A program made the position numbers and the translations under genes. Below the pieces are notes generated by a model. The model saw nothing but the letters and a program-made list of their open reading frames with translations, was not told where the DNA came from and searched no databases. From Longimicrobiales bacterium (lineage in GTDB: Bacteria > Gemmatimonadota > Gemmatimonadetes > Longimicrobiales > Gaopeijiaceae), in NCBI GenBank assembly GCA_965204735.1, contig OZ242008.1, positions 3,200,001-3,264,000 on the forward strand: a DNA stretch of 64,000 nucleotides, given 5' to 3'. Below, in pieces: positions 1 to 64,000 of this stretch; positions within the stretch are counted from its first letter, which is position 1, and every line of letters starts with the position of its first letter.

Positions 1-222
1 TCGCTGCTCGTGTTCATCCTCGCCATCGGCTTCTACATCACGCCGGCGCTGGTGGGCGGCAGTACCGGCCAGCTCATCTCGAACATGGTCGCCTACCACA
101 TGCAGACGTCCCTCAATTGGGGGCTGGCGGCGGCCCTGGGCGGAATTCTGCTGGCGGGCGTTCTTGCGCTCTACTTGGTCTACGACCGGGTGGTGGGCGT
201 CGAACGCATGAGCTTGGGCTGA
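1..222 (+). CDS. ABC transporter permease, PotB-like polyamine/opine family (5'-truncated by window edge)
   Basis: C-terminal FILAIGFYITPALVGG...LNWGLAAALG motif typical of PotB-type permeases; followed by a PotC-like gene. Confidence 0.85.
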   Translation, partial: SLLVFILAIGFYITPALVGGSTGQLISNMVAYHMQTSLNWGLAAALGGILLAGVLALYLVYDRVVGVERMSLG

Positions 223-228
223 CGCTCC

Positions 229-1077
229 GTGGCCGCCGCGACGACCGCTCCAAGCGCGGGAGACCGCATCTTCCGCATCGCCCATCTGGGCTTTTGCGCG
301 GCGGTGTTCTTCTTTCTCTTGGCGCCGATCCTGGTGATCGTCCCCCTGAGCTTCAACGCCGAGCCGTACTTCACCTTCACGGAGGGGATGCTTCGATTCG
401 ATTCGGAGGCGTACTCCCTGCGGTGGTACCGGCTGGTGGTCGAAGACGAGGCTTGGAGGCGGGGGCTCGTCAACAGCTTCGTCATCGGCTTGTCGGCCAC
501 TGCGCTCGCCACGGCGCTGGGCACCCTTGCGGCGCTGGGGCTGGCCAGCCCGGCCATGCCCGCTCGGCGCTTCGTCATGGGGATGCTGATCTCGCCGCTG
601 GTGACGCCCTTGATCATCTCCGCCGCCGGGATGTTCTTCTTCTACTCCAGCGTGGGGCTGACCCAGACCCATGTCGGGCTGGTCCTGGCGCACGCCGCCC
701 TGGGCACGCCGTTCGTCGTGATCACCGTGACCGCCACCCTCGCGGGCTTCGACGCCAACTTGACGCGAGCTGCCGCCAGCATGGGCGCCGGACCGTTTCG
801 CACCTTCCGACAGGTGCAGCTGCCGCTCATCGCGCCCGGCGTCTTCTCGGGAGCGCTCTTCGCCTTCGCCACGTCGTTCGACGAGGTGGTGGTGGTGCTC
901 TTCATGGGGGGCGTGGAGCAGCGCACGATCCCGCGACAGATGTGGGCCGGCATCCGCGAGCAGATCAGCCCGGCGATCCTGGCGGTGGCCACGTTCTTGA
1001 TCGTGTTCGCGGTGACTCTTCTGCTGACGGTGGAGCGGCTGCGGCGGCGGAGCGAGGCGCGGGGAGCGCAGAGATGA
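229..1077 (+). CDS. ABC transporter permease, PotC-like
   Basis: Several TM helices, EAA-loop region (LTRAAASMGAGP), FATSFDEVVV motif. Confidence 0.9.
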   Translation: MAAATTAPSAGDRIFRIAHLGFCAAVFFFLLAPILVIVPLSFNAEPYFTFTEGMLRFDSEAYSLRWYRLVVEDEAWRRGLVNSFVIGLSATALATALGTLAALGLASPAMPARRFVMGMLISPLVTPLIISAAGMFFFYSSVGLTQTHVGLVLAHAALGTPFVVITVTATLAGFDANLTRAAASMGAGPFRTFRQVQLPLIAPGVFSGALFAFATSFDEVVVVLFMGGVEQRTIPRQMWAGIREQISPAILAVATFLIVFAVTLLLTVERLRRRSEARGAQR

Positions 1078-1802
1078 CCTTTACCGTGGTCACGCCCGTG
1101 CTCAACGACCCGCGGGTGGTGCGCGCCGTCGAATCGGTTCTCGCTCAGCAGTACGAACCCGCGCCGGAGCTGATCGTGGTGGACGGCGGCTCCACCGACG
1201 CGACGCTGGAGGCGCTCGAGAAGCACCGGGCGAGGATCGACGTCTTGGTGAGCGAGCCCGACCAGGGCCTGTACGACGCCATGAACAAGGGCGTCCGCAG
1301 GGCCGGCGGCGACGTGGTGGCGATCCTGAACGCCGACGACCAGTACGCCGACCCGTTCGTCTTTCGGGACGCGGCAAGCCTTCTGGAGGAAGCCGAGGGG
1401 TGCTACGGAGACATCGTCTACACGAGCCGCAGGGGCAAGATCGTGCGCTATTGGAAGGCGGGACGGTGCATGAAGGCCAAGTGGTACCTGGGATGGATGC
1501 CGCCTCACCCGTCGTTCTTCGTGCGGCGTCGCGTGTACGAACGGCATGGCGCGTTCGATCTGCGCTATCCGGTCGCCGCGGACTACGAGCTGATGCTGCG
1601 CTTCATCCACCGGGTCGGCATCGACGTGCGCTACCTCGACAGGGTAGTCGTGAAGATGGCGATCGGCGGAAACAGCTCCAGGATCGTCAGGGGAAACTTC
1701 GACGTGGCCCGGGCATGGGCAAGGAACGGACTCCGCGGGGGCCTGCTGGCGCCGTTCCTGAAGCCTGTCGCGAAGGTATGGCAGCTCGCCGTTCGGCCTT
1801 GA
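1074..1802 (+). CDS. Glycosyltransferase family 2 (WcaE-like)
   Basis: ATG at 1074 overlaps upstream stop (ATGA); VVDGGSTD, SEPDQGLYDAMNKG, LNADD, PPHPSFF, ADYE motifs. Confidence 0.9.
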   Translation: MTFTVVTPVLNDPRVVRAVESVLAQQYEPAPELIVVDGGSTDATLEALEKHRARIDVLVSEPDQGLYDAMNKGVRRAGGDVVAILNADDQYADPFVFRDAASLLEEAEGCYGDIVYTSRRGKIVRYWKAGRCMKAKWYLGWMPPHPSFFVRRRVYERHGAFDLRYPVAADYELMLRFIHRVGIDVRYLDRVVVKMAIGGNSSRIVRGNFDVARAWARNGLRGGLLAPFLKPVAKVWQLAVRP

Positions 1803-2986
1803 CCGACCTTCTTCGCTGTCCCGTCACCGGGCAGGCGCTCGCATTCGCCGAGGGAGGCTCCGACTGGGTTCCGTTGCCGCGAGCTGCAGGTGCGCCCGAA
1901 CCGATGGCCGCGGACCGCGAAGTCGGCGCCCCGACCCTCGTCGTGGAGGACCACTCCGCAGCGTACCCGATCGTGAAGGGCATTCCCGTGCTGCTGGGCC
2001 CCGAAAGGCTCGTGCCGCCCGACGTTGCGAACGCTCACGAGGCGGTGGACCTCTCGGCGCCCGAGTACGCCGAGGCCTACGAGGAGATGGCCTACTACAA
2101 CAAGCCGACGAGCCGGCCGTCCTACGACGTCGTCATGGGCGGCCTGACGCGGCGCCGGGACCAGGTCGAGTCTCTCGGGGCCACCTTCCCCCACCCTGCC
2201 CGCATCTGGGTCGACGCGCCCCACGACTCGACCTCGCAACTCGATGCCTACGCCTACCTGTCGCCCGTCGAGGGCAAGAAGGCGCTCCAGATCGGCGGCA
2301 GCGGATCGCACGCGGTGAAGATGCTGCTGTCGGGCGCCCGCCTTGCGGTCCTGGTGACCCCGATGCTCTACGAGGCCCAGTACGCCTGCGGCCTTGCCGC
2401 CGAATGGGGCGTGCAGGACCGCCTCCTTGCCGTCGTCGGAGTCGGCGAAGCGCTGCCTCTGGCGGACGCCTCCATCGACTTGGTGCACTCGGGAAGCTTT
2501 CATCACATGAGGTTCGACTTCCTGGGCCCCGAGCTGCACAGAGTGCTTGCGGCAGGGGGAAGGTTCGCGGGCGTCGACCCGTATGCCACGCCGCTGCATT
2601 CGATCGGAACAACTTTGCTGGGCAAGCGGGAGTCGTCCGTCCACTGCCGGCCCGTTACCCCGGAGCGCATTGCCAAGCTGAGAAGGACGTTTCCCGATCT
2701 GACGACGAACCATCACGGGCCCATTCTTCGCTACTTCTTCTTGGGAGTGGAGAAGCTGACCCGAGGGCGGCTCTGCCTCGGCGTGTCGGTCATGCTGCAC
2801 GTCATGCGCGCCGACGACTTCATCGGTCGCATCGTGGCGCCCTTGGGGATCCGCGGAGGCTCCGTGACGATCAACGGCGCGAAGCCGGTGGGCGGCGCGA
2901 AGCCGGTGTGCGACGGCCCGGGCGGCCGTTCGCGTTCGCCCGGCCGCGTCGCCGTTCGCTCGGACCGCAAGGTTCCTTGCGCATGA
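1799..2986 (+). CDS. Putative SAM-dependent methyltransferase with N-terminal Trm112-like segment
   Basis: TTG start overlapping GT2 stop; LLRCPVTG...YPIVKGIPVLL (Trm112-like), ALQIGGSG and GEALPLADASIDLV...FHH (class I MTase-like). Confidence 0.65.
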   Translation: MTDLLRCPVTGQALAFAEGGSDWVPLPRAAGAPEPMAADREVGAPTLVVEDHSAAYPIVKGIPVLLGPERLVPPDVANAHEAVDLSAPEYAEAYEEMAYYNKPTSRPSYDVVMGGLTRRRDQVESLGATFPHPARIWVDAPHDSTSQLDAYAYLSPVEGKKALQIGGSGSHAVKMLLSGARLAVLVTPMLYEAQYACGLAAEWGVQDRLLAVVGVGEALPLADASIDLVHSGSFHHMRFDFLGPELHRVLAAGGRFAGVDPYATPLHSIGTTLLGKRESSVHCRPVTPERIAKLRRTFPDLTTNHHGPILRYFFLGVEKLTRGRLCLGVSVMLHVMRADDFIGRIVAPLGIRGGSVTINGAKPVGGAKPVCDGPGGRSRSPGRVAVRSDRKVPCA

Positions 2987-3951
2987 AGACGCTGATCGCA
3001 GGCGCCGGAGGCTTCATCGGCGGTCATCTCGCTCGCACGGTGCTCGACGAGGGGAGCGAAGTGCGGTGCGTGGACCGCAAGCCGTTGGGCGAGTGGTACC
3101 AAGTGCACGAAGGCGCCGAAAACGTTGTGGCCGACCTTAGGGAGATCGAATCGTGCATGAGGGCGTGCAAGGGAGTGATCGAGTGCTACCAGCTCGCCGC
3201 CGACATGGGAGGCATCGGCTTCATCGAGAACAACAAGGCGCTGTGCATGCTTTCGGTTCTGATTAGCACGCACATGCTGATGGCGGCGCAGGAGCACGGC
3301 GTCGAGCGCTTCTTCTACTCCTCGTCGGCTTGCGTGTACCGGGCCGACAAGCAGGACAGCGCCGACGTGGCGCCCCTGCGCGAAGAGGACGCCTACCCGG
3401 CGATGCCGGAGGACGGCTACGGATGGGAGAAGCTCTTCTCCGAGCGGATGTGCAGGCACTTTCGAGAAGACTTCGGCGTGCCTACTCGCATCGCGCGCTA
3501 CCACAACGTGTACGGCCCCGAGGGCGCATGGGACGACGGCCGAGAAAAGGCGCCTGCGGCGATCTGCCGCAAGGTGGCGCAGGCCAAGCGCACCGGCGTC
3601 CACGAGATCGAGATATGGGGAGACGGCAGCCAGACCCGGTCGTTCATGTACATCGACGACTGTGTCGAGGGCACGCTGGCGATCGCCCGAAGCGGGATCG
3701 TCGAACCCATCAACCTGGGGTCCAGCGAGCTGGTCGCCGTCGACGGTCTTGTCGACGTGGCCGAGGAGATCGCCGGCGTCAAGCTGAAGCGTCGCTATCT
3801 GCTCGACCGTCCGAAGGGCGTGAACGGCCGGAACAGCGACAACCGAACGATACTCGAGAAGCTGGGGTGGGAGCCCTCCATACGGCTGAAGACCGGCCTC
3901 GAGCGAACGTATCGCTGGATCTACGACCAGTACGTCGCGAAGCACGGGTGA
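2983..3951 (+). CDS. NAD-dependent epimerase, GDP-mannose 3,5-epimerase-like
   Basis: GAGGFIG, LAADMGGIGFI, SSSACVY, YGWEKL, EKAPAAICRK, GVNGRNSDN motifs. Confidence 0.9.
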   Translation: MKTLIAGAGGFIGGHLARTVLDEGSEVRCVDRKPLGEWYQVHEGAENVVADLREIESCMRACKGVIECYQLAADMGGIGFIENNKALCMLSVLISTHMLMAAQEHGVERFFYSSSACVYRADKQDSADVAPLREEDAYPAMPEDGYGWEKLFSERMCRHFREDFGVPTRIARYHNVYGPEGAWDDGREKAPAAICRKVAQAKRTGVHEIEIWGDGSQTRSFMYIDDCVEGTLAIARSGIVEPINLGSSELVAVDGLVDVAEEIAGVKLKRRYLLDRPKGVNGRNSDNRTILEKLGWEPSIRLKTGLERTYRWIYDQYVAKHG

Positions 3952-3981
3952 CGACTACGTCGCGAAAGCACGGGTGACGAC
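3931..3981 (+). repeat. Tandem duplication (25/26 bp) of the epimerase 3' end including the stop codon
   Basis: tacgtcgcgaagcacgggtgacgac followed by tacgtcgcgaaagcacgggtgacgac. Confidence 0.9.
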
Positions 3982-4209
3982 AAGCGGCGAACGCCGCGGC
4001 GGGCCGAGGCAAGCCCCCCGGCGGCAGCCGCGACGACCGACTCGACTGGAACGGCGAAGGTTGCCTGTCGCAGTGCGGCCGACGACAAAGAGCGCAACCG
4101 GGGCCCGGCCCTGTCGGACCGGACCCCGTTCGGTGCGCCACGGCGCCTGGGTTCTCTCTTGTGCGGCCCCGGGCGAGCCTTCGCCTCCAGCGGTCGGCGG
4201 CGGGTCCGC

Positions 4210-4650
4210 CTACGCCCGGCGGCTCACCTCGATCTTGCGCGCGCGAGCTTCCTCGGCCTTGGGCAGGCGCAGCGTCAGGATGCCGTTCTCCAGCTCCGCC
4301 GAGATTGCGTCGGCACGGACCGTGCCCGGCACGCGAAAAGTCCGGCGGAAGGCGCCGAAGGCGCGCTCCTGGAGGAGGTGCTTGCCCTCGGATTCGGCCT
4401 CGTGCTCCGCGCGCTTCTCGCCGGAGACGGCGAGGACGTTGTTCTCGACGGCGATCTCGATGGACTCCTCGCCCACGCCCGGCAGCTCGACGGCGAGGAC
4501 GAACTCGTTGTCGAACTCCTGGACGCTGGCGGCGGGGAGCCAGCTCGAGCCCCGGACGACGCTCGTGGGCGTCCAGCCGAACAGGAGGTCGGCCAGCGCT
4601 TCGGAGCCGGGCCGGGGTGCGAGGCGGTTGGTGCAGGTGGTCGGGGACAT
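4210..4650 (-). CDS. Hsp20/alpha-crystallin small heat-shock protein
   Basis: VELPGV..ESIEI.VENNVL.VSGEK, ERAFGAFRRTF, A.LENGIL.L.LPK motifs; GGAGG RBS upstream of ATG 4650. Confidence 0.9.
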   Translation of the reverse strand: MSPTTCTNRLAPRPGSEALADLLFGWTPTSVVRGSSWLPAASVQEFDNEFVLAVELPGVGEESIEIAVENNVLAVSGEKRAEHEAESEGKHLLQERAFGAFRRTFRVPGTVRADAISAELENGILTLRLPKAEEARARKIEVSRRA

Positions 4651-4724
4651 CTCTTCAAGCCTCCGTTGTTGGATGGCGTGGATTGGTGCGCGACGCTCGT
4701 CGCGCCGTGCGTGTCCCTCTCTTC

Positions 4725-4740
4725 TGCATGGAGCGTGCCG
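4725..4740 (-). promoter_or_regulatory. Putative sigma54 (-24/-12) promoter of hsp20
   Basis: Minus strand CGGCACGCTCCATGCA = GG-N10-GC, close to TGGCACG-N4-TTGCW. Confidence 0.7.
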
Positions 4741-4746
4741 CCGATT

Positions 4747-4860
4747 TCCTGCCAAAATGGCAGGACGCCCGCGTGTCGGGGCCCGTCCGGCCACGGTTTG
4801 GGCCGTCGCGGCGGGCGCGCACCTGCCAAAACGGCAGGACTACTGCCAAAATGGCAGGAC
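4747..4860. promoter_or_regulatory. Three palindromic boxes CTGCCA-AAA-(T/C)GGCAG, putative regulator binding sites
   Basis: tcctgccaaaatggcagga 4747-4765, cctgccaaaacggcagg 4822-4838, ctgccaaaatggcag 4843-4857. Confidence 0.75.
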
Positions 4861-4885
4861 CGCCCTGCCCGTCGTCCGGTTCGGA

Positions 4886-4997
4886 GCGTTCGCGGGCGCC
4901 GACGCCGGCGGGAGAACGCGGCCGCCGAAAGACGACGCGACGGGCGAAGCAGAGCCGCTGGCGTTCGCGGGCGCCGACGCCGGCGGGAGAACGCGGC
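4886..4997. repeat. Two identical 37-bp direct repeats separated by 38 bp
   Basis: gcgttcgcgggcgccgacgccggcgggagaacgcggc at 4886-4922 and 4961-4997; internal GCGTTC...GAACGC inverted repeat. Confidence 0.9.
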
Positions 4998-5032
4998 TCC
5001 CGGACCGGGCATCGTCCCGTGGTCCGGCTGGA

Positions 5033-5935
5033 CTACCGTCCCAGCGCCAGCGCCTTGGCGGCGGCGCCCCGCTCGGGCACCACGCGGACCGGCAGGACGT
5101 GGCAGCCCAGCTCGGCGCCGATCGTCTCCACGGGCTTGCGCAGAACGCTGACTTCGCGGACGAGCCCTCCCGAGAGGGCCAGCGGCGGCGGGCCGGTCCA
5201 CTTGGACGTGCGGGCCAGCGCGGCGGCCAGCAGCGCCCGCACCCCTTCCAACGTCGTCCGAACCACCCGCGCGGCGGCGCCGTCGCCGGCCTGCGCCGCT
5301 TGCAGGACGATCGGCGCCAGCGCGGCCACGTCCCGCTTGGCGGCGCCCGCGACCCACTCCGGCAGCTCCGTCGGCTCGCCCACGCCCGTCGGACGCGCGA
5401 AGGCGCGAGCCAGCGTCGTCGCGGGCGCTCGGCCGTCGGCGCTGCGGACCACCTCCCGGAGCCCCTCCAAGCCGATCCGGTAGCCGCTGCCTTCGTCGTC
5501 CAGCAGGCTGCCCCACCCTCCCACGGTCACCCGCTTCCCCCTGGGGTCCACCGCCAGCACGACGGATCCGGTGCCCGCCACCAGGAGGATCCCCGGTCCC
5601 CCGCCGAAGGCGTCGGCCCTTGCAGCCTCCACGTCGGTTCCGACGCCGAGGCGCCGGGCCACTCCCGCTCCTCCCAGCGCAGCCTCCACGGCGCGGCGAG
5701 GACCCTCGCGTCCGGCCCCCGCCAGTCCGGCCCACAGGCTCTCCGCCGGCAGAGAAGCGCCTGCGGTCTCGGCGGCCCGACGCACCATCTCCGCCACGAC
5801 CGCGGCCGCGGCGGCGGGGTCGCGGGGGTTCACCAGCCCGGCGGGACCTTCGACGACCGCGACCTCCCGCCCCTGGGCGTCCGTCGCGAGAGCTCGGGAT
5901 CGGGTGCCGCCGCCGTCCACGCCCACGAAGATCAC
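5033..5935 (-). CDS. BadF/BcrA-family amino-sugar kinase (GlcNAc/MurNAc kinase, MurK-like)
   Basis: VGVDGGGTRS, AGLAGAG, LVAGTGS, GGWGSLLDDEGSGYRIG motifs; GTG start overlapping symporter stop. Confidence 0.85.
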   Translation of the reverse strand: MIFVGVDGGGTRSRALATDAQGREVAVVEGPAGLVNPRDPAAAAAVVAEMVRRAAETAGASLPAESLWAGLAGAGREGPRRAVEAALGGAGVARRLGVGTDVEAARADAFGGGPGILLVAGTGSVVLAVDPRGKRVTVGGWGSLLDDEGSGYRIGLEGLREVVRSADGRAPATTLARAFARPTGVGEPTELPEWVAGAAKRDVAALAPIVLQAAQAGDGAAARVVRTTLEGVRALLAAALARTSKWTGPPPLALSGGLVREVSVLRKPVETIGAELGCHVLPVRVVPERGAAAKALALGR

Positions 5936-7431
5936 GGGTCGCGCTCCGGCCGCCGGCCGGCGGCGATCAGCGCGCGGGCGTGCGTCGAGCTCCATCCGAC
6001 CGTCATGGCGACCACCAGTCCCACGAGAACGAACCACGGCCAGGCAACCACCTCCCAGATCCACAGCGCCACCACCGTGGCCACGCCCGCCGTCATTCCA
6101 GCTATGGCGCCGCCCTGGCCCGTCTTCCGTCCAAGAACGCCCAGGGCGAAGACGCCCAGGAGGCCCCCGTACGCCATCGACGCCGCGGTCAAGGCCACTT
6201 CCACCGCAGCCGCGCGGCCGGAAGCGCCGCCCGGGTCGCCGCCCCCCGCGGCTCCTTCGGGCGGGATGAAGAGGATCGCGCCCGCCACCAGCGCCCCGGC
6301 CCAGAGCAAGGTGAAGACCCTCCCCGCCGTCAGCATGGCCTGGTCGCTGCCGAGGCGGCCCGTCGCAGGACCCCAGAAGTCGTAGGCGCTGGCCGAAGCC
6401 AAGGAGTTGATCGACGAAGACAACGAAGACATGGCGGCGGCGAAGACGCCGGCGATCAGGAGGCCGCGAACCCCGGCGGGCATCTCGGCGACGATGAAGG
6501 TGGCGAAGATTTCGTCGGTGGTGCCGAAGGCTCGGCCGTCGTAGAACGCCCACAGCCCGAGTCCCACGAAGAGGAAGAGGGCGAACTGGCCGATCACGAC
6601 GAAGCCGCTGCCGATCAGGGCTCGACGGCTGGCGGCCGCGTTCCGACAGGTCAGGAGGCGCTGCACGATGAGCTGGTCGGCGCCGTGGGACGCCATGGAC
6701 AGAAACGCCCCTCCGGCCAGACCCGCCCAGAAGGTGTAGGCGACGTCGAGATCGGTGTCGAAGTCCAGCAGCTGGAGCTTTCCGGCCGCCGAGGCGCGCT
6801 CCAGGATCGCAGGCCAACCCCCGTCCACGGCGCCGTGGAGGAGAGCCAGCGCGACCAAGCCGCCGGCCACGTAGAGCGTCATCTGGAGCGCGTCCACCCA
6901 TACGACGGCGCGGATGCCGCCGAAGTAGGTGTACGCCAGCGTGGCCGCTCCCACGACCAGCACCGACTGGGGGTAGGACCAGCCGGTCACGATCGCGAGG
7001 GGGATCGCCGTCGCGAAGAGCCGCACCGAATCGGCCAGCAGGCGCGCCGCCATGAAGGCGCCCGAGGCGCAGCGGCGGGTTGCGGTTCCGAAGCGTCGTC
7101 CCAGGAGCTCGTAGGCGGTGGCGAGGTCGCCCCGGTAGTACGCCGGCAGCAGCAGCGCGGCCACCACGATCCGGCCGACCAAGTAGCCGAAGGTCAGCTG
7201 CAGGAAGGCCAGGGTTCCCAGGTACGAGATTCCCGGCACCGAAAGGAAGGTGAGGGTGCTGGTCTCGGTCGCCACGACGGAGAACATCACCGCCCACCAG
7301 GGGAGGTCGCGGTTGCCCAGGAAGTATCCGGTTCCGCCCGACGTGCCCCGGCCCAGCCATGCGCCCCATGCGGTTACGCCCGCGATGTAGACGAGAACGA
7401 CTGCCAGGTCCACGCCGCCGAAGGCCGTCAC
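5932..7431 (-). CDS. Sodium:solute symporter (SSS family)
   Basis: YFLGNRDLPWWAV, SVVATETS, GGIRAVVWVD, DQLIVQRLL, AAAMSSLSSSINSL; many TM helices. Confidence 0.9.
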   Translation of the reverse strand: MTAFGGVDLAVVLVYIAGVTAWGAWLGRGTSGGTGYFLGNRDLPWWAVMFSVVATETSTLTFLSVPGISYLGTLAFLQLTFGYLVGRIVVAALLLPAYYRGDLATAYELLGRRFGTATRRCASGAFMAARLLADSVRLFATAIPLAIVTGWSYPQSVLVVGAATLAYTYFGGIRAVVWVDALQMTLYVAGGLVALALLHGAVDGGWPAILERASAAGKLQLLDFDTDLDVAYTFWAGLAGGAFLSMASHGADQLIVQRLLTCRNAAASRRALIGSGFVVIGQFALFLFVGLGLWAFYDGRAFGTTDEIFATFIVAEMPAGVRGLLIAGVFAAAMSSLSSSINSLASASAYDFWGPATGRLGSDQAMLTAGRVFTLLWAGALVAGAILFIPPEGAAGGGDPGGASGRAAAVEVALTAASMAYGGLLGVFALGVLGRKTGQGGAIAGMTAGVATVVALWIWEVVAWPWFVLVGLVVAMTVGWSSTHARALIAAGRRPERDP

Positions 7432-10400
7432 GGGCGGGGCCGTCCTGGTTCCTCGGAGGCCGGCTCGCGTCGCTTCGGGGGCGTGTCCATGACCGCGCGA
7501 GCCGCCAAGTCGTGGACGCGCCGACGCAGGGGAACGTGCTTGACGTTGTCCCGGGTCGGGTTGACTCGGTTGGTGAGTAGCGCCACCCCCAGGTCCAGCA
7601 CGGGATCGATCCAGATCGAAGTGCCGGTGTAGCCCGTGTGGCCGAAGGAGCGGGCCGAGAACCACTCCCCCGCCGAAGAGCGGGCCGACGGCGTGTCCCA
7701 TCCCAGCGCGCGGCTCGACTCCGGCGAGCGGCGACGGGTGATCCGCTCCACCCAGCCCGGTCCGAAGAGGGCGAAGGCCGAGAAGCGAGGGCGGTGGCAG
7801 GGCGCCGCCGAGTCGCCGTCCGCTCGGCAGGGGCCCGCCACGCCCCGGTCGAGCATCGTCTGGACGAAGACGGCCAAGTCCCGCGCCGAGCTGAAGAGCC
7901 CTGCATGACCCGCCACGCCCCCGACGGCGTGGGCGTTCTCGTCGTGGACCTCGCCGTGGACGTGGTAGCCTCGGTACGCGCTGTCGATCTCGGTGGCGGC
8001 GATCCGGTCCCACGAGGACGGCGGCGGGTTGAAGCCCGTGTCGGCCATTCCCAGGGGACCCCACGCCTCGGCCTTCAGGAAGTCGTCCAGCGACTGGCCC
8101 GAGAGCTGCTCCACCACGAAGCCGACGGTCATGAGGCCGATGTCGGAGTAGACGGCGGGGCCGCCCGGCGGAGCGTCCAGCGGCAGGGCGCCGATAGCGT
8201 CCTGGTAGGCGTCGCGGCCGGCGATCTCCAAGTAGAAGCGGCGGAAAGGAGGGAGGCCGCCCTGGTGGAGGAGAAGGTGGTGCACCGTGGCCCGGGACTT
8301 GGCCGGGTCGCCGGCGTCCCACCAGGGAAGGTGGCGGACGACGGGGTCGTCCAGGGCCAGCGCGCCGCGCTGAGCCAGCACGATTGCCGCCGTGGTGGTG
8401 CCCACGACCTTGGTGAGCGACGCCAGGTCGAAGATCGACGCCGGAGTCGCGGGGGGCGCGTTCGGGTCCCAGTCGAGGCGGCCGTAGCCCCGGAGGCGCA
8501 CGAGCCGGCCCCGCCGGACCACCGCGAGAGCCGCGCCCGAGGCGGCCGAGTCGGCCAGGGCGGCCAGGATGGCGGTGTCCAGCGCGGCCAGGGAGTCGGC
8601 GTTCATGGCGACGCGGGCCGGGTCCGCTTCCCGGGGCGAGACGGCCATGCCGGCGAAGGCGCAGAAGACGTCGGCAAGGTCTTCGGCCGCGTAGGGCGGC
8701 ACGGCCTCGTTCGGCGGCGGGGCTTCCGCGAGACCGGCCGCCGGCGTCGACGGCCGGTCCTGGCACGGGGGGAGCGGCTCGGCGGGACGCCACCGGCCCG
8801 GACCGCCGGCCGTGTCGGGAACCGCCTCCTCTTCGGCCGGAACGCTCTCGGCGCCCGGCACGAAGCCGGCTTCTCGGAGGGGGTCGGGCGCCGCGCGAGC
8901 CAACCGCGCTTCGCGGGGCGCGGCGTCTCGGTCGAGCCCGGCGCCCGCTTGGTGCAGGGGAGGGATCGACACGGGCAGACGCCCGCCGATCGCTTCGACG
9001 CCCGCCAGCGCCCGGGCGGCGGCGCGCTGCGACACCTCTCGTTCCCCCCAGGCCACCATGTAGCTCCCGACGCCGGGAAACACCGACAGCACGTAGGGGC
9101 CGCCGAAGGAGACCGCCACGGCACCGCCCGGCCGAATCCGGTCCACGCCTTCCACGAAGGCCCGCAGTGCGGGGGGCGGCACGGTCGCCCCGGCGCCGGA
9201 ACGCGGCGGCGCGTACACCCCCGCAACCACCACATGGTCGGCGGCGTCGAGCCGAGCAATGGCATGAAGGAGCGAGTCGTACACCGGCCACGGCGTCTCC
9301 GGCCCCACGCGGACGCTCTCGATCCGCCCGGCGAACTCCCGCAGCGCGGCGTCGAACGCGCGTCCCGCCAGCAGGTCGCCGTCGCGGGCCCACGTCACGC
9401 TCGTCACGGAGGCGCCCGGTGCCAGCGGCACGGCCCCGTCCCGGTCCCGGACCAGCGTGATCGACCTGGCCGCCGCCCGCGCGGCCAGCGCGCGGTTCTC
9501 GGCGCTCCCCACTCGGCGCGCCACTGCGTCGGGGCTCACGCGGCTCTCCCGGTGCAGCCCCAGGCGAGCTTTCGCCTCCAGCAGCCGCCGCGCGGACACG
9601 TCGATCCGCGCCCGGGAGATGCGGCCCGACTCCACCGCCCGCACCACGGCTTCGATCGTCGTCCCGATCCCGTCCGGGGCGAGCAGCACGTCCGAACCCG
9701 CCTCCAGCGAGAGCACGGCAGCCTCTCCGGCGCCGTAGCCGTTGGTGATCGCGCCCATGCGGAGCGCGTCGGTGAAGAGGATGCCCCGAAAGCCCATCTC
9801 GTCCCGGAGCACGTCGGTCATGAAGTAGGGCGACAGGGTTGCCGGTCGCTCGTCTCCCAGCACCTGGGGCACGGCCACGTGGGCCGTCATCACCGCGTCC
9901 ACTCCGGCCTCCACGGCCATGCGGAAAGGGGCCAGCTCGACCCGGTCCAGGCGCTCCCGGTCGGCACCGATCACGGGCAGGGCCACGTGGGAGTCGGTGC
10001 GGGTGTCCCCGTGGCCGGGGAAGTGCTTGGCCGTCGAGAGCGCGCCCCCCGCTCGCGCGCCCCGGACGAAGGCGACGCCCAGCCGACCCACGCTCTCCGG
10101 GTCCTCGCCGAAGGACCGGGTGGCGATGACCGGGTTCGCCGGGTTGCTGTTCACGTCCAGCACCGGGGCGAAGAGCCAGTGGACGCCCACGGCACGTGCC
10201 TCTTCGGCGGTGACGCGGCCGTATTCGAAGGCCAGCTCTTCGTCTCGCGCGGCGCCGAAGGCCATCGTCGGAGGAAAGCTGGTGCCGCCTCCCTGGGCCA
10301 GAAGGGACGGGATCGCGTAGCTGTGGTTGAGCCGCATCCCCGGTCCGCCGTTCTCGAAGTCGGAGGTGACCAGGAGGGGGACGAGGGCTCGGGACTGGAG

Positions 10401-10937
10401 TCGGTTGAGCTTGGCCACGTAGGCGTCGGGGACGCCGATGGAGATGGAGACCCCGCCCAGCCCCTGCTCCGCCCAGCCCAGCAGTTCCCGAAGCTCGGGA
10501 TCGGTTTCGGAGGCGTATCCGCCGGAGATCCAGGGCACGACCAGCTGAGCGACGGCCTGACGAAGGGTCAGCGCGGCCAAGGTCTCGTCCACCCAGCGGC
10601 GGGCTGCGCGGTCCAGGGAGGCGGCCAGCTCCGGCGTCGGCGGAGGCGTCGCAGGCGAGGGCTCTCCCCAGGGAGAACAGGCGGCAAGCACGGGCAGGAC
10701 CGCCAGCAGACGCAAGACCGTTCGCCGGCGCAGGGCTGGGCACGCCGAGCTTGGCGCGGCACGCGGCGGAGCAGACGCCGGGGGACGCTTCCACGGACGG
10801 CCCCGCACGGGAAGTCGACAGGGCGTTGGGCGCGCACCGGGTCGGCGGGTAGCTTGGGAAGACCGGACGGCCTGGGAAGACCGGGCAGCCTGGGAAGGCC
10901 GGGTCGCTCGGAAAGACTGGGCAGCCTGGGAAGTCAC
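7428..10937 (-). CDS. Lipoprotein fusion: GH3 beta-N-acetylglucosaminidase (NagZ-like) plus beta-lactamase-fold serine hydrolase (AmiE-like); start uncertain (10937 or 10808)
   Basis: Lipobox VLAAC; KHFPGHGDTRTDSH and TDALRMGA (GH3 NagZ); C-terminal ASLTK (SxxK), YSD, GEVHDENA, GHTGYTGTS. Confidence 0.85.
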   Translation of the reverse strand: MTSQAAQSFRATRPSQAARSSQAVRSSQATRRPGARPTPCRLPVRGRPWKRPPASAPPRAAPSSACPALRRRTVLRLLAVLPVLAACSPWGEPSPATPPPTPELAASLDRAARRWVDETLAALTLRQAVAQLVVPWISGGYASETDPELRELLGWAEQGLGGVSISIGVPDAYVAKLNRLQSRALVPLLVTSDFENGGPGMRLNHSYAIPSLLAQGGGTSFPPTMAFGAARDEELAFEYGRVTAEEARAVGVHWLFAPVLDVNSNPANPVIATRSFGEDPESVGRLGVAFVRGARAGGALSTAKHFPGHGDTRTDSHVALPVIGADRERLDRVELAPFRMAVEAGVDAVMTAHVAVPQVLGDERPATLSPYFMTDVLRDEMGFRGILFTDALRMGAITNGYGAGEAAVLSLEAGSDVLLAPDGIGTTIEAVVRAVESGRISRARIDVSARRLLEAKARLGLHRESRVSPDAVARRVGSAENRALAARAAARSITLVRDRDGAVPLAPGASVTSVTWARDGDLLAGRAFDAALREFAGRIESVRVGPETPWPVYDSLLHAIARLDAADHVVVAGVYAPPRSGAGATVPPPALRAFVEGVDRIRPGGAVAVSFGGPYVLSVFPGVGSYMVAWGEREVSQRAAARALAGVEAIGGRLPVSIPPLHQAGAGLDRDAAPREARLARAAPDPLREAGFVPGAESVPAEEEAVPDTAGGPGRWRPAEPLPPCQDRPSTPAAGLAEAPPPNEAVPPYAAEDLADVFCAFAGMAVSPREADPARVAMNADSLAALDTAILAALADSAASGAALAVVRRGRLVRLRGYGRLDWDPNAPPATPASIFDLASLTKVVGTTTAAIVLAQRGALALDDPVVRHLPWWDAGDPAKSRATVHHLLLHQGGLPPFRRFYLEIAGRDAYQDAIGALPLDAPPGGPAVYSDIGLMTVGFVVEQLSGQSLDDFLKAEAWGPLGMADTGFNPPPSSWDRIAATEIDSAYRGYHVHGEVHDENAHAVGGVAGHAGLFSSARDLAVFVQTMLDRGVAGPCRADGDSAAPCHRPRFSAFALFGPGWVERITRRRSPESSRALGWDTPSARSSAGEWFSARSFGHTGYTGTSIWIDPVLDLGVALLTNRVNPTRDNVKHVPLRRRVHDLAARAVMDTPPKRREPASEEPGRPRP

Positions 10938-10940
10938 GAA
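10852..10940. repeat. Degenerate 18-bp tandem repeat (about 5 units, cctgggaagaccgggcag-like)
   Basis: Read directly from the sequence at the nagZ 5' end. Confidence 0.8.
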
Positions 10941-10987
10941 GTCGCCTCGGGTCTCGGGAAGTCGGCCGCATCGAAGGGCGGGAAGAC

Positions 10988-12346
10988 ATGAACACTCATA
11001 GTGCGTCGCCGTCGGGGGGAGTAGTCCGCCGGTGGGCGTCGTTGCCCCAGCGGGCGTCGTTGCCCCAGCGGGCGTCGTTGCGGCTGTGCGTGTCGTTGCG
11101 GCGGCGGGCGTCGTTCGGCCTGCGGGCCTCGTGTCTGGTCGCGGCGACGGCGGCGTGCTCGCCCCAGCTCGAGGGCGACGCAGGGGGCGTCCAGCCGGGC
11201 GCCGTCCGCCCCGGCGTCGAAGTGCTGCTGACGGACTCGCTGGCGCTGGTCGCCGGGCGACGGGCGGGACTGGTGACCAACCACACCGGCAGGAACCGGG
11301 CCGGCGTCCCGACGATCGACCTGCTGGCGGATCACCCGGAGGTCGAGCTGGTGGCGCTGTTCTCGCCGGAGCACGGGATTCGGGGCAGCGAGGAAGCGGG
11401 CGTGGAGGTGGAGAGCGGCATCGACGACAGGACGGGCCTCCCAATCCACTCGCTCTACGGCGACGCTCGCAAGCCCACGGCGGAGACGCTGACGGGGATC
11501 GAAGTCCTCCTCTTCGACATCCAGGACGTGGGCGCCCGCTACTACACCTACCTGTCCACCATGATCCTGGCCATGGAGGCGGCGGGCGAGGAGGGCGTCC
11601 CCTTCGTGGTGCTGGACCGCCCCAACCCGATCGGCGGCGCCGCGGCGCAGGGAAACGTCCTGGACCCGGCGTTCGCCAGCTTCGTGGGGCCTTATCCGGT
11701 TCCCATGCGCCACGGCCTCACGGCCGGGGAGTTCGCTCGGATGGCGGTGGGCGAGTTCGGGGTCGTCGCGACGCTCAAGGTCGTCCCGGCCGACGGGTGG
11801 ACCAGGGAAATGCCCTTCGACGAGACGGGCGTGCCGTGGGTGCCGCCGTCGCCCAACATGCCGTCGGTGGAGAGCGCCCTCCACTACCCTGGGACCTGCC
11901 TCTTCGAGGGAACGCCCCTTTCGGTGGGCCGGGGCACGGACCGGGCGTTCCAGCAAGTGGGGGCGCCCTGGCTCGACGCCGACGAGCTAGCGATCCGGCT
12001 GGCGGCCCTCGACGTGCCCGGAGCCGTCTTCGTTCCCGCGCGCTTCACTCCGTCCAACCCCGGCGACGGCAAGTTCGGCGGCGTGGAGTCCCACGGAGTG
12101 CGAGTGGTGGCGGACGGCCCGGAGTACGACCCCACCCTGGCCGCCCTCGCTCTTCTCGTCGAGACCAAGGCTGTCTCCGGCGAGCGCTGGAGGTGGAACG
12201 CAGGCCACTTCGACCGGCTGGCGGGCACCGACGCGCTGCGCCTGGCGCTGGATGCCGGCGCCTCCTACCAGGAGCTGGCGGACGGATGGGGCGACGGCGT
12301 CGACGCCTTCCTGGAGCGCCGGCGACCCTACCTGCTCTACAGGTGA
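10988..12346 (+). CDS. namZ: DUF1343 family exo-beta-N-acetylmuramidase (NamZ-like), lipoprotein
   Basis: GLVTNHTG, FSPEHGIRG, FDIQDVGARYYTY, LDRPNP, RHGLTAGE, WVPPSPNMP, SVGRGT motifs; lipobox TAAC. Confidence 0.85.
   Translation: MNTHSASPSGGVVRRWASLPQRASLPQRASLRLCVSLRRRASFGLRASCLVAATAACSPQLEGDAGGVQPGAVRPGVEVLLTDSLALVAGRRAGLVTNHTGRNRAGVPTIDLLADHPEVELVALFSPEHGIRGSEEAGVEVESGIDDRTGLPIHSLYGDARKPTAETLTGIEVLLFDIQDVGARYYTYLSTMILAMEAAGEEGVPFVVLDRPNPIGGAAAQGNVLDPAFASFVGPYPVPMRHGLTAGEFARMAVGEFGVVATLKVVPADGWTREMPFDETGVPWVPPSPNMPSVESALHYPGTCLFEGTPLSVGRGTDRAFQQVGAPWLDADELAIRLAALDVPGAVFVPARFTPSNPGDGKFGGVESHGVRVVADGPEYDPTLAALALLVETKAVSGERWRWNAGHFDRLAGTDALRLALDAGASYQELADGWGDGVDAFLERRRPYLLYR
11034..11135 (+). 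repeat. 18-bp tandem repeat (gggcgtcgttgccccagc-like, about 6 units) in the NamZ N-terminus
   Basis: Encodes ASLPQR-ASLPQR-ASLRL... Confidence 0.85.
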
Positions 12347-12352
12347 GCCCCG

Positions 12353-14275
12353 TCACACGCTCACCTTGAAGCGCTCGCCCCAGGCGGCCAGCTGCATCAG
12401 CGCCCACAGCTGGTGGTTCGGTCTTTGGGCCCTGCGCGCCCTGCCGTCCTCCCGCTGCGCCGCTGCCCGCTCCTTGATCCGCCGGACTGCGTCGGCATCG
12501 AGCATCGACAACGGACCGTCGCGCTTGGAGAGCAGCTCGTCGGCCATGTCGAAGAACGCCTTGTTCTGATAGGCGTGCAGAGGCAGGCTGAACCCCGTCT
12601 TGGGCTTCGACAGGACCGTGTCCGGCAGCATCGGGCGCACGGCTTCGCGCAGCACGCGCTTCAGCGTCAGCCCCTGGACCAGCCAGCGGTCGGGGAGCCT
12701 CATTGCCAACGCCGCCAAGTCCGGATCCAGCATCGGCGCCCGCAGCTCGACGGACGCGGCCATGCTCATCCGGTCGGCCTTCGTCAGCATGTCCTGCGGC
12801 AGGTTGTGCACCAGGTTCGCATACATGAGGCGGCGAAGCGGAGTCCACGCCTCGGCCGCTTCCGGCAGCCGGGCGTACTGCAGCGGACCCGTGCCCGCAA
12901 CGCTCGCCGCCGCCGGGTCCTGGATCAGGTCGACGGCCTCGGCGTGCGAGAAGAAGGACGCGCCGCTCACGTCGGCGGCCCGCTGAACCGCCGGACGGGC
13001 AGCGTAGCGGACGATCCGACGAACGCGCCCGGCCAGCCGTCCGGCGCCCAGCCCCGGAACCGTCGCGAGGCCGTCCAGCGCCCAAGCGGCCCCGGCCAGA
13101 ACCGGCCTGGGAAGCGCTGCAAAGCGTTCGATTCGCGGCGCCCACGCGAAGACGCCGTACCCCCCGAAGACCTCGTCTCCTCCGTCGCCGGCGATGCAGA
13201 CCTTCACCTCCTTGGCCACTTCTCGGCTGATCCGGTAGGTGGGGATTGCCGACGAATCGGGAAACGGGACCCCAACGTGCTCCACGATCCGCCACAGGTC
13301 GTCGGGCTCGAAGCCGGAGTTCGACACCCGCATCTCCCTGTGGTCGGCGCCGACGTGGCGAGCGACCTCGCGGGCGGTCGCGCTCTCGTCGTACTCCGCC
13401 TCGTCGAAGCGGACCGTGAACGTCTTCACGGGCCTGTCCGACAGACTCTGCATGATCGCGACCAGCGCGCAGGAGTCGATTCCGCCCGAAAGGAGCGCCC
13501 CGACTTCCACGTCGGCGACCATCTGTCTCCGCACGGCTTCGACGAGGGCTTCTCGGACCTGCTCCACCGCATCCGGCCACTTGGCCGGGTCCGGGTCCGG
13601 CAGGTAGTCGGGACGCCAGTACGGGGAGACTTGGCACTTCCCTTCCGTCCACCGCAGCCGGCAGCCCGGCGGCAGCAGCATGACGTCCTTGAAGAACGTC
13701 GCCGGCGCCGGCACGAACCCCAGCCGCAGGTAGGAGCCCACGGCTTCCGGGCTCATCCGCCGGGGAACGTCCGGGTGCTCCAGCAGGCTCTGCACCTCGC
13801 TGCTGAAGACGATCCGCCCTGCGTCCTGCCAGTAGAAGAGCGGCTTCTCTCCAAAGCGGTCCCTTGCCAGGTGCAAGGACCGGGTCGGCTGGTCGTAGAC
13901 GGCGGCGGCGAACATGCCCTTCATGCGCGCGAAGACGTCCGGCCCCCACTCCTCGTAGCCGTGGGCGATCACCTCGGTGTCGGAACGGGTGCCGAAGACG
14001 TGCCCGCGCCCTTCCAGCTCCTTCGCCAGCTCCCGGTAGTTGTAGACTTCGCCGTTCTGCACCACCCGCACGGCGCCGTCCTCGTTGGCCACGGGCTGGT
14101 CGCCGGTCTCCAGGTCTATGATCGCCAGCCGCCGCACGGCCAGGGAGGCGCCTTCGCAGTCGAACCGGCCCCCGCTGTCGGGGCCCCGGTGGCCCAAGCG
14201 CCGCTGCATCGCCGACACGTGGTCGCGCGCTTCGGGGTCTCGGGTCGAGAGGGCCGTGCCGCAGATTCCACACAT
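12353..14275 (-). CDS. asnB: Asparagine synthase (glutamine-hydrolysing) family amidotransferase
   Basis: MCGICG N-terminus, HRGPD, RRLAIID, NGEVYN, SDTEV, RDRFGEKPL, LSGGIDS, GDGGDEVFGGY. Confidence 0.9.
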   Translation of the reverse strand: MCGICGTALSTRDPEARDHVSAMQRRLGHRGPDSGGRFDCEGASLAVRRLAIIDLETGDQPVANEDGAVRVVQNGEVYNYRELAKELEGRGHVFGTRSDTEVIAHGYEEWGPDVFARMKGMFAAAVYDQPTRSLHLARDRFGEKPLFYWQDAGRIVFSSEVQSLLEHPDVPRRMSPEAVGSYLRLGFVPAPATFFKDVMLLPPGCRLRWTEGKCQVSPYWRPDYLPDPDPAKWPDAVEQVREALVEAVRRQMVADVEVGALLSGGIDSCALVAIMQSLSDRPVKTFTVRFDEAEYDESATAREVARHVGADHREMRVSNSGFEPDDLWRIVEHVGVPFPDSSAIPTYRISREVAKEVKVCIAGDGGDEVFGGYGVFAWAPRIERFAALPRPVLAGAAWALDGLATVPGLGAGRLAGRVRRIVRYAARPAVQRAADVSGASFFSHAEAVDLIQDPAAASVAGTGPLQYARLPEAAEAWTPLRRLMYANLVHNLPQDMLTKADRMSMAASVELRAPMLDPDLAALAMRLPDRWLVQGLTLKRVLREAVRPMLPDTVLSKPKTGFSLPLHAYQNKAFFDMADELLSKRDGPLSMLDADAVRRIKERAAAQREDGRARRAQRPNHQLWALMQLAAWGERFKVSV

Positions 14276-14286
14276 GCCTAACAATG

Positions 14287-14315
14287 TTGCTGTCCGGCCC
14301 GGCGTTTTCTAGCTT
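14287..14315 (+). promoter_or_regulatory. Putative sigma70 promoter of metG (near-leaderless)
   Basis: TTGCTG-17 nt-TAGCTT, 9 nt before ATG, no SD. Confidence 0.55.
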
Positions 14316-14324
14316 CCCGCCCCC

Positions 14325-15860
14325 ATGTCCCCCTTCTACCTCACCACGCCGATCTACTACGCCTCGGGCGAGCCGCACCTGGGCCACGCCTACACCACGA
14401 TCCTGGCCGACGTGCTGGCGCGCTACAGGCGGCGCGCGGGGCAGGACGTGCTCTTCCTGACGGGCACCGACGAGCACGGTCAGAAGATCCAGGAGGAGGC
14501 GGCCCGCCAGGGAATGCCGCCCGGGGAGCTTTGCGAGCTCATGGCGGGGCGCTTCCGCGCGGCCTGGGACGACCTTGGCATCTCCCACGACCGCTTCATC
14601 CGCACGACGGAGGCGGGGCACGTCGCCGTCGTCTCCGCCGTTCTGGACCGCCTTCGGGACAACGGCCTGATCTACGAGGGGGAGTACGCCGGATGGTACT
14701 CGGTCAGCCAGGAGCGCTACTTCACCGAGAAGGAGGTGGGCCCGGAACGGAAAGATCCGGTCGCCGGCGGTCCCGTCGAGCGGATCCGGGAGAAGAACTA
14801 CTTCTTTCGGATGAGTCGTTTCGGGGATCGGCTGCGGAAGCACGTGGAGGACAACCCGGAGTGGATCGTGCCCCGGGGACGCCGCAACGAAGTCCTGGGG
14901 TTTCTCGCCAAGCCTCTGGGCGACCTCTCCATCTCCCGGCCCCGCTCCCGCATCCACTGGGGGATTCCCCTTCCCTGGGACCCCGACCAGACGACGTACG
15001 TGTGGGTCGACGCCCTGATCAACTACGTGACGGCGTCCGGCGCGGTGGACCCGGAGGCGCCGAAGGGCCAGCAGGGCTTCGGCAACGCCCCCCTCTCCTC
15101 ACGCTGGCCGGCGGACCTCCACCTGATGGGGAAGGACATCCTCACCACCCACGCCGTCTACTGGCCGGCGCTGCTCATGGGCGCGGACCTGCCTCTGCCC
15201 CGAAAGATCCTGGCCCACGGCTGGTGGGTCGTGGGCGCGACCAAGATGTCCAAGTCCCTGGGCAACGTCGTGGACCCCCTGGACCTCCGGGACCGCTTTG
15301 GCACGGACGCCGTTCGGTGGTACCTCATGCGGGAGATGCCGACGGGTCACGACGCTTCCTACGCCCCCGAGCGCTTCCGGGCCCGCTACGAGGAGCTCGC
15401 CAACGTCTTGGGGAACTTGGCGCACAGGGTGGTGTCGATGGTGAAGCGCTACCGTGGCGGCGTCGTTCCGGACGCGCCGGCGGTCGCGCTCGAGGACGAG
15501 AGGCGGCGAGCGGTCCGCAGCTACCGGGAAGGCATGGAAGCGTACCGGCTCCACGACGGACTGGCGGCGGCCATGGAGTTCGCCCGGACCGCCAACGGCT
15601 TCGTGGAGAGCCGAGAGCCCTGGGCGGCGGCCCGCGATCCGAAGCGCATCGAGGAGCTGGACGAGACCCTGGCCTCGCTGGCGCGCTCGCTCGCGGCCCT
15701 TGCCTGCATGTTCGAGCCCGTCGCGCCGCGGAAGTCGCAGGAGCTCGCCGGACGGATCGGGCTTGCCCGAGTTCCGCGCTTGGCCGAGCTGGACGAGCTG
15801 GCGGTGGGGGGACGGTCGGTCCGCCCCGGACCCCCGCTCTTCCCGCGAGTCGACAGTTGA
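14325..15860 (+). CDS. metG: Methionine--tRNA ligase (short form)
   Basis: TTPIYY, HLGH (HIGH), GTDEHG, YVWVDALINY, KMSKS. Confidence 0.95.
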   Translation: MSPFYLTTPIYYASGEPHLGHAYTTILADVLARYRRRAGQDVLFLTGTDEHGQKIQEEAARQGMPPGELCELMAGRFRAAWDDLGISHDRFIRTTEAGHVAVVSAVLDRLRDNGLIYEGEYAGWYSVSQERYFTEKEVGPERKDPVAGGPVERIREKNYFFRMSRFGDRLRKHVEDNPEWIVPRGRRNEVLGFLAKPLGDLSISRPRSRIHWGIPLPWDPDQTTYVWVDALINYVTASGAVDPEAPKGQQGFGNAPLSSRWPADLHLMGKDILTTHAVYWPALLMGADLPLPRKILAHGWWVVGATKMSKSLGNVVDPLDLRDRFGTDAVRWYLMREMPTGHDASYAPERFRARYEELANVLGNLAHRVVSMVKRYRGGVVPDAPAVALEDERRRAVRSYREGMEAYRLHDGLAAAMEFARTANGFVESREPWAAARDPKRIEELDETLASLARSLAALACMFEPVAPRKSQELAGRIGLARVPRLAELDELAVGGRSVRPGPPLFPRVDS

Positions 15861-15944
15861 TCCGAAGACGGGACGGCGGGACCGCGACGCCTCCGGGGCC
15901 GTTCGCGCGGGGGCGGGACGTGGGAGAGGCCGCGGGGGGAGAAG

Positions 15945-15973
15945 TTGACCGGTCGGGCGTCCCGAAGTACACT
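15945..15973 (+). promoter_or_regulatory. Putative sigma70 promoter of the M23 peptidase operon
   Basis: TTGACC-17 nt-TACACT, 8 nt before ATG 15982. Confidence 0.7.
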
Positions 15974-15981
15974 GGTTGGTC

Positions 15982-16890
15982 ATGAAAAGAGACGGCTGGA
16001 CCATCATCGTCCTTCGAGGCGACGCCCGCGCCCAGAAGCAGTATGCCCTGTCGGCCCGCGGGGTGCGCGTTCTCCTGTGGACTCTTGGCGGCGCCGTCGT
16101 CCTCCTTGCGTGCGCAGGAACCTTCTTCGCAGTGGACAGCAACGTCCGTGCCCGAGCGACCTTGCTGAGCCGGGAGAACGACGAGCTGAGGGGACGCGTC
16201 GCCGAGATCGGGACGCGGGTCGAGGATCTGGATCGGCGCGTCGCCGCGTACGACGACCAGAACGAGCGGCTGCGGCGGGCGGCCGGGCTGGCCGGGATCG
16301 ACCAAGAGGTCTACGACGTGGGCATCGGCGGTCCTGCGCGCCCTTATCCCGGCGGCGGCTTGGTGCGGCCTCTGGGCGAGGCGGCGACCGGACACGACCT
16401 GGACTTCCTCGAACGAAAGCTCAAGCTGCTCGAGGAATCTTCCGACGAGACGATGGAGGCGATCGAAGTCAACCGGGCGCGCATGGAAGCCACGCCGTCG
16501 ATCATGCCGGTGTACGGCGCCCACAGCAGCGGCTTCGGGCCCCGCAGGGCGCCCATTCACGGCGGCAGCAGCAATCATCGGGGCATCGACATCCCGGGAG
16601 TACCCGGGGAGCGGATCGTGGCCACGGCCTCTGGCGAGGTGTTCTTCACGGGACGCAAGCAGGGGCTGGGCCGGACGGTGATCATCGACCACGGCCACGG
16701 CTTCCGGACCGTGTACGGTCACGCGTCGAAGATCCTCGTGCGACGGGGACAGCGCGTGGAGCGGCGCGACGTGGTGGCGCTCGTGGGCAACACGGGCACG
16801 ACGACCGGCTATCACGTCCATTACGAGGTTCACGTCGACGGCGTCGCCGTGGACCCGACGCGCTACTTCCTCGAGCCCGCCCCGCTCTGA
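15982..16890 (+). CDS. M23 family metallopeptidase with TM anchor and coiled coil
   Basis: HRGID (HxxxD), YGH, HVHYEV (HxH) motifs. Confidence 0.9.
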   Translation: MKRDGWTIIVLRGDARAQKQYALSARGVRVLLWTLGGAVVLLACAGTFFAVDSNVRARATLLSRENDELRGRVAEIGTRVEDLDRRVAAYDDQNERLRRAAGLAGIDQEVYDVGIGGPARPYPGGGLVRPLGEAATGHDLDFLERKLKLLEESSDETMEAIEVNRARMEATPSIMPVYGAHSSGFGPRRAPIHGGSSNHRGIDIPGVPGERIVATASGEVFFTGRKQGLGRTVIIDHGHGFRTVYGHASKILVRRGQRVERRDVVALVGNTGTTTGYHVHYEVHVDGVAVDPTRYFLEPAPL

Positions 16891-16894
16891 CCCG

Positions 16895-18115
16895 TTGTTC
16901 CTGTCGACTGGGCTGCTCCTTGCGGCCGGGACAGTCGGCGCGCTCCAAGCGGGGGACGGGCCGGCGGTTGATCTTCCTGTTGCCGATCCCCTTGTCCCGG
17001 ACTCGGTTCTAGCGCTTCCCCGGGGTCCCACTCTCGTCCTCGAGCGGGCGGCGGGGCTTGCCGTCGCGGGACTCCGCATCTCGGCCCCCGTGGAACCGGG
17101 GTGGCACGGAGTCGCCCGGGCGCTGGTCGACCAAGCCCTGGAGCGGACGCGGGCGCAGGCGACGGCCATCGGCGCATCGCTGCGGGGGGGCGTCGAAGAC
17201 GGCCGGATCGCCTATCAGGTGGTGGGCGACCTTCGGGACATCGACGAACTGGCGTGGATCGCGCGGCGCCTGGCGTCGCTCCCCTCCGAAGAAGGGACCG
17301 GCGCGGCGCTGGCCCGGGAAGAGGCTCGGCTCGACCGCTTGGCGGAAACGCCGCAGGGGCGGCTCGTCCTGGAGCTGACGGAGAGCTGGTCGAAGGACGG
17401 AGGGGAACGCCGGCTTCCGGTCGTCGGGGCGAAGGAGGTGCGGGAGCTGTGGCGTCGGTCCCACGCTCGAGACCGGCTTCGCGTCTTCGTGCTGGGCGAC
17501 GTCCCCGTCCCCTGGCTCTTGGCGGACCTCTCGCGACTCGGGGCGCCGCCCCTCGAAGCCGCCGACAGCGGCGACCGATCCGGTCCCTCCGGCCTCGCGG
17601 CCTCCGGCTCTCGCCCGGCGTCCCCGCCCAAGACGCCGCTGTACGCCTGGTCGGCGGCGACGTTCAGCTTTGGGCGCACCGGGGACCCGGTCGCGACGGC
17701 CGCCGTCGAAGCCCTGCGGGCGGGGCTGGCGAAGCTTGCGGTCCCCGGCGCGGTTCTCCGCCTGCACGCGAGTCGCGAAGGCGCCGACGGATCGCTCGGG
17801 ATCACGTCGCGGGCGTGGCGGGAGGACGCCGCCGACGCCGCCTTGGCCGCGGCGCTGGCTGTGGCGACCGAGGAGAGCTTGGAGCCGTGGTGGCGGCTGG
17901 GCGTGGACGAGGCTCGGCGTCGGCTTGCGACGGCGGTCGGGACGCCCGACGGGTGGCTCGCCCTGGCAGACCGCTACTTCTCCCCGGACTCGCGGGACGC
18001 CGCTGCGTGGCCCCGGGGAGCCCTGAAGCGAATCGATTCGCTGACGACGGCCGACCTGGCCGTGGCGCTGGACCGGCTTGGCAAGACGCTCTCGCGCCCC
18101 CGGATCGACGGGTGA
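16895..18115 (+). CDS. Exported hypothetical protein, possibly degenerate M16/insulinase-like
   Basis: Signal peptide; codon usage consistent with coding; C-terminal IDSLTTADL reminiscent of M16 C-domains; no HxxEH. Confidence 0.5.
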   Translation: MFLSTGLLLAAGTVGALQAGDGPAVDLPVADPLVPDSVLALPRGPTLVLERAAGLAVAGLRISAPVEPGWHGVARALVDQALERTRAQATAIGASLRGGVEDGRIAYQVVGDLRDIDELAWIARRLASLPSEEGTGAALAREEARLDRLAETPQGRLVLELTESWSKDGGERRLPVVGAKEVRELWRRSHARDRLRVFVLGDVPVPWLLADLSRLGAPPLEAADSGDRSGPSGLAASGSRPASPPKTPLYAWSAATFSFGRTGDPVATAAVEALRAGLAKLAVPGAVLRLHASREGADGSLGITSRAWREDAADAALAAALAVATEESLEPWWRLGVDEARRRLATAVGTPDGWLALADRYFSPDSRDAAAWPRGALKRIDSLTTADLAVALDRLGKTLSRPRIDG

Positions 18116-19314
18116 GCCGGGCAACCCTCGCGGTCTTGGCCACGGCCCTCCCGGCGGCGGTGCTCGTGCTCTCTTCGCCTGTCCGGGCGGGCTTGCGCGC
18201 CGACCAGTCCGGGCCGCCGCTCCTCGTGGTCGAGAGAGCTTGGTCGCCCGCCGCCTCGGCGGTTCTGGGGCTGCCGGCCGCGCCGGGCGGCAGCGCGGCG
18301 GAGGCGCGCGCGCTCCGCGTCGCCGACCGGGCGCTCCTGGCCGCCCTGGGAGAAGCCGTTGCGGGCGCGCCGGCCCGGGTGAGGCTGGAACGGGACGGAT
18401 CCGGCCGCTACTTCGTGGCCACGACAGCGCCCGACGCCCTGGGAGAAGTCCTGCAAGCCATGCGTCGCGTCGCGGCCGGTCCTCTGCCGTCGCGTCACTT
18501 GGCAGACGCCGTCGAGGCCCTTGCCCGGGAGGCCGCTTTCCGGGACGGCTCGCCCAAGTCGGGCTTCGATTCCGTCTTCGCGTCGATTCTTTCGGACGCG
18601 GACGCCGTTCCCGGCCGACCCGCGCCCAGCGTCCGAGACTCGGCGTGGGTCGTCGTCGGGCCCGGTCCCCGGTCGCCTGCCGCCGTCGCGGGCGCCGACG
18701 CGCGGGGCGGAGACCCGCCCCGGCCGCCCGGCCTCGCCCTTCTTCGTTCCCGTCGGCGCCTCGCCCCGAGGGAACCGCTGCGCATCGAGGTTTCGGCGGA
18801 CTTGGTCACCACCTGGGTGGGCTCGGCATACCACTTCCCGAGCGGCACGACCCTCGTGCAGGCCCACTTCCTCCGCCTCGTCCTGGAAGGCTGGATCGAG
18901 TCGCTTCGCGATCCTTCGCTCTACGAGTTCGCTGCCGAGATCGACTCGTCGGGGCGCCTCCTTGTTCGCTTCTCGGCAAGCAGGGGAAGCGCCGGCGCAT
19001 GGGAAGCCCGCTTGGACGAAGCTCTCGCTTCCGTCGCCGCGGTCGCTGAAGGCGGGAGCGCCGAAGCAGGAGCGCCGAAGCCGGGCGCCCAGCGGATCGC
19101 GACCCTGATGCGTCGAGCCCGGGGCGTCTGGAGTCGGCGGATCGCCGATCCCGGGGCTTGCGCCCGAGCCGCCGCCGAAGCCCTGCTCCAGGGCGCGTCC
19201 GCCGAAGAGGCCAAGGCGTTGGTGGCGACGCCCCCGATCTCGCCGTCCTCGGCGAGCGTCGCAGGCGCCGCGAAGGGCCTCCGCCTGGCGGCGAGGGTCC
19301 TTTACGGAACTTGA
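18112..19314 (+). CDS. Exported hypothetical protein, possibly degenerate M16-like
   Basis: GTGA overlap with the previous gene; signal peptide; no catalytic motif. Confidence 0.5.
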   Translation: MSRATLAVLATALPAAVLVLSSPVRAGLRADQSGPPLLVVERAWSPAASAVLGLPAAPGGSAAEARALRVADRALLAALGEAVAGAPARVRLERDGSGRYFVATTAPDALGEVLQAMRRVAAGPLPSRHLADAVEALAREAAFRDGSPKSGFDSVFASILSDADAVPGRPAPSVRDSAWVVVGPGPRSPAAVAGADARGGDPPRPPGLALLRSRRRLAPREPLRIEVSADLVTTWVGSAYHFPSGTTLVQAHFLRLVLEGWIESLRDPSLYEFAAEIDSSGRLLVRFSASRGSAGAWEARLDEALASVAAVAEGGSAEAGAPKPGAQRIATLMRRARGVWSRRIADPGACARAAAEALLQGASAEEAKALVATPPISPSSASVAGAAKGLRLAARVLYGT

Positions 19315-19339
19315 TACCGCCCGCCCAAGTCCTTACTTT
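19311..19339 (+). promoter_or_regulatory. Putative sigma70 promoter
   Basis: TTGATA-17 nt-TACTTT upstream of the 19421 CDS. Confidence 0.6.
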
Positions 19340-19420
19340 GCTTGTCGGTTCGGTCGGCCGTCCAAGCCGCCGACGAGCCAGTCAACTGGGAGCCCTGCCA
19401 TCAGGGGGAGCAAAGTCACG

Positions 19421-20185
19421 ATGCGAAACACTTTGGGCTGGGGCTTCGCCCTCGTCGTCTCCGTGTCCCTTGGGGCTTGCGGACCGGTGGAGCTCGCGAT
19501 CGTTGCCGAGATCGAGAGCGAAGCCGGCGAAGCAACGCTCCTCGACGAGATCGAAGTCCGCCTTCTGCCCTACGACCGCGACCACGTCTTCGACTCGCTG
19601 ACTCGGGCCGCCGACGTGCCCGAGCCGGAGATTCCCCAGGACCTGCTGGAGGCGCGGGACGAGATCGCCGCGGCCCAGGAGCAGTGGCGGAACACCGAGA
19701 CTCGGTGGAACACGCTCCGGGACACCCTTGCCAAGCTGAACTCGGCGATGGAGGGACTGAACCGGGCGGAGAACCGGTACCGCGCGATCTTCAACGAGTG
19801 GTCGGACCTGAACGCGGAGTATCAGCGGGCCGAGCGGCGGGTTGCCTCCGACTTCGAGCGGTTCGAGTCGCTTCAGGCCGCTGCCATCGGCCGCATGGAC
19901 AGCATGAGGGTCGCCCGGGACAACTGGGCCGACCAGGCATACGTGGACGTGGACGCGGTGATCGGCGCCAAGATCGAGGCGTCGGGCTTGGAAGAGGCCG
20001 CCGACACCACCGACGTGGACGGCATCGCCCGCTTCGACGTGGCGCCGGGCCGGTACTGGGTCTACGCGCGCTACGAGCGCCCCTACGACGAGCTCTACTG
20101 GAACGAGGAGATCGAGGTGGCGAGAGGCGCGTCCATGGAGCTTAGGCTGACCACGGAGAACGCAGAGGTCAGGCCGATCTTCTGA
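19421..20185 (+). CDS. Hypothetical lipoprotein with long central coiled coil
   Basis: Lipobox LGAC, heptad-rich helix, C-terminal beta-rich segment; GGAG RBS. Confidence 0.75.
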   Translation: MRNTLGWGFALVVSVSLGACGPVELAIVAEIESEAGEATLLDEIEVRLLPYDRDHVFDSLTRAADVPEPEIPQDLLEARDEIAAAQEQWRNTETRWNTLRDTLAKLNSAMEGLNRAENRYRAIFNEWSDLNAEYQRAERRVASDFERFESLQAAAIGRMDSMRVARDNWADQAYVDVDAVIGAKIEASGLEEAADTTDVDGIARFDVAPGRYWVYARYERPYDELYWNEEIEVARGASMELRLTTENAEVRPIF

Positions 20186-20240
20186 CCCTTCTCCGGGAGG
20201 CCAGGGACCGAGGTTCCGGAGCCGTCGCGACGCCTCGCCG

Positions 20241-22391
20241 GTGAATCCGCGCTTTCGGATCGGGAGCGAAGGCGTCGGCCGGATCGTGTTCGACGATCCC
20301 GTCCGAAGCCACAACGTCCTCACGGAAGAGGTCATGGGACGCCTGGACGCCGTGCTGGCCCAGGCGGAGGACGCCGTCGCCCAGGGCGCCCTGCGGGCTC
20401 TGCTGGTGGAGTCCGGCAAGCCCGGTTCGTTCATCGCCGGGGCGGACGTCGACGCGATCGCCGGCGTGACCGGCGCGAGAGAGGGCATGGACGCGGCTCG
20501 GGCCGGCCAAGCCGTGTTCTCGCGGCTTGCGGGGCTGCCGGTCCCTACCGTGGCGGCGGTTCGGGGCGTGTGCCTGGGCGGCGGGGTCGAGTTGGCGCTG
20601 GCCTGCGACTGGCGGGTGGCGGCCGACGACGACACGCGGATGGGGCTCCCGGAGGTGCAGCTGGGCATCTTGCCCGCCTGGGGCGGCACGACCCGCCTTC
20701 CCCGCCTGGTGGGCCTGCGGGCGGCACTGGGGCTCGTCTTGTCCGGAAAGCCCGTCGGCGCCTCGAAATGCCGCCGGATCGGCTTGGTGGACCAGGTGTT
20801 TCCGGCGGAGCAGTTCAAGGACCGATCTATGACGTTCGCCATGGGGTTGGCGGACGGCGACGGGAGCAAGAAGAAGCGACGCAGGCCGCGGGGTCCCCTG
20901 GACCGCTTCCTGGACGGCGTTCCCTTGGGGCGCGCGGTGGTCCTGCGCATTGCCCGGAGGCAGGTCCTTCGGCGGACGGGGGGCCGCTACCCAGCGCCTT
21001 TGAAGGTGCTGGAAGTCTTGCGCAAGGGTGGTGGGCGGTCGCTGGCGGCCGGGCTGGAGATGGAGGCGCGGGCGGCGGGCGAGCTGCTGGTCTCTCCGGC
21101 GTGCGGGAACCTGCTCTTCCTCTTCCGGCTGCGGGAGCGCGCCCGGAAGGGGCCATGGGCGGACGGCGGCGTGGCGAAGCCGGCAAGGCGGCTGGCGGTG
21201 ATCGGCGCAGGGGTCATGGGCGGAGGGATCGCCCAGCTGGCGGCCTTTCGGGACATTCCCGCGCGCATGAAGGACATCCGCCACGAGGCGGTGGCCGGCG
21301 GACTCGCCCACGCCCGCGCGCTCTTCGACGGCGCCGTGAGGAGGCGGAAGCTCCGGCGACGGGATGCCGAGCGGAAGATGGCGCTCGTTTCCGGCGGGCT
21401 CGACTGGGCCGGGCTCCGGCAGGCGGGGGTGGTGGTGGAGGCGGTGGTGGAGCGGATCGACGTGAAGCGCGCCGTGCTGGCCGAGACCGAGGCGGCGATG
21501 GACCCGGAGGGCGTGCTGGCCACCAACACGTCGTCGCTGTCGGTGAACCAGATGGCCATGGCGCTGTCCCGGCCGGGACAGTTCGCCGGGATGCACTTCT
21601 TCAACCCCGTCCACAAGATGCCCTTGGTGGAGGTGGTGAGGGGAGAGGCCACGCACCCGGACACGGTGGAGACGATTGCCGCGTTGGCCGCGCGGCTGGG
21701 CAAGGTCCCCGTGGTGGTCGGCGACGGGCCCGGGTTTCTGGTGAACCGCGTTCTGGGAGTCTGCCTCAACGAAGCCGGGCACATGCTGGGTGAAGGAATG
21801 GACGCGCGGGCGGTGGAGCGCGCGTGGACGGGCTTTGGAATGCCCATGGGACCGTATCGCTTGATCGACGAAGTGGGGATCGACGTGGCCGCCCACGCCG
21901 GCGCGGCTCTGGGAGAAGCGTTCGGCGAGCGGATGAGGCCGGCGCCCGCGCTGGTGGCGCTGGCCGAGGCGGGGCGGCTGGGCCGGAAGGGGGGACGGGG
22001 CTTCTACCTCTACCGAAAGGGCAGGCAGCGCGGCTTCGACGCCGGCGTGTACGCCGACATGGGCTTGGGCGCGCCCCGGGCGCGGGCAAGCGCCTCGGGG
22101 GTGGTGGAGCGGCTGGTCTTGGCAATGGTCAACGAGGCCGGGCGGGCGCTGGAGGAAGGGATCGTGGCTTCTGCTGGGGAAGTGGACTTGGCCATGGTCA
22201 TGGGGACCGGGTTCCCGCCTTTCCTGGGCGGCCCGCTGAAGTACGCGGACGACCGAGGGACCCGGGACGTGCTCGCCGGGCTCGAGGCGCTGCGCGAACG
22301 TCTCGGCGTCCGATTCAGGCCGTGCGGCGCGGTGGCGAAGCTGGGAGCGTCGGGGCAAGGCTTCCATCAAGCGTTCCCGGCGGCGGGGTGA
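20241..22391 (+). CDS. fadJ: Fatty-acid oxidation complex alpha subunit (enoyl-CoA hydratase/3-hydroxyacyl-CoA dehydrogenase), FadJ-like
   Basis: FIAGAD, CLGGGVELALAC, PEVQLG, GAGVMGGG, TNTSSL, HFFNPV, GFLVNR. Confidence 0.9.
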   Translation: MNPRFRIGSEGVGRIVFDDPVRSHNVLTEEVMGRLDAVLAQAEDAVAQGALRALLVESGKPGSFIAGADVDAIAGVTGAREGMDAARAGQAVFSRLAGLPVPTVAAVRGVCLGGGVELALACDWRVAADDDTRMGLPEVQLGILPAWGGTTRLPRLVGLRAALGLVLSGKPVGASKCRRIGLVDQVFPAEQFKDRSMTFAMGLADGDGSKKKRRRPRGPLDRFLDGVPLGRAVVLRIARRQVLRRTGGRYPAPLKVLEVLRKGGGRSLAAGLEMEARAAGELLVSPACGNLLFLFRLRERARKGPWADGGVAKPARRLAVIGAGVMGGGIAQLAAFRDIPARMKDIRHEAVAGGLAHARALFDGAVRRRKLRRRDAERKMALVSGGLDWAGLRQAGVVVEAVVERIDVKRAVLAETEAAMDPEGVLATNTSSLSVNQMAMALSRPGQFAGMHFFNPVHKMPLVEVVRGEATHPDTVETIAALAARLGKVPVVVGDGPGFLVNRVLGVCLNEAGHMLGEGMDARAVERAWTGFGMPMGPYRLIDEVGIDVAAHAGAALGEAFGERMRPAPALVALAEAGRLGRKGGRGFYLYRKGRQRGFDAGVYADMGLGAPRARASASGVVERLVLAMVNEAGRALEEGIVASAGEVDLAMVMGTGFPPFLGGPLKYADDRGTRDVLAGLEALRERLGVRFRPCGAVAKLGASGQGFHQAFPAAG

Positions 22392-23092
22392 GCAAGGAGG
22401 CGGAAGTCAAGGCCGCGCACGAAGGTCCCGTGGCGGCCCGGCGAGTCGCCGGCGTGGTGCTGGCGGCGGGGCGCTCCACCCGGATGGGTCGGCCGAAGGC
22501 GCTTCTGGACGCCAACGGAACCACTTTCGTAAACCGCTTGGCCGCCACCCTGGCCGACGGAGGATGCGAACCGGTGATGGTAGTGGTGTCCTGCCCGGAC
22601 GGAGCCGTGGCGCGGGAAGTGGCGATGGGGCCGGGACACGCCGTGGTCAACCCCGGCGGCGCCGGAGGGCAGATCGGATCGCTCCGGGTCGCCTTGAGCC
22701 GCTTGCGGAAGCTGCCCGAGCCGCCCCTGGCGGTGGCGTTCACGCCCGTGGACAACCCCGTGGTGGCTCCGGCGACCGTTCGTCGTCTCGTTCATGCATG
22801 GCTTCGCACGGGCGCGGCCATCACCTTGCCCCGCTTTGGCGACGAACGCGGCCACCCGGTTCTGGTCGCCATGGAGATCGCCGGCGAGTTCTTTGACGCG
22901 GAGTTGCCCGAAGGCGCCAGAGGCGTGGTCCGGCGAGACCCGGACAGAGTGTTGGAGGTTGCCGTCGCCGACCCCGGCGCCGTGGACGACCTGGACACGC
23001 CCGGCAGGTACCGGGAGCGGTTCCTGGAGGGCGAGCCGGCTGGCCGGGGAGGTCGGAGAGGCGCCCCGGACGGCCGGTCGGCGACCCCTTGA
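22388..23092 (+). CDS. Molybdenum cofactor cytidylyltransferase-like nucleotidyltransferase (MocA/NTP_transf_3)
   Basis: LAAGRSTRMGRPKALL, RGHPVL, DDLDTP; adjacent to XdhC. Confidence 0.85.
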   Translation: MSKEAEVKAAHEGPVAARRVAGVVLAAGRSTRMGRPKALLDANGTTFVNRLAATLADGGCEPVMVVVSCPDGAVAREVAMGPGHAVVNPGGAGGQIGSLRVALSRLRKLPEPPLAVAFTPVDNPVVAPATVRRLVHAWLRTGAAITLPRFGDERGHPVLVAMEIAGEFFDAELPEGARGVVRRDPDRVLEVAVADPGAVDDLDTPGRYRERFLEGEPAGRGGRRGAPDGRSATP

Positions 23093-23922
23093 GCGCCGCC
23101 CCGACTCCCGCCGAAGCGGCGGCGGCGGTCTTGGCCGCCCGGAAGATGGGACGACGCATCTGCACTGCCGTGGTGACCCGCTCCGCCAGCGGCCTGACGG
23201 GCAACCGCTGCTGGATCACGGACGGCGCGTTGACCGGCTCGCTGGGGGACCCTGCCCTCGACGCCGCCGTGGCAACCGCCGTTTCGACGGTCTTCCGTGC
23301 CCAGGAGTCGTTCGGGGCGGTTCGTCGCGAGTTCGACTACGAGGACCCGGCGGGCGCCGATTGCGTCGCGACCGTGTACATCGAGCTGCACGCGCCGCCG
23401 GCCAAGCTGGTGGTCGTGGGCGCGGGACACGTGGCAGTGCCCTTGGCCCGGATGGGCGCCATGCTCGGGTTCCGCGTGGAGGTGCTGGACGACCGTCCCG
23501 AGTTCGCCGACCCCGCTCGCTTCCCCGAAGCCGCCGCCGTCCGCGTAATCGACTTTCGCGACCCCTTTGCCGCCACGAGGTTGACGCCGCCCGACCATGT
23601 CGTGCTGGTCACTCGCGGCCACCGCTTCGACTACGAGTGCCTCGCGCGCCTCCTGCGGATGAAGCGTCCGCCGGGCTACGTGGGCATGATCGGCAGCCGC
23701 CGGCGAGTTCGCGCCACGCACGAACAGCTGGCGCAGGAAGAGTTCACTCTCGAAGAAATGAAGCGCGTGCGGGCTCCCGTCGGCCTCGACCTGGGCGGCC
23801 AGACCCCCGCCGAAATCGCCGTGTCCGTCGCTGCGGAGATCGTCATGCACCGCTCCGGCGGCACCGGCGCTCCGCTCTTCCGGAAGGAGCGGGTTGCGGA
23901 GCGGTTCTTCACGCGACGCTAG
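23089..23922 (+). CDS. XdhC family Moco-insertion chaperone (Rossmann domain)
   Basis: VVGAGHVA, LDDRPEFA, TRGHRFD, YVGMIGSRRR, PVGLDLGGQTPAEIAVS. Confidence 0.9.
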   Translation: MSAAPTPAEAAAAVLAARKMGRRICTAVVTRSASGLTGNRCWITDGALTGSLGDPALDAAVATAVSTVFRAQESFGAVRREFDYEDPAGADCVATVYIELHAPPAKLVVVGAGHVAVPLARMGAMLGFRVEVLDDRPEFADPARFPEAAAVRVIDFRDPFAATRLTPPDHVVLVTRGHRFDYECLARLLRMKRPPGYVGMIGSRRRVRATHEQLAQEEFTLEEMKRVRAPVGLDLGGQTPAEIAVSVAAEIVMHRSGGTGAPLFRKERVAERFFTRR

Positions 23923-23983
23923 CGAACTTCGAGCCCGCCTTCTTCATGGGGACGCGCGGGGACCAGCTCCTCGGCGGCCGCGA

Positions 23984-25030
23984 CTAGGATGCCGCCATCT
24001 TGCGGGCCACGTCGGCGACCATGTCGCGCAGGTCCTGGGGCTCCAGCACCTCGGCGTCGGCTCCGAAACGGAGGACGTGAGCGGCCAGCCACCAGGGGTC
24101 GGCAACGCTGTGTCGGACCGTCACGCTGCCGTCGTCGTGGCTTTCCAAGGACACGCTTCGGTACGCCGCTCGCTCCTCGATCCAACGGACGACCGCGGGC
24201 GAGTAGCGCACCACGGCCTCTCGACTGCCCGGATCGAGGATCCAGCCCTCGGGGGTGCGCGTCAGGTACGCGTCGGCGTCGAACTCCTCGGGCACCGCGA
24301 AGGTCCCGTCGCAGTGATCGAGCGACAGAATCCTGTCCAGTCGGAAGACCCGCTCGGCGCGAACCGTCGTGCACTTGGCGACCACATACCAAGTCGTCTC
24401 CGAGTTCACGACCAAGTAGGGGTGAACGACCCGCCGGGACGGGGCCTCGGCCCCGGGCTTCAGGTAGCGGATGGCGCAGGGCCGACGTTCGTAGACGGCG
24501 GTCGCGAGGGTTTCGCGGATGCCCCACAGGTCGGGAGTTCGGCTGGGCAGCGCCAAGTTGGGGGTCGCGTCCGAATCCGAATCTGCGCTCTGGCTCAAGC
24601 AGCGTTCCGCGCGGCGGAGGAATGCGTCCCATGCCGTGTGGTCGCCGGCGGGCGGACCGGAGTGGTTGCCGGCGGCGGCAGTCGACGGCCCCTCGTCGTC
24701 CGCGTCGGTCATCACGCCGCGCAGGGCCAGGGCCAAGCAGAACATCTCGCGACCCGTAAGCCGGAAGGGGCGCTCCATGAAGCTGGTGTGCTCGACCTCG
24801 ACCCGACCCGACTCCATGAAGATGCGGATGTCGCCCGGCCATCCGCCGGGTCGGTACTCGTCGCGAGTGGTCAGCTCCCGCAGATCCTCCAGAATCTGCT
24901 CTTCCGTCGTATCCAGGTCCCTGGCGAGGGCGGCGACGTCGGTCCCGCCGGGCCGGCTGGCGACTGCAACGACATAGGCCAGCCGTTCGAAGCGGCTCCG
25001 GGCCGTGCTTGCGCCCGACCTACCGATCAT
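23984..25030 (-). CDS. HTH-WYL-WCX transcriptional regulator, PafC-like
   Basis: N-terminal HTH (LARDLDTTEEQILEDL), RPFRLT, RRVVHPY...WYVVA...RVFRLDRI, C-terminal WLAAHVLRFGADAEVLEP. Confidence 0.9.
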   Translation of the reverse strand: MIGRSGASTARSRFERLAYVVAVASRPGGTDVAALARDLDTTEEQILEDLRELTTRDEYRPGGWPGDIRIFMESGRVEVEHTSFMERPFRLTGREMFCLALALRGVMTDADDEGPSTAAAGNHSGPPAGDHTAWDAFLRRAERCLSQSADSDSDATPNLALPSRTPDLWGIRETLATAVYERRPCAIRYLKPGAEAPSRRVVHPYLVVNSETTWYVVAKCTTVRAERVFRLDRILSLDHCDGTFAVPEEFDADAYLTRTPEGWILDPGSREAVVRYSPAVVRWIEERAAYRSVSLESHDDGSVTVRHSVADPWWLAAHVLRFGADAEVLEPQDLRDMVADVARKMAAS

Positions 25031-26201
25031 GGGAGACGCTCCCGTCGGGGTCGAACGCGCTCCGGTCGTACTCGCCCGCCACCGACCCGGCCATCGCGCG
25101 AAACTCCTCGTGCATCTCCGGCGGGGTCACGATGCGCGCCTCTCCCAAGAGGCTCATGATCCATCGCAGGAACGCGTTCCGGTTGCGCACCCGGAAGCGT
25201 CGGAGCTGCTCGCCGCCGGGACGGAGTTCCAGAAGCTCGCCGAAGCCGTTGCGCTCGGCCCAGGACGAACGCGGAACCCTGAACAAGACGTCCGCTTCCT
25301 CCGGCTCCCTCCGCATGTCGCCGAGCTCCCACGCATTGAGGCCCGAGTAGTCTGCCAAGCGAAAGCTGGCCGGGAGGCTGAAGTCGGGCGTTCCCGGCGA
25401 TCGGGCGCCGGCGACGAGCCGGTTCATGCGCCCCACGCGAAAGATGCGGATGTCCTTCCGGTCGTCGTCGTGGCCGATCAGGTACCACTTGCCGAACTCG
25501 AAGAGGAGCCCGTAGGGACGAACCCGGCGGTCCGTCTCCTCGGGCCGGCTCATGCCCCGATACCGGAACGTCACCTGCTTCCTCCGACGGAGCGCCGCGG
25601 AGAGGCCGGCCAGCAGGTGGGACGTGGCGACGGCTTCGGGGTCCGGCGCGTAGAGCACCGGCGTGCCGGCGGGAACAGCAGGTCCCAGGTCCGTGGCCAG
25701 CTTGCGAAACGCCGAACGGGCGTCGGCGGCCCAAGGGAAGGCGGGGAGGGTGGAAATCTCCTGCAGTCCTCGCAGGGCCGCGTCCGCCTCGTGCCTGGCG
25801 AAGGCGAAGTGCAGACCCAGGCGGGCGCGGCCGGCGGTCCCGGAGGGCGAAGCGTCCGGCTCCGCCGGCCGGTCGGCTTGCAGGAGTTGCAGGACGGGCA
25901 GCCGATAGCCCGGCGCCAAGCGGTAGGCGACCACCTCTTCGGCGCCGAAGTGCTTTCTCTGCACCACCGATTCGATCGGCACCCCCAGCGACCGAAGCTC
26001 GTCCTTGTCGCGCTCGAAGGTGCGACGCACGGTCGCCTTCTGCTGCGCGCTCCCGTCGAGCCCGTGGGAGTAGGCGGGGACCTGGCTCCAGATCTCGGCC
26101 CTCTCCAGCGGGAACTGACGCTTTGCCAGACAAGCCACCAAGTCGATCCAGCGCTGGAGCTTGGTGGGCTGTCGCGTGCCCGGGTCGGATCGATCGGTCA
26201 T
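25020..26201 (-). CDS. HTH-WYL-WCX transcriptional regulator, PafB-like
   Basis: RRTFERDKDELRSLGVPI (PafB-type HTH), RRVRPYGLLF..GKWYLIGHD...RIFRVGRM, WIMSLLGEARIVTP. Confidence 0.92.
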   Translation of the reverse strand: MTDRSDPGTRQPTKLQRWIDLVACLAKRQFPLERAEIWSQVPAYSHGLDGSAQQKATVRRTFERDKDELRSLGVPIESVVQRKHFGAEEVVAYRLAPGYRLPVLQLLQADRPAEPDASPSGTAGRARLGLHFAFARHEADAALRGLQEISTLPAFPWAADARSAFRKLATDLGPAVPAGTPVLYAPDPEAVATSHLLAGLSAALRRRKQVTFRYRGMSRPEETDRRVRPYGLLFEFGKWYLIGHDDDRKDIRIFRVGRMNRLVAGARSPGTPDFSLPASFRLADYSGLNAWELGDMRREPEEADVLFRVPRSSWAERNGFGELLELRPGGEQLRRFRVRNRNAFLRWIMSLLGEARIVTPPEMHEEFRAMAGSVAGEYDRSAFDPDGSVSHDR

Positions 26202-26245
26202 CTGGCGGCTCCGTTCCTGCAAGTGAATGTGCGCAAATCCGCTTC

Positions 26246-26267
26246 AGTCTAGCAAAGGGGAGCGACA
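26246..26267 (-). promoter_or_regulatory. PafBC-type (RecA-NDp-like) promoter facing the WYL pair
   Basis: Minus strand TGTCGC-TCCCCTTTGC-TAGACT = TGTCGN-N10-TAnnnT. Confidence 0.65.
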
Positions 26268-26312
26268 CTCCCGTCCAGGCGAGTCCGGCGAGCCGCGGCA
26301 GGGCCCGGAGGC

Positions 26313-26334
26313 TGTCATACCCCCCGCCTACTTT
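26313..26334 (+). promoter_or_regulatory. PafBC-type (RecA-NDp-like) promoter facing the two lipoprotein genes
   Basis: TGTCAT-ACCCCCCGCC-TACTTT = TGTCRN-N10-TAnnnT. Confidence 0.65.
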
Positions 26335-26460
26335 GCCGCGTCTTTCCCGAACCTGGGCCAGCCGGCTTGTCGATTGCGCGACGCCAGCCGCCAACCGAAC
26401 CGGCGACGCGAACGGCAGGGCCGGGACCAACCAGCCCAACACCAGAGGAGAACGCAGCGA

Positions 26461-26811
26461 GTGAACACGAACAAGAAGACGGGCCTCTTCCTGGCGGTCG
26501 TCGCCCTGGCCTCCTGCTCGGATCCGGTGGGGACGCCCGAAGACGTCGGCGCCGTCACAGGCCTCGTCGTGATCGGCAGCGTGCCTGCGCCGAACGTGCA
26601 GGTTGCGCTGGACGGGAGCACGGTCCGATCCACCGACGCCTCCGGCAAGTACCGGTTCGTGGACCTGACCGTGGGCGACAGCTACGGAGTGGCGGTCGTG
26701 GCCAGCACGCTTCCGGAGCATGTGGAGATGCATGTGGCGGAGCATCAGGTCACGGTGCCCGAAAGCCGCGTGGCGTACGCAAACTTCTTCGGGAGCCGCA
26801 AGCAGCCGTAG
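26461..26811 (+). CDS. Small lipoprotein with carboxypeptidase-regulatory/Ig-like beta-sandwich
   Basis: GAGGAG RBS, GTG start, lipobox LASC, V.VAL...TDASGKYRF..L..G.Y pattern. Confidence 0.75.
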   Translation: MNTNKKTGLFLAVVALASCSDPVGTPEDVGAVTGLVVIGSVPAPNVQVALDGSTVRSTDASGKYRFVDLTVGDSYGVAVVASTLPEHVEMHVAEHQVTVPESRVAYANFFGSRKQP

Positions 26812-26902
26812 TAGTCCCGGTCGCTCTCGCCGGGGAACCGGCGGGACGCGGAGCGCCCGCCGACGGGCGACCAACCAAGAACAACAACAGAAAGAGAAGA
26901 AG

Positions 26903-27319
26903 ATGACGAAGACGAAGAGAGCATGGAGCGCGGCGATGATCTGCGTCGCTCTGATCCAGGTGGGCGGGTGTTCCTACATCGCGCACTCGGAGCCGGCCCG
27001 CGGAGGCCCCGAGGACGCTTTCTGCACGCCGTCCAGGGTGCCCCACACCGTGGACGCCGCCGCAGCGCTTCTCGCTCCACTGGCCGGCATGGCGGTCGGG
27101 TTTCTTGCGCCGAGCGCCGAGGAGAACTCGCGGTGGGCTCCGCTCGCGGGCTTTGTCGCCGGCGGCGTGCTGTCGGGCGCCGTCGTCGCGCCGTCGTACA
27201 GGCACGGCACGGAAGAAGCGGCAGCGTGCCGGGCGGCGCGTCTGGCGCGCGACAGGGCCTGGACCGAGTACTGGGCGGCGCAAGACACGGCAGCCAAGCC
27301 GTCCGAGGGACAGCGCTAG
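26903..27319 (+). CDS. Small lipoprotein with two hydrophobic helices bracketed by a Cys pair
   Basis: Lipobox VGGC; FCTPS...[TM-TM, Gly-rich]...AACR. Confidence 0.7.
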   Translation: MTKTKRAWSAAMICVALIQVGGCSYIAHSEPARGGPEDAFCTPSRVPHTVDAAAALLAPLAGMAVGFLAPSAEENSRWAPLAGFVAGGVLSGAVVAPSYRHGTEEAAACRAARLARDRAWTEYWAAQDTAAKPSEGQR

Positions 27320-27471
27320 GCCGAGGCCGGGATTGCCCCTCGGGGCAGGCGTCGTCGCTGCGGCAGTGCTAGCTTGGTGGACACGTGGGGGCTGCCATGC
27401 GGGCCGAAGCCCCGAGGCTGGGCTTGGCCGCAGGCTGGTCCTCGATCTGCTTGACTCGATGGAGCGGCGCC

Positions 27472-27828
27472 ATGGACGAAAGCGAGCTGCTTGATGTTCT
27501 TGCCGACGTGCGCGAGCCCGCCGTGCTGGCGACGGTGGTGGCGACGAAGGGGTCCACGCCCCGGAAGGCCGGCGCCAAGATGCTGTTGGGCAAGGACGGC
27601 TCGATCGCGGGCACCATCGGAGGCGGGTGCGGCGAGGGCGAGGTGATTGCCGCCGCCCAGGACCTCTTCGACGGCGGGCCGCCCACGACCGTCCGGATCG
27701 ACCTGACCGACGACCTGACTTCGTGGAGCCCGGCCGTGTGCGGCGGGATCATGGACGTCTTCATCGAGCGGGCCGACGCGGGCGAAGCCGCTTCCACTCG
27801 GGAAGGGTCGCCGCGAAGACGAGGGTGA
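27472..27828 (+). CDS. Stand-alone XdhC/CoxI N-terminal domain protein
   Basis: LATVVATKGSTPRKAGAKM, GTIGGGCGEGEV, CGGIMDVFIE. Confidence 0.88.
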   Translation: MDESELLDVLADVREPAVLATVVATKGSTPRKAGAKMLLGKDGSIAGTIGGGCGEGEVIAAAQDLFDGGPPTTVRIDLTDDLTSWSPAVCGGIMDVFIERADAGEAASTREGSPRRRG

Positions 27829-28216
27829 TCGCGACGGCCGACGCCACGCAGTACCGGCACCATGCGCGGATCACGAACGCCTCGAGATAGGTGAGCCAGG
27901 CGCTGAAGAGCACGCCGGCGAGGGCGCCGCCAAAGAGAAGGAAGGCGACCGCCCGCGAGGGCGCGAAGCGCCGTTGCAAGCCCAGCGTCGCCAGCGCGAA
28001 GAGGGCCAGGTATCCGGCCACTCCGATCCCGGAGACGGGAACCGGCCCCACCCACGCCCAGCTGGAGGACTGCACGGTCCCGCAATCGCCCGAGCCGCAC
28101 TGGATCGATCCGGCCCAGCCCAGGTTGTGGGCTGCCAGGTAGAACGCGAGGAAGGCGCCGCCCAGAGACACGACGGCCACGACCATGCGGTTTCGGGGCA
28201 GGGCGGCGTCCGCCAC
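27761..28216 (-). CDS. Vitamin K epoxide reductase (VKOR) family protein
   Basis: CGSGDCGTVQSSSWA, C-terminal WCRYC (CxxC), TM helices; follows DsbA. Confidence 0.9.
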   Translation of the reverse strand: MADAALPRNRMVVAVVSLGGAFLAFYLAAHNLGWAGSIQCGSGDCGTVQSSSWAWVGPVPVSGIGVAGYLALFALATLGLQRRFAPSRAVAFLLFGGALAGVLFSAWLTYLEAFVIRAWCRYCVASAVAITLVFAATLPEWKRLRPRRPAR

Positions 28217-28219
28217 AGG

Positions 28220-28927
28220 CTAGTTGCCCGAAGCAGCTTCCACGGCGCGCTGGACGTCGAGGAACTGGAACCCGCCCAGCTGCTGGGTCCCGCTCTCGTC
28301 GTGATGGACGAAGATCGTCGGCGTCCCGCCTACACGGAGACGCTCGCCCAGGCGCCGATTGGCCGTCACCACGTCGGCGTGGCGGCCGCTCTCCAGGCAT
28401 CCGCGGAAGGCGGCCGCGTCCAGTCCCAGGTCGTCCGCCAGACTCCTGAAGTGGCCGGCGGCGTCGCGCATTGTCGACCACCTCGCCTGGCTGCGGAAGA
28501 TGGCGTCGTGGTAGTCGTGGTAGCGGTCCTGGTCGCCGGCGCAGCGGGCCGCGCGGGCGGCGAGGAAGGCGTGGGGATGCTGGTCCAGGGGGAAGTCGTG
28601 GAACACCAGCTTCGCTTCGCCTGCGGCGATGTACGCCAGATCCAGCTGCGGCTTGACCTCGAGGGCGAAGGATCGGCAGGCGGGGCACTGGTAGTCGCCG
28701 AACTCCATGATCGTGACGGGGGCGTCCGGGTCCCCCCAGACGACTCCTTGAGCCAGGTCGATCAGCTGCTGGTCGCCGATCTCGCCCAGCTCGACGGGCG
28801 CGCTGGCCGTCTCTCCGCCGTCGCGCAGGGCGAACGCCACGACCACCACGCCGAGCACCGCCACCACTCCGATCGCCAAGTAGAACTTGGTCAGGTCGGA
28901 ACTTCCCGTTGCTCTCTTTCTTGCCAC
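28220..28927 (-). CDS. DsbA-family thioredoxin-fold oxidoreductase, membrane anchored
   Basis: GDPDAPVTIMEFGDYQCPAC, HDFPL, GGTPT. Confidence 0.9.
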   Translation of the reverse strand: MARKRATGSSDLTKFYLAIGVVAVLGVVVVAFALRDGGETASAPVELGEIGDQQLIDLAQGVVWGDPDAPVTIMEFGDYQCPACRSFALEVKPQLDLAYIAAGEAKLVFHDFPLDQHPHAFLAARAARCAGDQDRYHDYHDAIFRSQARWSTMRDAAGHFRSLADDLGLDAAAFRGCLESGRHADVVTANRRLGERLRVGGTPTIFVHHDESGTQQLGGFQFLDVQRAVEAASGN

Positions 28928-28955
28928 GATCCCCTCGCCTTCGTGTTTCGCGGAG

Positions 28956-29699
28956 TCACGCCTTCGCGGACGCGCGGTGCGCCGCCATAGCAAGATGGGC
29001 CGGAAGGGGGCTTCCGATCAACCGCCCCGTCAGCGCCGCCGCCGCTCCGGTCGCGTCCTCGAACCCCGGCAGGAGGAGGTCCGGCGCCGCCGCCTTCAGT
29101 TCGGCCGCGGTGAAGCGCCCGGTGGCCACCGCCACGGTCGCCGCCCCCGCCGCCCGTCCGCAAGCCACGTCCCTCGGGGTGTCGCCGATCACCACGACGT
29201 CGCCCTCGAAGGATCGGCCCCAGCGGGCGGACGCGCGACGGACCGCGATCTCGGGGAGTTCGTTCCGCTCCGCGCGGTCGGAGCCGAAGGCGCCCACGGG
29301 AAAGCGCTCCCACAGCCCCGCCGAGGCGAGCTTCAGTCGGGCGCCCCCCTTCAGGTTCCCGGTGACGAGGCCCAGGGCCACGTCCTGTCGAGCCGCCAGC
29401 AGCGGGACGAGCTCGGCCACTCCAGGCAGGGGCCGTGCCGGGTCCGACGGGATCCTCCGCGCCAGCTCGGAGAGGTAGCGGTCCCAGAAGCGGGGGAGGC
29501 CGGCGTCGATCTCGTCGTTGGTCAGCCCCGCCGCATGGAGCAGTTCCCGAGCGATCCGAGGGTCGGTCTTCCCCGCGAAGTCGTGATCCGCGATCGGGCC
29601 GGCGGTGCCGAAGACGCCGGCCAGCGCGTGGCCGAAGGCGGACTTGGCCGGGCTGCCTCGAACAAGGGTTCCGTCGACGTCGAAGAGGAGGAGGCGCAA
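28956..29699 (-). CDS. HAD-superfamily hydrolase
   Basis: LFDVDGTL, VTGN, IGDTPRD motifs. Confidence 0.88.
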   Translation of the reverse strand: MRLLLFDVDGTLVRGSPAKSAFGHALAGVFGTAGPIADHDFAGKTDPRIARELLHAAGLTNDEIDAGLPRFWDRYLSELARRIPSDPARPLPGVAELVPLLAARQDVALGLVTGNLKGGARLKLASAGLWERFPVGAFGSDRAERNELPEIAVRRASARWGRSFEGDVVVIGDTPRDVACGRAAGAATVAVATGRFTAAELKAAAPDLLLPGFEDATGAAAALTGRLIGSPLPAHLAMAAHRASAKA

Positions 29700-29727
29700 T
29701 GGCCGGATGGGACGCGCGGCGGCGGGG

Positions 29728-30747
29728 TCAGGCCGCCTCGGGGCCGGCCGCCAGGATCTCGCGGAGCAGGGAAGCGTCCAGGTTGCCCCCCGAGAGGACG
29801 GCGCAAACCCGGCGCCCCCGGGGCGAGACCGCGCCCGAGAGGAGCGCCGCCACCGTGGCCGCGCCCGAGTACTCCACCACCAGCTTGCGGCGCTCGATCA
29901 GGTGGGCTGCGGCGCGACGGATGGCTTCGTCGGACACCAGGACCACGTCGTCCAGGAACGAGGCGGCGCAGGCGTAGGTGAGGTCGCCGGCGCGGGTGGG
30001 CGCCAAGCCGTCGGCGATCGTGTCGGTCCGCCCCAGGGTCACGGGGCCGCCGGCGTCCAAGGCTCGCCGCATTGTGGGCGCTCCTTCGGGCTCGACCCCC
30101 ACCACCACCGCTTCAGGGCGCAGGCGGCGCATCGCAAGGCCGCAGCCGGCAGCTTGTCCCCCGCCGCCGATCGGCGTCAGCAGCATGTCGACTTCGGGCC
30201 ACTCCTCCACGACTTCCAGCGCCACGGTTCCCTGGCCCGCCACGATCCACGGGTGGTCGAAGGGCGGCACCATGACCAGCCCCTCCGCCTGGGCGATCTC
30301 CTCGGCCCGGACCCTCCGCTGCTCGGAGGTGGTTCCGGCGAACTCGACCCGCGCGCCCAGCCGTCGGGCGCCGTCGCTCTTGACCTTGGGCGCAGTGGTC
30401 GGCATCACCACGACGGAGCGCGCGCCGGCCCGCCCCGCCGCGAACGCCACGGCCTGGGCGTGGTTGCCCGAGGAGTAGGTGACCACGCCGCGGGCCAGCT
30501 CGTCGGGCGGGAGTTGGCCCAAGAAGTTGGTCGCGCCCCTGGCCTTGAAGGAGCCGGCCTTCTGGAGGGATTCGCACTTGAGCCGGACTTCGCTCGCCAC
30601 TGCTTCGGAGAGGTCGGCGTCGGGCACCAGGGGAGTCCGCGCGACGGTCCCCCGTATCCGGTCCGCCGCCGCGCGCACGTCGGCGAGAGACACGTCGGGG
30701 GTCGAAGCGGCCGCCCCGGGACCGCCGGACGACGGGGCGCCGGTCAC
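29728..30747 (-). CDS. PLP-dependent threonine/serine dehydratase
   Basis: [42 protein letters not shown]. Confidence 0.9.
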
Positions 30748-33392
30748 GAAGACGCTTCCCCGCTCGCTCCGCCGGCCGAGGCCGGGCCGGAGCCGGCCTC
30801 CTCCAGGCCGTCCGCCCCCGCTTCCGCCGGCCCGGACGCCTGGGGGTCGTCCTCGTCTTCGTCGGTCGCCCCGTCGATCACCCTGGCCACGTCCACCACC
30901 ACGTCGCCTTCGTCCAAGTTGACCAAGCGCACGCCCTGGGTCGCTCGTCCGATCACGCGGAGCTCCGACACGTTCTGCCGGTTCACGACGCCCTTGCGGG
31001 TGACCACCATGAGCTGGTCGTCGTCGGTCACCGACTTCACGGCCACCACGGGTCCCGTCTTCTCGGAGGACTTCAGGTTGATCACGCCCTTGCCGCCGCG
31101 GAACTGGAAGCGGTAGTCGCCGATCTCGCTCCGCTTCCCCATCCCGTGCTCCGTCGCCACCAGCAGCGTGGCGTCGGGACGACGCACCACCACCATGCCC
31201 ACCACCTCGTCGCCCTCGTCCAGGCGTATCCCCCGCACGCCGGCGGCGGTGCGCCCCATCGGACGGGCGTCGGACTCGCGGAAGCGGATCGCCTTTCCCT
31301 TGCGGGTGGCCAGAAGCACTTCGTTGTCGCCTTCGGTGAGCTGGACGTCGATCAGGGCGTCGCCCTCCCGCACGCCGACGGCGTATATCCCCACCGCCCG
31401 CACGTTGCCGTAGGCCGACAGGGGAGTCCTCTTCACGACCCCGTTCCTGGTGCAGAAGAGGAGGAACCTGTCCTCGGGGAACTCCCGCACGGCCACCACC
31501 GACGCCACCGACTCGCCCGCGTTCAAGTCGACCAAGTTGACGATCGGCTTTCCCCGGGCCTGCCGGCTTCCTTGGGGAATGCCCCAGACCTTGACCCAGT
31601 GGCACCGGCCCCGGTCGCTGAAGACCATGAGGTAGTCGTGGGTGGAGGCGACGAAGACGTGGTCGACCCAGTCCTCCGCCTTGGTGCCCATGCCCCGCAG
31701 CCCCCGTCCTCCGCGTCGCTGGGCCCGGTAGGCGCCGATGGGGATGCGCTTCACGTAGCCCTGGCGAGAGAGGGTGATCACCACCTCTTCGTCGGCGATC
31801 AAGTCCTCCACGTCGAACGACGAGACCCCGCCCACGATCTTCGAGCGGCGGTCGTCTCCGTACTTCTCGGCGACCTCCCGCAGCTCGTCCTTGACGATGC
31901 CGAGGCGGACGCCCAGGTCGCCCAGGATCCGTTCCAGCTCGGCGATGCGTTCCCGCACCTGGGCGAGCTCCGCGTCCAGCTTCTCCATCTCCAGACCCGT
32001 CAGACGGGCCAAGCGCATGTCGAGGATGGCCCTGGCCTGGCGCTCCGAGAGAGCGAAGGCCTTGCGCAGGCTCACCGCCGCCTCGGCCGCGTCCTGGGAC
32101 GCCCGGACGATCCGCACCACCTCGTCGATGTTGTCCACGGCGGTGCGGAGACCTTCCAGGATGTGTTCCCGCTCCTGGGCCGCCGCCAAGTCGAACTCGC
32201 TGCGCCTCACCACGACGTCGTGACGGTGATGGAGGAAGTGGGCCAGCATGTCGAGGAGGGGCATCACCTTGGGGACGCCGTCCACCAGCGCCAGAAGGAT
32301 GACGCCGAAGGTGGACTGCATCTGGGTGTGCTTGTAGAGGCGGTTCAGGACCACGTGGGGCACCGCTTCCCGCTTCAGCTCGACGACGATCCGCATCCCG
32401 TCCCGGTCCGACTCGTCCCGCAGGTCGCGGATGGAGGTGATCCGCTTCTCCCGCGCGAGGGCGGCGATCTGCTCGATGAGGCGAGACTTGTTCACCATGA
32501 AGGGGATCTCTTCGACGACGATCCGGTCCGGTCCGTCGTCGTGTTCCTCCACCACGGCCTTGGCCCGCAGGACGATCCGGCCCCGACCTGTTCGATACGC
32601 TTCGCGGACTCCCCTTAGGCCGCAGACGTAGCCGCCGGTGGGGAAGTCGGGAGCTGGGATGAGCTCGCGCAGCCGGCTCCTCATGGCCGACTTGCGCCCT
32701 GTCTGGAAGAGGTCGAACGCTTCCTCCGAGCGCGCCGGACGGCCCCGGACGATCGCCTCCACGTCGCCCCAGGGCATCTCGTCGATCACCGCGACCAAGC
32801 CGTCCACCACTTCCCGCAGGTTGTGGGGCGGGATGTTGGTGGCCATCCCCACGGCGATTCCCGAGGACCCGTTGACCAGAAGGTTGGGCGCCTTGGAAGG
32901 GAGGACCGACGGCTCCTGGAGGCGGCCGTCGAAGTTCTCGTCGAAGCGGACCGTCTCCTTGTCGATGTCCGCCAGCAGCTCCATGGAAAGGCGGTGGAGC
33001 CGGGCCTCCGTGTAGCGGTAGGCCGCCGCCGAGTCGCCGTCGATGGAGCCGAAGTTGCCCTGGCCGTCGACGAGGGGGTAGCGGAGGGAGAAGTCCTGCA
33101 CCATCCGCACCAGGGCGTCGTACACCGCCGAGTCGCCGTGGGGGTGGTACTTGCCCAGCACCTCGCCCACCACGGTTGCACACTTCTTGTAGGCGCGTCC
33201 GGGGGAGAGTCCCAGCTCGGACATGGCGTAGAGGATGCGCCTGTGAACGGGCTTGAGGCCGTCCCGGACGTCGGGCAGGGCGCGCTGCACGTTCACGCTC
33301 ATCGAGTAGTCGATGAACGACTCGCGCATCTCCTGCTCCAGAATGCGCTCGAGGACCCGTTCGCCGGGACCGCTTGGGGGGTGGTCGGCCAT
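30744..33392 (-). CDS. gyrA: DNA gyrase subunit A
   Basis: [38 protein letters not shown], GyrA-box QRRGGRG, C-terminal pinwheel repeats. Confidence 0.97.
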
Positions 33393-33477
33393 GCGATTCT
33401 TCGGGAGTGAGGAAGGGTTCCGGCGAGAGCGGCCCGACAGTCGGCCCCAGGCAGGCCGAAGCGCCGAAACTCATTGA

Positions 33478-33506
33478 AGGATAATGGTTTTCCGGGGCCG
33501 GCTCAA
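33478..33506 (-). promoter_or_regulatory. Putative sigma70 promoter of gyrA
   Basis: Minus strand TTGAGC-17 nt-TATCCT. Confidence 0.55.
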
Positions 33507-34561
33507 GCCATGGCGACGAACTCCCGGCCCTCCTCCAGGCCTGCCCGCGAAGCCGCTTGCCGCACCGCCCGTCGGCCTTCGCGGCGCGCCACCGCGCCGA
33601 CGTGCAGGACGGCCCCGCAGGCGTGGGCTCCGGCGGCGTCCAGGACCGGCGCGCCGTGGATCCGCTGGCCGATCTTCCGGCGGTCCACCTCCACGAAGCC
33701 GGTCACTGCCACCCCCTGGCGCAGGAACTCCAGGGCGAGCCGCTTGCCGGTGGGACCCGCACCCCAAACCACGACGCCTTCCTTGCCGGCGAGGAGGCTG
33801 CGGCGGAGGTGGTGGACCCGGCACGCCCGGAAGGCGTCGAGGGAGTAGGTCGGGTGGGAGCGGCTGAGGCGGTCCGGGCCGTGGCGCCAGGCCAGCAGCG
33901 CTCGGGGAACCGAGGCGAAGCGTCGACCGGCGCGCCACAGGCGGAGGAGGAGGTCGTAGTCCTCCGGCCATCCCCGGTCTCGGTAGCCGCCGACGGAAGC
34001 CAGGGCTTCGGCGCGGAACATGAATGACGGGTGGGCCAAGGGGCACTCCACGAAGACGTTGGCCGCCACCGTCTTCCACTCGGTCATGGCGTTCAGCCAG
34101 GCGGCGTACTCGGCGGCCCGCTTGGTCACGGCGGAATCCGGGAAGCAGCGCACCTGGGCGCCGCAGCCGGCCAGTCCGGTGCGCCGGAGAAACTCCAGCT
34201 GGACCGCCAGCCTCTCGCGACGGCAGAGGTCGTCGGCGTCCATCCGGGCGACGATCGGCGCACGGGCCGCCGCCACGCCGCGCCGGAGGGCGGGGACGAT
34301 CCCCCTGCCGGGGTTTGCAAGAGCTCGAAAGCGCCGGTCGCGGGCCGTCCACTTCCGCAGGATCCGAGGGGTCGCGTCGGCGGAGCCGTCGTCGACGACC
34401 ACGACCTCGAACTCGCGGAGGGTCTGGCGGGCCAGGGACTCCAGAGCCGCGTCCAAGGTGGCGGCGCCGTCCCGGACTGGGAGGACCACCGAGACCTGGG
34501 GACGGCCGGCGGTCGGCGGCTTGCGCGAGGCGGGCCGGTCGGCCGGCTGGGCGCGGCTCAA
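33503..34561 (-). CDS. Glycosyltransferase family 2 with C-terminal Rossmann-like domain
   Basis: VSVVLPVRD, VVDDGSAD, RMDADD, HPS, EDYDL, VWGAGPTG; TTG start overlapping uvrA stop. Confidence 0.85.
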   Translation of the reverse strand: MSRAQPADRPASRKPPTAGRPQVSVVLPVRDGAATLDAALESLARQTLREFEVVVVDDGSADATPRILRKWTARDRRFRALANPGRGIVPALRRGVAAARAPIVARMDADDLCRRERLAVQLEFLRRTGLAGCGAQVRCFPDSAVTKRAAEYAAWLNAMTEWKTVAANVFVECPLAHPSFMFRAEALASVGGYRDRGWPEDYDLLLRLWRAGRRFASVPRALLAWRHGPDRLSRSHPTYSLDAFRACRVHHLRRSLLAGKEGVVVWGAGPTGKRLALEFLRQGVAVTGFVEVDRRKIGQRIHGAPVLDAAGAHACGAVLHVGAVARREGRRAVRQAASRAGLEEGREFVAMA

Positions 34562-37500
34562 GGGCGGCCGGCTTGCCGACCTGCGGGGGCGGGCGAGCCG
34601 GGGGCCGCCGGCGACCGAGACGCGTCCAGCGCGCCCCGGAGGTACCGACCCGTGACGCTCGCGGGCGTCCGGGCCACCTCTTCCGGGCGGCCCGTCGCCA
34701 CCACTCGGCCGCCCTTCGCCCCTGCGCCCGGTCCCATGTCCACCACCCAGTCGGCCGCCGCCACCACGTCCAGGTCGTGCTCCACCACCACCAGCGTGTT
34801 GCCCGCGTCCACCAGCCTGCGCAGCACCCCGTTCAGCTGCGCCACGTCTTCGCCCGAAAGGCCCGTGGTGGGTTCGTCGAGGATGTAGAGCTTGCGCCCC
34901 GCGGACTTGGCGCCGCCGATCAGCTCCCGGGCGATCTTGAGGCGCTGGGCCTCGCCCCCCGAGAGCGTCGTGGCGGGCTGTCCCAGGCGCAGGTAGCCCA
35001 AGCCGGCCTGCTGAAGGTGCCAGAGGGCTTGGCCCAGCTTCCGTTCCCGGATGAAGAAGCGCATCGCCCGATCCACCGTGAGCCCCAGCACCGCGCTCAC
35101 GTCCATGCCGCGCACCTTCACGTCCAGCACTTCGGGACGGTACCGCTTCCCCCCGCACAGCTCGCACGGAACGTGGACGTCGGCCATGAAGACCATCTCC
35201 ACCGCCACGTGGCCGGCGCCCTTGCACGCCTCGCAGCGTCCTCCCTCCACGTTGAAGGAGAAGGCGCCGGGAGCGAGCCCGGCGGAGGCGGCGGCGGGCT
35301 GGGCGGCAAAGAGGCGGCGCACTTCGCCCCACGCCTTCACGTAGGTCACGGGGTTCGAGCGGGGAGTGCGTCCGATCGGGCTCTGGTCCACCAGAACCAC
35401 CCCGGCCAGGTGCTCGTGGCCGGTGAGGGACCGGAAGTCGCCCACGGCTTCGCCCATGTGCTCCTTGGCCGTCGTCTCGCCCCCGCCGAGCGTCCGTTCC
35501 AGGGCTCGGTAGAGCACGTCGTGGACAAGGGTGGACTTCCCCGAGCCCGACACCCCGGTCACCACGGTCATCGCGCCGACGGGGAACTCGACATCCACGC
35601 CTTGAAGGTTGTGGAGGTCTGCGCCCTCGAGGCGGAGGCGGGGCAGGTCGATCAGCCTGCGACGGGGCGGCGGTGCGGCGCGGAACCGGCCCGAGAGGGA
35701 ACGTCCGGCGCTGGTCTCGGCGGAGAGGAGGGCCGCGGGCGGGCCTTGGAAGACCACTTCCCCGCCGCCCTCGCCAGCGCCCGGGCCCAGCTCCACGACG
35801 TGGTCGGCCGCTTCCACCGCCGCGGCGTGATGCTCCACCACGACCACCGTGCTGCCGGCGTCCCTGAGGCGCGCCAGCACTCTCATCAGCGCGCCCACGT
35901 CCCGGGGGTGGAGCCCGATGGAGGGCTCGTCCAGCACGTAGAGGGTGTCCACCAGGGTCGAGCCCAAGGAGTTGGCCAGGGCAATGCGCTGCGCCTCGCC
36001 GCCGGAAACGGTCCGCATCTGCCGGTTCAGCGAGAGGTAGCCCAGCCCCACGTCCAGCAGGAAGCCGACGCGGGCCGACAGCTCCTGGAGGATCGTGGCC
36101 GCCACCCGGGCCTCCATGGGCCGCAGCTCCAGCCCGGCGAGCCACGCGCGAAGGTCTTCCAGGGGCATCGCCGACGCCGAAGCGATCTCCCGACCGCCGA
36201 CGCGCACTTGCCTGGCCTCCGGCTTGAGCCGCGTCCCGTCGCACGCCGGACAGCGGCTCGGACGCTGGTAGCGGCGGAGGAAGACCCGGATGTACGCGCG
36301 GTAGCGCTTGCGTTCCTTCGAGACGAGGAAGTCCATCACCCCCTGGAAGGACTCCGTTCCGTAGAGCACGGCGTCCCGGAAGGGCTGGGACAGCGCCCGC
36401 CACGGGGCGGTTGGCGAGACTCCTTCCCGGGCGGCGAAGCGACGAAGCGCGTTGCGCTCCCGGGAGTAGCGGGGCTGTGCCCAGGGATCCACGGCGCCCT
36501 CCTCCAGCGACCGGTCCTCGTTGGGGACCACCAGGGTCGGATCGTACTCCAGCGTCTCGCCGAAGCCGCTGCACCTGGGGCAGCTGCCGTAGGGGTTGTT
36601 GAACGAGAAGAGGCGCGGGGCGGGCTCGAGGAAGGTCGTCTTGGGGTGGCGGGGACAGCGAAAGCGCTCGGTGAAGCGCATCTCCTCGCCGGGGGCGGCG
36701 CCCGGGCGAAGAACGACCGCTTCGCCCTCGCCCTCCCGGAAGCAGGTGGTCAGGGAGTCGGCCAAGCGCTCCCGCCACTCGGCGGAGCACGCCTGTGGAA
36801 CCTTGACCCGATCCACGACCACGAGCGCCTCCCGGGCCGTCGCCAAGTCCAGGGGCGCCGTCGGCGGAGTCGTCGCGCAGCCGCCGGAGCGCCTTGGAGC
36901 GCCCGAGCCTCCGGAGGCGTCGGAACCGCCCCGGCCCGAGTCCGTCGCGTCCCCGACGTCCACTGCGACGTTGCGACGACGCGGGTCTCCATCGACGACG
37001 CCCCGGCCCGACTCTCCCGCGTCCCCGACGTCCACCGCGTTCGCGACGTCCACTTCGACTCCGTCGGCCAGCGCCCTCACGAAGCCCATCGCCCGCAGGT
37101 TCCGCGCCAGCTCGCGGTGGGACACTCGCCCGCTCCTGGCCAGCGGGAACGCGACCATCAGGCGGGTCCCCGGCGCCACCTCGGCGATCCGGTCCACGGC
37201 GCCTCCCACCGAGTCGGGGCGCACTTCGTCGTCGCACTCGGGGCAGTGGGTGCGGCCGGCACGGGCGTAGAGGAGCCGCAGATAGTCGTACACCTCGGTG
37301 GCGGTGCCCACGGTGGACCGACTGCTCGTGGTCCGGTTCCTCTGCTCGATCGCCACCGCCGGCGAGAGCCCCTCGATCCGGTCCACGTCGGGCTTCTGCA
37401 GCCGGTCCAGGAACTGCTTGGCGTAGGTGGAGAGGGATTCCACGTAGCGCCTTTGCCCCGCGGCGAAGAGGGTGTCGAGCGCAAGGGAGGACTTGCCCGA

Positions 37501-37605
37501 TCCGGAACGGCCCGTGATCACCGTGAGGGCGTTGCGGGGCAGGTCCAGGTCGATCTCCTTCAGGTTGTGCTGCCGGGCGCCCCTGATCCGTATCGGTCGG
37601 TTCAT
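34558..37605 (-). CDS. uvrA: Excinuclease ABC subunit A
   Basis: GARQHNLK, two Walker A motifs (GRSGSGKS, GVSGSGKS), SGGEAQR signatures, LDEP, Zn-finger CxxC pairs. Confidence 0.93.
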   Translation of the reverse strand: MNRPIRIRGARQHNLKEIDLDLPRNALTVITGRSGSGKSSLALDTLFAAGQRRYVESLSTYAKQFLDRLQKPDVDRIEGLSPAVAIEQRNRTTSSRSTVGTATEVYDYLRLLYARAGRTHCPECDDEVRPDSVGGAVDRIAEVAPGTRLMVAFPLARSGRVSHRELARNLRAMGFVRALADGVEVDVANAVDVGDAGESGRGVVDGDPRRRNVAVDVGDATDSGRGGSDASGGSGAPRRSGGCATTPPTAPLDLATAREALVVVDRVKVPQACSAEWRERLADSLTTCFREGEGEAVVLRPGAAPGEEMRFTERFRCPRHPKTTFLEPAPRLFSFNNPYGSCPRCSGFGETLEYDPTLVVPNEDRSLEEGAVDPWAQPRYSRERNALRRFAAREGVSPTAPWRALSQPFRDAVLYGTESFQGVMDFLVSKERKRYRAYIRVFLRRYQRPSRCPACDGTRLKPEARQVRVGGREIASASAMPLEDLRAWLAGLELRPMEARVAATILQELSARVGFLLDVGLGYLSLNRQMRTVSGGEAQRIALANSLGSTLVDTLYVLDEPSIGLHPRDVGALMRVLARLRDAGSTVVVVEHHAAAVEAADHVVELGPGAGEGGGEVVFQGPPAALLSAETSAGRSLSGRFRAAPPPRRRLIDLPRLRLEGADLHNLQGVDVEFPVGAMTVVTGVSGSGKSTLVHDVLYRALERTLGGGETTAKEHMGEAVGDFRSLTGHEHLAGVVLVDQSPIGRTPRSNPVTYVKAWGEVRRLFAAQPAAASAGLAPGAFSFNVEGGRCEACKGAGHVAVEMVFMADVHVPCELCGGKRYRPEVLDVKVRGMDVSAVLGLTVDRAMRFFIRERKLGQALWHLQQAGLGYLRLGQPATTLSGGEAQRLKIARELIGGAKSAGRKLYILDEPTTGLSGEDVAQLNGVLRRLVDAGNTLVVVEHDLDVVAAADWVVDMGPGAGAKGGRVVATGRPEEVARTPASVTGRYLRGALDASRSPAAPGSPAPAGRQAGRP

Positions 37606-37611
37606 TACGGG

Positions 37612-37640
37612 AGACTACAACCGGCCCGGCGCCGTTGCCA
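37612..37640 (-). promoter_or_regulatory. Putative leaderless sigma70 promoter of uvrA
   Basis: Minus strand TGGCAA-17 nt-TAGTCT-6 nt-ATG. Confidence 0.55.
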
Positions 37641-37671
37641 CGCTCCCGCCTTTCTCCGACTCTCCATTGTC

Positions 37672-38763
37672 ATGGACTGCTTCCCTCGTCGAGACTACCG
37701 AAAGCTGGGCCGCTACCTGCCGGACACCTCGCCGGTGGACGCGGACCTGAGCGACAACCGCAACCTTTGGGGCGCCCATCCGGCGGCCCTGGAGACGCTG
37801 GCGGCGTCCGGGTCGTCCTCGGCCTCCGAGTACCCGGAGGCTTACGGGGAGGACCTGGCGGAGGCGGTGGCGGAGAGCCTGGGCGTCTCGCCGGACCATG
37901 TGGCGACGGGCGCGGGGGGCACCGGCGTGCTGGACGCCCTCATGCGCGCCGTGGCGCCCACGACGATGCGCTTCCTCGACCCGGGCTGGCCGGCCGCCGC
38001 CATGCTGGCGCGAATGAACGGCCACGAGCCCGTGGCGACGCCGTGGGGGGCGGGCCTCGACGATCCCGTCGCGTTCGCCGGCGACGAGCCCGCCATCGTG
38101 TTCGCGGCCAACCCGAGCAACCCGACGGGCCGCGCGCTTCCCGACGAATGGGTCGCCGCCGTGCAGGAGCGCACCGAGGCCGCAGGGAGCGTCTTGATCG
38201 TGGACGAGGCCTACGGCGAGTACAACCGGGGCGTCGGCGACCGGACGCCCTTCGACTTGGCGCTCTCGGCGGAGCGCACGCTGTGCGTGAAGACGTTCTC
38301 GAAAGCCTACGGGCTGGCGGGAATGCGCGCCGGCTACGGAGTCGGGAGCCCTGCGCTCGTGCTGGAGGTGGACAAGGCCCGGGGTCCATTCGCGGTGAGC
38401 GCGGTGTCGAGCGCGGCGGCAGCCGCGGCCTACCGCAGCACGTCGCCTTGGCTGGCCGACACCGTGGCCGAGACGAGGGCCAACCGGGAGTGGCTGCTGG
38501 CCCGCTTGGCCGCCGGCGGCCACTCCGCGCCCCCTTCCGCCGCCAACTTCGTCTTCGTGACGCTGCCGCCCGACCAAGTGGCGCCCGCGGCGCGGGGGCT
38601 GGAGGAACGGGGCGTGCGGGTGCGCCCCTTCGCGGGCTTGCCGGAGGGCACCGGGCTGCGCGCGACGGTGGGCCGACGGGAGCAGATGGAGCGGCTGGCG
38701 GACGGGCTGGACGCCGTGACGGGAGCGGGCGGGGCGTCGACCGGGCGGCGATGTCCGAACTGA
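37672..38763 (+). CDS. hisC: Histidinol-phosphate aminotransferase-like (class I/II PLP enzyme)
   Basis: NPSNPTG, VDEAYGEY, KTFSKAYGLAGMRAGY, SAANFV. Confidence 0.8.
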   Translation: MDCFPRRDYRKLGRYLPDTSPVDADLSDNRNLWGAHPAALETLAASGSSSASEYPEAYGEDLAEAVAESLGVSPDHVATGAGGTGVLDALMRAVAPTTMRFLDPGWPAAAMLARMNGHEPVATPWGAGLDDPVAFAGDEPAIVFAANPSNPTGRALPDEWVAAVQERTEAAGSVLIVDEAYGEYNRGVGDRTPFDLALSAERTLCVKTFSKAYGLAGMRAGYGVGSPALVLEVDKARGPFAVSAVSSAAAAAAYRSTSPWLADTVAETRANREWLLARLAAGGHSAPPSAANFVFVTLPPDQVAPAARGLEERGVRVRPFAGLPEGTGLRATVGRREQMERLADGLDAVTGAGGASTGRRCPN

Positions 38764-40586
38764 CGACCGGGTACGAAGAAGAGGTACTGGGCAAGGCGTA
38801 CGACTCGCGGCTCATGGCCCGGCTCCTACGCTTCCTGGGGCCGTACAGATGGCAGGTGGCGGCGGCGGTCGGCTTCCTCATGCTGGCTTCGGCGCTGGCG
38901 ATGGTGGGTCCCTACCTGACCAAGGTCGCTCTCGACGAGGCCGTCCCTCGCAGCGACGGCCGCTTGCTGGCGGTCCTGGCGGCGCTCTACGCCGGAGCGA
39001 CCGTGCTCGCCTTCGTCCTCCAGTACGCCCAAGCGCTGGTCACCACGTGGCTGGGTCAGCGGGTCATGTACGACATCCGCGCGCAGATCTTCGCCAAGCT
39101 TCAGCGGCTCGACCTGCCGTTCTACGACAGGAACCCGGTGGGGCGGCTCATGACCCGGATCACCTCGGACGTGGAGACGCTGAACGAGCTCTTCGGCTCC
39201 GGGGTGGTCACGGTGTTCGGCGACCTGTTCATCTTGGTGTTCATCGTGGCGGCGATGCTCTGGATGGACGCGGGGCTGGCCCTCGTCACCTTCAGCGTCC
39301 TGCCGTTCGTGGTGTGGGCCGCCTTCGTGTTCCGCACTCGGATCCGCAGCGCCTATCGGGAGATCCGCGTGCGCCTGGCCCGCCTGAACGCTTTCCTGCA
39401 GGAGCGCTTCACCGGGATCGCGGTGGTTCAGCTCTTCAACCGCGAGCGGGCCGACACGGAGCGCTTCAAGTCCCTGAACGACGACTACTTGGCCGCGCAC
39501 CTCCGCTCGATCACCTACTACGCCCTCTTCTTTCCCGTCGTGCAGGTCTTCACGTCCGTGGCGCTGGCGCTGATCGTGTGGTACGGCGGCGGGCGCTACG
39601 TGCAAGGGGCGGTCACGATCGGCGTGCTGGCGGCGTTCCTCGACTACGCGCGACGGTTCTTTCGGCCGATTCAGGACCTGTCGGACAAGTACAACCTGCT
39701 CCAGGGCGCCATGGCGTCGTCGGAGCGGGTCTTCCGGCTGCTGGACCGCGAGCCTGCGATCGAGGACCCGCCCGACCCGCTCGACTTCCCTGGGGACGCG
39801 CCCGGCGAGATTCGGTTCGAGCACGTGTGGTTCGCATACGGCGGCGACTCGGACGGATCGGACCCGGAGTGGGTGGTGAAGGACCTTTCGTTCACGGTGG
39901 CGCCCGGCGAAAGAGTGGCGATCGTGGGCCACACCGGAGCCGGCAAGACCACCGTGATCAACCTTCTCATGCGCTTCTACGACGCCCAGAGGGGCCGGGT
40001 GCTGGTGGACGGCGTTCCGGTGAGCCGCTTGCGGCTGGCGGAGCTGCGTGACCGGATCGGCCTCGTGCTGCAGGACGTCTTCCTCTTCAGCCAGTCGGTC
40101 GAGTACAACGTGAAGCTCGGCTCGGAGGAGATCGGCGAAGAGGCGGTGGGCCGGGCCTTGGCCGCGGTCGGTGCCGAGCCCTTGGTCCGCCGGCTGCCCG
40201 GGGGTCGCGGCCAGCAGCTGGGGGAGAGGGGCGCCGGCCTCTCGGTGGGAGAGCGGCAACTGCTTTCCTTCGCCCGGGCCCTGGCCTTCGACCCGGCCGT
40301 CCTCGTGCTGGACGAAGCCACCAGCTCGGTGGACTCGGAGATCGAAGCCCGGATCCAGGAGGCGACCGATCGACTGATGGAGGGACGCACCTGCCTGGTC
40401 GTGGCCCACCGACTCTCGACGATCCAGGGCGCCGATCGGATCCTGGTCATGCACCAGGGAAGACTCGTCGAGGAAGGCGCCCACGAGGAGCTGCTGGCGG
40501 CAGGTGGACTCTATCGCCGGCTCTACGAACTCCAGTTCGCGGGCGCGGCCGGGGCCGACGCGCTGTCCGGATCGACGGAGCGTTGA
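38751..40586 (+). CDS. ABC exporter, fused TMD-NBD (MsbA/MdlB-like)
   Basis: TM domain, GHTGAGKTT, LSVGERQL, LDEATS, AHRLST. Confidence 0.93.
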   Translation: MSELTTGYEEEVLGKAYDSRLMARLLRFLGPYRWQVAAAVGFLMLASALAMVGPYLTKVALDEAVPRSDGRLLAVLAALYAGATVLAFVLQYAQALVTTWLGQRVMYDIRAQIFAKLQRLDLPFYDRNPVGRLMTRITSDVETLNELFGSGVVTVFGDLFILVFIVAAMLWMDAGLALVTFSVLPFVVWAAFVFRTRIRSAYREIRVRLARLNAFLQERFTGIAVVQLFNRERADTERFKSLNDDYLAAHLRSITYYALFFPVVQVFTSVALALIVWYGGGRYVQGAVTIGVLAAFLDYARRFFRPIQDLSDKYNLLQGAMASSERVFRLLDREPAIEDPPDPLDFPGDAPGEIRFEHVWFAYGGDSDGSDPEWVVKDLSFTVAPGERVAIVGHTGAGKTTVINLLMRFYDAQRGRVLVDGVPVSRLRLAELRDRIGLVLQDVFLFSQSVEYNVKLGSEEIGEEAVGRALAAVGAEPLVRRLPGGRGQQLGERGAGLSVGERQLLSFARALAFDPAVLVLDEATSSVDSEIEARIQEATDRLMEGRTCLVVAHRLSTIQGADRILVMHQGRLVEEGAHEELLAAGGLYRRLYELQFAGAAGADALSGSTER

Positions 40587-40674
40587 CCGCCTCCTGCGCA
40601 ACCGCGTCGCATCCCCAGCCTGACCCGGCCTCGTGCAGATGGAGCCGCCGAACGGCTCGGCTTCTTGCTCTAGC

Positions 40675-41103
40675 CTAGCGAGCTCCGCCTATCGGCCCGC
40701 CCTCCTTGGTCTGGCCCGTGACGGCGAGCGCGATCGCAACCGACCCGCCCAAGATCACCGCGCCGACGATCAGCGACGTCCGGGCGCCGTCGAACTCCCG
40801 CGCGATCACTTCGCTCACGTCGGCCAAGGGGAACGACACCGTCTCCACGCGGCCGCGACCTTCCTCTCCCTGGACCGTCACCGCTCCCGTGACGGTCAAC
40901 GACGTCTCGGACCAGACGACCGCCTCCACGCCGGAAAACTCGAAGACCTCGCGGGCGGGACCCTCGCCCAGCACCACGCCGCGCACGTCCATGCCCTCCC
41001 TTGCTCCCGGGGGCGGGAGGGACCGGACGGCGACCGAGTGGCAGCTGGAGGCCAGGAACGCCGCCGCCACCGGCGCCACCAGAGAGGCGCGGTGCTTTCT
41101 CAT
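40675..41103 (-). CDS. Hypothetical lipoprotein with C-terminal hydrophobic helix
   Basis: MRKHR...FLASSC lipobox-like signal; C-terminal TM segment. Confidence 0.6.
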   Translation of the reverse strand: MRKHRASLVAPVAAAFLASSCHSVAVRSLPPPGAREGMDVRGVVLGEGPAREVFEFSGVEAVVWSETSLTVTGAVTVQGEEGRGRVETVSFPLADVSEVIAREFDGARTSLIVGAVILGGSVAIALAVTGQTKEGGPIGGAR

Positions 41104-41262
41104 CGGGGTCCTCGGGTCTATGTTGACGTTGGAGCGGCCGGGCGGTCCGAACGCTGGGGACCGTGGCGCGGCCGTCGCGAAGGTTCCCGGGAGAAAGTGA
41201 AGCGATCTGCCGGGCGTCGCAAACGCCGGCCCGGCGTGCCCGGCAGGAAGAAGGGGACCACC

Positions 41263-41667
41263 ATGGAGTCGCGCACCGATCTCTTTGCGGCCGTCGCCTG
41301 CGGCCTCGTCGTCGTGCTCCTGGCGGCGTGCGTCTCGTCGAGCGAAGCCGGAGGCGCCAGCCGATCCCGCGACCTGATCACGGTGGAGGAGCTGATGGAA
41401 GTGCCCCACAGCTCGGTGTACGAAGCCGTGCGGGCGCTGCGGCCGCGCTGGCTCCAAGCTCGCGCCGGGGCTTCCATGCGCAACCCCCGGCGAGAAACGC
41501 CCCGGGTGTACATGGACGGCCAGCTCTTCGGCGGCGTCGCCGAGCTCTGGACGCTGCTTCCCGGCGAGGTCGGCGAAATCCGCTTCCTCAGTGCCAGCGA
41601 CGCCACCACCCGCTTCGGGACGAACCACTTTGCGGGCGCAATCGTCGTAACGACCCGTCGCCGTTGA
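41263..41667 (+). CDS. Lipoprotein consisting of a stand-alone TonB-dependent-receptor plug-like domain
   Basis: Lipobox LAAC; ITVEEL...SVYEAVRALRP...VYMDG...EIRFL...TTRFG...GAIVVTT. Confidence 0.7.
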   Translation: MESRTDLFAAVACGLVVVLLAACVSSSEAGGASRSRDLITVEELMEVPHSSVYEAVRALRPRWLQARAGASMRNPRRETPRVYMDGQLFGGVAELWTLLPGEVGEIRFLSASDATTRFGTNHFAGAIVVTTRRR

Positions 41668-43010
41668 GCCGATCCCGGGCCCAGCGCCCCGCCGGCGCGG
41701 CCGCAACCGTATTCGCAGCGCTCCTGGCCGGCGGCGCCCTCGCCCTGGCCGGCCAAGAGCCGCCGGGCGACGACGGACGGCCTGGAGGCGTCAACGGCGG
41801 CCGTCCCAGCGTCTTCTTCGACTGTTCGGGCTGGCGCTGCAACCTGAACTACTTCCGCACCGAGCTCCCCTGGGTCAACTGGGTCCGCCTGCGCGAGGGG
41901 GCGGACGTGCATCTCATCATGACCTCCCAGCCCACGGGCGCCGGAGGTCGCGAGTACCAGCTGGACTTCATCGGCGACGGGACCGACGGCTACGAGGAGA
42001 GGCTCCGCTTCCAGACGCTGCCGACCGACACCGAGCGCGAGGCGCTGGACGGGATCGCCTACACGCTTGGGGTCGGACTCCTCCACTTCGCCAGCGCGGC
42101 GGGGTTCGAGCCGCTGGCCGAGATCGCGCCCGCGTCCGGGCGAGGAGTCGACCCGAGAGACCGGGTGGTGGCCCAGGAAGAGGTGGCGGACCCGTGGAAC
42201 TTCTGGGTCTTTCGGCTGGGAGGCCAAGCCGAGCTGGACGGCGAAGAGACGCGACGCACGAAGCGGGTGAACGGCAGCTTCAGCGCCTCCCGGGTCACGC
42301 CGACGTGGAAGATGAACTTCCGCAGCTACGTGCGCTTCAACCGCCGCGAGATCGACCTCACCGACGATCCCACGTTCATCGACCAGCGAACGGACTGGGG
42401 GCTGCGGCACTTGGTCGCCTACTCCCTGGCCCAGCACTGGTCGGTGGGCGTCCAGGGCGAGGTCAGTCGGGCCACCCGCTTCAACCAGGAGTTCCGCGCC
42501 GAGTTCACGCCGGCGCTGGAGTACAGCTTCTTCCCCTACGAAGAAGCGACCCGGCGAGCGTTGACGGCGTTCTACAAGATCGGGCCCGCCCACCGTCGCT
42601 ACATCGAGCGCACTGTGTACGACCAAGCCCGGGAAACCCGATGGGAGCAGTCGCTGGAGATCGAGCTCTCCCAGCGTCAGCAATGGGGCGACGCCTCCCT
42701 TCGGATCCTCGGGTCCCACTTCCTCCACGACACGGGTCTCTACAACGTGTCGCTGAGGGGCGACGTGGAGTATCGCGTGGCCCGGGGACTCAACTTCACG
42801 GCCGAAGGAAACATTTCCTGGGTGAACGATCAGATATACCTTTCGGGGGAAGGCGTGACCGACGCCGAAGCCCTTTTGGACCTTCAGCAGCGGAGCCAGG
42901 ACTTCAACTACGGCATCGAGATCGGCTTCTCGTTCCACTTCGGCTCGATCTACAACAACGTGGTCAACAACCGGTTCGGAGGCGGAGGCGGAGGCTTCCG
43001 GTTCTTCTAG
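41664..43010 (+). CDS. Putative outer-membrane beta-barrel protein
   Basis: Signal peptide, alternating amphipathic strands in the C-terminal half, aromatic C-terminus; TTGA overlap with plug gene. Confidence 0.65.
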   Translation: MSRSRAQRPAGAAATVFAALLAGGALALAGQEPPGDDGRPGGVNGGRPSVFFDCSGWRCNLNYFRTELPWVNWVRLREGADVHLIMTSQPTGAGGREYQLDFIGDGTDGYEERLRFQTLPTDTEREALDGIAYTLGVGLLHFASAAGFEPLAEIAPASGRGVDPRDRVVAQEEVADPWNFWVFRLGGQAELDGEETRRTKRVNGSFSASRVTPTWKMNFRSYVRFNRREIDLTDDPTFIDQRTDWGLRHLVAYSLAQHWSVGVQGEVSRATRFNQEFRAEFTPALEYSFFPYEEATRRALTAFYKIGPAHRRYIERTVYDQARETRWEQSLEIELSQRQQWGDASLRILGSHFLHDTGLYNVSLRGDVEYRVARGLNFTAEGNISWVNDQIYLSGEGVTDAEALLDLQQRSQDFNYGIEIGFSFHFGSIYNNVVNNRFGGGGGGFRFF

Positions 43011-43026
43011 CCTAGCCTAGCCTAGC
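43007..43026. repeat. (CTAGC)4 pentanucleotide tandem at a stop codon
   Basis: ttctagcctagcctagcctagctg. Confidence 0.9.
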
Positions 43027-43046
43027 TGCCACAGGAGGCCCGCACA

Positions 43047-43694
43047 GTGAAGCGACGGCGCATCTTTCCCAAGGCGCGGCCCGCGTTGCTCCCCTTCGTT
43101 CTCGCGGCGGGAGTCCTGCGCTTCGGCGTCGCCGAGATCGAGGCCCAGAACGCGGAAGAGGCATATCATCCGGCAGTGCTCTCCGCCTTCCCCTACGTAG
43201 GCGTGTCGACCGCGCCGTCGGAGGCGAAGGCTCCCATCTCGCCCACGGGGGGCCTGCGCGTCGCCGTGGAGATGTGGATGCGCTTCACTCCCCGCTTCCG
43301 CGTCGCCGTCTTCGTCGCCGGAAGGGTCGGCATGCTCGCGGTCAACGAGCAACGGGTGTGCCAGCCAGCCTGCAAGGGCACCACGGACATGAACGTCAGC
43401 TACATGGGCACGGGCGAAGCAGGGCTCGTCCTGGGCGTTTGGGGGCGGCCGTACGGGTTCGCATACTTCGGCCAAGCGTACCCTGTGGACGCAGACCAGT
43501 CGTACGACCCCATCAAAGGCGTTTGGCTCCCGAACTCGCCGAACACCTGGGGATTCGGGGGAGGCATCGCCCTTCCGATTGGGCGGGTGTCGCTACAGCT
43601 GGAGGCGCGCTTCCGTCGGGACGGGAGGTACTTGGTCGACACGAACGACTCCATGGAGTTCGTGCTGGGCTTTCCGCTCTGGTCGGCCAGGTAG
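43047..43694 (+). CDS. Putative small outer-membrane beta-barrel protein
   Basis: AGGAGG RBS, signal peptide, WGFGGGIAL...LQLEARF...FVLGFP strands. Confidence 0.6.
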   Translation: MKRRRIFPKARPALLPFVLAAGVLRFGVAEIEAQNAEEAYHPAVLSAFPYVGVSTAPSEAKAPISPTGGLRVAVEMWMRFTPRFRVAVFVAGRVGMLAVNEQRVCQPACKGTTDMNVSYMGTGEAGLVLGVWGRPYGFAYFGQAYPVDADQSYDPIKGVWLPNSPNTWGFGGGIALPIGRVSLQLEARFRRDGRYLVDTNDSMEFVLGFPLWSAR

Positions 43695-43779
43695 CGCCGA
43701 GTCGAACCGACCGCAGCGGGCCCCGGCAGGGAGGACGCCGCTCGCCGACGAGCCGGCTTCCGTCGTCGCGCTCCGTCGG

Positions 43780-46700
43780 TCAGGTGACGAGTCCCCTCGC
43801 CTGGAGCGCGCGCTTGATCTGCTCCAGCTGCTCGCGCTGGGTGGCGGTCGGCGGGTGGAGCGTGCCCTGGCGGACGCCGCCGCCGTCGACGGCGGCGTAG
43901 AGCCGCCGAAGCTGGTTCCGGTAGCCTGCCGCCGGGCCCGTGGCGCCTTCCAGCCGGGCGGCCAACTCCAGTACTTCCAGCAGGAAGGCTTCGCGCCGCT
44001 GGTAGTCGGCCGCGGCGAGCGGCAGGTCGGGGTCGCCCCGCACGTGCAGCTTGCGAGCGCGCGCGGTCCCGCCGACCGAGAGCTCGACCGTGTAGACGCC
44101 GGGGGAGACGAAGGGACCGCGGGCGCCGAGGGGACGGGGCACCTCCGAGGGGTCGTGGGCGGCCCACTCCTCCGACTCGCCGGGAAGGCCGTGGCGCAGG
44201 TCCCAGTTCACCCGGTGCATTCCGGCGCCGCCGGGCACGTCCATGACGCGCACCGCCTCGCCGGCCGCGTTGCGGATCGTCAGACGAGGCGCTTCGCCCT
44301 CGAGCCCGGCGTCTTCTTCCAGGCTCGGGTCCAGCCAGTAGGTCACCAGCGTTCCGTCCGACGGGTTCTCGCCCATGAACAACGCCTGGGCTCGGTAGGA
44401 GGTGTCCTTCCAGTAGTTCCGGATCGTGCCCCGGCGGACGCCGAACAGCACGACCGGACCGTCGCCCCCGGCCGCGTACTCCGCCAGGGGCGCCACGTCG
44501 TCCACGACGACGATCGAGCGGCCGTGGGTCCCCAGCACCAAGTCCTTCTCCCGCGGATGGATCACCAAGTCGTCGTAGGCGGTGGTGGGAAGCCCCGGGA
44601 ACTTGGCCCACGACTCGCCCCGGTCGGTGCTTGCGAAGACGTGGTGCTCGGTGCCCACGAAGAGCACGTTCGGGTTGTCCGGGTGCTCGGCCACCACGTT
44701 CACCGAGCCGGTGGGCAGAGCTTCGTGGAGGGGAGTCCAGCGGGCCCCGAACTCGTCGGCGCGGTAGAGGTAGGGCGCGAAGTCGCCGTCCCGGTGGGCG
44801 TCAAAGGCCACGTACGCCGTGGCCGGGTCCGCCGCCGAGGCCGCCACCCGGCTCACGTAGGTACCGCCGGCCACGCCTTCTGCGCCGCTCGACACCTCGG
44901 TCCACGACCTGCCCGCGTCGGTGGACACCTGCACGTTGCCGTCGTCGGTGCCCACCCACAGCACGTCCGGGTCCAGGGGCGACTCCGAAAGGGTGACGAT
45001 CTCGCCGTAGGACGCCGTGCCGTCGTTGCGCGACAGGCCGATCTCGCGGCCCTCGACGCCCATGATCTCCATCTCGTCGCGGTCCTGGCGCCGGGTCAGG
45101 TCCTCCGTGCGCGCGAAGCTGTCCCCCCGATCTCGCGAGATGAAGAGGCGGTTGCCGCCCAGGTAGACCACGTTGGGGTCGTGACGGGACAGAAGGCTTG
45201 GCGACACCCAGTCCCAGCGGTACGGGTCCTCTCCCTCGGGCGCGACGAGGCGCAGGCTCATCATGTCGCCCGTGGCGTTGTCGAAGCGCGTCCATGCGCC
45301 GTTCTGGGCGTTGATGTACACGGTGCGGCCGTCGGGCGCGGCCTGCTGGTACATCCCGTCGCCGAAGCCGCTCTGCCGCCAATCGTCGTCCACGATCCCC
45401 TCCCAGGAGCGCGTGGCCGACGGCCCCATCCACGAGTGGTTGTCCTGCATCCCGCCGTAAATCCAGTAGGGGTCCCGGTCGTCCACGTCGATCCCGTAGA
45501 ACTGGCCGATGGGCAGGTTGTTGATCCGCCGGAAGGTGGCGCCGCCGTCGTAGGTTTCGTGGAGCCCGGCGTCGCCCGCCAAGTAGAAGTGGTCCGGGTC
45601 GCCCGGGTCGATCCACATGGAGTGGTGGTCGGCGTGGACGCCCACGTCGTAGGTCGGCCGCGACGCGATCTCGGTGAAGGTCCGCCCCCCGTCCTCGGAC
45701 TTGTGGGACGAAGTGGCCAGGGTGTACACCCGGTTCTCGTCGGTCGGGTCGATGAAGACGTGGGAGTAGTACATGGGGCGGATGTTCTGGTCGCTGACCT
45801 TTTGCCAGCTCTCGCCGCCGTCGTCGCTCCGGTAGCCCCCGGACTCGGCGGCGTGCTGGATCAGCGCGTTGAGGACCATCGGGTTGGTGCGGGCGACCGC
45901 GATGCCGATCCGTCCCTTGTCCCCGCCGGGGACGCCGTTCGTCAGCTCCCGCCACGTGTCGCCGCCGTCGGTGGTCTTGTGGATGCCGCCGCCGTTGAAG
46001 CCCCACGTCCGCCGCCGACGCTGGTAGGTGGCGGCGTAGAGGACGTTCGGATCGCTCGGGTCCATCGCCAGGTCCACGGCGCCCGTGTGCTCGTCCACGT
46101 ACAGGACCTTTTCCCAGCTGCCGCCTCCGTCGCGGGAGCGGTAGACGCCCCGATCCGGCGACGCGCGCCACAGGTTGCCCAGCGCAGCCACGTAGACGAC
46201 GTCGGGGTCGGTGGGGTGGACCTGCACGCGCCCCGTGTGGCGGGTCTCCTCGAGGCCCAGGTGGGTCCAGGTGACGCCTCCGTCGTCGGAGCGGTAGACG
46301 CCGTTCCCCCACGACGTGCTCTGGCGGTTCTGCTGTTCGCCGGTGCCCGCGTAGAGGATTCTCGAGTCCGAGGGCGCGATCGCCACGTCGCCGAAGGTGC
46401 TGGTGGGCATGTGCTCCCACAAGTTGGACCACGTGATGCCCCGGTTGACGCTCTTCCAGAGCCCTCCCGAAGCCGTGGCGACGTAGATCGTGGACGGGTC
46501 GTCCGGCAAGGCCTCGACGTCGTGAATGCGCCCGCCCGCCACCGCAGGGCCGACGTGGCGCGGCGCGAAGGCGGCCAGGTCGGCTTCGGCGACGGCGCGT
46601 TGGGGCGCAGCCGGCGCCGCCGAGGCCGGCCGGGTCGGCAAGACGACGGCCGCGAGGCAGAGCGCCGAGGCCAAGTGGAGCGCGCCGGGCAGGTGGTGCG

Positions 46701-46872
46701 CGCCGCGGGCTCGGCGGCGTGTGGGGGACTGGCGGCGCGTGGGCGACTGGCGGCGGCGCGTGCGGGCCTGGCAGGGCGCGGAAGCCATGTGGAGCCCTGG
46801 GGGCGCGCGGAAAGCCCCGGGGAATCGGGACGGGAACTCGCGGGCGGCGGCGGGACGAGGCGGGAGGTTCAT
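43780..46872 (-). CDS. Secreted VPS10/BNR (Asp-box) repeat glycosyl hydrolase-like protein; start uncertain
   Basis: GPAVAGGRI, ASGGLWKS.N.G.TW, many S.DGG.(T/S)W Asp boxes, GGMQDN, GTHGRS. Confidence 0.85.
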   Translation of the reverse strand: MNLPPRPAAAREFPSRFPGAFRAPPGLHMASAPCQARTRRRQSPTRRQSPTRRRARGAHHLPGALHLASALCLAAVVLPTRPASAAPAAPQRAVAEADLAAFAPRHVGPAVAGGRIHDVEALPDDPSTIYVATASGGLWKSVNRGITWSNLWEHMPTSTFGDVAIAPSDSRILYAGTGEQQNRQSTSWGNGVYRSDDGGVTWTHLGLEETRHTGRVQVHPTDPDVVYVAALGNLWRASPDRGVYRSRDGGGSWEKVLYVDEHTGAVDLAMDPSDPNVLYAATYQRRRRTWGFNGGGIHKTTDGGDTWRELTNGVPGGDKGRIGIAVARTNPMVLNALIQHAAESGGYRSDDGGESWQKVSDQNIRPMYYSHVFIDPTDENRVYTLATSSHKSEDGGRTFTEIASRPTYDVGVHADHHSMWIDPGDPDHFYLAGDAGLHETYDGGATFRRINNLPIGQFYGIDVDDRDPYWIYGGMQDNHSWMGPSATRSWEGIVDDDWRQSGFGDGMYQQAAPDGRTVYINAQNGAWTRFDNATGDMMSLRLVAPEGEDPYRWDWVSPSLLSRHDPNVVYLGGNRLFISRDRGDSFARTEDLTRRQDRDEMEIMGVEGREIGLSRNDGTASYGEIVTLSESPLDPDVLWVGTDDGNVQVSTDAGRSWTEVSSGAEGVAGGTYVSRVAASAADPATAYVAFDAHRDGDFAPYLYRADEFGARWTPLHEALPTGSVNVVAEHPDNPNVLFVGTEHHVFASTDRGESWAKFPGLPTTAYDDLVIHPREKDLVLGTHGRSIVVVDDVAPLAEYAAGGDGPVVLFGVRRGTIRNYWKDTSYRAQALFMGENPSDGTLVTYWLDPSLEEDAGLEGEAPRLTIRNAAGEAVRVMDVPGGAGMHRVNWDLRHGLPGESEEWAAHDPSEVPRPLGARGPFVSPGVYTVELSVGGTARARKLHVRGDPDLPLAAADYQRREAFLLEVLELAARLEGATGPAAGYRNQLRRLYAAVDGGGVRQGTLHPPTATQREQLEQIKRALQARGLVT

Positions 46873-47693
46873 GGATTCGGTTCCGGCTCCTTCGGCAGGT
46901 CGAGGACTGTCTGGTTGGGATCGTGGCGGCCCAGCGCGGTCCTTGCGGCCTCGCGGACCTGGAGGTCCAGGTCGTCGAGGCCGAGCATCCACTCCAGGTA
47001 GTCGGGCGTGGTCCGGGCCACTTCGTCGAGGGGCGTGCCCCGGTGCTTGCCCCGGCGGAAGACGAGGGCGCCGTTCTCGGTCTTGGAGAACCATCGGTCG
47101 AACTCGGACTCGTAGGGCGCGAATTCGTCGCAGTAGGCGTGAAGGTCGTCGATGCTCCGAGGCAGGTCCGCGTACTTCTCCAGCTGAGCCTCCAGCACGG
47201 ATACCGTGGTGCGGATGTCGCCCAGAGCCGAGTGCGCGTCTTCGTGACCCCGATTCAGGTAGAACTGCGCGGCCGCCGCCAAGTCCCGGCGTTCCTTGCT
47301 GTGGAAGATCACCTGCATGTCCACGAGGCGTCGGTTCCCGACCTCGAAGGGAACGCCCGCCCGGCGAAACTCGGCGACGAGCATGGGCAGGTCGTAGCGC
47401 CGGATGTTGAACCCGGCCAGGTCGCACGTGCCGAGGAAGTCGGCCAGGGACTTGGCGCGGCTGCGGAAGGGCGGCTTGTCCGCCACGTCCTCGTCGGTGA
47501 TTTCGTGAACCTTGGTGGCCTCGGGCGGGATCGGCATCCCGGGGTTGAAGCGGCGAACCCGCTCGTCCTGCCCGCCCTCCGGGGTGATCTTGACCGCCGC
47601 CATCTCCACGATCCGGTCGTGCACCACGCTGAGTCCCGTCGTCTCCAGGTCGAAGAACACGACCGGCTGTTCGAGCTTGAAGGGAAGCTTCAT
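46869..47693 (-). CDS. DEDDh 3'-5' exonuclease (DnaQ/Pol III epsilon-like)
   Basis: FFDLETTG, GFNIRRYD, HSALGD; C-terminal GKHRG...YLEWML. Confidence 0.9.
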   Translation of the reverse strand: MKLPFKLEQPVVFFDLETTGLSVVHDRIVEMAAVKITPEGGQDERVRRFNPGMPIPPEATKVHEITDEDVADKPPFRSRAKSLADFLGTCDLAGFNIRRYDLPMLVAEFRRAGVPFEVGNRRLVDMQVIFHSKERRDLAAAAQFYLNRGHEDAHSALGDIRTTVSVLEAQLEKYADLPRSIDDLHAYCDEFAPYESEFDRWFSKTENGALVFRRGKHRGTPLDEVARTTPDYLEWMLGLDDLDLQVREAARTALGRHDPNQTVLDLPKEPEPNP

Positions 47694-47790
47694 TGGGCAG
47701 GGGCAGGGCAAGGAGGACGGGCGGAAGCAAGGGCGGGGCATGGGGAAGCGGGGGCGAACGGGGGATCATTGGGACCCGTTCGGATCGACG

Positions 47791-50760
47791 TCAAGGGGAG
47801 CGGGCGCTCCGACCGGCGGCACGCTTGCCGGCCCGTCTCGGGAGGCGCTTGCCGGCCCGCACCGACGGCTCCGCGCACCACTTGCGCCGCAGCAGGTCCA
47901 GCGGTTCCTCGATCGCGTCCCAATCCAGCTCCAGCAAGTCCTGCAGCACGCAGCCGTCGAGCCTCTTGCGGAGTGGGTCGTCGTCCGCTCGGCAGGCGGG
48001 AAGGAACTCCAAGCGGCGCACTTCGTCGAAGAGCGCCGAGGCCGCGCGGAGCTGGTCCGGCGCAAGGGCCGTCACGTCCAGGAACGGCATGCGCCGGATC
48101 GCCGTCACCGGCATCCGGCCCCGTCCGGCCTGCTGCTTGCTCGCGTGATGCCAGTACTGGACAAGGCCGAGCGTCGTGTTGGCCCACAGGCAGTACGCCT
48201 TCTCGTGCGCCTGCGAGGGCAGCTGGACGTTGGGCCAGCCGATCCCGCCGATCGTCCTTCCTTCGGTGAACGCCGCGGCGAGGGCCTGGGACGTGAAGCG
48301 GAGATCGCAGTTGTGGTGAGCCCAGCTGCGGGTGCTCCAGATGCGGCTCGCCTTGTCTTCCCGTCCTTCTCGAACCACGCCGTGAGTGTCGGCCTCGACG
48401 ATCATTTGCCTTTGTCCAACGGCGTCGTTGCGCCAAAGCATGGGGTAGCTCGGCTCGCCCACGATCGGGTAGCGGTCGAATGCGGCGCTTCGGTTGTTGG
48501 CGATGTTGTTGGCGGCCCAGCCCACGTTCCCGAACTCGCCCACCGGCCGCACGCACAGCTTCGCCGCGTCGGCCCGGTCCATGGTAGGAAGCCATAGAAG
48601 CCCTTGGGACAGCTGATGGGCGGACTGGCACAAGGACAAGTCGCCGACGGGAACGCTGGACCACGGGCCCGGTCCCAGCGGCGCGTCGACGGCTTCGCCG
48701 ATCCGCTCTTCGCCGACCAGCAGCGGCGTGCCGCCGAAGGGGCCTCCCTCCAGCGTCTTCGTTCGCCCGTTCGTTCTTGCTGCTTGGACCGCTCGCGCGA
48801 ACTCGGTGGCCTCCATGGCGTTCGCGGGCCGCCGACGCAACGTCGCGAAGAGACCCCTGCCGCAGGCCGGCGCGGCGCTCTTCCGGCCGGTCAGCAGGAC
48901 CTCGGCCATGTGGGTGTCCGCCGACCACGACTGGTCGATGCCGCGAGCTGCCGCCACGCCGACGACGACCACGTCCTCGTATCGGGCGGTGAACAGCTCC
49001 CGCACGCCCCTCCAGCTCGTTCCCTGCACGGCGGTCAGCGGCAACACCAATGCGACCGCGCCGTCTTTCTTGGTCATTCGGTCCGCGACGGCCACGAACG
49101 CCGACGCAATCCCCGCCGAGCCGTGATAGCAAGTCCCGCGGCACACTTCCTTCTCCCGCTCCGTCATCCGCTTCTGCACGTCTCGGCTCGTGCCCAGTCC
49201 GCGGTACTGCTTCCACTGTCCTTCCGCACCCGGCTCCCAGTCGGACATGGCCCGAGTAAACGGCGGATTCATGATCACCAAGTCCTGGCTGGACGGCGGC
49301 GCCTGAACTGCAAACTCGCTGCGCTTGCCCGACTTGCCAGCCAGCGCTGTGGGCGCGCTCATGGGAAAGAGCGACGGCAGGACTTCCGTGTCGCCGAGGA
49401 GATCGACGGCGCCCAGGGCCGTGCTCCTGTCGGCCCTTTCCCCGTATTCGGCGATGAGCACGCGGGAGTTGTCGTACACGACGCTGGGGTGCACCGACGA
49501 CAACATGGCGGCCGTAAGGTGCGCCGCGGACGGAACGATGTCGCAAGCGGTAAGCGACTCTTCCATCATCCGGCCGTGCAACGCCTCGGGGGATCCGCCA
49601 CGCACTTCGTGGAGGCGGTTGATCCGATGGTAGGCCGCGTGAATCAACGTGCCGGTGCCACATGCGTAGTCGGCGACGCGGAAGGCGGCGACGCGCCGCC
49701 TGCTCTTCCAGCCCGACTCGGGCACGGCCATGTGCGCAAGCATCGCCGCCGACTCGGAGCGCGTGTAGTATGAAGCAAGGTACTTGCGATCGCCGATGAA
49801 GCGCTGAAAGACCGTGCCGGCCAAGTCGTGGGACCGGGCCACGCCAAGGGCAGCCAGCTTCGCGGCCGTGGCGGCGATCACGTCGAGTGCATCGTCGGCG
49901 TCGCGGGGAGGGTTCACTCCCGCCAAGAGCTCGCGGGCCAAGTGGAAGATCGACCAATAGTTGATCTGGAGAACTCTTTGCCACTCCGCCAGCACGCCAG
50001 CTTGGTTCAACTCTTCTTCTGCGCGCATCTGCGCCAAGTTCTTGACGCTTTGGTTGCCTGCCAAGCCTTCTTGGAAGACCATCGCGTTGATCATGATCGT
50101 GGCCGCGATGCCCAGCATTTGGTCCAGCTTGCTCTCGTGGTAGTCCTGCTTGAGCGCCTGGGCGATCCGCCGCTTCCAGTCCTCGCTTTGGGACGCAGCG
50201 TCCCGGAGCAGTGCGATCACGTCCGCCACGCCCGCTTCCAGAACGCCGATCGACTTGCGAAGGGCGTCGGCCGAAACGCCGGCTTGGTCCAAGAAGAGGG
50301 CAAGGTCGGTCACCGTCCCGCTCAACCAGCCGGAGTTGGGAAACCGCTCGACGGCGTCGGCCGAAGCGCCGCTGAAGAGCGCGTACTCCAGCTTGGCGCC
50401 TCCTCCTTCGGCGCCGACGGCCAGCGCAACGGACACCTCTTGGGGCGTCTGGCACGTCGAGAGCGAAAGGGGCGTGCGCAACGCGACGGCGGAGCGGACG
50501 ATCCCGTACCGCTGCACCTTTTGCGAGTCGAGAGCCTCGCCAAGTCGGGACCGCGCCTCCGCCTCGACGGTGCGGGCCGGCATCCATTCGTTTTCCACGA
50601 CCACGGGCTGGCGCCCGTAAGTGGTCAGAAGGATGTCCGGACACTTGGCGCTGTCTCGGAAGCAGTTCGTTTCCGGGAAGACGCGCCAGCGGGCGCTCAT
50701 TCCAGTCAACAAGTCGGCCAAGCTCCCGTTGACCAGCTGTTCGGCAAGGCGAGGCGTCAT
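47791..50760 (-). CDS. Single-chain restriction-modification enzyme, type IIG-like (nuclease-like N-terminus, N6-adenine MTase, putative TRD)
   Basis: PDILL...VVVENE nuclease-like motif, YYT, DYACGTGTL (motif I), IMNPPF (motif IV); visibly more A/T at third positions than neighbours. Confidence 0.8.
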   Translation of the reverse strand: MTPRLAEQLVNGSLADLLTGMSARWRVFPETNCFRDSAKCPDILLTTYGRQPVVVENEWMPARTVEAEARSRLGEALDSQKVQRYGIVRSAVALRTPLSLSTCQTPQEVSVALAVGAEGGGAKLEYALFSGASADAVERFPNSGWLSGTVTDLALFLDQAGVSADALRKSIGVLEAGVADVIALLRDAASQSEDWKRRIAQALKQDYHESKLDQMLGIAATIMINAMVFQEGLAGNQSVKNLAQMRAEEELNQAGVLAEWQRVLQINYWSIFHLARELLAGVNPPRDADDALDVIAATAAKLAALGVARSHDLAGTVFQRFIGDRKYLASYYTRSESAAMLAHMAVPESGWKSRRRVAAFRVADYACGTGTLIHAAYHRINRLHEVRGGSPEALHGRMMEESLTACDIVPSAAHLTAAMLSSVHPSVVYDNSRVLIAEYGERADRSTALGAVDLLGDTEVLPSLFPMSAPTALAGKSGKRSEFAVQAPPSSQDLVIMNPPFTRAMSDWEPGAEGQWKQYRGLGTSRDVQKRMTEREKEVCRGTCYHGSAGIASAFVAVADRMTKKDGAVALVLPLTAVQGTSWRGVRELFTARYEDVVVVGVAAARGIDQSWSADTHMAEVLLTGRKSAAPACGRGLFATLRRRPANAMEATEFARAVQAARTNGRTKTLEGGPFGGTPLLVGEERIGEAVDAPLGPGPWSSVPVGDLSLCQSAHQLSQGLLWLPTMDRADAAKLCVRPVGEFGNVGWAANNIANNRSAAFDRYPIVGEPSYPMLWRNDAVGQRQMIVEADTHGVVREGREDKASRIWSTRSWAHHNCDLRFTSQALAAAFTEGRTIGGIGWPNVQLPSQAHEKAYCLWANTTLGLVQYWHHASKQQAGRGRMPVTAIRRMPFLDVTALAPDQLRAASALFDEVRRLEFLPACRADDDPLRKRLDGCVLQDLLELDWDAIEEPLDLLRRKWCAEPSVRAGKRLPRRAGKRAAGRSARSP

Positions 50761-50916
50761 TTCGATACCGGGAGACTTGTCGATTCCGGAGACTTGGCCA
50801 CGGGAAGCACTTGTGCGCTTCGAATGTCGCAACTTCGACGGCGGCGTCAACCGCCGCGCGGGGCTTCCGGGAGTCGCGGGAACCTTAGCCTGAGTCGGAG
50901 GGACCTTCGACGGCAG

Positions 50917-52668
50917 CTACCGTCCCCCGCCTCCCGCCTCCACGAACCCCCGGGCCTCTTCCAGCCCCGCCACGCCGTCGCGCCCCTTCCACAGCTCGGC
51001 GACCTGACGGAACGCCACGACCGCCTTCTCCCGGTCGCCGACGGCCGCCAGCGCCCTGCCCAGCCCCAACAGCGACCGCGGCCGGTTGGGCATGCGCTCC
51101 AGCGACGTCTCGAACATCGGGACCGCGTCGGCCGGGCGGTCCATCTCCAGGAGCATCTCGCCGTAGAGCTCGTGGACGGGCTTGACCGGGTTCGCCGAGC
51201 CTCGGGGCGGCGCCATGGCCTCGACGGCGGCCACCGCCTTGTCCATGGAGGAAACGGCCATCTCCGCATGGCCCATCGCGGCATGGAGGAGCCCGTCGAC
51301 CTGCAAGTGCATCACGTGGTCGTAGCCGCTTCCGTCCGAGTTGTCGGCCAAGGCTTCGGCGGCGGCCTCCAGCGCCGCCATGTCGCCCGTGCGGGCCGCG
51401 CTCAGGCCCGTGGCCAGCAGCTCGTGGGCGGTCGACTCGTCGGTCGGCGGCGTCACCTCCCACTCTTCCGTTTCCACCACGTAGCGCGCCTTCAGCAGGG
51501 GCACCGCGCCCCGAGCCCGGGCCGTGCCCGCCGAACCCCTTGCGCCGCCCGCCTCGAAGCCGTCGTGCTGGACCATCTCCGCCAAGCGCTCCATCCAGAC
51601 CCGCGCCTTGGCGTAGTCGCCGCGCTGCAGGTCGCCGTAGTGGCCCCAGTCGAGCGAGTGCACCGCGTCGCCCAGGGCGTCGCCGGGCGTCCACAGCTCC
51701 ACCGCCACGTCGTAGGCCGATTGGTTGTGGCCGGCCACCAACTCCCACATGCCGTGCTGGATGAAGATGTGCGTGGGCATGTGGCGGGCGTGGGAGACGG
51801 CCGGCGCGATGTCGGCGAAGGCGTGGGCGGCGTCCAGCGCCAGGGGCGCCATGAGGGGGTTGTCGAAGGAGTGGATGGTGTAGTGGGCCGCGCCCGGATG
51901 GTTCGGGTTCTGGTTGAAGAGCTTCAGCGCGATCGTCCCTGCGCGGACGTTCCACCGCTCGCTCAGGTCGCCGGTGGCCCGGGTCGCCCCCAGCAGGGCG
52001 AGGGAATAGAAGGCTGCGATCTCCGGGTCGTCGGGGTAGGCGTCGTGGAGGTTGGCCATCGACTCCATGTACTCGACGCGCCGGGCCTCGTGGTCGCCGT
52101 CGCCCCAGAGGATCTCGACCGCCCGCATGAAGCCCTTCTCGCGCGCCGTGGGCGCCTTGGCGATCCGCTCCTCGGGCGTGGGCGCCAAGCGGGCCAGGGC
52201 CTTCCGGGGCTCGGTCGGGTCCATCTCGGTGACCAGGGGGTGGTTGTAGGCCAGCGATTCGGCCCAGTACGCCATTGCGAAGTCCGGGTCGATCTCCTGG
52301 GCCGCGTGGAACTGCTCCCGGGCCTGCTTCCAGCCGAAGCTGTGCAGGATCGCCACGCCTCGCAGAAAGTGGTCCTGGGCCTTGCCCGTGGCCGACGTGG
52401 GGAAGTCGATCGAGCCCACGGCGTCGAACTGGGCCCGAGCCTGGGGCGCGCCGGCAACCCCGGCCAGGAGGACGACGCCGGCCGTCGCGACGGCGGACCG
52501 GAAGGCACCGGCGAGGCGGGGGCGGCAGCGTCGGCGGAAGGCGCCGAGGCGGCGGCAGGATCCGGCGGCGGCAAGGCGTCCGGCGGGTCCTGCGGCGGCG
52601 GAGCGTCCGGTGGCGTCGGAGCGTCCGGCGGGTCCTGCGGGGGTCGGCGTCGCGGTGCTCTTGGTCAT
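50917..52668 (-). CDS. Secreted TPR-repeat protein
   Basis: Signal peptide (AQA/ARA), AQDHFLRGVAILHSFG, NHPGAAHYTIH, HARHMPTHIF, C-terminal TPRs; AAGGA RBS. Confidence 0.8.
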   Translation of the reverse strand: MTKSTATPTPAGPAGRSDATGRSAAAGPAGRLAAAGSCRRLGAFRRRCRPRLAGAFRSAVATAGVVLLAGVAGAPQARAQFDAVGSIDFPTSATGKAQDHFLRGVAILHSFGWKQAREQFHAAQEIDPDFAMAYWAESLAYNHPLVTEMDPTEPRKALARLAPTPEERIAKAPTAREKGFMRAVEILWGDGDHEARRVEYMESMANLHDAYPDDPEIAAFYSLALLGATRATGDLSERWNVRAGTIALKLFNQNPNHPGAAHYTIHSFDNPLMAPLALDAAHAFADIAPAVSHARHMPTHIFIQHGMWELVAGHNQSAYDVAVELWTPGDALGDAVHSLDWGHYGDLQRGDYAKARVWMERLAEMVQHDGFEAGGARGSAGTARARGAVPLLKARYVVETEEWEVTPPTDESTAHELLATGLSAARTGDMAALEAAAEALADNSDGSGYDHVMHLQVDGLLHAAMGHAEMAVSSMDKAVAAVEAMAPPRGSANPVKPVHELYGEMLLEMDRPADAVPMFETSLERMPNRPRSLLGLGRALAAVGDREKAVVAFRQVAELWKGRDGVAGLEEARGFVEAGGGGR

Positions 52669-52699
52669 GGTGTCGTCCTTTGTCGTTGAAGCTTCGTCG

Positions 52700-54136
52700 T
52701 CATGCGTCGGCGACGGCCGCCGCCATGTTGTCGAGGGCCGTCTTCACCACCCGGCGGGGCGACGCCAAGTTCATGCGCATGTAGCCGCCGCCACCCGTTC
52801 CGTAGCTCGACCCGGGGTTGAGGAACACGCCCGCGCGCTCGGCGAACCACCGCTGCACGACCTTCTCGGGCGTCACGGGCTCGCTGGCCTTGGCGCTCTC
52901 GCGGGCGGCCGTCCCCTCGGCGTCGATCCGGGCCGCCAGCGCCGACGTGTCCAGCCACGCCAAGTAGGTGCCCTGCGCCTTGGCGTAGCCGACCATCGGC
53001 ATCTTGTCGCGAACGTACGACTCGACGAAGTCGTGGTTGGCGTCCAGGTAGACGAGGAGGTCGTCCAGCCAGGGCTCGCCTTCGTCCAGCGCCGCCCGGG
53101 TCGCCACCATGCCCAGGGTGCTCAGGTCGGCGCGGGTGTTGCTCTTCACCCGTTCCAGGTAGTCGGGGTTCGTGGTGTGGTACCACGCCACCTTCATTGC
53201 CGCCAAGCTGAAGGACTTGCTCGCCGACTTGAAGGTCAGGCTGTTGTTCACGATCTCCTTCTCGGGCAGGCTGGCGAAGGGCGTGTACGCGGCGCCCTTG
53301 GTCACGAAGTCGCAGTGAATCTCGTCGGCCAGGACCACGACCCTGTGCCGCAGGCATATCTCGCCCATCCGCACGAGGTCCTCGGGGGACCAGCAGTTGC
53401 CCGTGGGGTTCTGCGGGTTGCACAGGATGAAGGTGTTGCAGCGCTGCGCCCGCCGCTCGAAGTCGTCGAAGTCGATCGACCAGCGTCCGTTCTCCACGAC
53501 CATGGGGCAGTCCTCCGCCACCGTGCGGGTGAACCGCAGGTCGGTGTAGAAGCCGGCGTAGGTCGGGGTGGTCATGAGGACGCGGCCTCCGGGGGGCGAG
53601 AACGTGTGCAGCGCCGCGATGATCCCCGGGTGCACGCCGGTCGTGAAGACGATCGCCGCCGGGTCGATCTCCAGCCCGTAGCGCCGCTGGTTCCACCGGG
53701 CGACTGCTTCCGCGTACGACGCCGGACGGTGCAGGTAGCCCCAGTTCTCGTGGAGGCACCGTTCCGCCAGCGCCCGCGTGACGCACGGGGCCGCCCGGAA
53801 GTCCATGTCGGCCACGCCCATCCCGGCCACCACGCCCGGTCCGTACTCCGCGACGGCCTTGTCCCAGCGGACGCTGTCGGTGCCGGTCCGTTCGTAGACC
53901 TCGTCGAAGTCGTACTCGGCCGGGCCCGGCAATGGCCGAGCGGGCGCAGCCGCATCGACGCCGGAAAGCTCCCGGGCCGCCGCGGCGCTGCCCGCCGCGC
54001 CCAGAAGCGTCGCCGAACCCGCTCTGCGCAGGAAGCGTCTCCGGTCGAGTCCCCGCCGCTGGTCGATTCCCCGCCGCCTGTGCCCCGGCCGTCCCTCCGT
54101 CCCCTGCTTGCGGTCCACGTCGATCGCACGCCGCAT
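52700..54136 (-). CDS. MalY/PatB-family PLP enzyme (cystathionine beta-lyase-like) with twin-arginine signal
   Basis: VADMDF, CNPQNPTG, DEIHCD, SASKSF, GTYLAWLD; N-terminal DRRRFLRRAG plus Ala-rich h-region; GGAGGAG RBS. Confidence 0.85.
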   Translation of the reverse strand: MRRAIDVDRKQGTEGRPGHRRRGIDQRRGLDRRRFLRRAGSATLLGAAGSAAAARELSGVDAAAPARPLPGPAEYDFDEVYERTGTDSVRWDKAVAEYGPGVVAGMGVADMDFRAAPCVTRALAERCLHENWGYLHRPASYAEAVARWNQRRYGLEIDPAAIVFTTGVHPGIIAALHTFSPPGGRVLMTTPTYAGFYTDLRFTRTVAEDCPMVVENGRWSIDFDDFERRAQRCNTFILCNPQNPTGNCWSPEDLVRMGEICLRHRVVVLADEIHCDFVTKGAAYTPFASLPEKEIVNNSLTFKSASKSFSLAAMKVAWYHTTNPDYLERVKSNTRADLSTLGMVATRAALDEGEPWLDDLLVYLDANHDFVESYVRDKMPMVGYAKAQGTYLAWLDTSALAARIDAEGTAARESAKASEPVTPEKVVQRWFAERAGVFLNPGSSYGTGGGGYMRMNLASPRRVVKTALDNMAAAVADA

Positions 54137-54313
54137 TTGCCGGCATCTCCTCCGTCGGGTCCTTCCGGGGGTTCGCGCAAGCCCCGTCTTGGCGACAGAA
54201 TGGAGCCCGCGGGCGAACTGCGCAAGATTCGGGCCAGCGGCCGTCCCCTTCGTGAGCAGCCCGTCGCCTGCTTCGCCCCGCAGGGAAGTTGCTTCACTCC
54301 GTAGATTGAACCC

Positions 54314-56545
54314 ATGACGACGACGCCCATCACGACGACGGCGACGACGGCGGCCCAGCGCGGCACGGCGATCCAGGGGCTCCCCCGGCCCCTGGCCCGG
54401 GCGATGGAGGAGTACGCCGAGCGCCTGGACGTGGACGCCGTGCGGACCGCCTACCAGCTGGCGGCGGACGCCCACGCCGGCCAGAAGCGAGCGTCCGGGG
54501 AGCCTTTCGTCAACCACGCCGTGGAAGTGGCCACCATCGTCGCCCAGCTTCGGCTGGACACCGGCTCGCTGGCGTCGGCGCTGGTCCACGACGTGGTGGA
54601 GGACACCGCCGTCTCTCTTCAAGGGGTTCGGGACGCCCTGGGCGACGAAGTCGGCGCGATCGTGGACGGCGTCACCAAGATCGGGCGGGTGCGCTTCAGG
54701 TCCCACACCGAAGCCCAGGTCGAGAACTACCGGAAGCTGCTGCTTTCGATGGCGAAGGACGTGCGCGTCATCCTGGTCAAGCTGGCGGACCGCCTTCACA
54801 ACATGCGGACGCTGGGGTACCTGCGCCCGGGGAAGCAGGCACCGATCGCCCGGGAGACGTTGGAGATCTATGCGCCCCTGGCCCACCGCCTGGGGATGGC
54901 CGCGGTCAAGTGGGAGCTGGAGGACCTGGCCTTCAAGTACTTGGACCCCGACTCCTACGACGCCCTGCGCAAGCTGGTGCGGCAGCGGCGGCGGGCTCGG
55001 GAGCGGCACGTCCTGGAGATGCAGCGGCCTCTGGAGGCGATGCTGGAGAACGCCGGCATCCCGGCCGAGGTCACGGGCAGGCCCAAGCACCTCTGGTCGA
55101 TCCACCGGAAGATGACCACCCAGAACCGGGACTACGACGACATCTACGACCTGATGGCGCTTCGGGTCATCACGGAGACGATTCAGCACTGCTACGCGGC
55201 GCTCGGGATCATCCACAGCAAGTGGACGCCGGTGCAGGACCGCTTCCACGACTACGTGGCCACGCCCAAGTCCAACATGTACCAGTCGATCCACACGACC
55301 GTGTACGGGCCCGGCGGGCGGCGGTACGAGGTGCAGATCCGCACGGAAGAGATGCACAGGACCGCCGAGTACGGGATTGCCGCCCACTGGCGCTACAAGG
55401 AAGAGGGCGAAGAAACGGGCGTGGACCGGGCGCTCACCTGGTTCCGCCAGGTGCTGGAGTGGCAGCAGGAAGCGGGGGGACCCGAGGACTTCATGGAGTT
55501 CCTCCGCATGGACCTCTTCCAAGGCGAGGTCTTCGTCTTCACGCCCAAGGGCGAGGTCAAGAGGCTGCCCGTGGGCTCCTCCCCCATCGACTTCGCGTTC
55601 TCGGTGCACACGGAAGTCGGGCTGCGCTGCGCGGGCGCCAAGGTGAACGGCCGGATCGCGTCGCTCTCCAGGGAGCTGCGCAACGGCGACTCGGTGGAGA
55701 TCATCACCAGTCCGCGCCAGCGGCCCAACCGCGACTGGCTGGGGTTCGTCAAGACCTCTCGCGCCCGCCAGCGGATCCGCCAGTGGGTAAGGAGGGAGGA
55801 GTACGACCAGGCCCTGCGCCTGGGCAACGAGCTCTTCCTGCGGGAGCTGCGCAAGACCCGGCTTCCCAAGCCCGGCGAGGAGGAGATGCGCAAGGCCGCC
55901 CGGGCGCTGGGGTTCGCCAGCTTCGACAACGCGCTGGCGGCGCTGGCCCGAGGGGAGATCGCCCCGGCGGCGGTGATCAAGGCGTTCTTCCCCGGCGAGG
56001 ACCCGGCGAAGGTGGTGCGGCGCACGCCGTCGGCGCTGGAGCGGATCGCCGAGAAGATCCGCAAGTCCCAGCGGAGCGTGACGATCCAGGGGATGGACGA
56101 CCTCATGATCCGCTACTCCCGCTGCTGCCAGCCCGTGCCGGGCGACGACGTGATCGGCTACACGACCCGGGGGCGCGGCATCTCGATCCACAGGAAGGAT
56201 TGTCCCAACATCCTGGACCTGGACCGGGACCCCGCGCGGCGGGTCGAGATCGAGTGGAAGGCCGAGCGGGAGGACCGCTTCTTCGTGCACCTGGCCATGG
56301 AGGGCACCGACCGGCGAGGGCTCCTGGGCGACGTGGCCAAGACGATCACCGAGACCGCCACCGACATTCAGCACGCCGACATGCGCGCCACCGACGGCGG
56401 GATGACGGCGGCGTTCGTGGTGGAAGTGCAGAACTTGAACCATCTGAAGCGGATCATGGACGCGGTGCGGCGAGTGAAGGGCGTCGTCTCCGTTGTGCGC
56501 AGGGAGAGCTTTCGGGAGAGCGAGCTTTTAGAGGGCGGCGGCTGA
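54314..56545 (+). CDS. rel: Bifunctional (p)ppGpp synthetase/hydrolase (long RSH)
   Basis: HDVVEDT (HD), [43 protein letters not shown] domains. Confidence 0.95.
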
Positions 56546-56547
56546 AG

Positions 56548-58556
<2,009 letters not shown>

Positions 58557-58560
<4 letters not shown>

Positions 58561-59219
58561 GGCTGACGGAGGATCGGCTGGAGGCTTGGGGCCGGCGGAT
58601 CGGAGGGGAGCTTCGGGCGGGCGTGCAGTCGGGTCTCGGGGGGGAGTTCCGGGAGGGCGCCCGCTGGGGCGTCGGGGCCGGTGGACCGGGCGGGCGGGTC
58701 GGCAGAGCTTCTGGGGACCTCCAGGAGGGCGCCCGCTGGGGCGTCGGGGCCGGTGGACCGGGCGGGCGGGTCGGCAGAGCTTCTGGGGAGTTCCGGGAGG
58801 GCGCCCGCTGGGGCGTCGGGACCGCCGGGGGGGCGTTCGTCGGGCTGCGGGGGCCGCTGGGGGCGGGGAAGTCGGTCCTGGCCCGGGCGGTGGCTCGGGG
58901 GGCGGGGGTGGAGGGGCCGATGCCGTCGCCGACCTTCAACATCCTCTTCCGGTATCCGTTGCCGGGCGGGGGCTCGGTGGTCCACGCGGACCTGTATCGG
59001 GTCCGGTCGGTGGAGGAGCTGGCGCTGCTGGGGTGGGACGACCTGCTGGCGGACCGGTCGATTGCCCTCGTGGAGTGGCCGGAGCGGGCGGCGGGCGAGC
59101 TTCCGGACGACCGCTGGGAGATCGAGCTGGCGATGTCCAGCGAGGCCGGCGTGCGCGCGGCCGTGGCTCGGCGCCACGGGACCCCCCTCGATCTGCCGGC
59201 GTGCTTGGCGGCGGAGTGA
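58557..59219 (+). CDS. tsaE: tRNA threonylcarbamoyladenosine biosynthesis ATPase TsaE with repeat insertion
   Basis: [23 protein letters not shown]; adjacent to tsaB. Confidence 0.9.
58642..58820 (+). repeat. 72-bp tandem repeat (about 2.5 units) in frame within tsaE
   Basis: gagggcgcccgctggggcgtcggg at 58653, 58725 and 58797. Confidence 0.95.
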
Positions 59220-60124
59220 CCAGCGACGATCGTCGGGAGCCGGCGGCGACGGGCGCGCCGGGAGCTGTCCACGGCGACGACGACGGGCCTCGACGCGACG
59301 AGCGTCGGGAAGCTGCGGCGCCGGGCGCGCCCCTGGGCCCCGCGATGCCGCCGGGACGCTTCCTGGGGATCGAGACCACGGGGCGCGTCGGTTCGGTGGC
59401 GCTGGCGGTGGACGGCGTCGTGGCGGCGCAGCGCTTCCTGACCACGCCCTCCGCCCACGCCTCCGGCCTGATCCCGGCCGTGCGGGCGGTGCTGGCGGAG
59501 GCCGGCGCGAGCCGCGAAGAGCTGGAAGGGGTGGCGGTCGGCGCCGGTCCCGGGTCGTTCACCGGCGCGCGGATCGGGGCGGCGGCGGCCAAGGGGCTCG
59601 CGAGCGCACTTCGGCTTCCCCTCTACGCCACGTCGAGCCTGCGAGCGGCGGCGTTTGCGGTGGAGACTCTCGACACGGGGCCGAACGCCGGCGCGCTCCC
59701 GCCGGAGCTCTTCGGGCCGAAGGAGGAGCTGGCGGCCCACGGCGCCGCGGCAGGGCCGCTTCCGGTTCTCCCTAGCCCCCTTCCGCGGAGTCGGCGGGAG
59801 ATCCGCTACGTCCTCTTCGACGCCCGCGGCGGGAGGGTCTACGGCGCCTGCTACGACGTCGGCGCCGACGGACCCGCCGAGGTCGTGGCGCCCCACGGTG
59901 GGACGATCGTCCAGGCAATCAACCGGCGCCCGCCCCTGGGAACCGTCTTCATGGGAGACGGCGCCGAGGCCCACGCCCGCCTGGTGGAGGCCGCCGGGTT
60001 CGCCGTGGCGCCCTTGCCCGCCGGCCTGCCCCTGGCCGCGGCCGTGCTCGGCTGCTGTTCGTGGACGCCGGTGGACGCGTCTTCGTGGGAGCCCGAGTAC
60101 CTGCGGGAGTGGAGGCCGGGGTGA
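59216..60124 (+). CDS. tsaB: tRNA threonylcarbamoyladenosine biosynthesis protein TsaB
   Basis: LGIETT, GPGSFTGARIG, DARGGRVY, EPEYLR. Confidence 0.9.
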   Translation: MTSDDRREPAATGAPGAVHGDDDGPRRDERREAAAPGAPLGPAMPPGRFLGIETTGRVGSVALAVDGVVAAQRFLTTPSAHASGLIPAVRAVLAEAGASREELEGVAVGAGPGSFTGARIGAAAAKGLASALRLPLYATSSLRAAAFAVETLDTGPNAGALPPELFGPKEELAAHGAAAGPLPVLPSPLPRSRREIRYVLFDARGGRVYGACYDVGADGPAEVVAPHGGTIVQAINRRPPLGTVFMGDGAEAHARLVEAAGFAVAPLPAGLPLAAAVLGCCSWTPVDASSWEPEYLREWRPG

Positions 60125-60585
60125 CCCTCGCGCTCCACGTGCGCAAGGCGGAGGAGGAGGACTTGGCCGCGGTCGTGGAGATCGAGAAGGAGTCGTTCGG
60201 CCGGCCGTGGCGGCTGGAGACCTTCGCAACCCTCCTGGCCCGCCCCAGCGTGGACTTCCTGGTGGCGGAGGCGGGCGCGGGCGTGGCCGGGTACGTGGTG
60301 CTCCGCTCCACGGTCGGCGAGACGGAGCTGGCCAACTTGGCCGTGAGCTCGGGCCGCCGGGGCATGGGCGTGGCTCGCGCGCTGCTGACGCAGGCGGTGG
60401 AGACGGCCCGGGAGAGGGGCGCGACTTGGATGTTCCTGGCCGTCCGGGTCTCCAACCGCCGGGCGGCTAGATTGTACGAGCAGTTCGGCTTTCAGGAGAT
60501 CGGCGTCCACGGCTCCTACTACCGGGACCCCCTGGAGGACGCCCGGGTGTTCGCCATGGAGTTCTCGTCCGCGCCTCGTCCCTAG
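60121..60585 (+). CDS. rimI: Ribosomal protein S18 alanine N-acetyltransferase (GNAT)
   Basis: IEKESF..PW, NLAV...RRGMGVA, VRVSN..A..LY..FGF, YY..P.EDA; follows tsaB. Confidence 0.85.
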   Translation: MTLALHVRKAEEEDLAAVVEIEKESFGRPWRLETFATLLARPSVDFLVAEAGAGVAGYVVLRSTVGETELANLAVSSGRRGMGVARALLTQAVETARERGATWMFLAVRVSNRRAARLYEQFGFQEIGVHGSYYRDPLEDARVFAMEFSSAPRP

Positions 60586-60766
60586 TCCGGGCGCCGTGCC
60601 TTGGGGCGACCATGGGCTTGCCGGGAGCCCGCACGCGCTCGGAAGGAGCCCGGACAAGCTCGCCCACGAACAGCTTGCGCCGCGGGAGCCGCGTGCGCTC
60701 GGAAGCCCTGGGCGCCAGTCGCCAGCAGGCTCCCGCCAACGAAGCCCGCAACCGCTCGGAGGAGCC

Positions 60767-61813
60767 TTGGACGCCAGCCAGCCTTTCCCGCCGGTGATCG
60801 CGGAAGTGGGCCAGGCCCACGACGGCAGCCTGGGCACGGCCCACGCCTTCATCGACGCCGTGGCGGACGCCGGAGCGGACGCGGTGAAGTTCCAGACCCA
60901 CATCGCCCGGGCCGAGAGCTCGCCCGAGGAGCCTTGGCGCGTCGACTTCAGTCCCCAGGACGCGAGCCGCTGGGAGTACTGGCGGCGGATGGAGTTCACC
61001 GGGGACCAGTGGGCGGGGCTGAAGCGCCACGCGGGGCGTCGGGGCCTGGCGTTCCTGAGCTCGCCGTTCTCCGACGAAGCCTTCGACCTGCTTTCGCGGG
61101 TGGGCGTGGCGGCGTGGAAGGCGGCGTCGGGCGAGGTGGCCACCCCTGGACTTCTGAACCGAATGCTGGCGTCCGGGCTTCCGGTCCTCGTCTCGACCGG
61201 AATGAGCGGATGGGACGAGATCGACGGCGTGGCCGCCCGGGCTCGGCGGGCGGGGGCGGCCCTGGCGCTGCTCCAGTGCACGTCCCGCTACCCGACTCCG
61301 CCGGACGAAGTCGGCCTCAACGTGCTGGGGCAGATGCGCGAGCGCTACGACGCCGCGGTGGGGCTCTCCGACCATTCGGGAACGATCTTCCCCTCGCTGG
61401 CGGCCGTCGCCCTGGGCGCCGACGTGGTGGAGGTCCACGTGACTCTCTCCCGTCGAGCGTTCGGCCCCGACGTGAGCTCGTCGGTGACGGCGGAGGAGCT
61501 GGCGGAGCTGTGCCGCGGCGTCGCGTTCCTTCGGACGGCACGGGCGGCGCCGGTGGACAAGGACGCCATGGCGGAGGAGCTGGCGGCGGTGCGGGCCGTC
61601 TTCGGGAAGAGCGCCGCGGCGCTTCGGTCCCTTCCGGCGGGACACAAGCTCTCGGACGGCGACTTGGGCCCCCGAAAGCCGGGCACGGGAATCTCGGCGG
61701 CCCGCATTCCTTCCCTGGCCGGGCGAACGCTGCGGCGCGCGGTCGAAGGGGGGCGCCTGCTGCGGGAGGAGGACTTGCTCCCGGCAGGAGACGGCAGGGA
61801 CCCGGCGCCGTGA
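60767..61813 (+). CDS. neuB: N-acetylneuraminate/nonulosonate synthase family with C-terminal SAF/AFP-like domain
   Basis: GGAGGA RBS then TTG; IAEVGQAHDG, AVKFQTH, VSTGMS, QCTSRYP, GLSDHS, EVHVT, KPGTG. Confidence 0.88.
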   Translation: MDASQPFPPVIAEVGQAHDGSLGTAHAFIDAVADAGADAVKFQTHIARAESSPEEPWRVDFSPQDASRWEYWRRMEFTGDQWAGLKRHAGRRGLAFLSSPFSDEAFDLLSRVGVAAWKAASGEVATPGLLNRMLASGLPVLVSTGMSGWDEIDGVAARARRAGAALALLQCTSRYPTPPDEVGLNVLGQMRERYDAAVGLSDHSGTIFPSLAAVALGADVVEVHVTLSRRAFGPDVSSSVTAEELAELCRGVAFLRTARAAPVDKDAMAEELAAVRAVFGKSAAALRSLPAGHKLSDGDLGPRKPGTGISAARIPSLAGRTLRRAVEGGRLLREEDLLPAGDGRDPAP

Positions 61814-62841
61814 CGGGCCGCGCCGCGACGGGCCACCGCATCCTCAACGCCGAAGCCGCCGGCTACTCGTCCGAGGCCGCCGCCGTGCTGGCCGACGCCG
61901 GCGAGGTGCGGCTCGAGGACATGGACCGGCGGGCGCTGCTGGACGCGGCGCCGTGGGCGACGGCGCTGATCGTGCGGCTGGGTCACCGGGTGGACGACGA
62001 GCTGCTGGGCCGCGCCCCCGGGCTGCGCGTCGTGGCCACCCCCACGACCGGGCTGGACCACGTCGACCTGGACGCGGCCCGACGGCGGGGCGTGGCCGTG
62101 CTCTCCCTGAAGGGCGAGAGCGAGTTCCTGGACACCGTCCACGCCACTGCCGAGCACACGTGGGCGATCCTCCTCGCCCTTGCGAGGCGCGTCCCGTGGG
62201 CGCACGAGCACGCCGCGGCCGGGGGATGGGAGCGGGACCGCTTCCGGGGGCGCGAGCTGGCCGGCCGCTCCCTCGGGGTCGTGGGGCTGGGGCGGGTGGG
62301 ACGAAGAGTCGCGGGATACGGTCTCGCGTTCGGGATGCGGGTGGCCGCCTGCGACCCTTCGCCGGTCCGCTGGCTGGACGGCGTGGGGCGGGCGCCGGGA
62401 GTGCGGGAGCTGGCGGCGGCGTCCGACGTGCTGTCGGTCCACGTGCCGTTGGACGCGACCACGAAGGGGCTGGTCGGCGCCGACGTGCTCGCCGCGCTGC
62501 CCCGGGGCGCCGTGGTGGTGAACACCTCACGGGGCGCCGTGGTCGACGAAGACGCCCTGGTCGACGCCCTGGAGTCGGGAAGGATCGGCGGGGCCGCCCT
62601 GGACGTGCTTCGCGGCGAGCCCTCGGCCTTGGACACCGACCTCCGCCCGCCGGCAGGCGTCGGCGCCCCGCGAGCCGCCTGCGCCAGCCCCTTGGTCGCC
62701 CTGGCCCGCCGCCGCAGCGACGTTCTCCTCACGCCCCACATCGGCGGGGCTACCTTTGAGTCCATGGCCCGAACCGAGATCTACATGGCCCGCCGCCTGC
62801 GCCGCTTCTGTCTCGACGGGCGTTCCCCAGCCCTCCGGTGA
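61810..62841 (+). CDS. D-isomer-specific 2-hydroxyacid dehydrogenase
   Basis: TGLDHVD, TAEH, GLGRVG, HVPL, NTSRG, LDV, TPHIGG. Confidence 0.88.
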   Translation: MTGRAATGHRILNAEAAGYSSEAAAVLADAGEVRLEDMDRRALLDAAPWATALIVRLGHRVDDELLGRAPGLRVVATPTTGLDHVDLDAARRRGVAVLSLKGESEFLDTVHATAEHTWAILLALARRVPWAHEHAAAGGWERDRFRGRELAGRSLGVVGLGRVGRRVAGYGLAFGMRVAACDPSPVRWLDGVGRAPGVRELAAASDVLSVHVPLDATTKGLVGADVLAALPRGAVVVNTSRGAVVDEDALVDALESGRIGGAALDVLRGEPSALDTDLRPPAGVGAPRAACASPLVALARRRSDVLLTPHIGGATFESMARTEIYMARRLRRFCLDGRSPALR

Positions 62842-63998
62842 GCAAGCGCCGCGTCTGCGTCGTCGTCACCGCCCGCCCCAGCTACGCCCGGGTCAAGTCG
62901 GTGCTGGAGGCCGTGGACCGCCACCCGGAGCTGGAGCTGCAGCTCGTCGTCGGCGCGTCGGCGCTGCTGGAGCGCTACGGCCCGGCGGTGGACGTGATCC
63001 GCTCCGACGGCTTCCGGCCCGATGCGGTGGTGTACATGGTCGTGGAAGGCGAGAACCTGGTGACCACGGCCAAGTCCACCGGCCTGGGCGTCGTGGAGCT
63101 GGCCACGATCTTCGACAACCTGAAGCCCGACGTGGTGGTGTCGGTCGCAGACCGCTACGAGACGATCGCCACCGCCATCTGCGCCGCGTACCTGAACATC
63201 CCCGTCGCCCACCTCCAGGGCGGCGAGGTGACCGGCTCCATCGACGAGAAGGTGCGCCACGCCGTCACGAAGCTGTCCAACCTCCACTTCGTCGCCAACG
63301 AGGCGGCGGCAGCGCGGGTCGTCCGCATGGGCGAGGATCCGGCGTCGGTCCACGTGACCGGCTGCCCTTCGGTGGACTTGGCCGCGCGGGTCGCGGCGGA
63401 AGCCCGCGATCGGCCCTTCGACCCCTTTCGGGAGTACGCCGGGGTGGGCCGTCCATTCGACCCGGCCGGCGGCTACCTGGTCGTCCTCCAGCACCCTGTC
63501 GCCACCGAGTACGAAGACGCGCTCGACCAGATCCGCGAGACGCTGGCCGCCGTCGAGGCCCTTGCCCTGCCCACCTTCTGGTTCTGGCCCAACGTCGACG
63601 CCGGCTCGGACCTGATCTCGAAGGGAATCCGCCACTACCGCGAGACTCGGCCCCTGGACCACGTCTACTTCTTCAAGAACTTGGCCCCGGAGGACTTCGT
63701 CCGGCTGATGCTGGGCGCGCGGTGCCTCGTCGGCAACTCGTCGGCGGGGATTCGGGAGGGCGCGTTCCTGGGAGTGCCGGCGGTGAACGTGGGCAGCCGC
63801 CAGGAAGGCCGCGACCGGGCCGGCAACGTGGTGGACGCAGGCTGCGACCGGAAGGCCGTCCGGGCCGCGGTCGAATCCCAGCTGGCCCACGGACGCCACC
63901 CGAGCTCGGCGCTGTACGGCGACGGTCGAGCCGGGGAACGGGTCGCGGAGCTGCTGGCGTCGCTCGATCCGACGGTCGAGAAGCGGATCGCTTACTGA
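62838..63998 (+). CDS. neuC: UDP-N-acetylglucosamine 2-epimerase (hydrolysing), NeuC-like
   Basis: TARPSY, ADRYE, HLQGGEVTGSIDE.VRHAVTKL, GNSSAGIRE, G.RQ.GR, YGDG. Confidence 0.9.
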   Translation: MSKRRVCVVVTARPSYARVKSVLEAVDRHPELELQLVVGASALLERYGPAVDVIRSDGFRPDAVVYMVVEGENLVTTAKSTGLGVVELATIFDNLKPDVVVSVADRYETIATAICAAYLNIPVAHLQGGEVTGSIDEKVRHAVTKLSNLHFVANEAAAARVVRMGEDPASVHVTGCPSVDLAARVAAEARDRPFDPFREYAGVGRPFDPAGGYLVVLQHPVATEYEDALDQIRETLAAVEALALPTFWFWPNVDAGSDLISKGIRHYRETRPLDHVYFFKNLAPEDFVRLMLGARCLVGNSSAGIREGAFLGVPAVNVGSRQEGRDRAGNVVDAGCDRKAVRAAVESQLAHGRHPSSALYGDGRAGERVAELLASLDPTVEKRIAY

Positions 63999-64000
63999 TG

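Follow-up and report, generated by a model that had tools for sequence, protein, structure and literature searches.

In the window, which is the whole 64,000-nucleotide stretch of Gemmatimonadota DNA analysed here, two overlapping genes appear to encode a PafBC-type activator, and from the promoters of this phylum we infer that it governs a defence-centred regulon. Judged by sequence, the two proteins are true counterparts of PafB and PafC. The locus looks like part of a genome-wide defence switch with a cell-envelope arm rather than a self-contained cassette. We consider it likely that the full explanation is a PafB/PafC activator with a small, trans-acting regulon centred on defence, together with two lipoproteins, L1 and L2, as the envelope arm (Table 1).

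Table 1. Features of the pafBC locus and its flanks (positions within the window).
Feature	Position	Strand	Description
xdhC Rossmann-domain gene, left flank	23089..23922	+	Pfam XdhC_C; outside the system
pafC-like gene, 348 aa	23984..25030	-	HTH_PafC + WYL + WCX (Pfam)
pafB-like gene, 393 aa	25020..26201	-	winged HTH + WYL + WCX (Pfam)
PafBC-type -26/-10 motif facing pafB, TGTCGC-N10-TAGACT	26246..26267	-	matrix score 16.3, genome rank 8
PafBC-type -26/-10 motif facing L1, TGTCAT-N10-TACTTT	26313..26334	+	matrix score 22.4, genome rank 2
L1, 116-aa lipoprotein, lipobox cysteine 19	26461..26811	+	one carboxypeptidase-regulatory-like beta-sandwich domain
L2, 138-aa lipoprotein, lipobox cysteine 23	26903..27319	+	Cys41/Cys109-bracketed hydrophobic helical hairpin
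xdhC CoxI-domain gene, right flank	27472..27828	+	Pfam XdhC_CoxI

The pafB-like and pafC-like genes overlap by 11 bases and encode the only WYL proteins of the genome. The best solved match of the pafC-like protein was M. smegmatis PafC (7p5x_AX, E 1.9e-14). The pafB-like protein best matched 6sj9_A (E 5e-22) and the PafB chain 9fnd_X (E 2e-17), while its match to CapW was far weaker (E 0.02 against solved structures). The initial annotation had proposed an overlapping WYL-WCX pair of this type outside Actinobacteria, which these results confirmed. The order pafB then pafC was found wherever a homologous locus contains both genes, and it is shared, like the wHTH-WYL-WCX architecture, with actinobacterial PafBC of M. 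smegmatis and A. aurescens (7P5X, 9FND, 6SJ9; PMC8635444, PMC11804915, PMC6789036).

The DNA- and ssDNA-binding residues are also those of the actinobacterial proteins. Equivalents of all the PafB HTH residues reading GTC (K5, R8, R46, R50, K52, R56 and Y76; PMC8635444) are present here and are kept in 40, 40, 40, 42, 42, 36 and 42 of 42 PafB homologues, respectively; E42/A43 are replaced by A/T at positions that vary among homologues. The ssDNA-binding WYL residues of PafB (R181, Y196, R204, R208, R211 and R214; PMC11804915) all have equivalents as well, which are kept in 40, 42, 30, 35, 40 and 41 of the 42, and the PafC WYL arginines R201 and R204 are present here and each conserved in 43/43 PafC homologues. 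Helix 3 is basic in PafB (+2) and acidic in PafC (-4), the same polarity as in Actinobacteria. In contrast, PafC Asp62, the sigma contact in mycobacteria, is not kept: it corresponds to Arg69 here and to Gln in 29/43 homologues, in a register set by hand from the alignment to solved PafC. The heterodimer model scored 0.64 versus 0.00 for the best of three controls, its runs agreed in at least 75% of contacts, and the partner pLDDT was at least 70. The mark for this score is reached by 51/78 solved pairs and 2/108 mismatched pairs, and since a similar complex has already been solved, the pass may reflect resemblance to that structure.

Unlike in Actinobacteria, the pair belongs to a Gram-negative phylum, has a patchy spread and lacks a pafA/Pup locus. 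No Pup ligase was found in the 98% complete single-contig genome, with the C. glutamicum control detected. The only proteasome-family match, a 191-aa frame that is presumably HslV, lies far from the pair. The earlier remark that no pafA, pup or proteasome genes are nearby fits these results, and for the ligase it extends to the whole genome. The PafC domain was detected in 56/201 genomes of the phylum, and no PafB was confirmed in viral contigs.

The promoter motifs were scored with a matrix trained solely on the pafB upstream regions of relatives, and both strands and all positions of the 4.14 Mb genome were scanned. Both locus motifs fit the published PafBC consensus tGTCgg(N10)tA(N3)T (PMC8635444), and their genome ranks show that they exceed chance, in agreement with the initial annotation, which had seen such motifs in both directions. 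Column-shuffled matrices gave 0-2 sites scoring at least 20 versus 3 for the real one, so the site count alone is not telling. No sigma-70 -35/-10 match was found between 23800 and 27900 (0.2 expected), which is uninformative by itself. The motif of the pafB-facing type precedes pafB in 16/22 relatives versus 2% in shuffles, and autoregulation is predicted; mycobacterial pafBC, in contrast, is not induced (PMC7617703). The L1-facing motif is kept in 3/3 same-genus genomes.

The motif follows pafBC across relatives. Its extended form, YGTCRC-ACCCC-n5-TAnnnT, shares the GTC-N-TAnnnT promoter and 10-base spacer of actinobacterial PafBC but has the extra conserved ACCCC in the spacer. It gave 45 matches in 27 PafB-positive genomes (3 for the reversed pattern used as control) and 14 matches in 33 PafB-negative genomes (control 15); 37 of the 45 remained after removing 8 sites used to draw the pattern. 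In a held-out set, 39 matches were found in 40 PafC-positive genomes (control 27) and 20 in 40 PafC-negative genomes (control 40). The genomes are kin, and all p values given here therefore overstate the case. A looser pattern applied to the same-genus genomes (G001-G003) placed 20/25 new loci inside genes. The motif could instead be read by another factor, or be a plain strong promoter class linked to pafBC by shared ancestry or islands. Sites in four genomes without a detectable WYL gene (G019, G027, G038 and G006) fit this idea; in the first three, which are draft assemblies of 94-99% completeness, good sites precede regulon-type genes. Against it, PafB-negative genomes showed no excess over the reversed pattern, one genome that looked like an exception, G073, does have WYL genes, located at the ends of contigs, and the GTC-reading arginines are kept, which makes this alternative hardly credible.

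Predicted targets elsewhere in the genome include a type IIG restriction-modification gene (C1:2820435) and cas3 of a type I-G locus, which has a weaker site (C1:2079920, matrix rank 1762). When the gene was located first and its promoter then inspected, cas3 carried the motif in 6/6 PafB-positive versus 0/5 PafB-negative genomes; by matrix score alone the counts were 4/6 and 0/5 (p 0.06). In relatives, genes under the motif include CRISPR, restriction, AddAB-like, vWA and ARPP-1 genes (Pfam, PADLOC) and an ADP-ribosylglycohydrolase gene. The ARPP-1 gene of this genome has no site. AddB-like genes had the motif in 4/9 versus 1/9 cases (p 0.29).

Sites before recA, recJ, exonuclease and AddAB-like genes in some relatives, together with residues and motif geometry matching mycobacterial PafBC, could also indicate that the pair controls the DNA-damage response globally, as it does in mycobacteria, and that the lipoproteins are only minor targets. 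However, each genome has a handful of strong sites versus the mycobacterial regulon of about 150 genes (PMC11804915). The recA gene is seldom a target, with a site in only 4/29 PafBC-positive genomes and none in this one, where two LexA genes exist and a separate repeat is common to the upstream regions of recA and one lexA. Given also the low frequency of the PafC domain in the phylum, we find a global DNA-damage role very unlikely.

The regulon differs from the mycobacterial one in being rich in defence and envelope genes. Lipoproteins, called by our own lipobox rule, made up 12/70 of the first genes behind the motif versus a background of 91/1498 (6%), and 8/62 when this genus was left out (p 0.034). 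The two best-scoring sites of the genome head two separate lipoprotein operons, the second of which (C1:2183035-2185772) encodes an L2-like protein and a zinc-peptidase lipoprotein. In G002 this operon lies elsewhere on the chromosome and still carries its motif. A divergent lipoprotein is also found at two other pafBC loci (L137 and L138), so the recurring association with small envelope lipoproteins stands.

L1 had been described as Ig-like. It is indeed a lipoprotein, but its domain is of the carboxypeptidase-regulatory-like type, a fold close to Ig-like (Pfam E 5e-4, below the cut-off; Atlas 0.94). The search returned 196 matches, including repeats of large surface proteins, and the single-sequence fold had a pLDDT of 40. 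L1 is confined to the genus; its orthologues adjoin pafB in G001-G003, the G002 copy being frameshifted in its assembly. For L2, the earlier description as a Cys-bracketed two-helix lipoprotein agrees with its lipobox, with two moderately hydrophobic stretches between Cys41 and Cys109 (19-residue hydropathy 1.8 and 1.6) and with modelled helices at 48-68 and 79-131, while its membrane character is a prediction from a low-confidence model (pLDDT 56). L2 is probably read from the L1 promoter, as the 91-base gap between the genes contained no terminator-like site that we could find. Three full-length homologues of L2 were found at 69-73%, and its Atlas scores of 0.94-0.96 are to unnamed lipoprotein clusters (weak; recognition 2025). 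With this poor model the fold search gave no match at E 0.001, and none of 116 pattern matches in JGI metagenome contigs was confirmed as the L2 family. Grouping L2 and the L2-like proteins as a single family was tried and not established (profile probability 9-10%, and 4% for the hairpin protein of G003); a joint profile recovered only relatives of its own members.

Judged by its flanks, the pafBC-L1-L2 block is an insertion between two xdhC genes. These are directly adjacent, as an empty site, in G002, G008 and G012, which are all three genomes holding the CoxI-domain gene among five searched. Contigs from four runs map to 22500-28500, and two span the whole region, indicating that related strains carry the block too; contig depth there is uninformative on expression. 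The inserted state of the block is what would be expected of the self-contained sensor-effector cassette proposed initially, in which inducing L1 and L2 is the purpose of the pair, and the two lipoproteins kill, arrest or shield the cell. Back-to-back motifs and L1 recur in 3/3 same-genus genomes, even at another chromosomal site, and the divergent motif-bearing lipoproteins of L137 and L138 are distantly similar (profile probability 43%). However, none of the three same-genus genomes has L2 at this site, where it is confined to this genome, L1 and L2 occur in 0/17 other order-level loci outside the genus, the genome has sites of equal or greater strength away from the locus, and no PADLOC family matched L1 or L2 at E 1e-5. 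The neighbours of pafBC differ from genus to genus and the motif marks distant defence genes, and we accordingly give the cassette proposal little credence.

The lipoproteins may alternatively be passengers behind a spare motif promoter with no role in the response, while the pair controls itself and defence. The motif-borne lipoproteins span several unrelated families, L2 resembles the L2-like protein weakly (profile probability 10%), and the xdhC slot also takes different genes, in G003 for example one for a PD-T4-4-like ATPase. In contrast, the lipoprotein enrichment over background, the two operons headed by the best sites, the motif retained by the second operon in G002 and a domain shared by L1 and the peptidase of that operon (probability 92%) all argue against this. 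We therefore regard mere passengers as unlikely and favour the activator with an envelope arm.

According to this favoured explanation, ssDNA produced by infecting phage, by nucleases or by DNA damage would bind across both WYL domains, PafB would read the GTC of the -26 element, PafC would bridge to the housekeeping sigma factor (sigma adaptation), and promoters without a -35 box would be switched on. The Gemmatimonadota regulon would be small, mobile and trans-acting, comprising its own operon, CRISPR-Cas, restriction-modification, McrBC, DNA-end-processing nucleases, vWA and ARPP-1 genes, and small lipoproteins. For this genome, pafBC, L1-L2, the second lipoprotein operon, the type IIG gene and, by its weaker site, cas3 are the predicted targets. 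L1-L2 would then form the envelope arm of the PafBC response, and our guess is that they remodel the surface and lower phage entry rather than kill the cell. The L1-type domain also heads many TonB-dependent receptors, and L1, as a free copy of it, could jam receptor-mediated entry. The wider proposal that PafBC sigma adaptation is the master inducer of immunity in Gemmatimonadota, with L1/L2-like lipoproteins as an undescribed inducible phage-exclusion class co-induced by ssDNA with CRISPR and restriction, is tentative and on balance doubtful.

For a WYL protein that activates defence genes at scattered positions, there is a precedent in DdaA of Moraxellaceae, which also acts in trans on promoters of CRISPR-Cas, restriction-modification and DNA-processing genes (PMC12392091). 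DdaA differs in being a homodimer whose palindromic binding site lies about 50 bases before the start site and in replacing SOS, it is presumed to work without sigma adaptation, and the word lipoprotein is absent from the main text of that paper (PMC12392091). DriD of Caulobacter, a WYL ssDNA sensor wired to the small membrane protein DidA, is likewise a homodimer on a palindrome, whereas in the present system the two subunits differ and the site, which is not a palindrome, is joined directly to the -10 element. SiwR is a WYL sensor of ssDNA wired to adjacent genes. BrxR and CapW are wired to defence operons, but each is a single repressor heading its operon, in contrast to a pair flanked by xdhC and lipoprotein genes. 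In ARG/ARPP-WYL conflict neighbourhoods an ARPP gene adjoins the WYL regulator (PMC9503650), and in relatives of the present genome ARPP-1 and ADP-ribosylglycohydrolase genes lie under the motif; that paper treats the WYL factors of ARG systems as local repressors. M. xanthus has a WYL pair (MXAN_1359/1360) whose homology to PafB/PafC is noted in PMC12288472, which did not study it. The passages on these systems mention neither a promoter of the PafBC type nor a regulon acting in trans. In the main texts of papers, we found nothing linking Gemmatimonadota to PafB and nothing relevant on WYL/PafB with lipoprotein and phage; for gemmatimonads and WYL, the matches listed were community surveys only.

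In the literature found, sigma adaptation has been demonstrated only for actinobacterial PafBC, and since a Gram-negative phylum has a conserved pair with the same promoter geometry, the spread of this mechanism can be tested directly. The regulon suggests that immunity, and not repair, can be what a PafBC switch serves; DdaA fills such a role through a different mechanism. The motif may also serve as a guilt-by-regulation screen for genes outside defence islands, and the candidate defence or stress factors from it are L1, L2, PEGA lipoproteins, a 45-aa basic peptide, vWA and ARPP-1.

The four genes at this locus, the pafB-like and pafC-like pair and the divergent lipoprotein genes L1 and L2, were all confirmed in the window together with both PafBC-type promoter motifs. 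The genome (G000) is a single contig of 4.14 Mb with 69% GC, and sponge and marine metagenomes were among those listed as containing the DNA. Genes beyond the block were called by hexamer statistics learned from G000, a simple approach that missed low-GC genes. A split xdhC flanks the block, with one half on each side. Since these halves are directly adjacent in three relatives (G002, G008 and G012), the block is an insertion. In one same-genus genome (G003) the slot between the xdhC genes also contains a PD-T4-4-like ATPase gene, and in another (G001) a related fragment, which makes it an insertion hotspot for defence cargo.

Matches to solved structures identified the upstream protein as PafB and the downstream protein as PafC; the nearest titled relatives of the former are Longimicrobiales of the phylum Gemmatimonadota (69% identity). 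The DNA-reading and ssDNA-binding residues named in PMC8635444 and PMC11804915 are all present in the G000 pair; most of the 42 PafB homologues and all 43 PafC homologues share them. PafB has a basic helix 3, PafC an acidic one. The Asp62 position of PafC, where Arg or Gln is found instead, counts against this identity. The heterodimer model scored 0.64 versus 0.00 for the best control, but a structure of PafBC already exists, so the model may owe its score to likeness with known complexes. Contact agreement was at least 75% and partner pLDDT at least 70, and the mark was reached by 51/78 solved pairs versus 2/108 mismatched pairs. The two proteins are the only WYL proteins in G000, which has two LexA genes, and no Pup ligase was found in this contig (98% complete).

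A PafB match was detected in 27/60 relatives (26/59 without the unpublished G056), and the PafC HTH in 56/201 genomes of the phylum. The fixed promoter pattern (YGTCRC-ACCCC-n5-TAnnnT) gave 45 matches in the 27 PafB-positive genomes versus 3 for the reversed control (37 matches without the 8 sites behind the pattern). The 33 PafB-negative genomes gave 14 versus 15, to which the unpublished G037 contributed none of either. A held-out set of 80 genomes new to the analysis, with 7 positive and 7 negative genomes left out, gave 39 matches versus 27 in 40 PafC-positive genomes and 20 versus 40 in 40 PafC-negative ones. The core TGTCACACCC, chosen post hoc and counted by hand, occurred 20 times in the positive and once in the negative held-out genomes; in the genome with the lone negative match, WYL genes lie at the ends of contigs. 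Three genomes, G019, G027 and G038, count against the link between motif and pafBC: they have good sites upstream of Cas3, AddAB-like and ARPP-1 genes, yet no WYL gene was found in their draft assemblies.

By hand tally, the 45 sites precede the pair's own operon (7) or genes for envelope or secreted proteins (7), defence (7), DNA processing or repair (7), vWA proteins (4), ARPP-1 (3) and a 45-aa basic peptide (1); the others are intergenic unknown (3), in-gene (5) or at a contig end (1). The held-out genomes showed the same classes, plus Cas1/Cas2, HmaA helicase and a DruE-like helicase. The conserved 45-aa peptide (L101, L190 and L193, loci from G032, G212 and G142) looks amphipathic and has no Pfam match; its gene either follows the motif directly or is flanked by ARPP-1 and pafB, and it is a candidate membrane-active effector.

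Type I-G cas3 was found in 12/78 genomes. After exclusion of the genome that supplied the query and of one gene truncated at a contig end, and with G000 added, a consensus or matrix site lay within 68-330 bases of cas3 in 6/6 PafBC-positive versus 0/5 negative genomes (p 0.002), or 4/6 versus 0/5 (p 0.06) by matrix score >10 alone; genomes in this and the other gene-first tests are kin and hence not independent. In G000 a minimal-consensus site lies 77 bases upstream of an unbroken cas3. The CRISPR-Cas locus of G000 has a coding score below the rest of the genome.

The matrix, trained solely on pafB upstream regions of relatives, found a site before pafB in 16/22 relatives versus 2% of shuffles. 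Its top three sites in G000 lie before a second lipoprotein operon, before L1, and before a gene of 928 aa that is orthologous to a type IIG restriction-methylase gene of G002. All three are intergenic, 114-148 bases upstream of a co-oriented start, and the pafB site ranks eighth. Shuffled matrices yield 0-2 equally strong G000 sites; therefore the weight rests on position and target rather than number. G002 has the restriction-gene site as well, within a near-identical island, so the two occurrences are not independent.

The initial annotation had proposed a self-contained PafBC-like sensor and lipoprotein-effector cassette outside Actinobacteria. The observation at the locus is real and this reading was partly right: the pair and its motifs held up, but not the self-contained cassette, given variable neighbours and strong sites elsewhere in G000. 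Among 20 loci read at length, the neighbours of pafBC differ: a divergent L1 beside pafB was seen in just the three same-genus genomes, and a divergent L2 in none. Lipoproteins with a motif site do recur: distantly similar ones are divergent at loci L137 and L138, as are PEGA and other lipoproteins in G024. At other loci, stand-alone TonB-receptor plug-domain lipoproteins follow pafC, and an ADP-ribosylglycohydrolase gene under the motif echoes ARG-WYL systems.

Coordinates of features (G, genomes, G000 being that of the window and C1 its contig; three-digit L, loci fetched from relatives)
Feature	Location	Remarks
Window	G000:C1:3200001-3264000	
Second motif-led operon	G000:C1:2183035-2185772	L2-like lipoprotein and 760-aa lipoprotein
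Matrix site of second operon	G000:C1:2182919	
Type I-G CRISPR-Cas locus	G000:C1:2079920-2101900	two cas3-like stretches, two Cas7-like genes
TTTCG-N7-TTCGG before recA and one lexA gene	G000:C1:2495315, C1:1441102	
220-aa frame, repeated Gly-rich units	window 58557-59219	between uvrB-like and tsaB-like genes (named by eye)
PD-T4-4-like ATPase gene	L033:4515-6516 (G003)	downstream of pafC
Fragment related to that gene	L031 near 11400 (G001)	downstream of pafC
Two TonB plug-domain lipoproteins	L041:5422-6423 (G060)	co-directional with pafC
ADP-ribosylglycohydrolase gene	L146:3925-4833	immediately before pafB

With the pair's own operon set aside, a lipobox was present in 12/70 genes lying first behind a strong intergenic site, compared with 91/1498 operon-leading G000 genes and 29/486 in the fetched loci (p 0.001); minus 8 same-genus rows the count was 8/62 (p 0.034). 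The lipoproteins may be passengers, though this is rather unlikely. The motif-led families differ (carboxypeptidase-regulatory-like, PEGA and unnamed). In the second operon the 760-aa lipoprotein combines L1-like repeats with a HEIGH zinc-peptidase motif, and ahead of the site there are two more incomplete copies of the upstream element; G002 has this operon and its site at a different chromosomal place. L2 has three close homologues; its possible kinship with the L2-like proteins is based only on layout and a short motif. Its resemblance to unnamed lipoprotein clusters with few recorded members, mostly Myxococcota, is a weak lead. Surface remodelling against phage entry, which we favour over killing, is tentatively put forward as a possible role.

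Our results suggest that the heterodimer is probably activated by ssDNA and acts by sigma adaptation towards -26/-10 promoters, raising its own expression along with that of defence nucleases, end-processing enzymes and lipoproteins. The nucleases would generate more ssDNA and may thereby close a feed-forward loop. The G000 pair keeps the molecular features of actinobacterial PafBC and probably works like it; because it is not linked to pafA, has no regulon centred on recA and is missing one sigma contact, we class it as a PafBC variant. The nearest system in logic is DdaA, a WYL activator already known to drive scattered CRISPR and restriction genes (PMC12392091); ARPP adjoining WYL (PMC9503650), a PafB/PafC-like pair in Myxococcus (PMC12288472), the wide spread of PafBC-class proteins (PMC6789036, PMC7617703) and SiwR (PMC10693628) are also published. 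A search lacking most subscription papers turned up nothing published about PafBC in Gemmatimonadota or about lipoproteins as targets. The cas3 gene-first test and the predicted lipoprotein arm are new here.

The motif preceded recA in 4/29 genomes, one of them found motif-first, and AddB-like genes with a readable start in 4/9 positive versus 1/9 negative genomes (not significant). A different repeat, TTTCG-N7-TTCGG, by eye precedes recA in many relatives (loci L202-L230) and, in G000, recA and one lexA gene. It may be the LexA box of this group, and another copy lies about 50 bases upstream of a multi-copy transposase-like gene. In the recA promoters of L212 (G131) and L213 (G188) the candidate box, reversed, abuts a PafBC-type site, and dual control of recA is possible there.

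Follow-up and report, generated by a model that had tools for sequence, protein, structure and literature searches.

The window analysed here is the whole stretch of 64,000 nucleotides, which belongs to a genome of 4.14 Mb with 69% GC (the source genome, G000). The nearest named relatives of this genome are Longimicrobiales, with Gemmatimonadaceae and Gemmatimonadales farther off, which places it in Gemmatimonadota. Two promoter-like boxes lie back to back in it, between a pair of regulatory genes and a pair of lipoprotein genes. On the minus strand, a predicted PafBC-type promoter of the form TGTCGC-N10-TAGACT (26267-26246) faces a pafB-like gene; its -26 box, TGTCGC(TCCCC), begins at 26267, its -10 element TAGACT occupies 26251-26246 and its start is predicted at about 26239. 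On the plus strand, a second predicted promoter, TGTCAT-N10-TACTTT (26313-26334), faces the lipoprotein genes, with the -26 box TGTCAT(ACCCC) from 26313, the -10 element TACTTT at 26329-26334 and a predicted start near 26341. The 45 bp between the -26 boxes (26268-26312) are not conserved and hold no -35 consensus, and a scan of positions 23800-27900 found no canonical sigma-70 promoter. A sequence-only reading of this DNA had described two TGTC-N12-TAnnnT boxes, and their coordinates, strands and 45-bp gap were all confirmed in the sequence. The pafB-facing -26 box also sits in the loop and one arm of an inverted repeat, GGGAG-TGTCG-CTCCC (26257-26272), which is not conserved in the three other genomes of the genus (G001-G003).

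The pafB-like gene (25020..26201, minus strand) encodes a protein of 393 amino acids with wHTH, WYL and WCX domains, and its stop is overlapped by the pafC-like gene (23984..25030, minus strand; 348 amino acids; HTH_PafC, WYL and WCX). These are the sole WYL genes found in the source genome, and the best solved matches of the pair are PafB and PafC of Arthrobacter and M. smegmatis, with M. smegmatis PafC the best match of the pafC-like product. The first gene behind the plus-strand promoter (26461..26811, plus strand) encodes a small predicted lipoprotein of 116 amino acids with a LASC lipobox, which resembles a carboxypeptidase-regulatory-like domain below the Pfam cut-off. It is followed by a second small predicted lipoprotein gene (26903..27319, plus strand; 138 amino acids; VGGC lipobox; no Pfam family). 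The flanking genes are thus those that had been read from the sequence, a pafB/pafC-like WYL pair on one side and two genes with lipobox-like cysteines on the other. Genes that we take to be gyrA-like and uvrA-like lie at 30744-33392 and 34558-37605 of the window (minus strand), 4-11 kb from pafBC; second copies are found at about 4025355 and 721274 of the source genome, and the uvrA-like gene of the window has no PafBC-type site.

How much weight can the boxes bear? The pattern TGTC-N12-TAnnnT matches twice in the window, at these two boxes alone, yet shuffled windows give 0.58 matches on average and 13 of 100 reach two or more, so that the count alone is not significant. A genome-wide scan, which the sequence-only reading had proposed, returned 42 matches of the short pattern against 22-60 at other spacings; as there is no enrichment, the short pattern is unusable as evidence. 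From these 42 sites, only about 0.01 divergent pairs at most 100 bp apart would be expected. Stronger evidence than the number of matches is, in our view, conservation across related sequences. A PafB homologue is present in 28 of the 61 related genomes, and across the phylum 57 of 201 sampled genomes have one (one additional weak partial match being scored negative), a patchy distribution. Within 300 nt upstream of pafB, GTC-N12-TAnnnT is present in 11 of 23 order-level relatives (27 PafB-positive genomes minus four that lacked the N-terminus or upstream DNA) compared with 0-1 at spacings 8-19. Among 43 further pafB loci (two of the 43 from one genome), 14 have it upstream, and each other spacing accounts for 0-2. 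Both boxes and the divergent lipoprotein gene persist in the three remaining genomes of the genus, while the spacer between the boxes varies in length and sequence and is about 34 bp there. Altogether, a detectable site is found at 37 of 69 pafB loci, many pafB genes having none, and the back-to-back layout at seven of the 69; the arrangement is also seen outside pafB loci, between cas operons in G020 and in G100. The consensus of the 29 strict sites, tGTCacaccc, is asymmetric, spans -28 to -19 and extends to ACACCC at -24 to -19; the information at -35 is zero, and only two of the 29 sites have a TTG-type -35 hexamer. This comparison supports the boxes as a real feature of the locus. In a PafB tree, built by a quick search that had no outgroup from Actinobacteria, the labels group by family (13 changes, compared with 31.6 after shuffling), but the families are not single clades. 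The pafB gene appears split or frameshifted at G107:C21, G112:C29, G176:C2, G216:C2 and G108:C6, by sequencing error or decay.

When the source genome was ranked with a matrix built from the relatives alone, the top three sites were those at 2820321 and 2182919 and the plus-strand box of the window, and the minus-strand box came sixth. An extended pattern, defined post hoc, finds exactly the same four sites in this genome at spacing 12. The suggestion that the regulon may be local therefore does not hold, since the two further strong sites lie 0.4 and 1.0 Mb away and a weaker one is found at a cas3 gene. The site at 2820321 stands before a type IIG restriction-modification-like gene and that at 2182919 before a gene for a small exported protein with weak similarity to the second lipoprotein of the window; both recur with the same genes in G002. 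The cas3 gene with the weaker site, 55 bp upstream of it at 2079843, belongs to a type I-G locus that adjoins a CRISPR array. In this region (C1:2078500-2096000; L133, L303), the array has a 61-bp period and lies beside the operon cas3g/cas8g/cas7g/csb2, and a second cas3g is found 13 kb downstream. No strong site was found in the scan of 12 repair regions of the source genome, upstream of recA, both uvrA genes, uvrC, uvrD, recN, recG, mfd, mutS, ku, dnaE and the ruv operon, and the earlier remark that uvrA has no such motif is borne out for both copies. Gene calling gave 2806 genes and 84% coding; the target list of this genome may be incomplete because the gene caller missed genes.

The position of recA was followed across the phylum. 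A strict site is present at recA in five of 29 PafB-positive genomes (one of the five being a poor match) and in none of 27 others, with four of the 60 loci not parsed. A different element, the direct repeat TTCG-N7-TTCG, is found upstream of recA at 52 of 56 Gemmatimonadota loci (L222-L281), compared with 1-5 at other spacings. In the source genome the recA copy lies at C1:2495299, and four copies stand in tandem before lexA (C1:1441053-1441100); this genome has two genes with a LexA domain. From its position, the repeat is likely to be the LexA box of this phylum; our search on LexA and the SOS response in Gemmatimonadota found no relevant literature on it. The repeat is also near two genes that we presume to be repair-like, at 182703 and 1338339, and it lies about 50 bp before a 444-amino-acid transposase-like gene that has more than 10 copies in the source genome (for example at 257826, 340331 and 1892203), an arrangement that suggests SOS control of an insertion sequence.

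For the relatives, the DNA behind most matches was fetched and a hand-picked subset of open reading frames was scanned (35, 47 and smaller subsets). The listed target loci include some from PafB-negative genomes, and other matches were background. Recurrent targets are pafB itself and genes for vWA proteins (L038, L074, L078, L194, L202, L206), ARPP-1 (L060, L076, L212, L215), TM0106 nucleases (L033, L044, L163), PD-(D/E)XK AddB-like proteins (L063, L084, L188, L214, L219), DnaQ-like exonucleases (L066, L213), DUF2779 proteins (L173, L203, L207), and Cas1-Cas4, Cas7g and Cas3 (L046, L189, L068, L071). Small lipoproteins or exported proteins form a further set, some with Ig-like or PEGA domains (L190, L193, L204) and others with no family (L067, L165, L168, L195, L197, L220). 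Seen in a single case each were RecC-like, RecJ, RecA, a type I restriction subunit, an HmaA-like helicase, HNH, SNase, Csx1 and ADP-ribosylglycohydrolase. Two coaBC-like loci (L062, L081) and several antisense matches, where starts appear to fall in mid-gene, were set aside as coding background. TM0106 genes are present in 13 of 57 PafB-positive genomes and in six of 143 others, and they carry a site in seven of 12 PafB-positive cases and two of six others. At the cut-off of the weight matrix, cas3g has a site at none of five loci in PafB-positive genomes and at one of 16 in others; a general CRISPR regulon was rejected on these counts, many cas3g genes probably being internal to operons, and CRISPR control is sporadic since cas3g mostly has no site. 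The vWA and ARPP-1 sites in relatives are often beside pafBC, and these genes may constitute an uncharacterised co-regulated module, as their position suggests. Taken over these loci, the regulon is likely to be an accessory one. Besides pafBC itself it would take in small lipoproteins, genes for vWA and ARPP-1 proteins, nucleases of the end-processing and other kinds and, sporadically, genes of restriction and CRISPR systems.

Does the protein pair have what is needed to read such a promoter? The window protein was aligned to M. smegmatis PafB, and the roles of residues were taken from the accessible parts of two reports (PMC8635444; PMC11804915). The HTH arginines R46 and R50, which read GTC, are kept as R60 and R64; the backbone contacts K5, R8, K52, R56 and Y76 as K14, R17, K66, R70 and Y93; and the WYL residues that bind ssDNA (R181, Y196, R204, R208, R211 and R214) as R225, Y240, R248, R252, R255 and R258. 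E42 and A43 of M. smegmatis PafB are Ala and Thr here. In a set of 51 homologues, picked by an ERDK pattern that is still present at 44 of 45 loci not so chosen, R17, R64, K66, Y93 and Y240 (window numbering) are found in all, R60 in 50, R255 in 48 and R258 in 49; the positions of M. smegmatis R204 and R208 are less constant (28 and 39 of 51). In M. smegmatis the aromatic wing tip, W70, inserts between sigma 3 and the beta flap; in its place there are His84 and Phe85 in the window protein, and this position is Phe, Tyr or His in 17 of the 51 rows and a gap in 27. The sigma side of the complex differs: in 17 aligned primary-type sigmas, domain 4 keeps R442 in all, has Tyr for R416 in all, and has Glu, Asp or Asn for S446. 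On the PafC side, the residue aligned with the acidic D62 is Arg or Ile in the window protein and, in a set of 40 homologues, mostly Gln. The source genome has three short paralogues of primary-type sigma-70, at C1:1890989-1892140, 185505-186464 and 149373-150335, and the one that was scanned scores below all RpoD cut-offs.

The claim that a PafBC-type promoter class exists in this phylum thus stood, the sites being linked to pafBC and specific in spacing, while its other half, that sigma adaptation itself operates, did not carry over directly, given the changes at R416, S446 and PafC D62. Because of these three changes the pair falls outside a strict definition by sigma interface; the conclusion that it works like PafBC stands despite this, and the predicted PafC-sigma surface is rewired here. 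We consider it probable that a PafB/PafC-like heterodimer, activated by ssDNA, fires both -10 elements through sigma adaptation with PafC seated on the rewired surface of sigma domain 4. By analogy with mycobacterial PafBC, ssDNA would enter the WYL/WCX tunnel of the heterodimer, the HTH of PafB would read GTC at about -26 and the HTH of PafC would prop sigma domain 4, so that a housekeeping-type holoenzyme could fire at a -10 with no -35, which is sigma adaptation. Transcription in both directions would then yield lipoprotein mRNA and pafBC mRNA, and the response would amplify itself through the positive feedback on pafBC. The sequence-only reading had also assumed positive autoregulation; the presence of a site before pafB fits this, and its sign follows only from the absent -35 and from the behaviour of mycobacterial PafBC.

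The same residues can be taken another way. PafB may read the -26 box and activate without sigma adaptation, with PafC on another surface of the polymerase or on none, by a recruitment like that of DriD or DdaA. R416, S446 and D62 are not conserved, the wing of PafB is short in 27 of 51 rows, and the ACACCC extension at -24 to -19 suggests different contacts. We nevertheless find this unlikely, as the distance to the -10 agrees exactly with that in mycobacteria and sigma domain 4 has no -35 to hold, the site lacks palindromic symmetry and the pair is heterodimeric, R442 is invariant, and the binding site of DdaA, as described in the accessible part of its report, is some 50 bp ahead of the start (PMC12392091).

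Whether it is this pair that reads the box at all can be judged from where the sites occur. An extended pattern derived from the pafB-upstream sites (TGTCRSACCC-N6-BANNNT) was counted in 200 genomes of the phylum. The 57 that have PafB hold 131 sites (2.30 each) and the remaining 143 hold 88 (0.62), while a reversed-pattern control gave 47 (0.82 each) and 128 (0.90). Of 13 genera with both kinds of genome, PafB-positive members are higher in ten, lower in none and tied in three, and in 20,000 within-genus permutations no total as high as the observed one came up, kin not being independent. Among 150 of 220 matches listed, 78 are TGTCACACCC sites, 11 of them in PafB-negative genomes; the other 67 strong sites listed, in PafB-positive genomes, are within 10 kb of pafB in 23 cases, farther away on the same contig in six and on other contigs in 38, mostly in fragmented assemblies. 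Good sites with no detected WYL domain were seen in eight genomes (G027, G019, G028, G038, G237, G188, G124 and G162); the WYL-domain search of site-bearing genomes missed the broken pafB of G112, which a separate PafB search found.

Sites are also present in viral DNA. A scan of viral contigs with TGTCACACCCC-N5-TAnnnT returned at least 125 stretches, most probably by chance. Four contigs (G252-G255), chosen for having several matches among the 80 loci listed, carry about 4-8 TGTCACACCC-type sites each (L349, L360-L362, L391-L393, L417-L418), some before small open reading frames and some back-to-back. Phages may use the PafBC of the host or an adaptor of their own.

One could therefore propose that another protein reads the box, be it one of the three primary-type sigmas of each genome or an unrelated activator, and that pafBC is merely one of its targets; the sites in the eight genomes where no WYL domain was detected, and the clusters in the four viral contigs, in which no WYL gene was found, would fit. 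We hold this to be very unlikely, since the number of sites follows PafB even within genera, the count in PafB-negative genomes does not exceed the control, and the GTC-reading arginines of PafB are near-invariant. As for the viral clusters, two of the four contigs encode WhiB, which suggests actinobacterial hosts with PafBC.

The direction of control is a separate matter. A repressor released by ssDNA, similar to CapW or BrxR, might keep its own operon and the defence genes silent up to the moment of damage: autoregulation, a divergent layout and defence targets are typical of WYL repressors, in part as given in the accessible text of two reports (PMC9122588; PMC11662680), and a protein bound at -28 to -19 could block the polymerase. 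We regard it as highly improbable that the pair acts in this way, because these promoters have no -35 that would let them work unaided, a strict phase to the -10 is needed by an adaptor and not by a repressor, the site has no symmetry, and the best matches of the two proteins are PafB and PafC. That the boxes are a chance match, or that the pafB-facing one alone is functional, is scarcely credible, for all the lack of enrichment of the short pattern, the 13 shuffles in 100 and the rarity of the divergent pair among pafB loci, when four genomes of the genus preserve both boxes around a changing spacer and the boxes rank third and sixth genome-wide by a matrix built without the source genome.

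A wider picture can be drawn around the preferred reading, that of a PafBC-like pair acting through sigma adaptation. In it, the system would be a self-amplifying alarm for foreign or damaged DNA, separate from LexA, which works through a co-evolved surface between PafC and sigma domain 4 (R416Y, S446E/D/N, D62Q), deploys nucleases, restriction, CRISPR and lipoproteins, and may be borrowed by phages. We offer this fuller version only tentatively, as a possibility that in all its parts may well prove too broad.

In the openly readable literature, supplements excluded, we found no publication on PafBC in Gemmatimonadota, and, judged by titles, none that describes PafBC promoters in phages or in bacteria other than Actinobacteria. 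A single regulator, in a single phylum, has been shown to use sigma adaptation, which its authors proposed as a principle for mycobacteria along with other actinobacteria, as far as the accessible part of the report goes (PMC8635444). The present analysis contributes the back-to-back layout and its conservation, the lipoproteins as targets, the association within genera, the altered contacts with sigma, the LexA-type repeat and the clusters of sites in phages. Now that a distant diderm phylum offers a matching protein pair and promoter class, the generality of sigma adaptation is directly testable, and the differing sigma contact residues show which contacts are essential. The rewired regulon, in which recA is left to a LexA-type repeat, suggests that the ssDNA sensor may serve stress from invaders and not core repair. 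Through the motif, uncharacterised co-regulated genes become accessible as well, namely those for vWA, ARPP-1, TM0106 and DUF2779 proteins and the small lipoproteins.

The closest known system is PafBC of mycobacteria, and this comparison, like those that follow, refers to the accessible portions of the cited reports. The mycobacterial RecA-NDp/PafBC promoter is described as tGTCgg(N10)tA(N3)T, and the window boxes have the identical -26/-10 geometry, with no -35 in either (PMC8635444). Shared with M. smegmatis PafBC (PDB 7P5X, 9FND and 6SJ9; PMC8635444, PMC11804915, PMC6789036) are the pafB-pafC gene order, the domains, the GTC-reading arginines and the WYL residues that bind ssDNA. Unlike mycobacterial PafBC, the system here belongs to another phylum, is patchy in distribution, has the consensus tGTCacaccc and leaves recA mostly outside its regulon, whereas the mycobacterial one centres on recA and core repair genes; sigma R416 and S446 and PafC D62 are changed, and a search for Pup_ligase found no Pup ligase in any of five genomes, in contrast to the linkage of mycobacterial PafBC to pafA and the Pup-proteasome locus. 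A site also stands before pafBC itself here, whereas PafBC of M. smegmatis does not regulate itself (PMC5656591), its levels are constant on damage and deletion of pafBC leaves pafA mRNA unchanged (PMC8635444, PMC5656591); autoregulation here would therefore be a genuine difference.

Other WYL regulators resemble the pair in part. DdaA of Moraxellaceae (PMC12392091) is likewise a WYL activator that ties DNA damage to repair, restriction-modification and CRISPR genes. It is a single protein, however, with its site about 50 bp upstream of the start, and its authors regard sigma adaptation as improbable; moreover, DdaA replaces the SOS response, whereas here a LexA-type repeat persists at recA. 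DriD of Caulobacter crescentus (PMC10853764) is a WYL activator that is activated by ssDNA and acts outside the SOS response, but it is a homodimer with a palindromic site that binds DNA without polymerase, whereas the pair here is of the heterodimer type and its asymmetric site is phased to the -10. Set against the single protein and the palindromic or upstream site of DriD and DdaA, we find two distinct WYL genes and an asymmetric site. With CapW and BrxR the pair has in common that WYL regulators adjoin and control defence genes; these two are single-gene repressors, whereas the promoters here, with no -35, fit activation.
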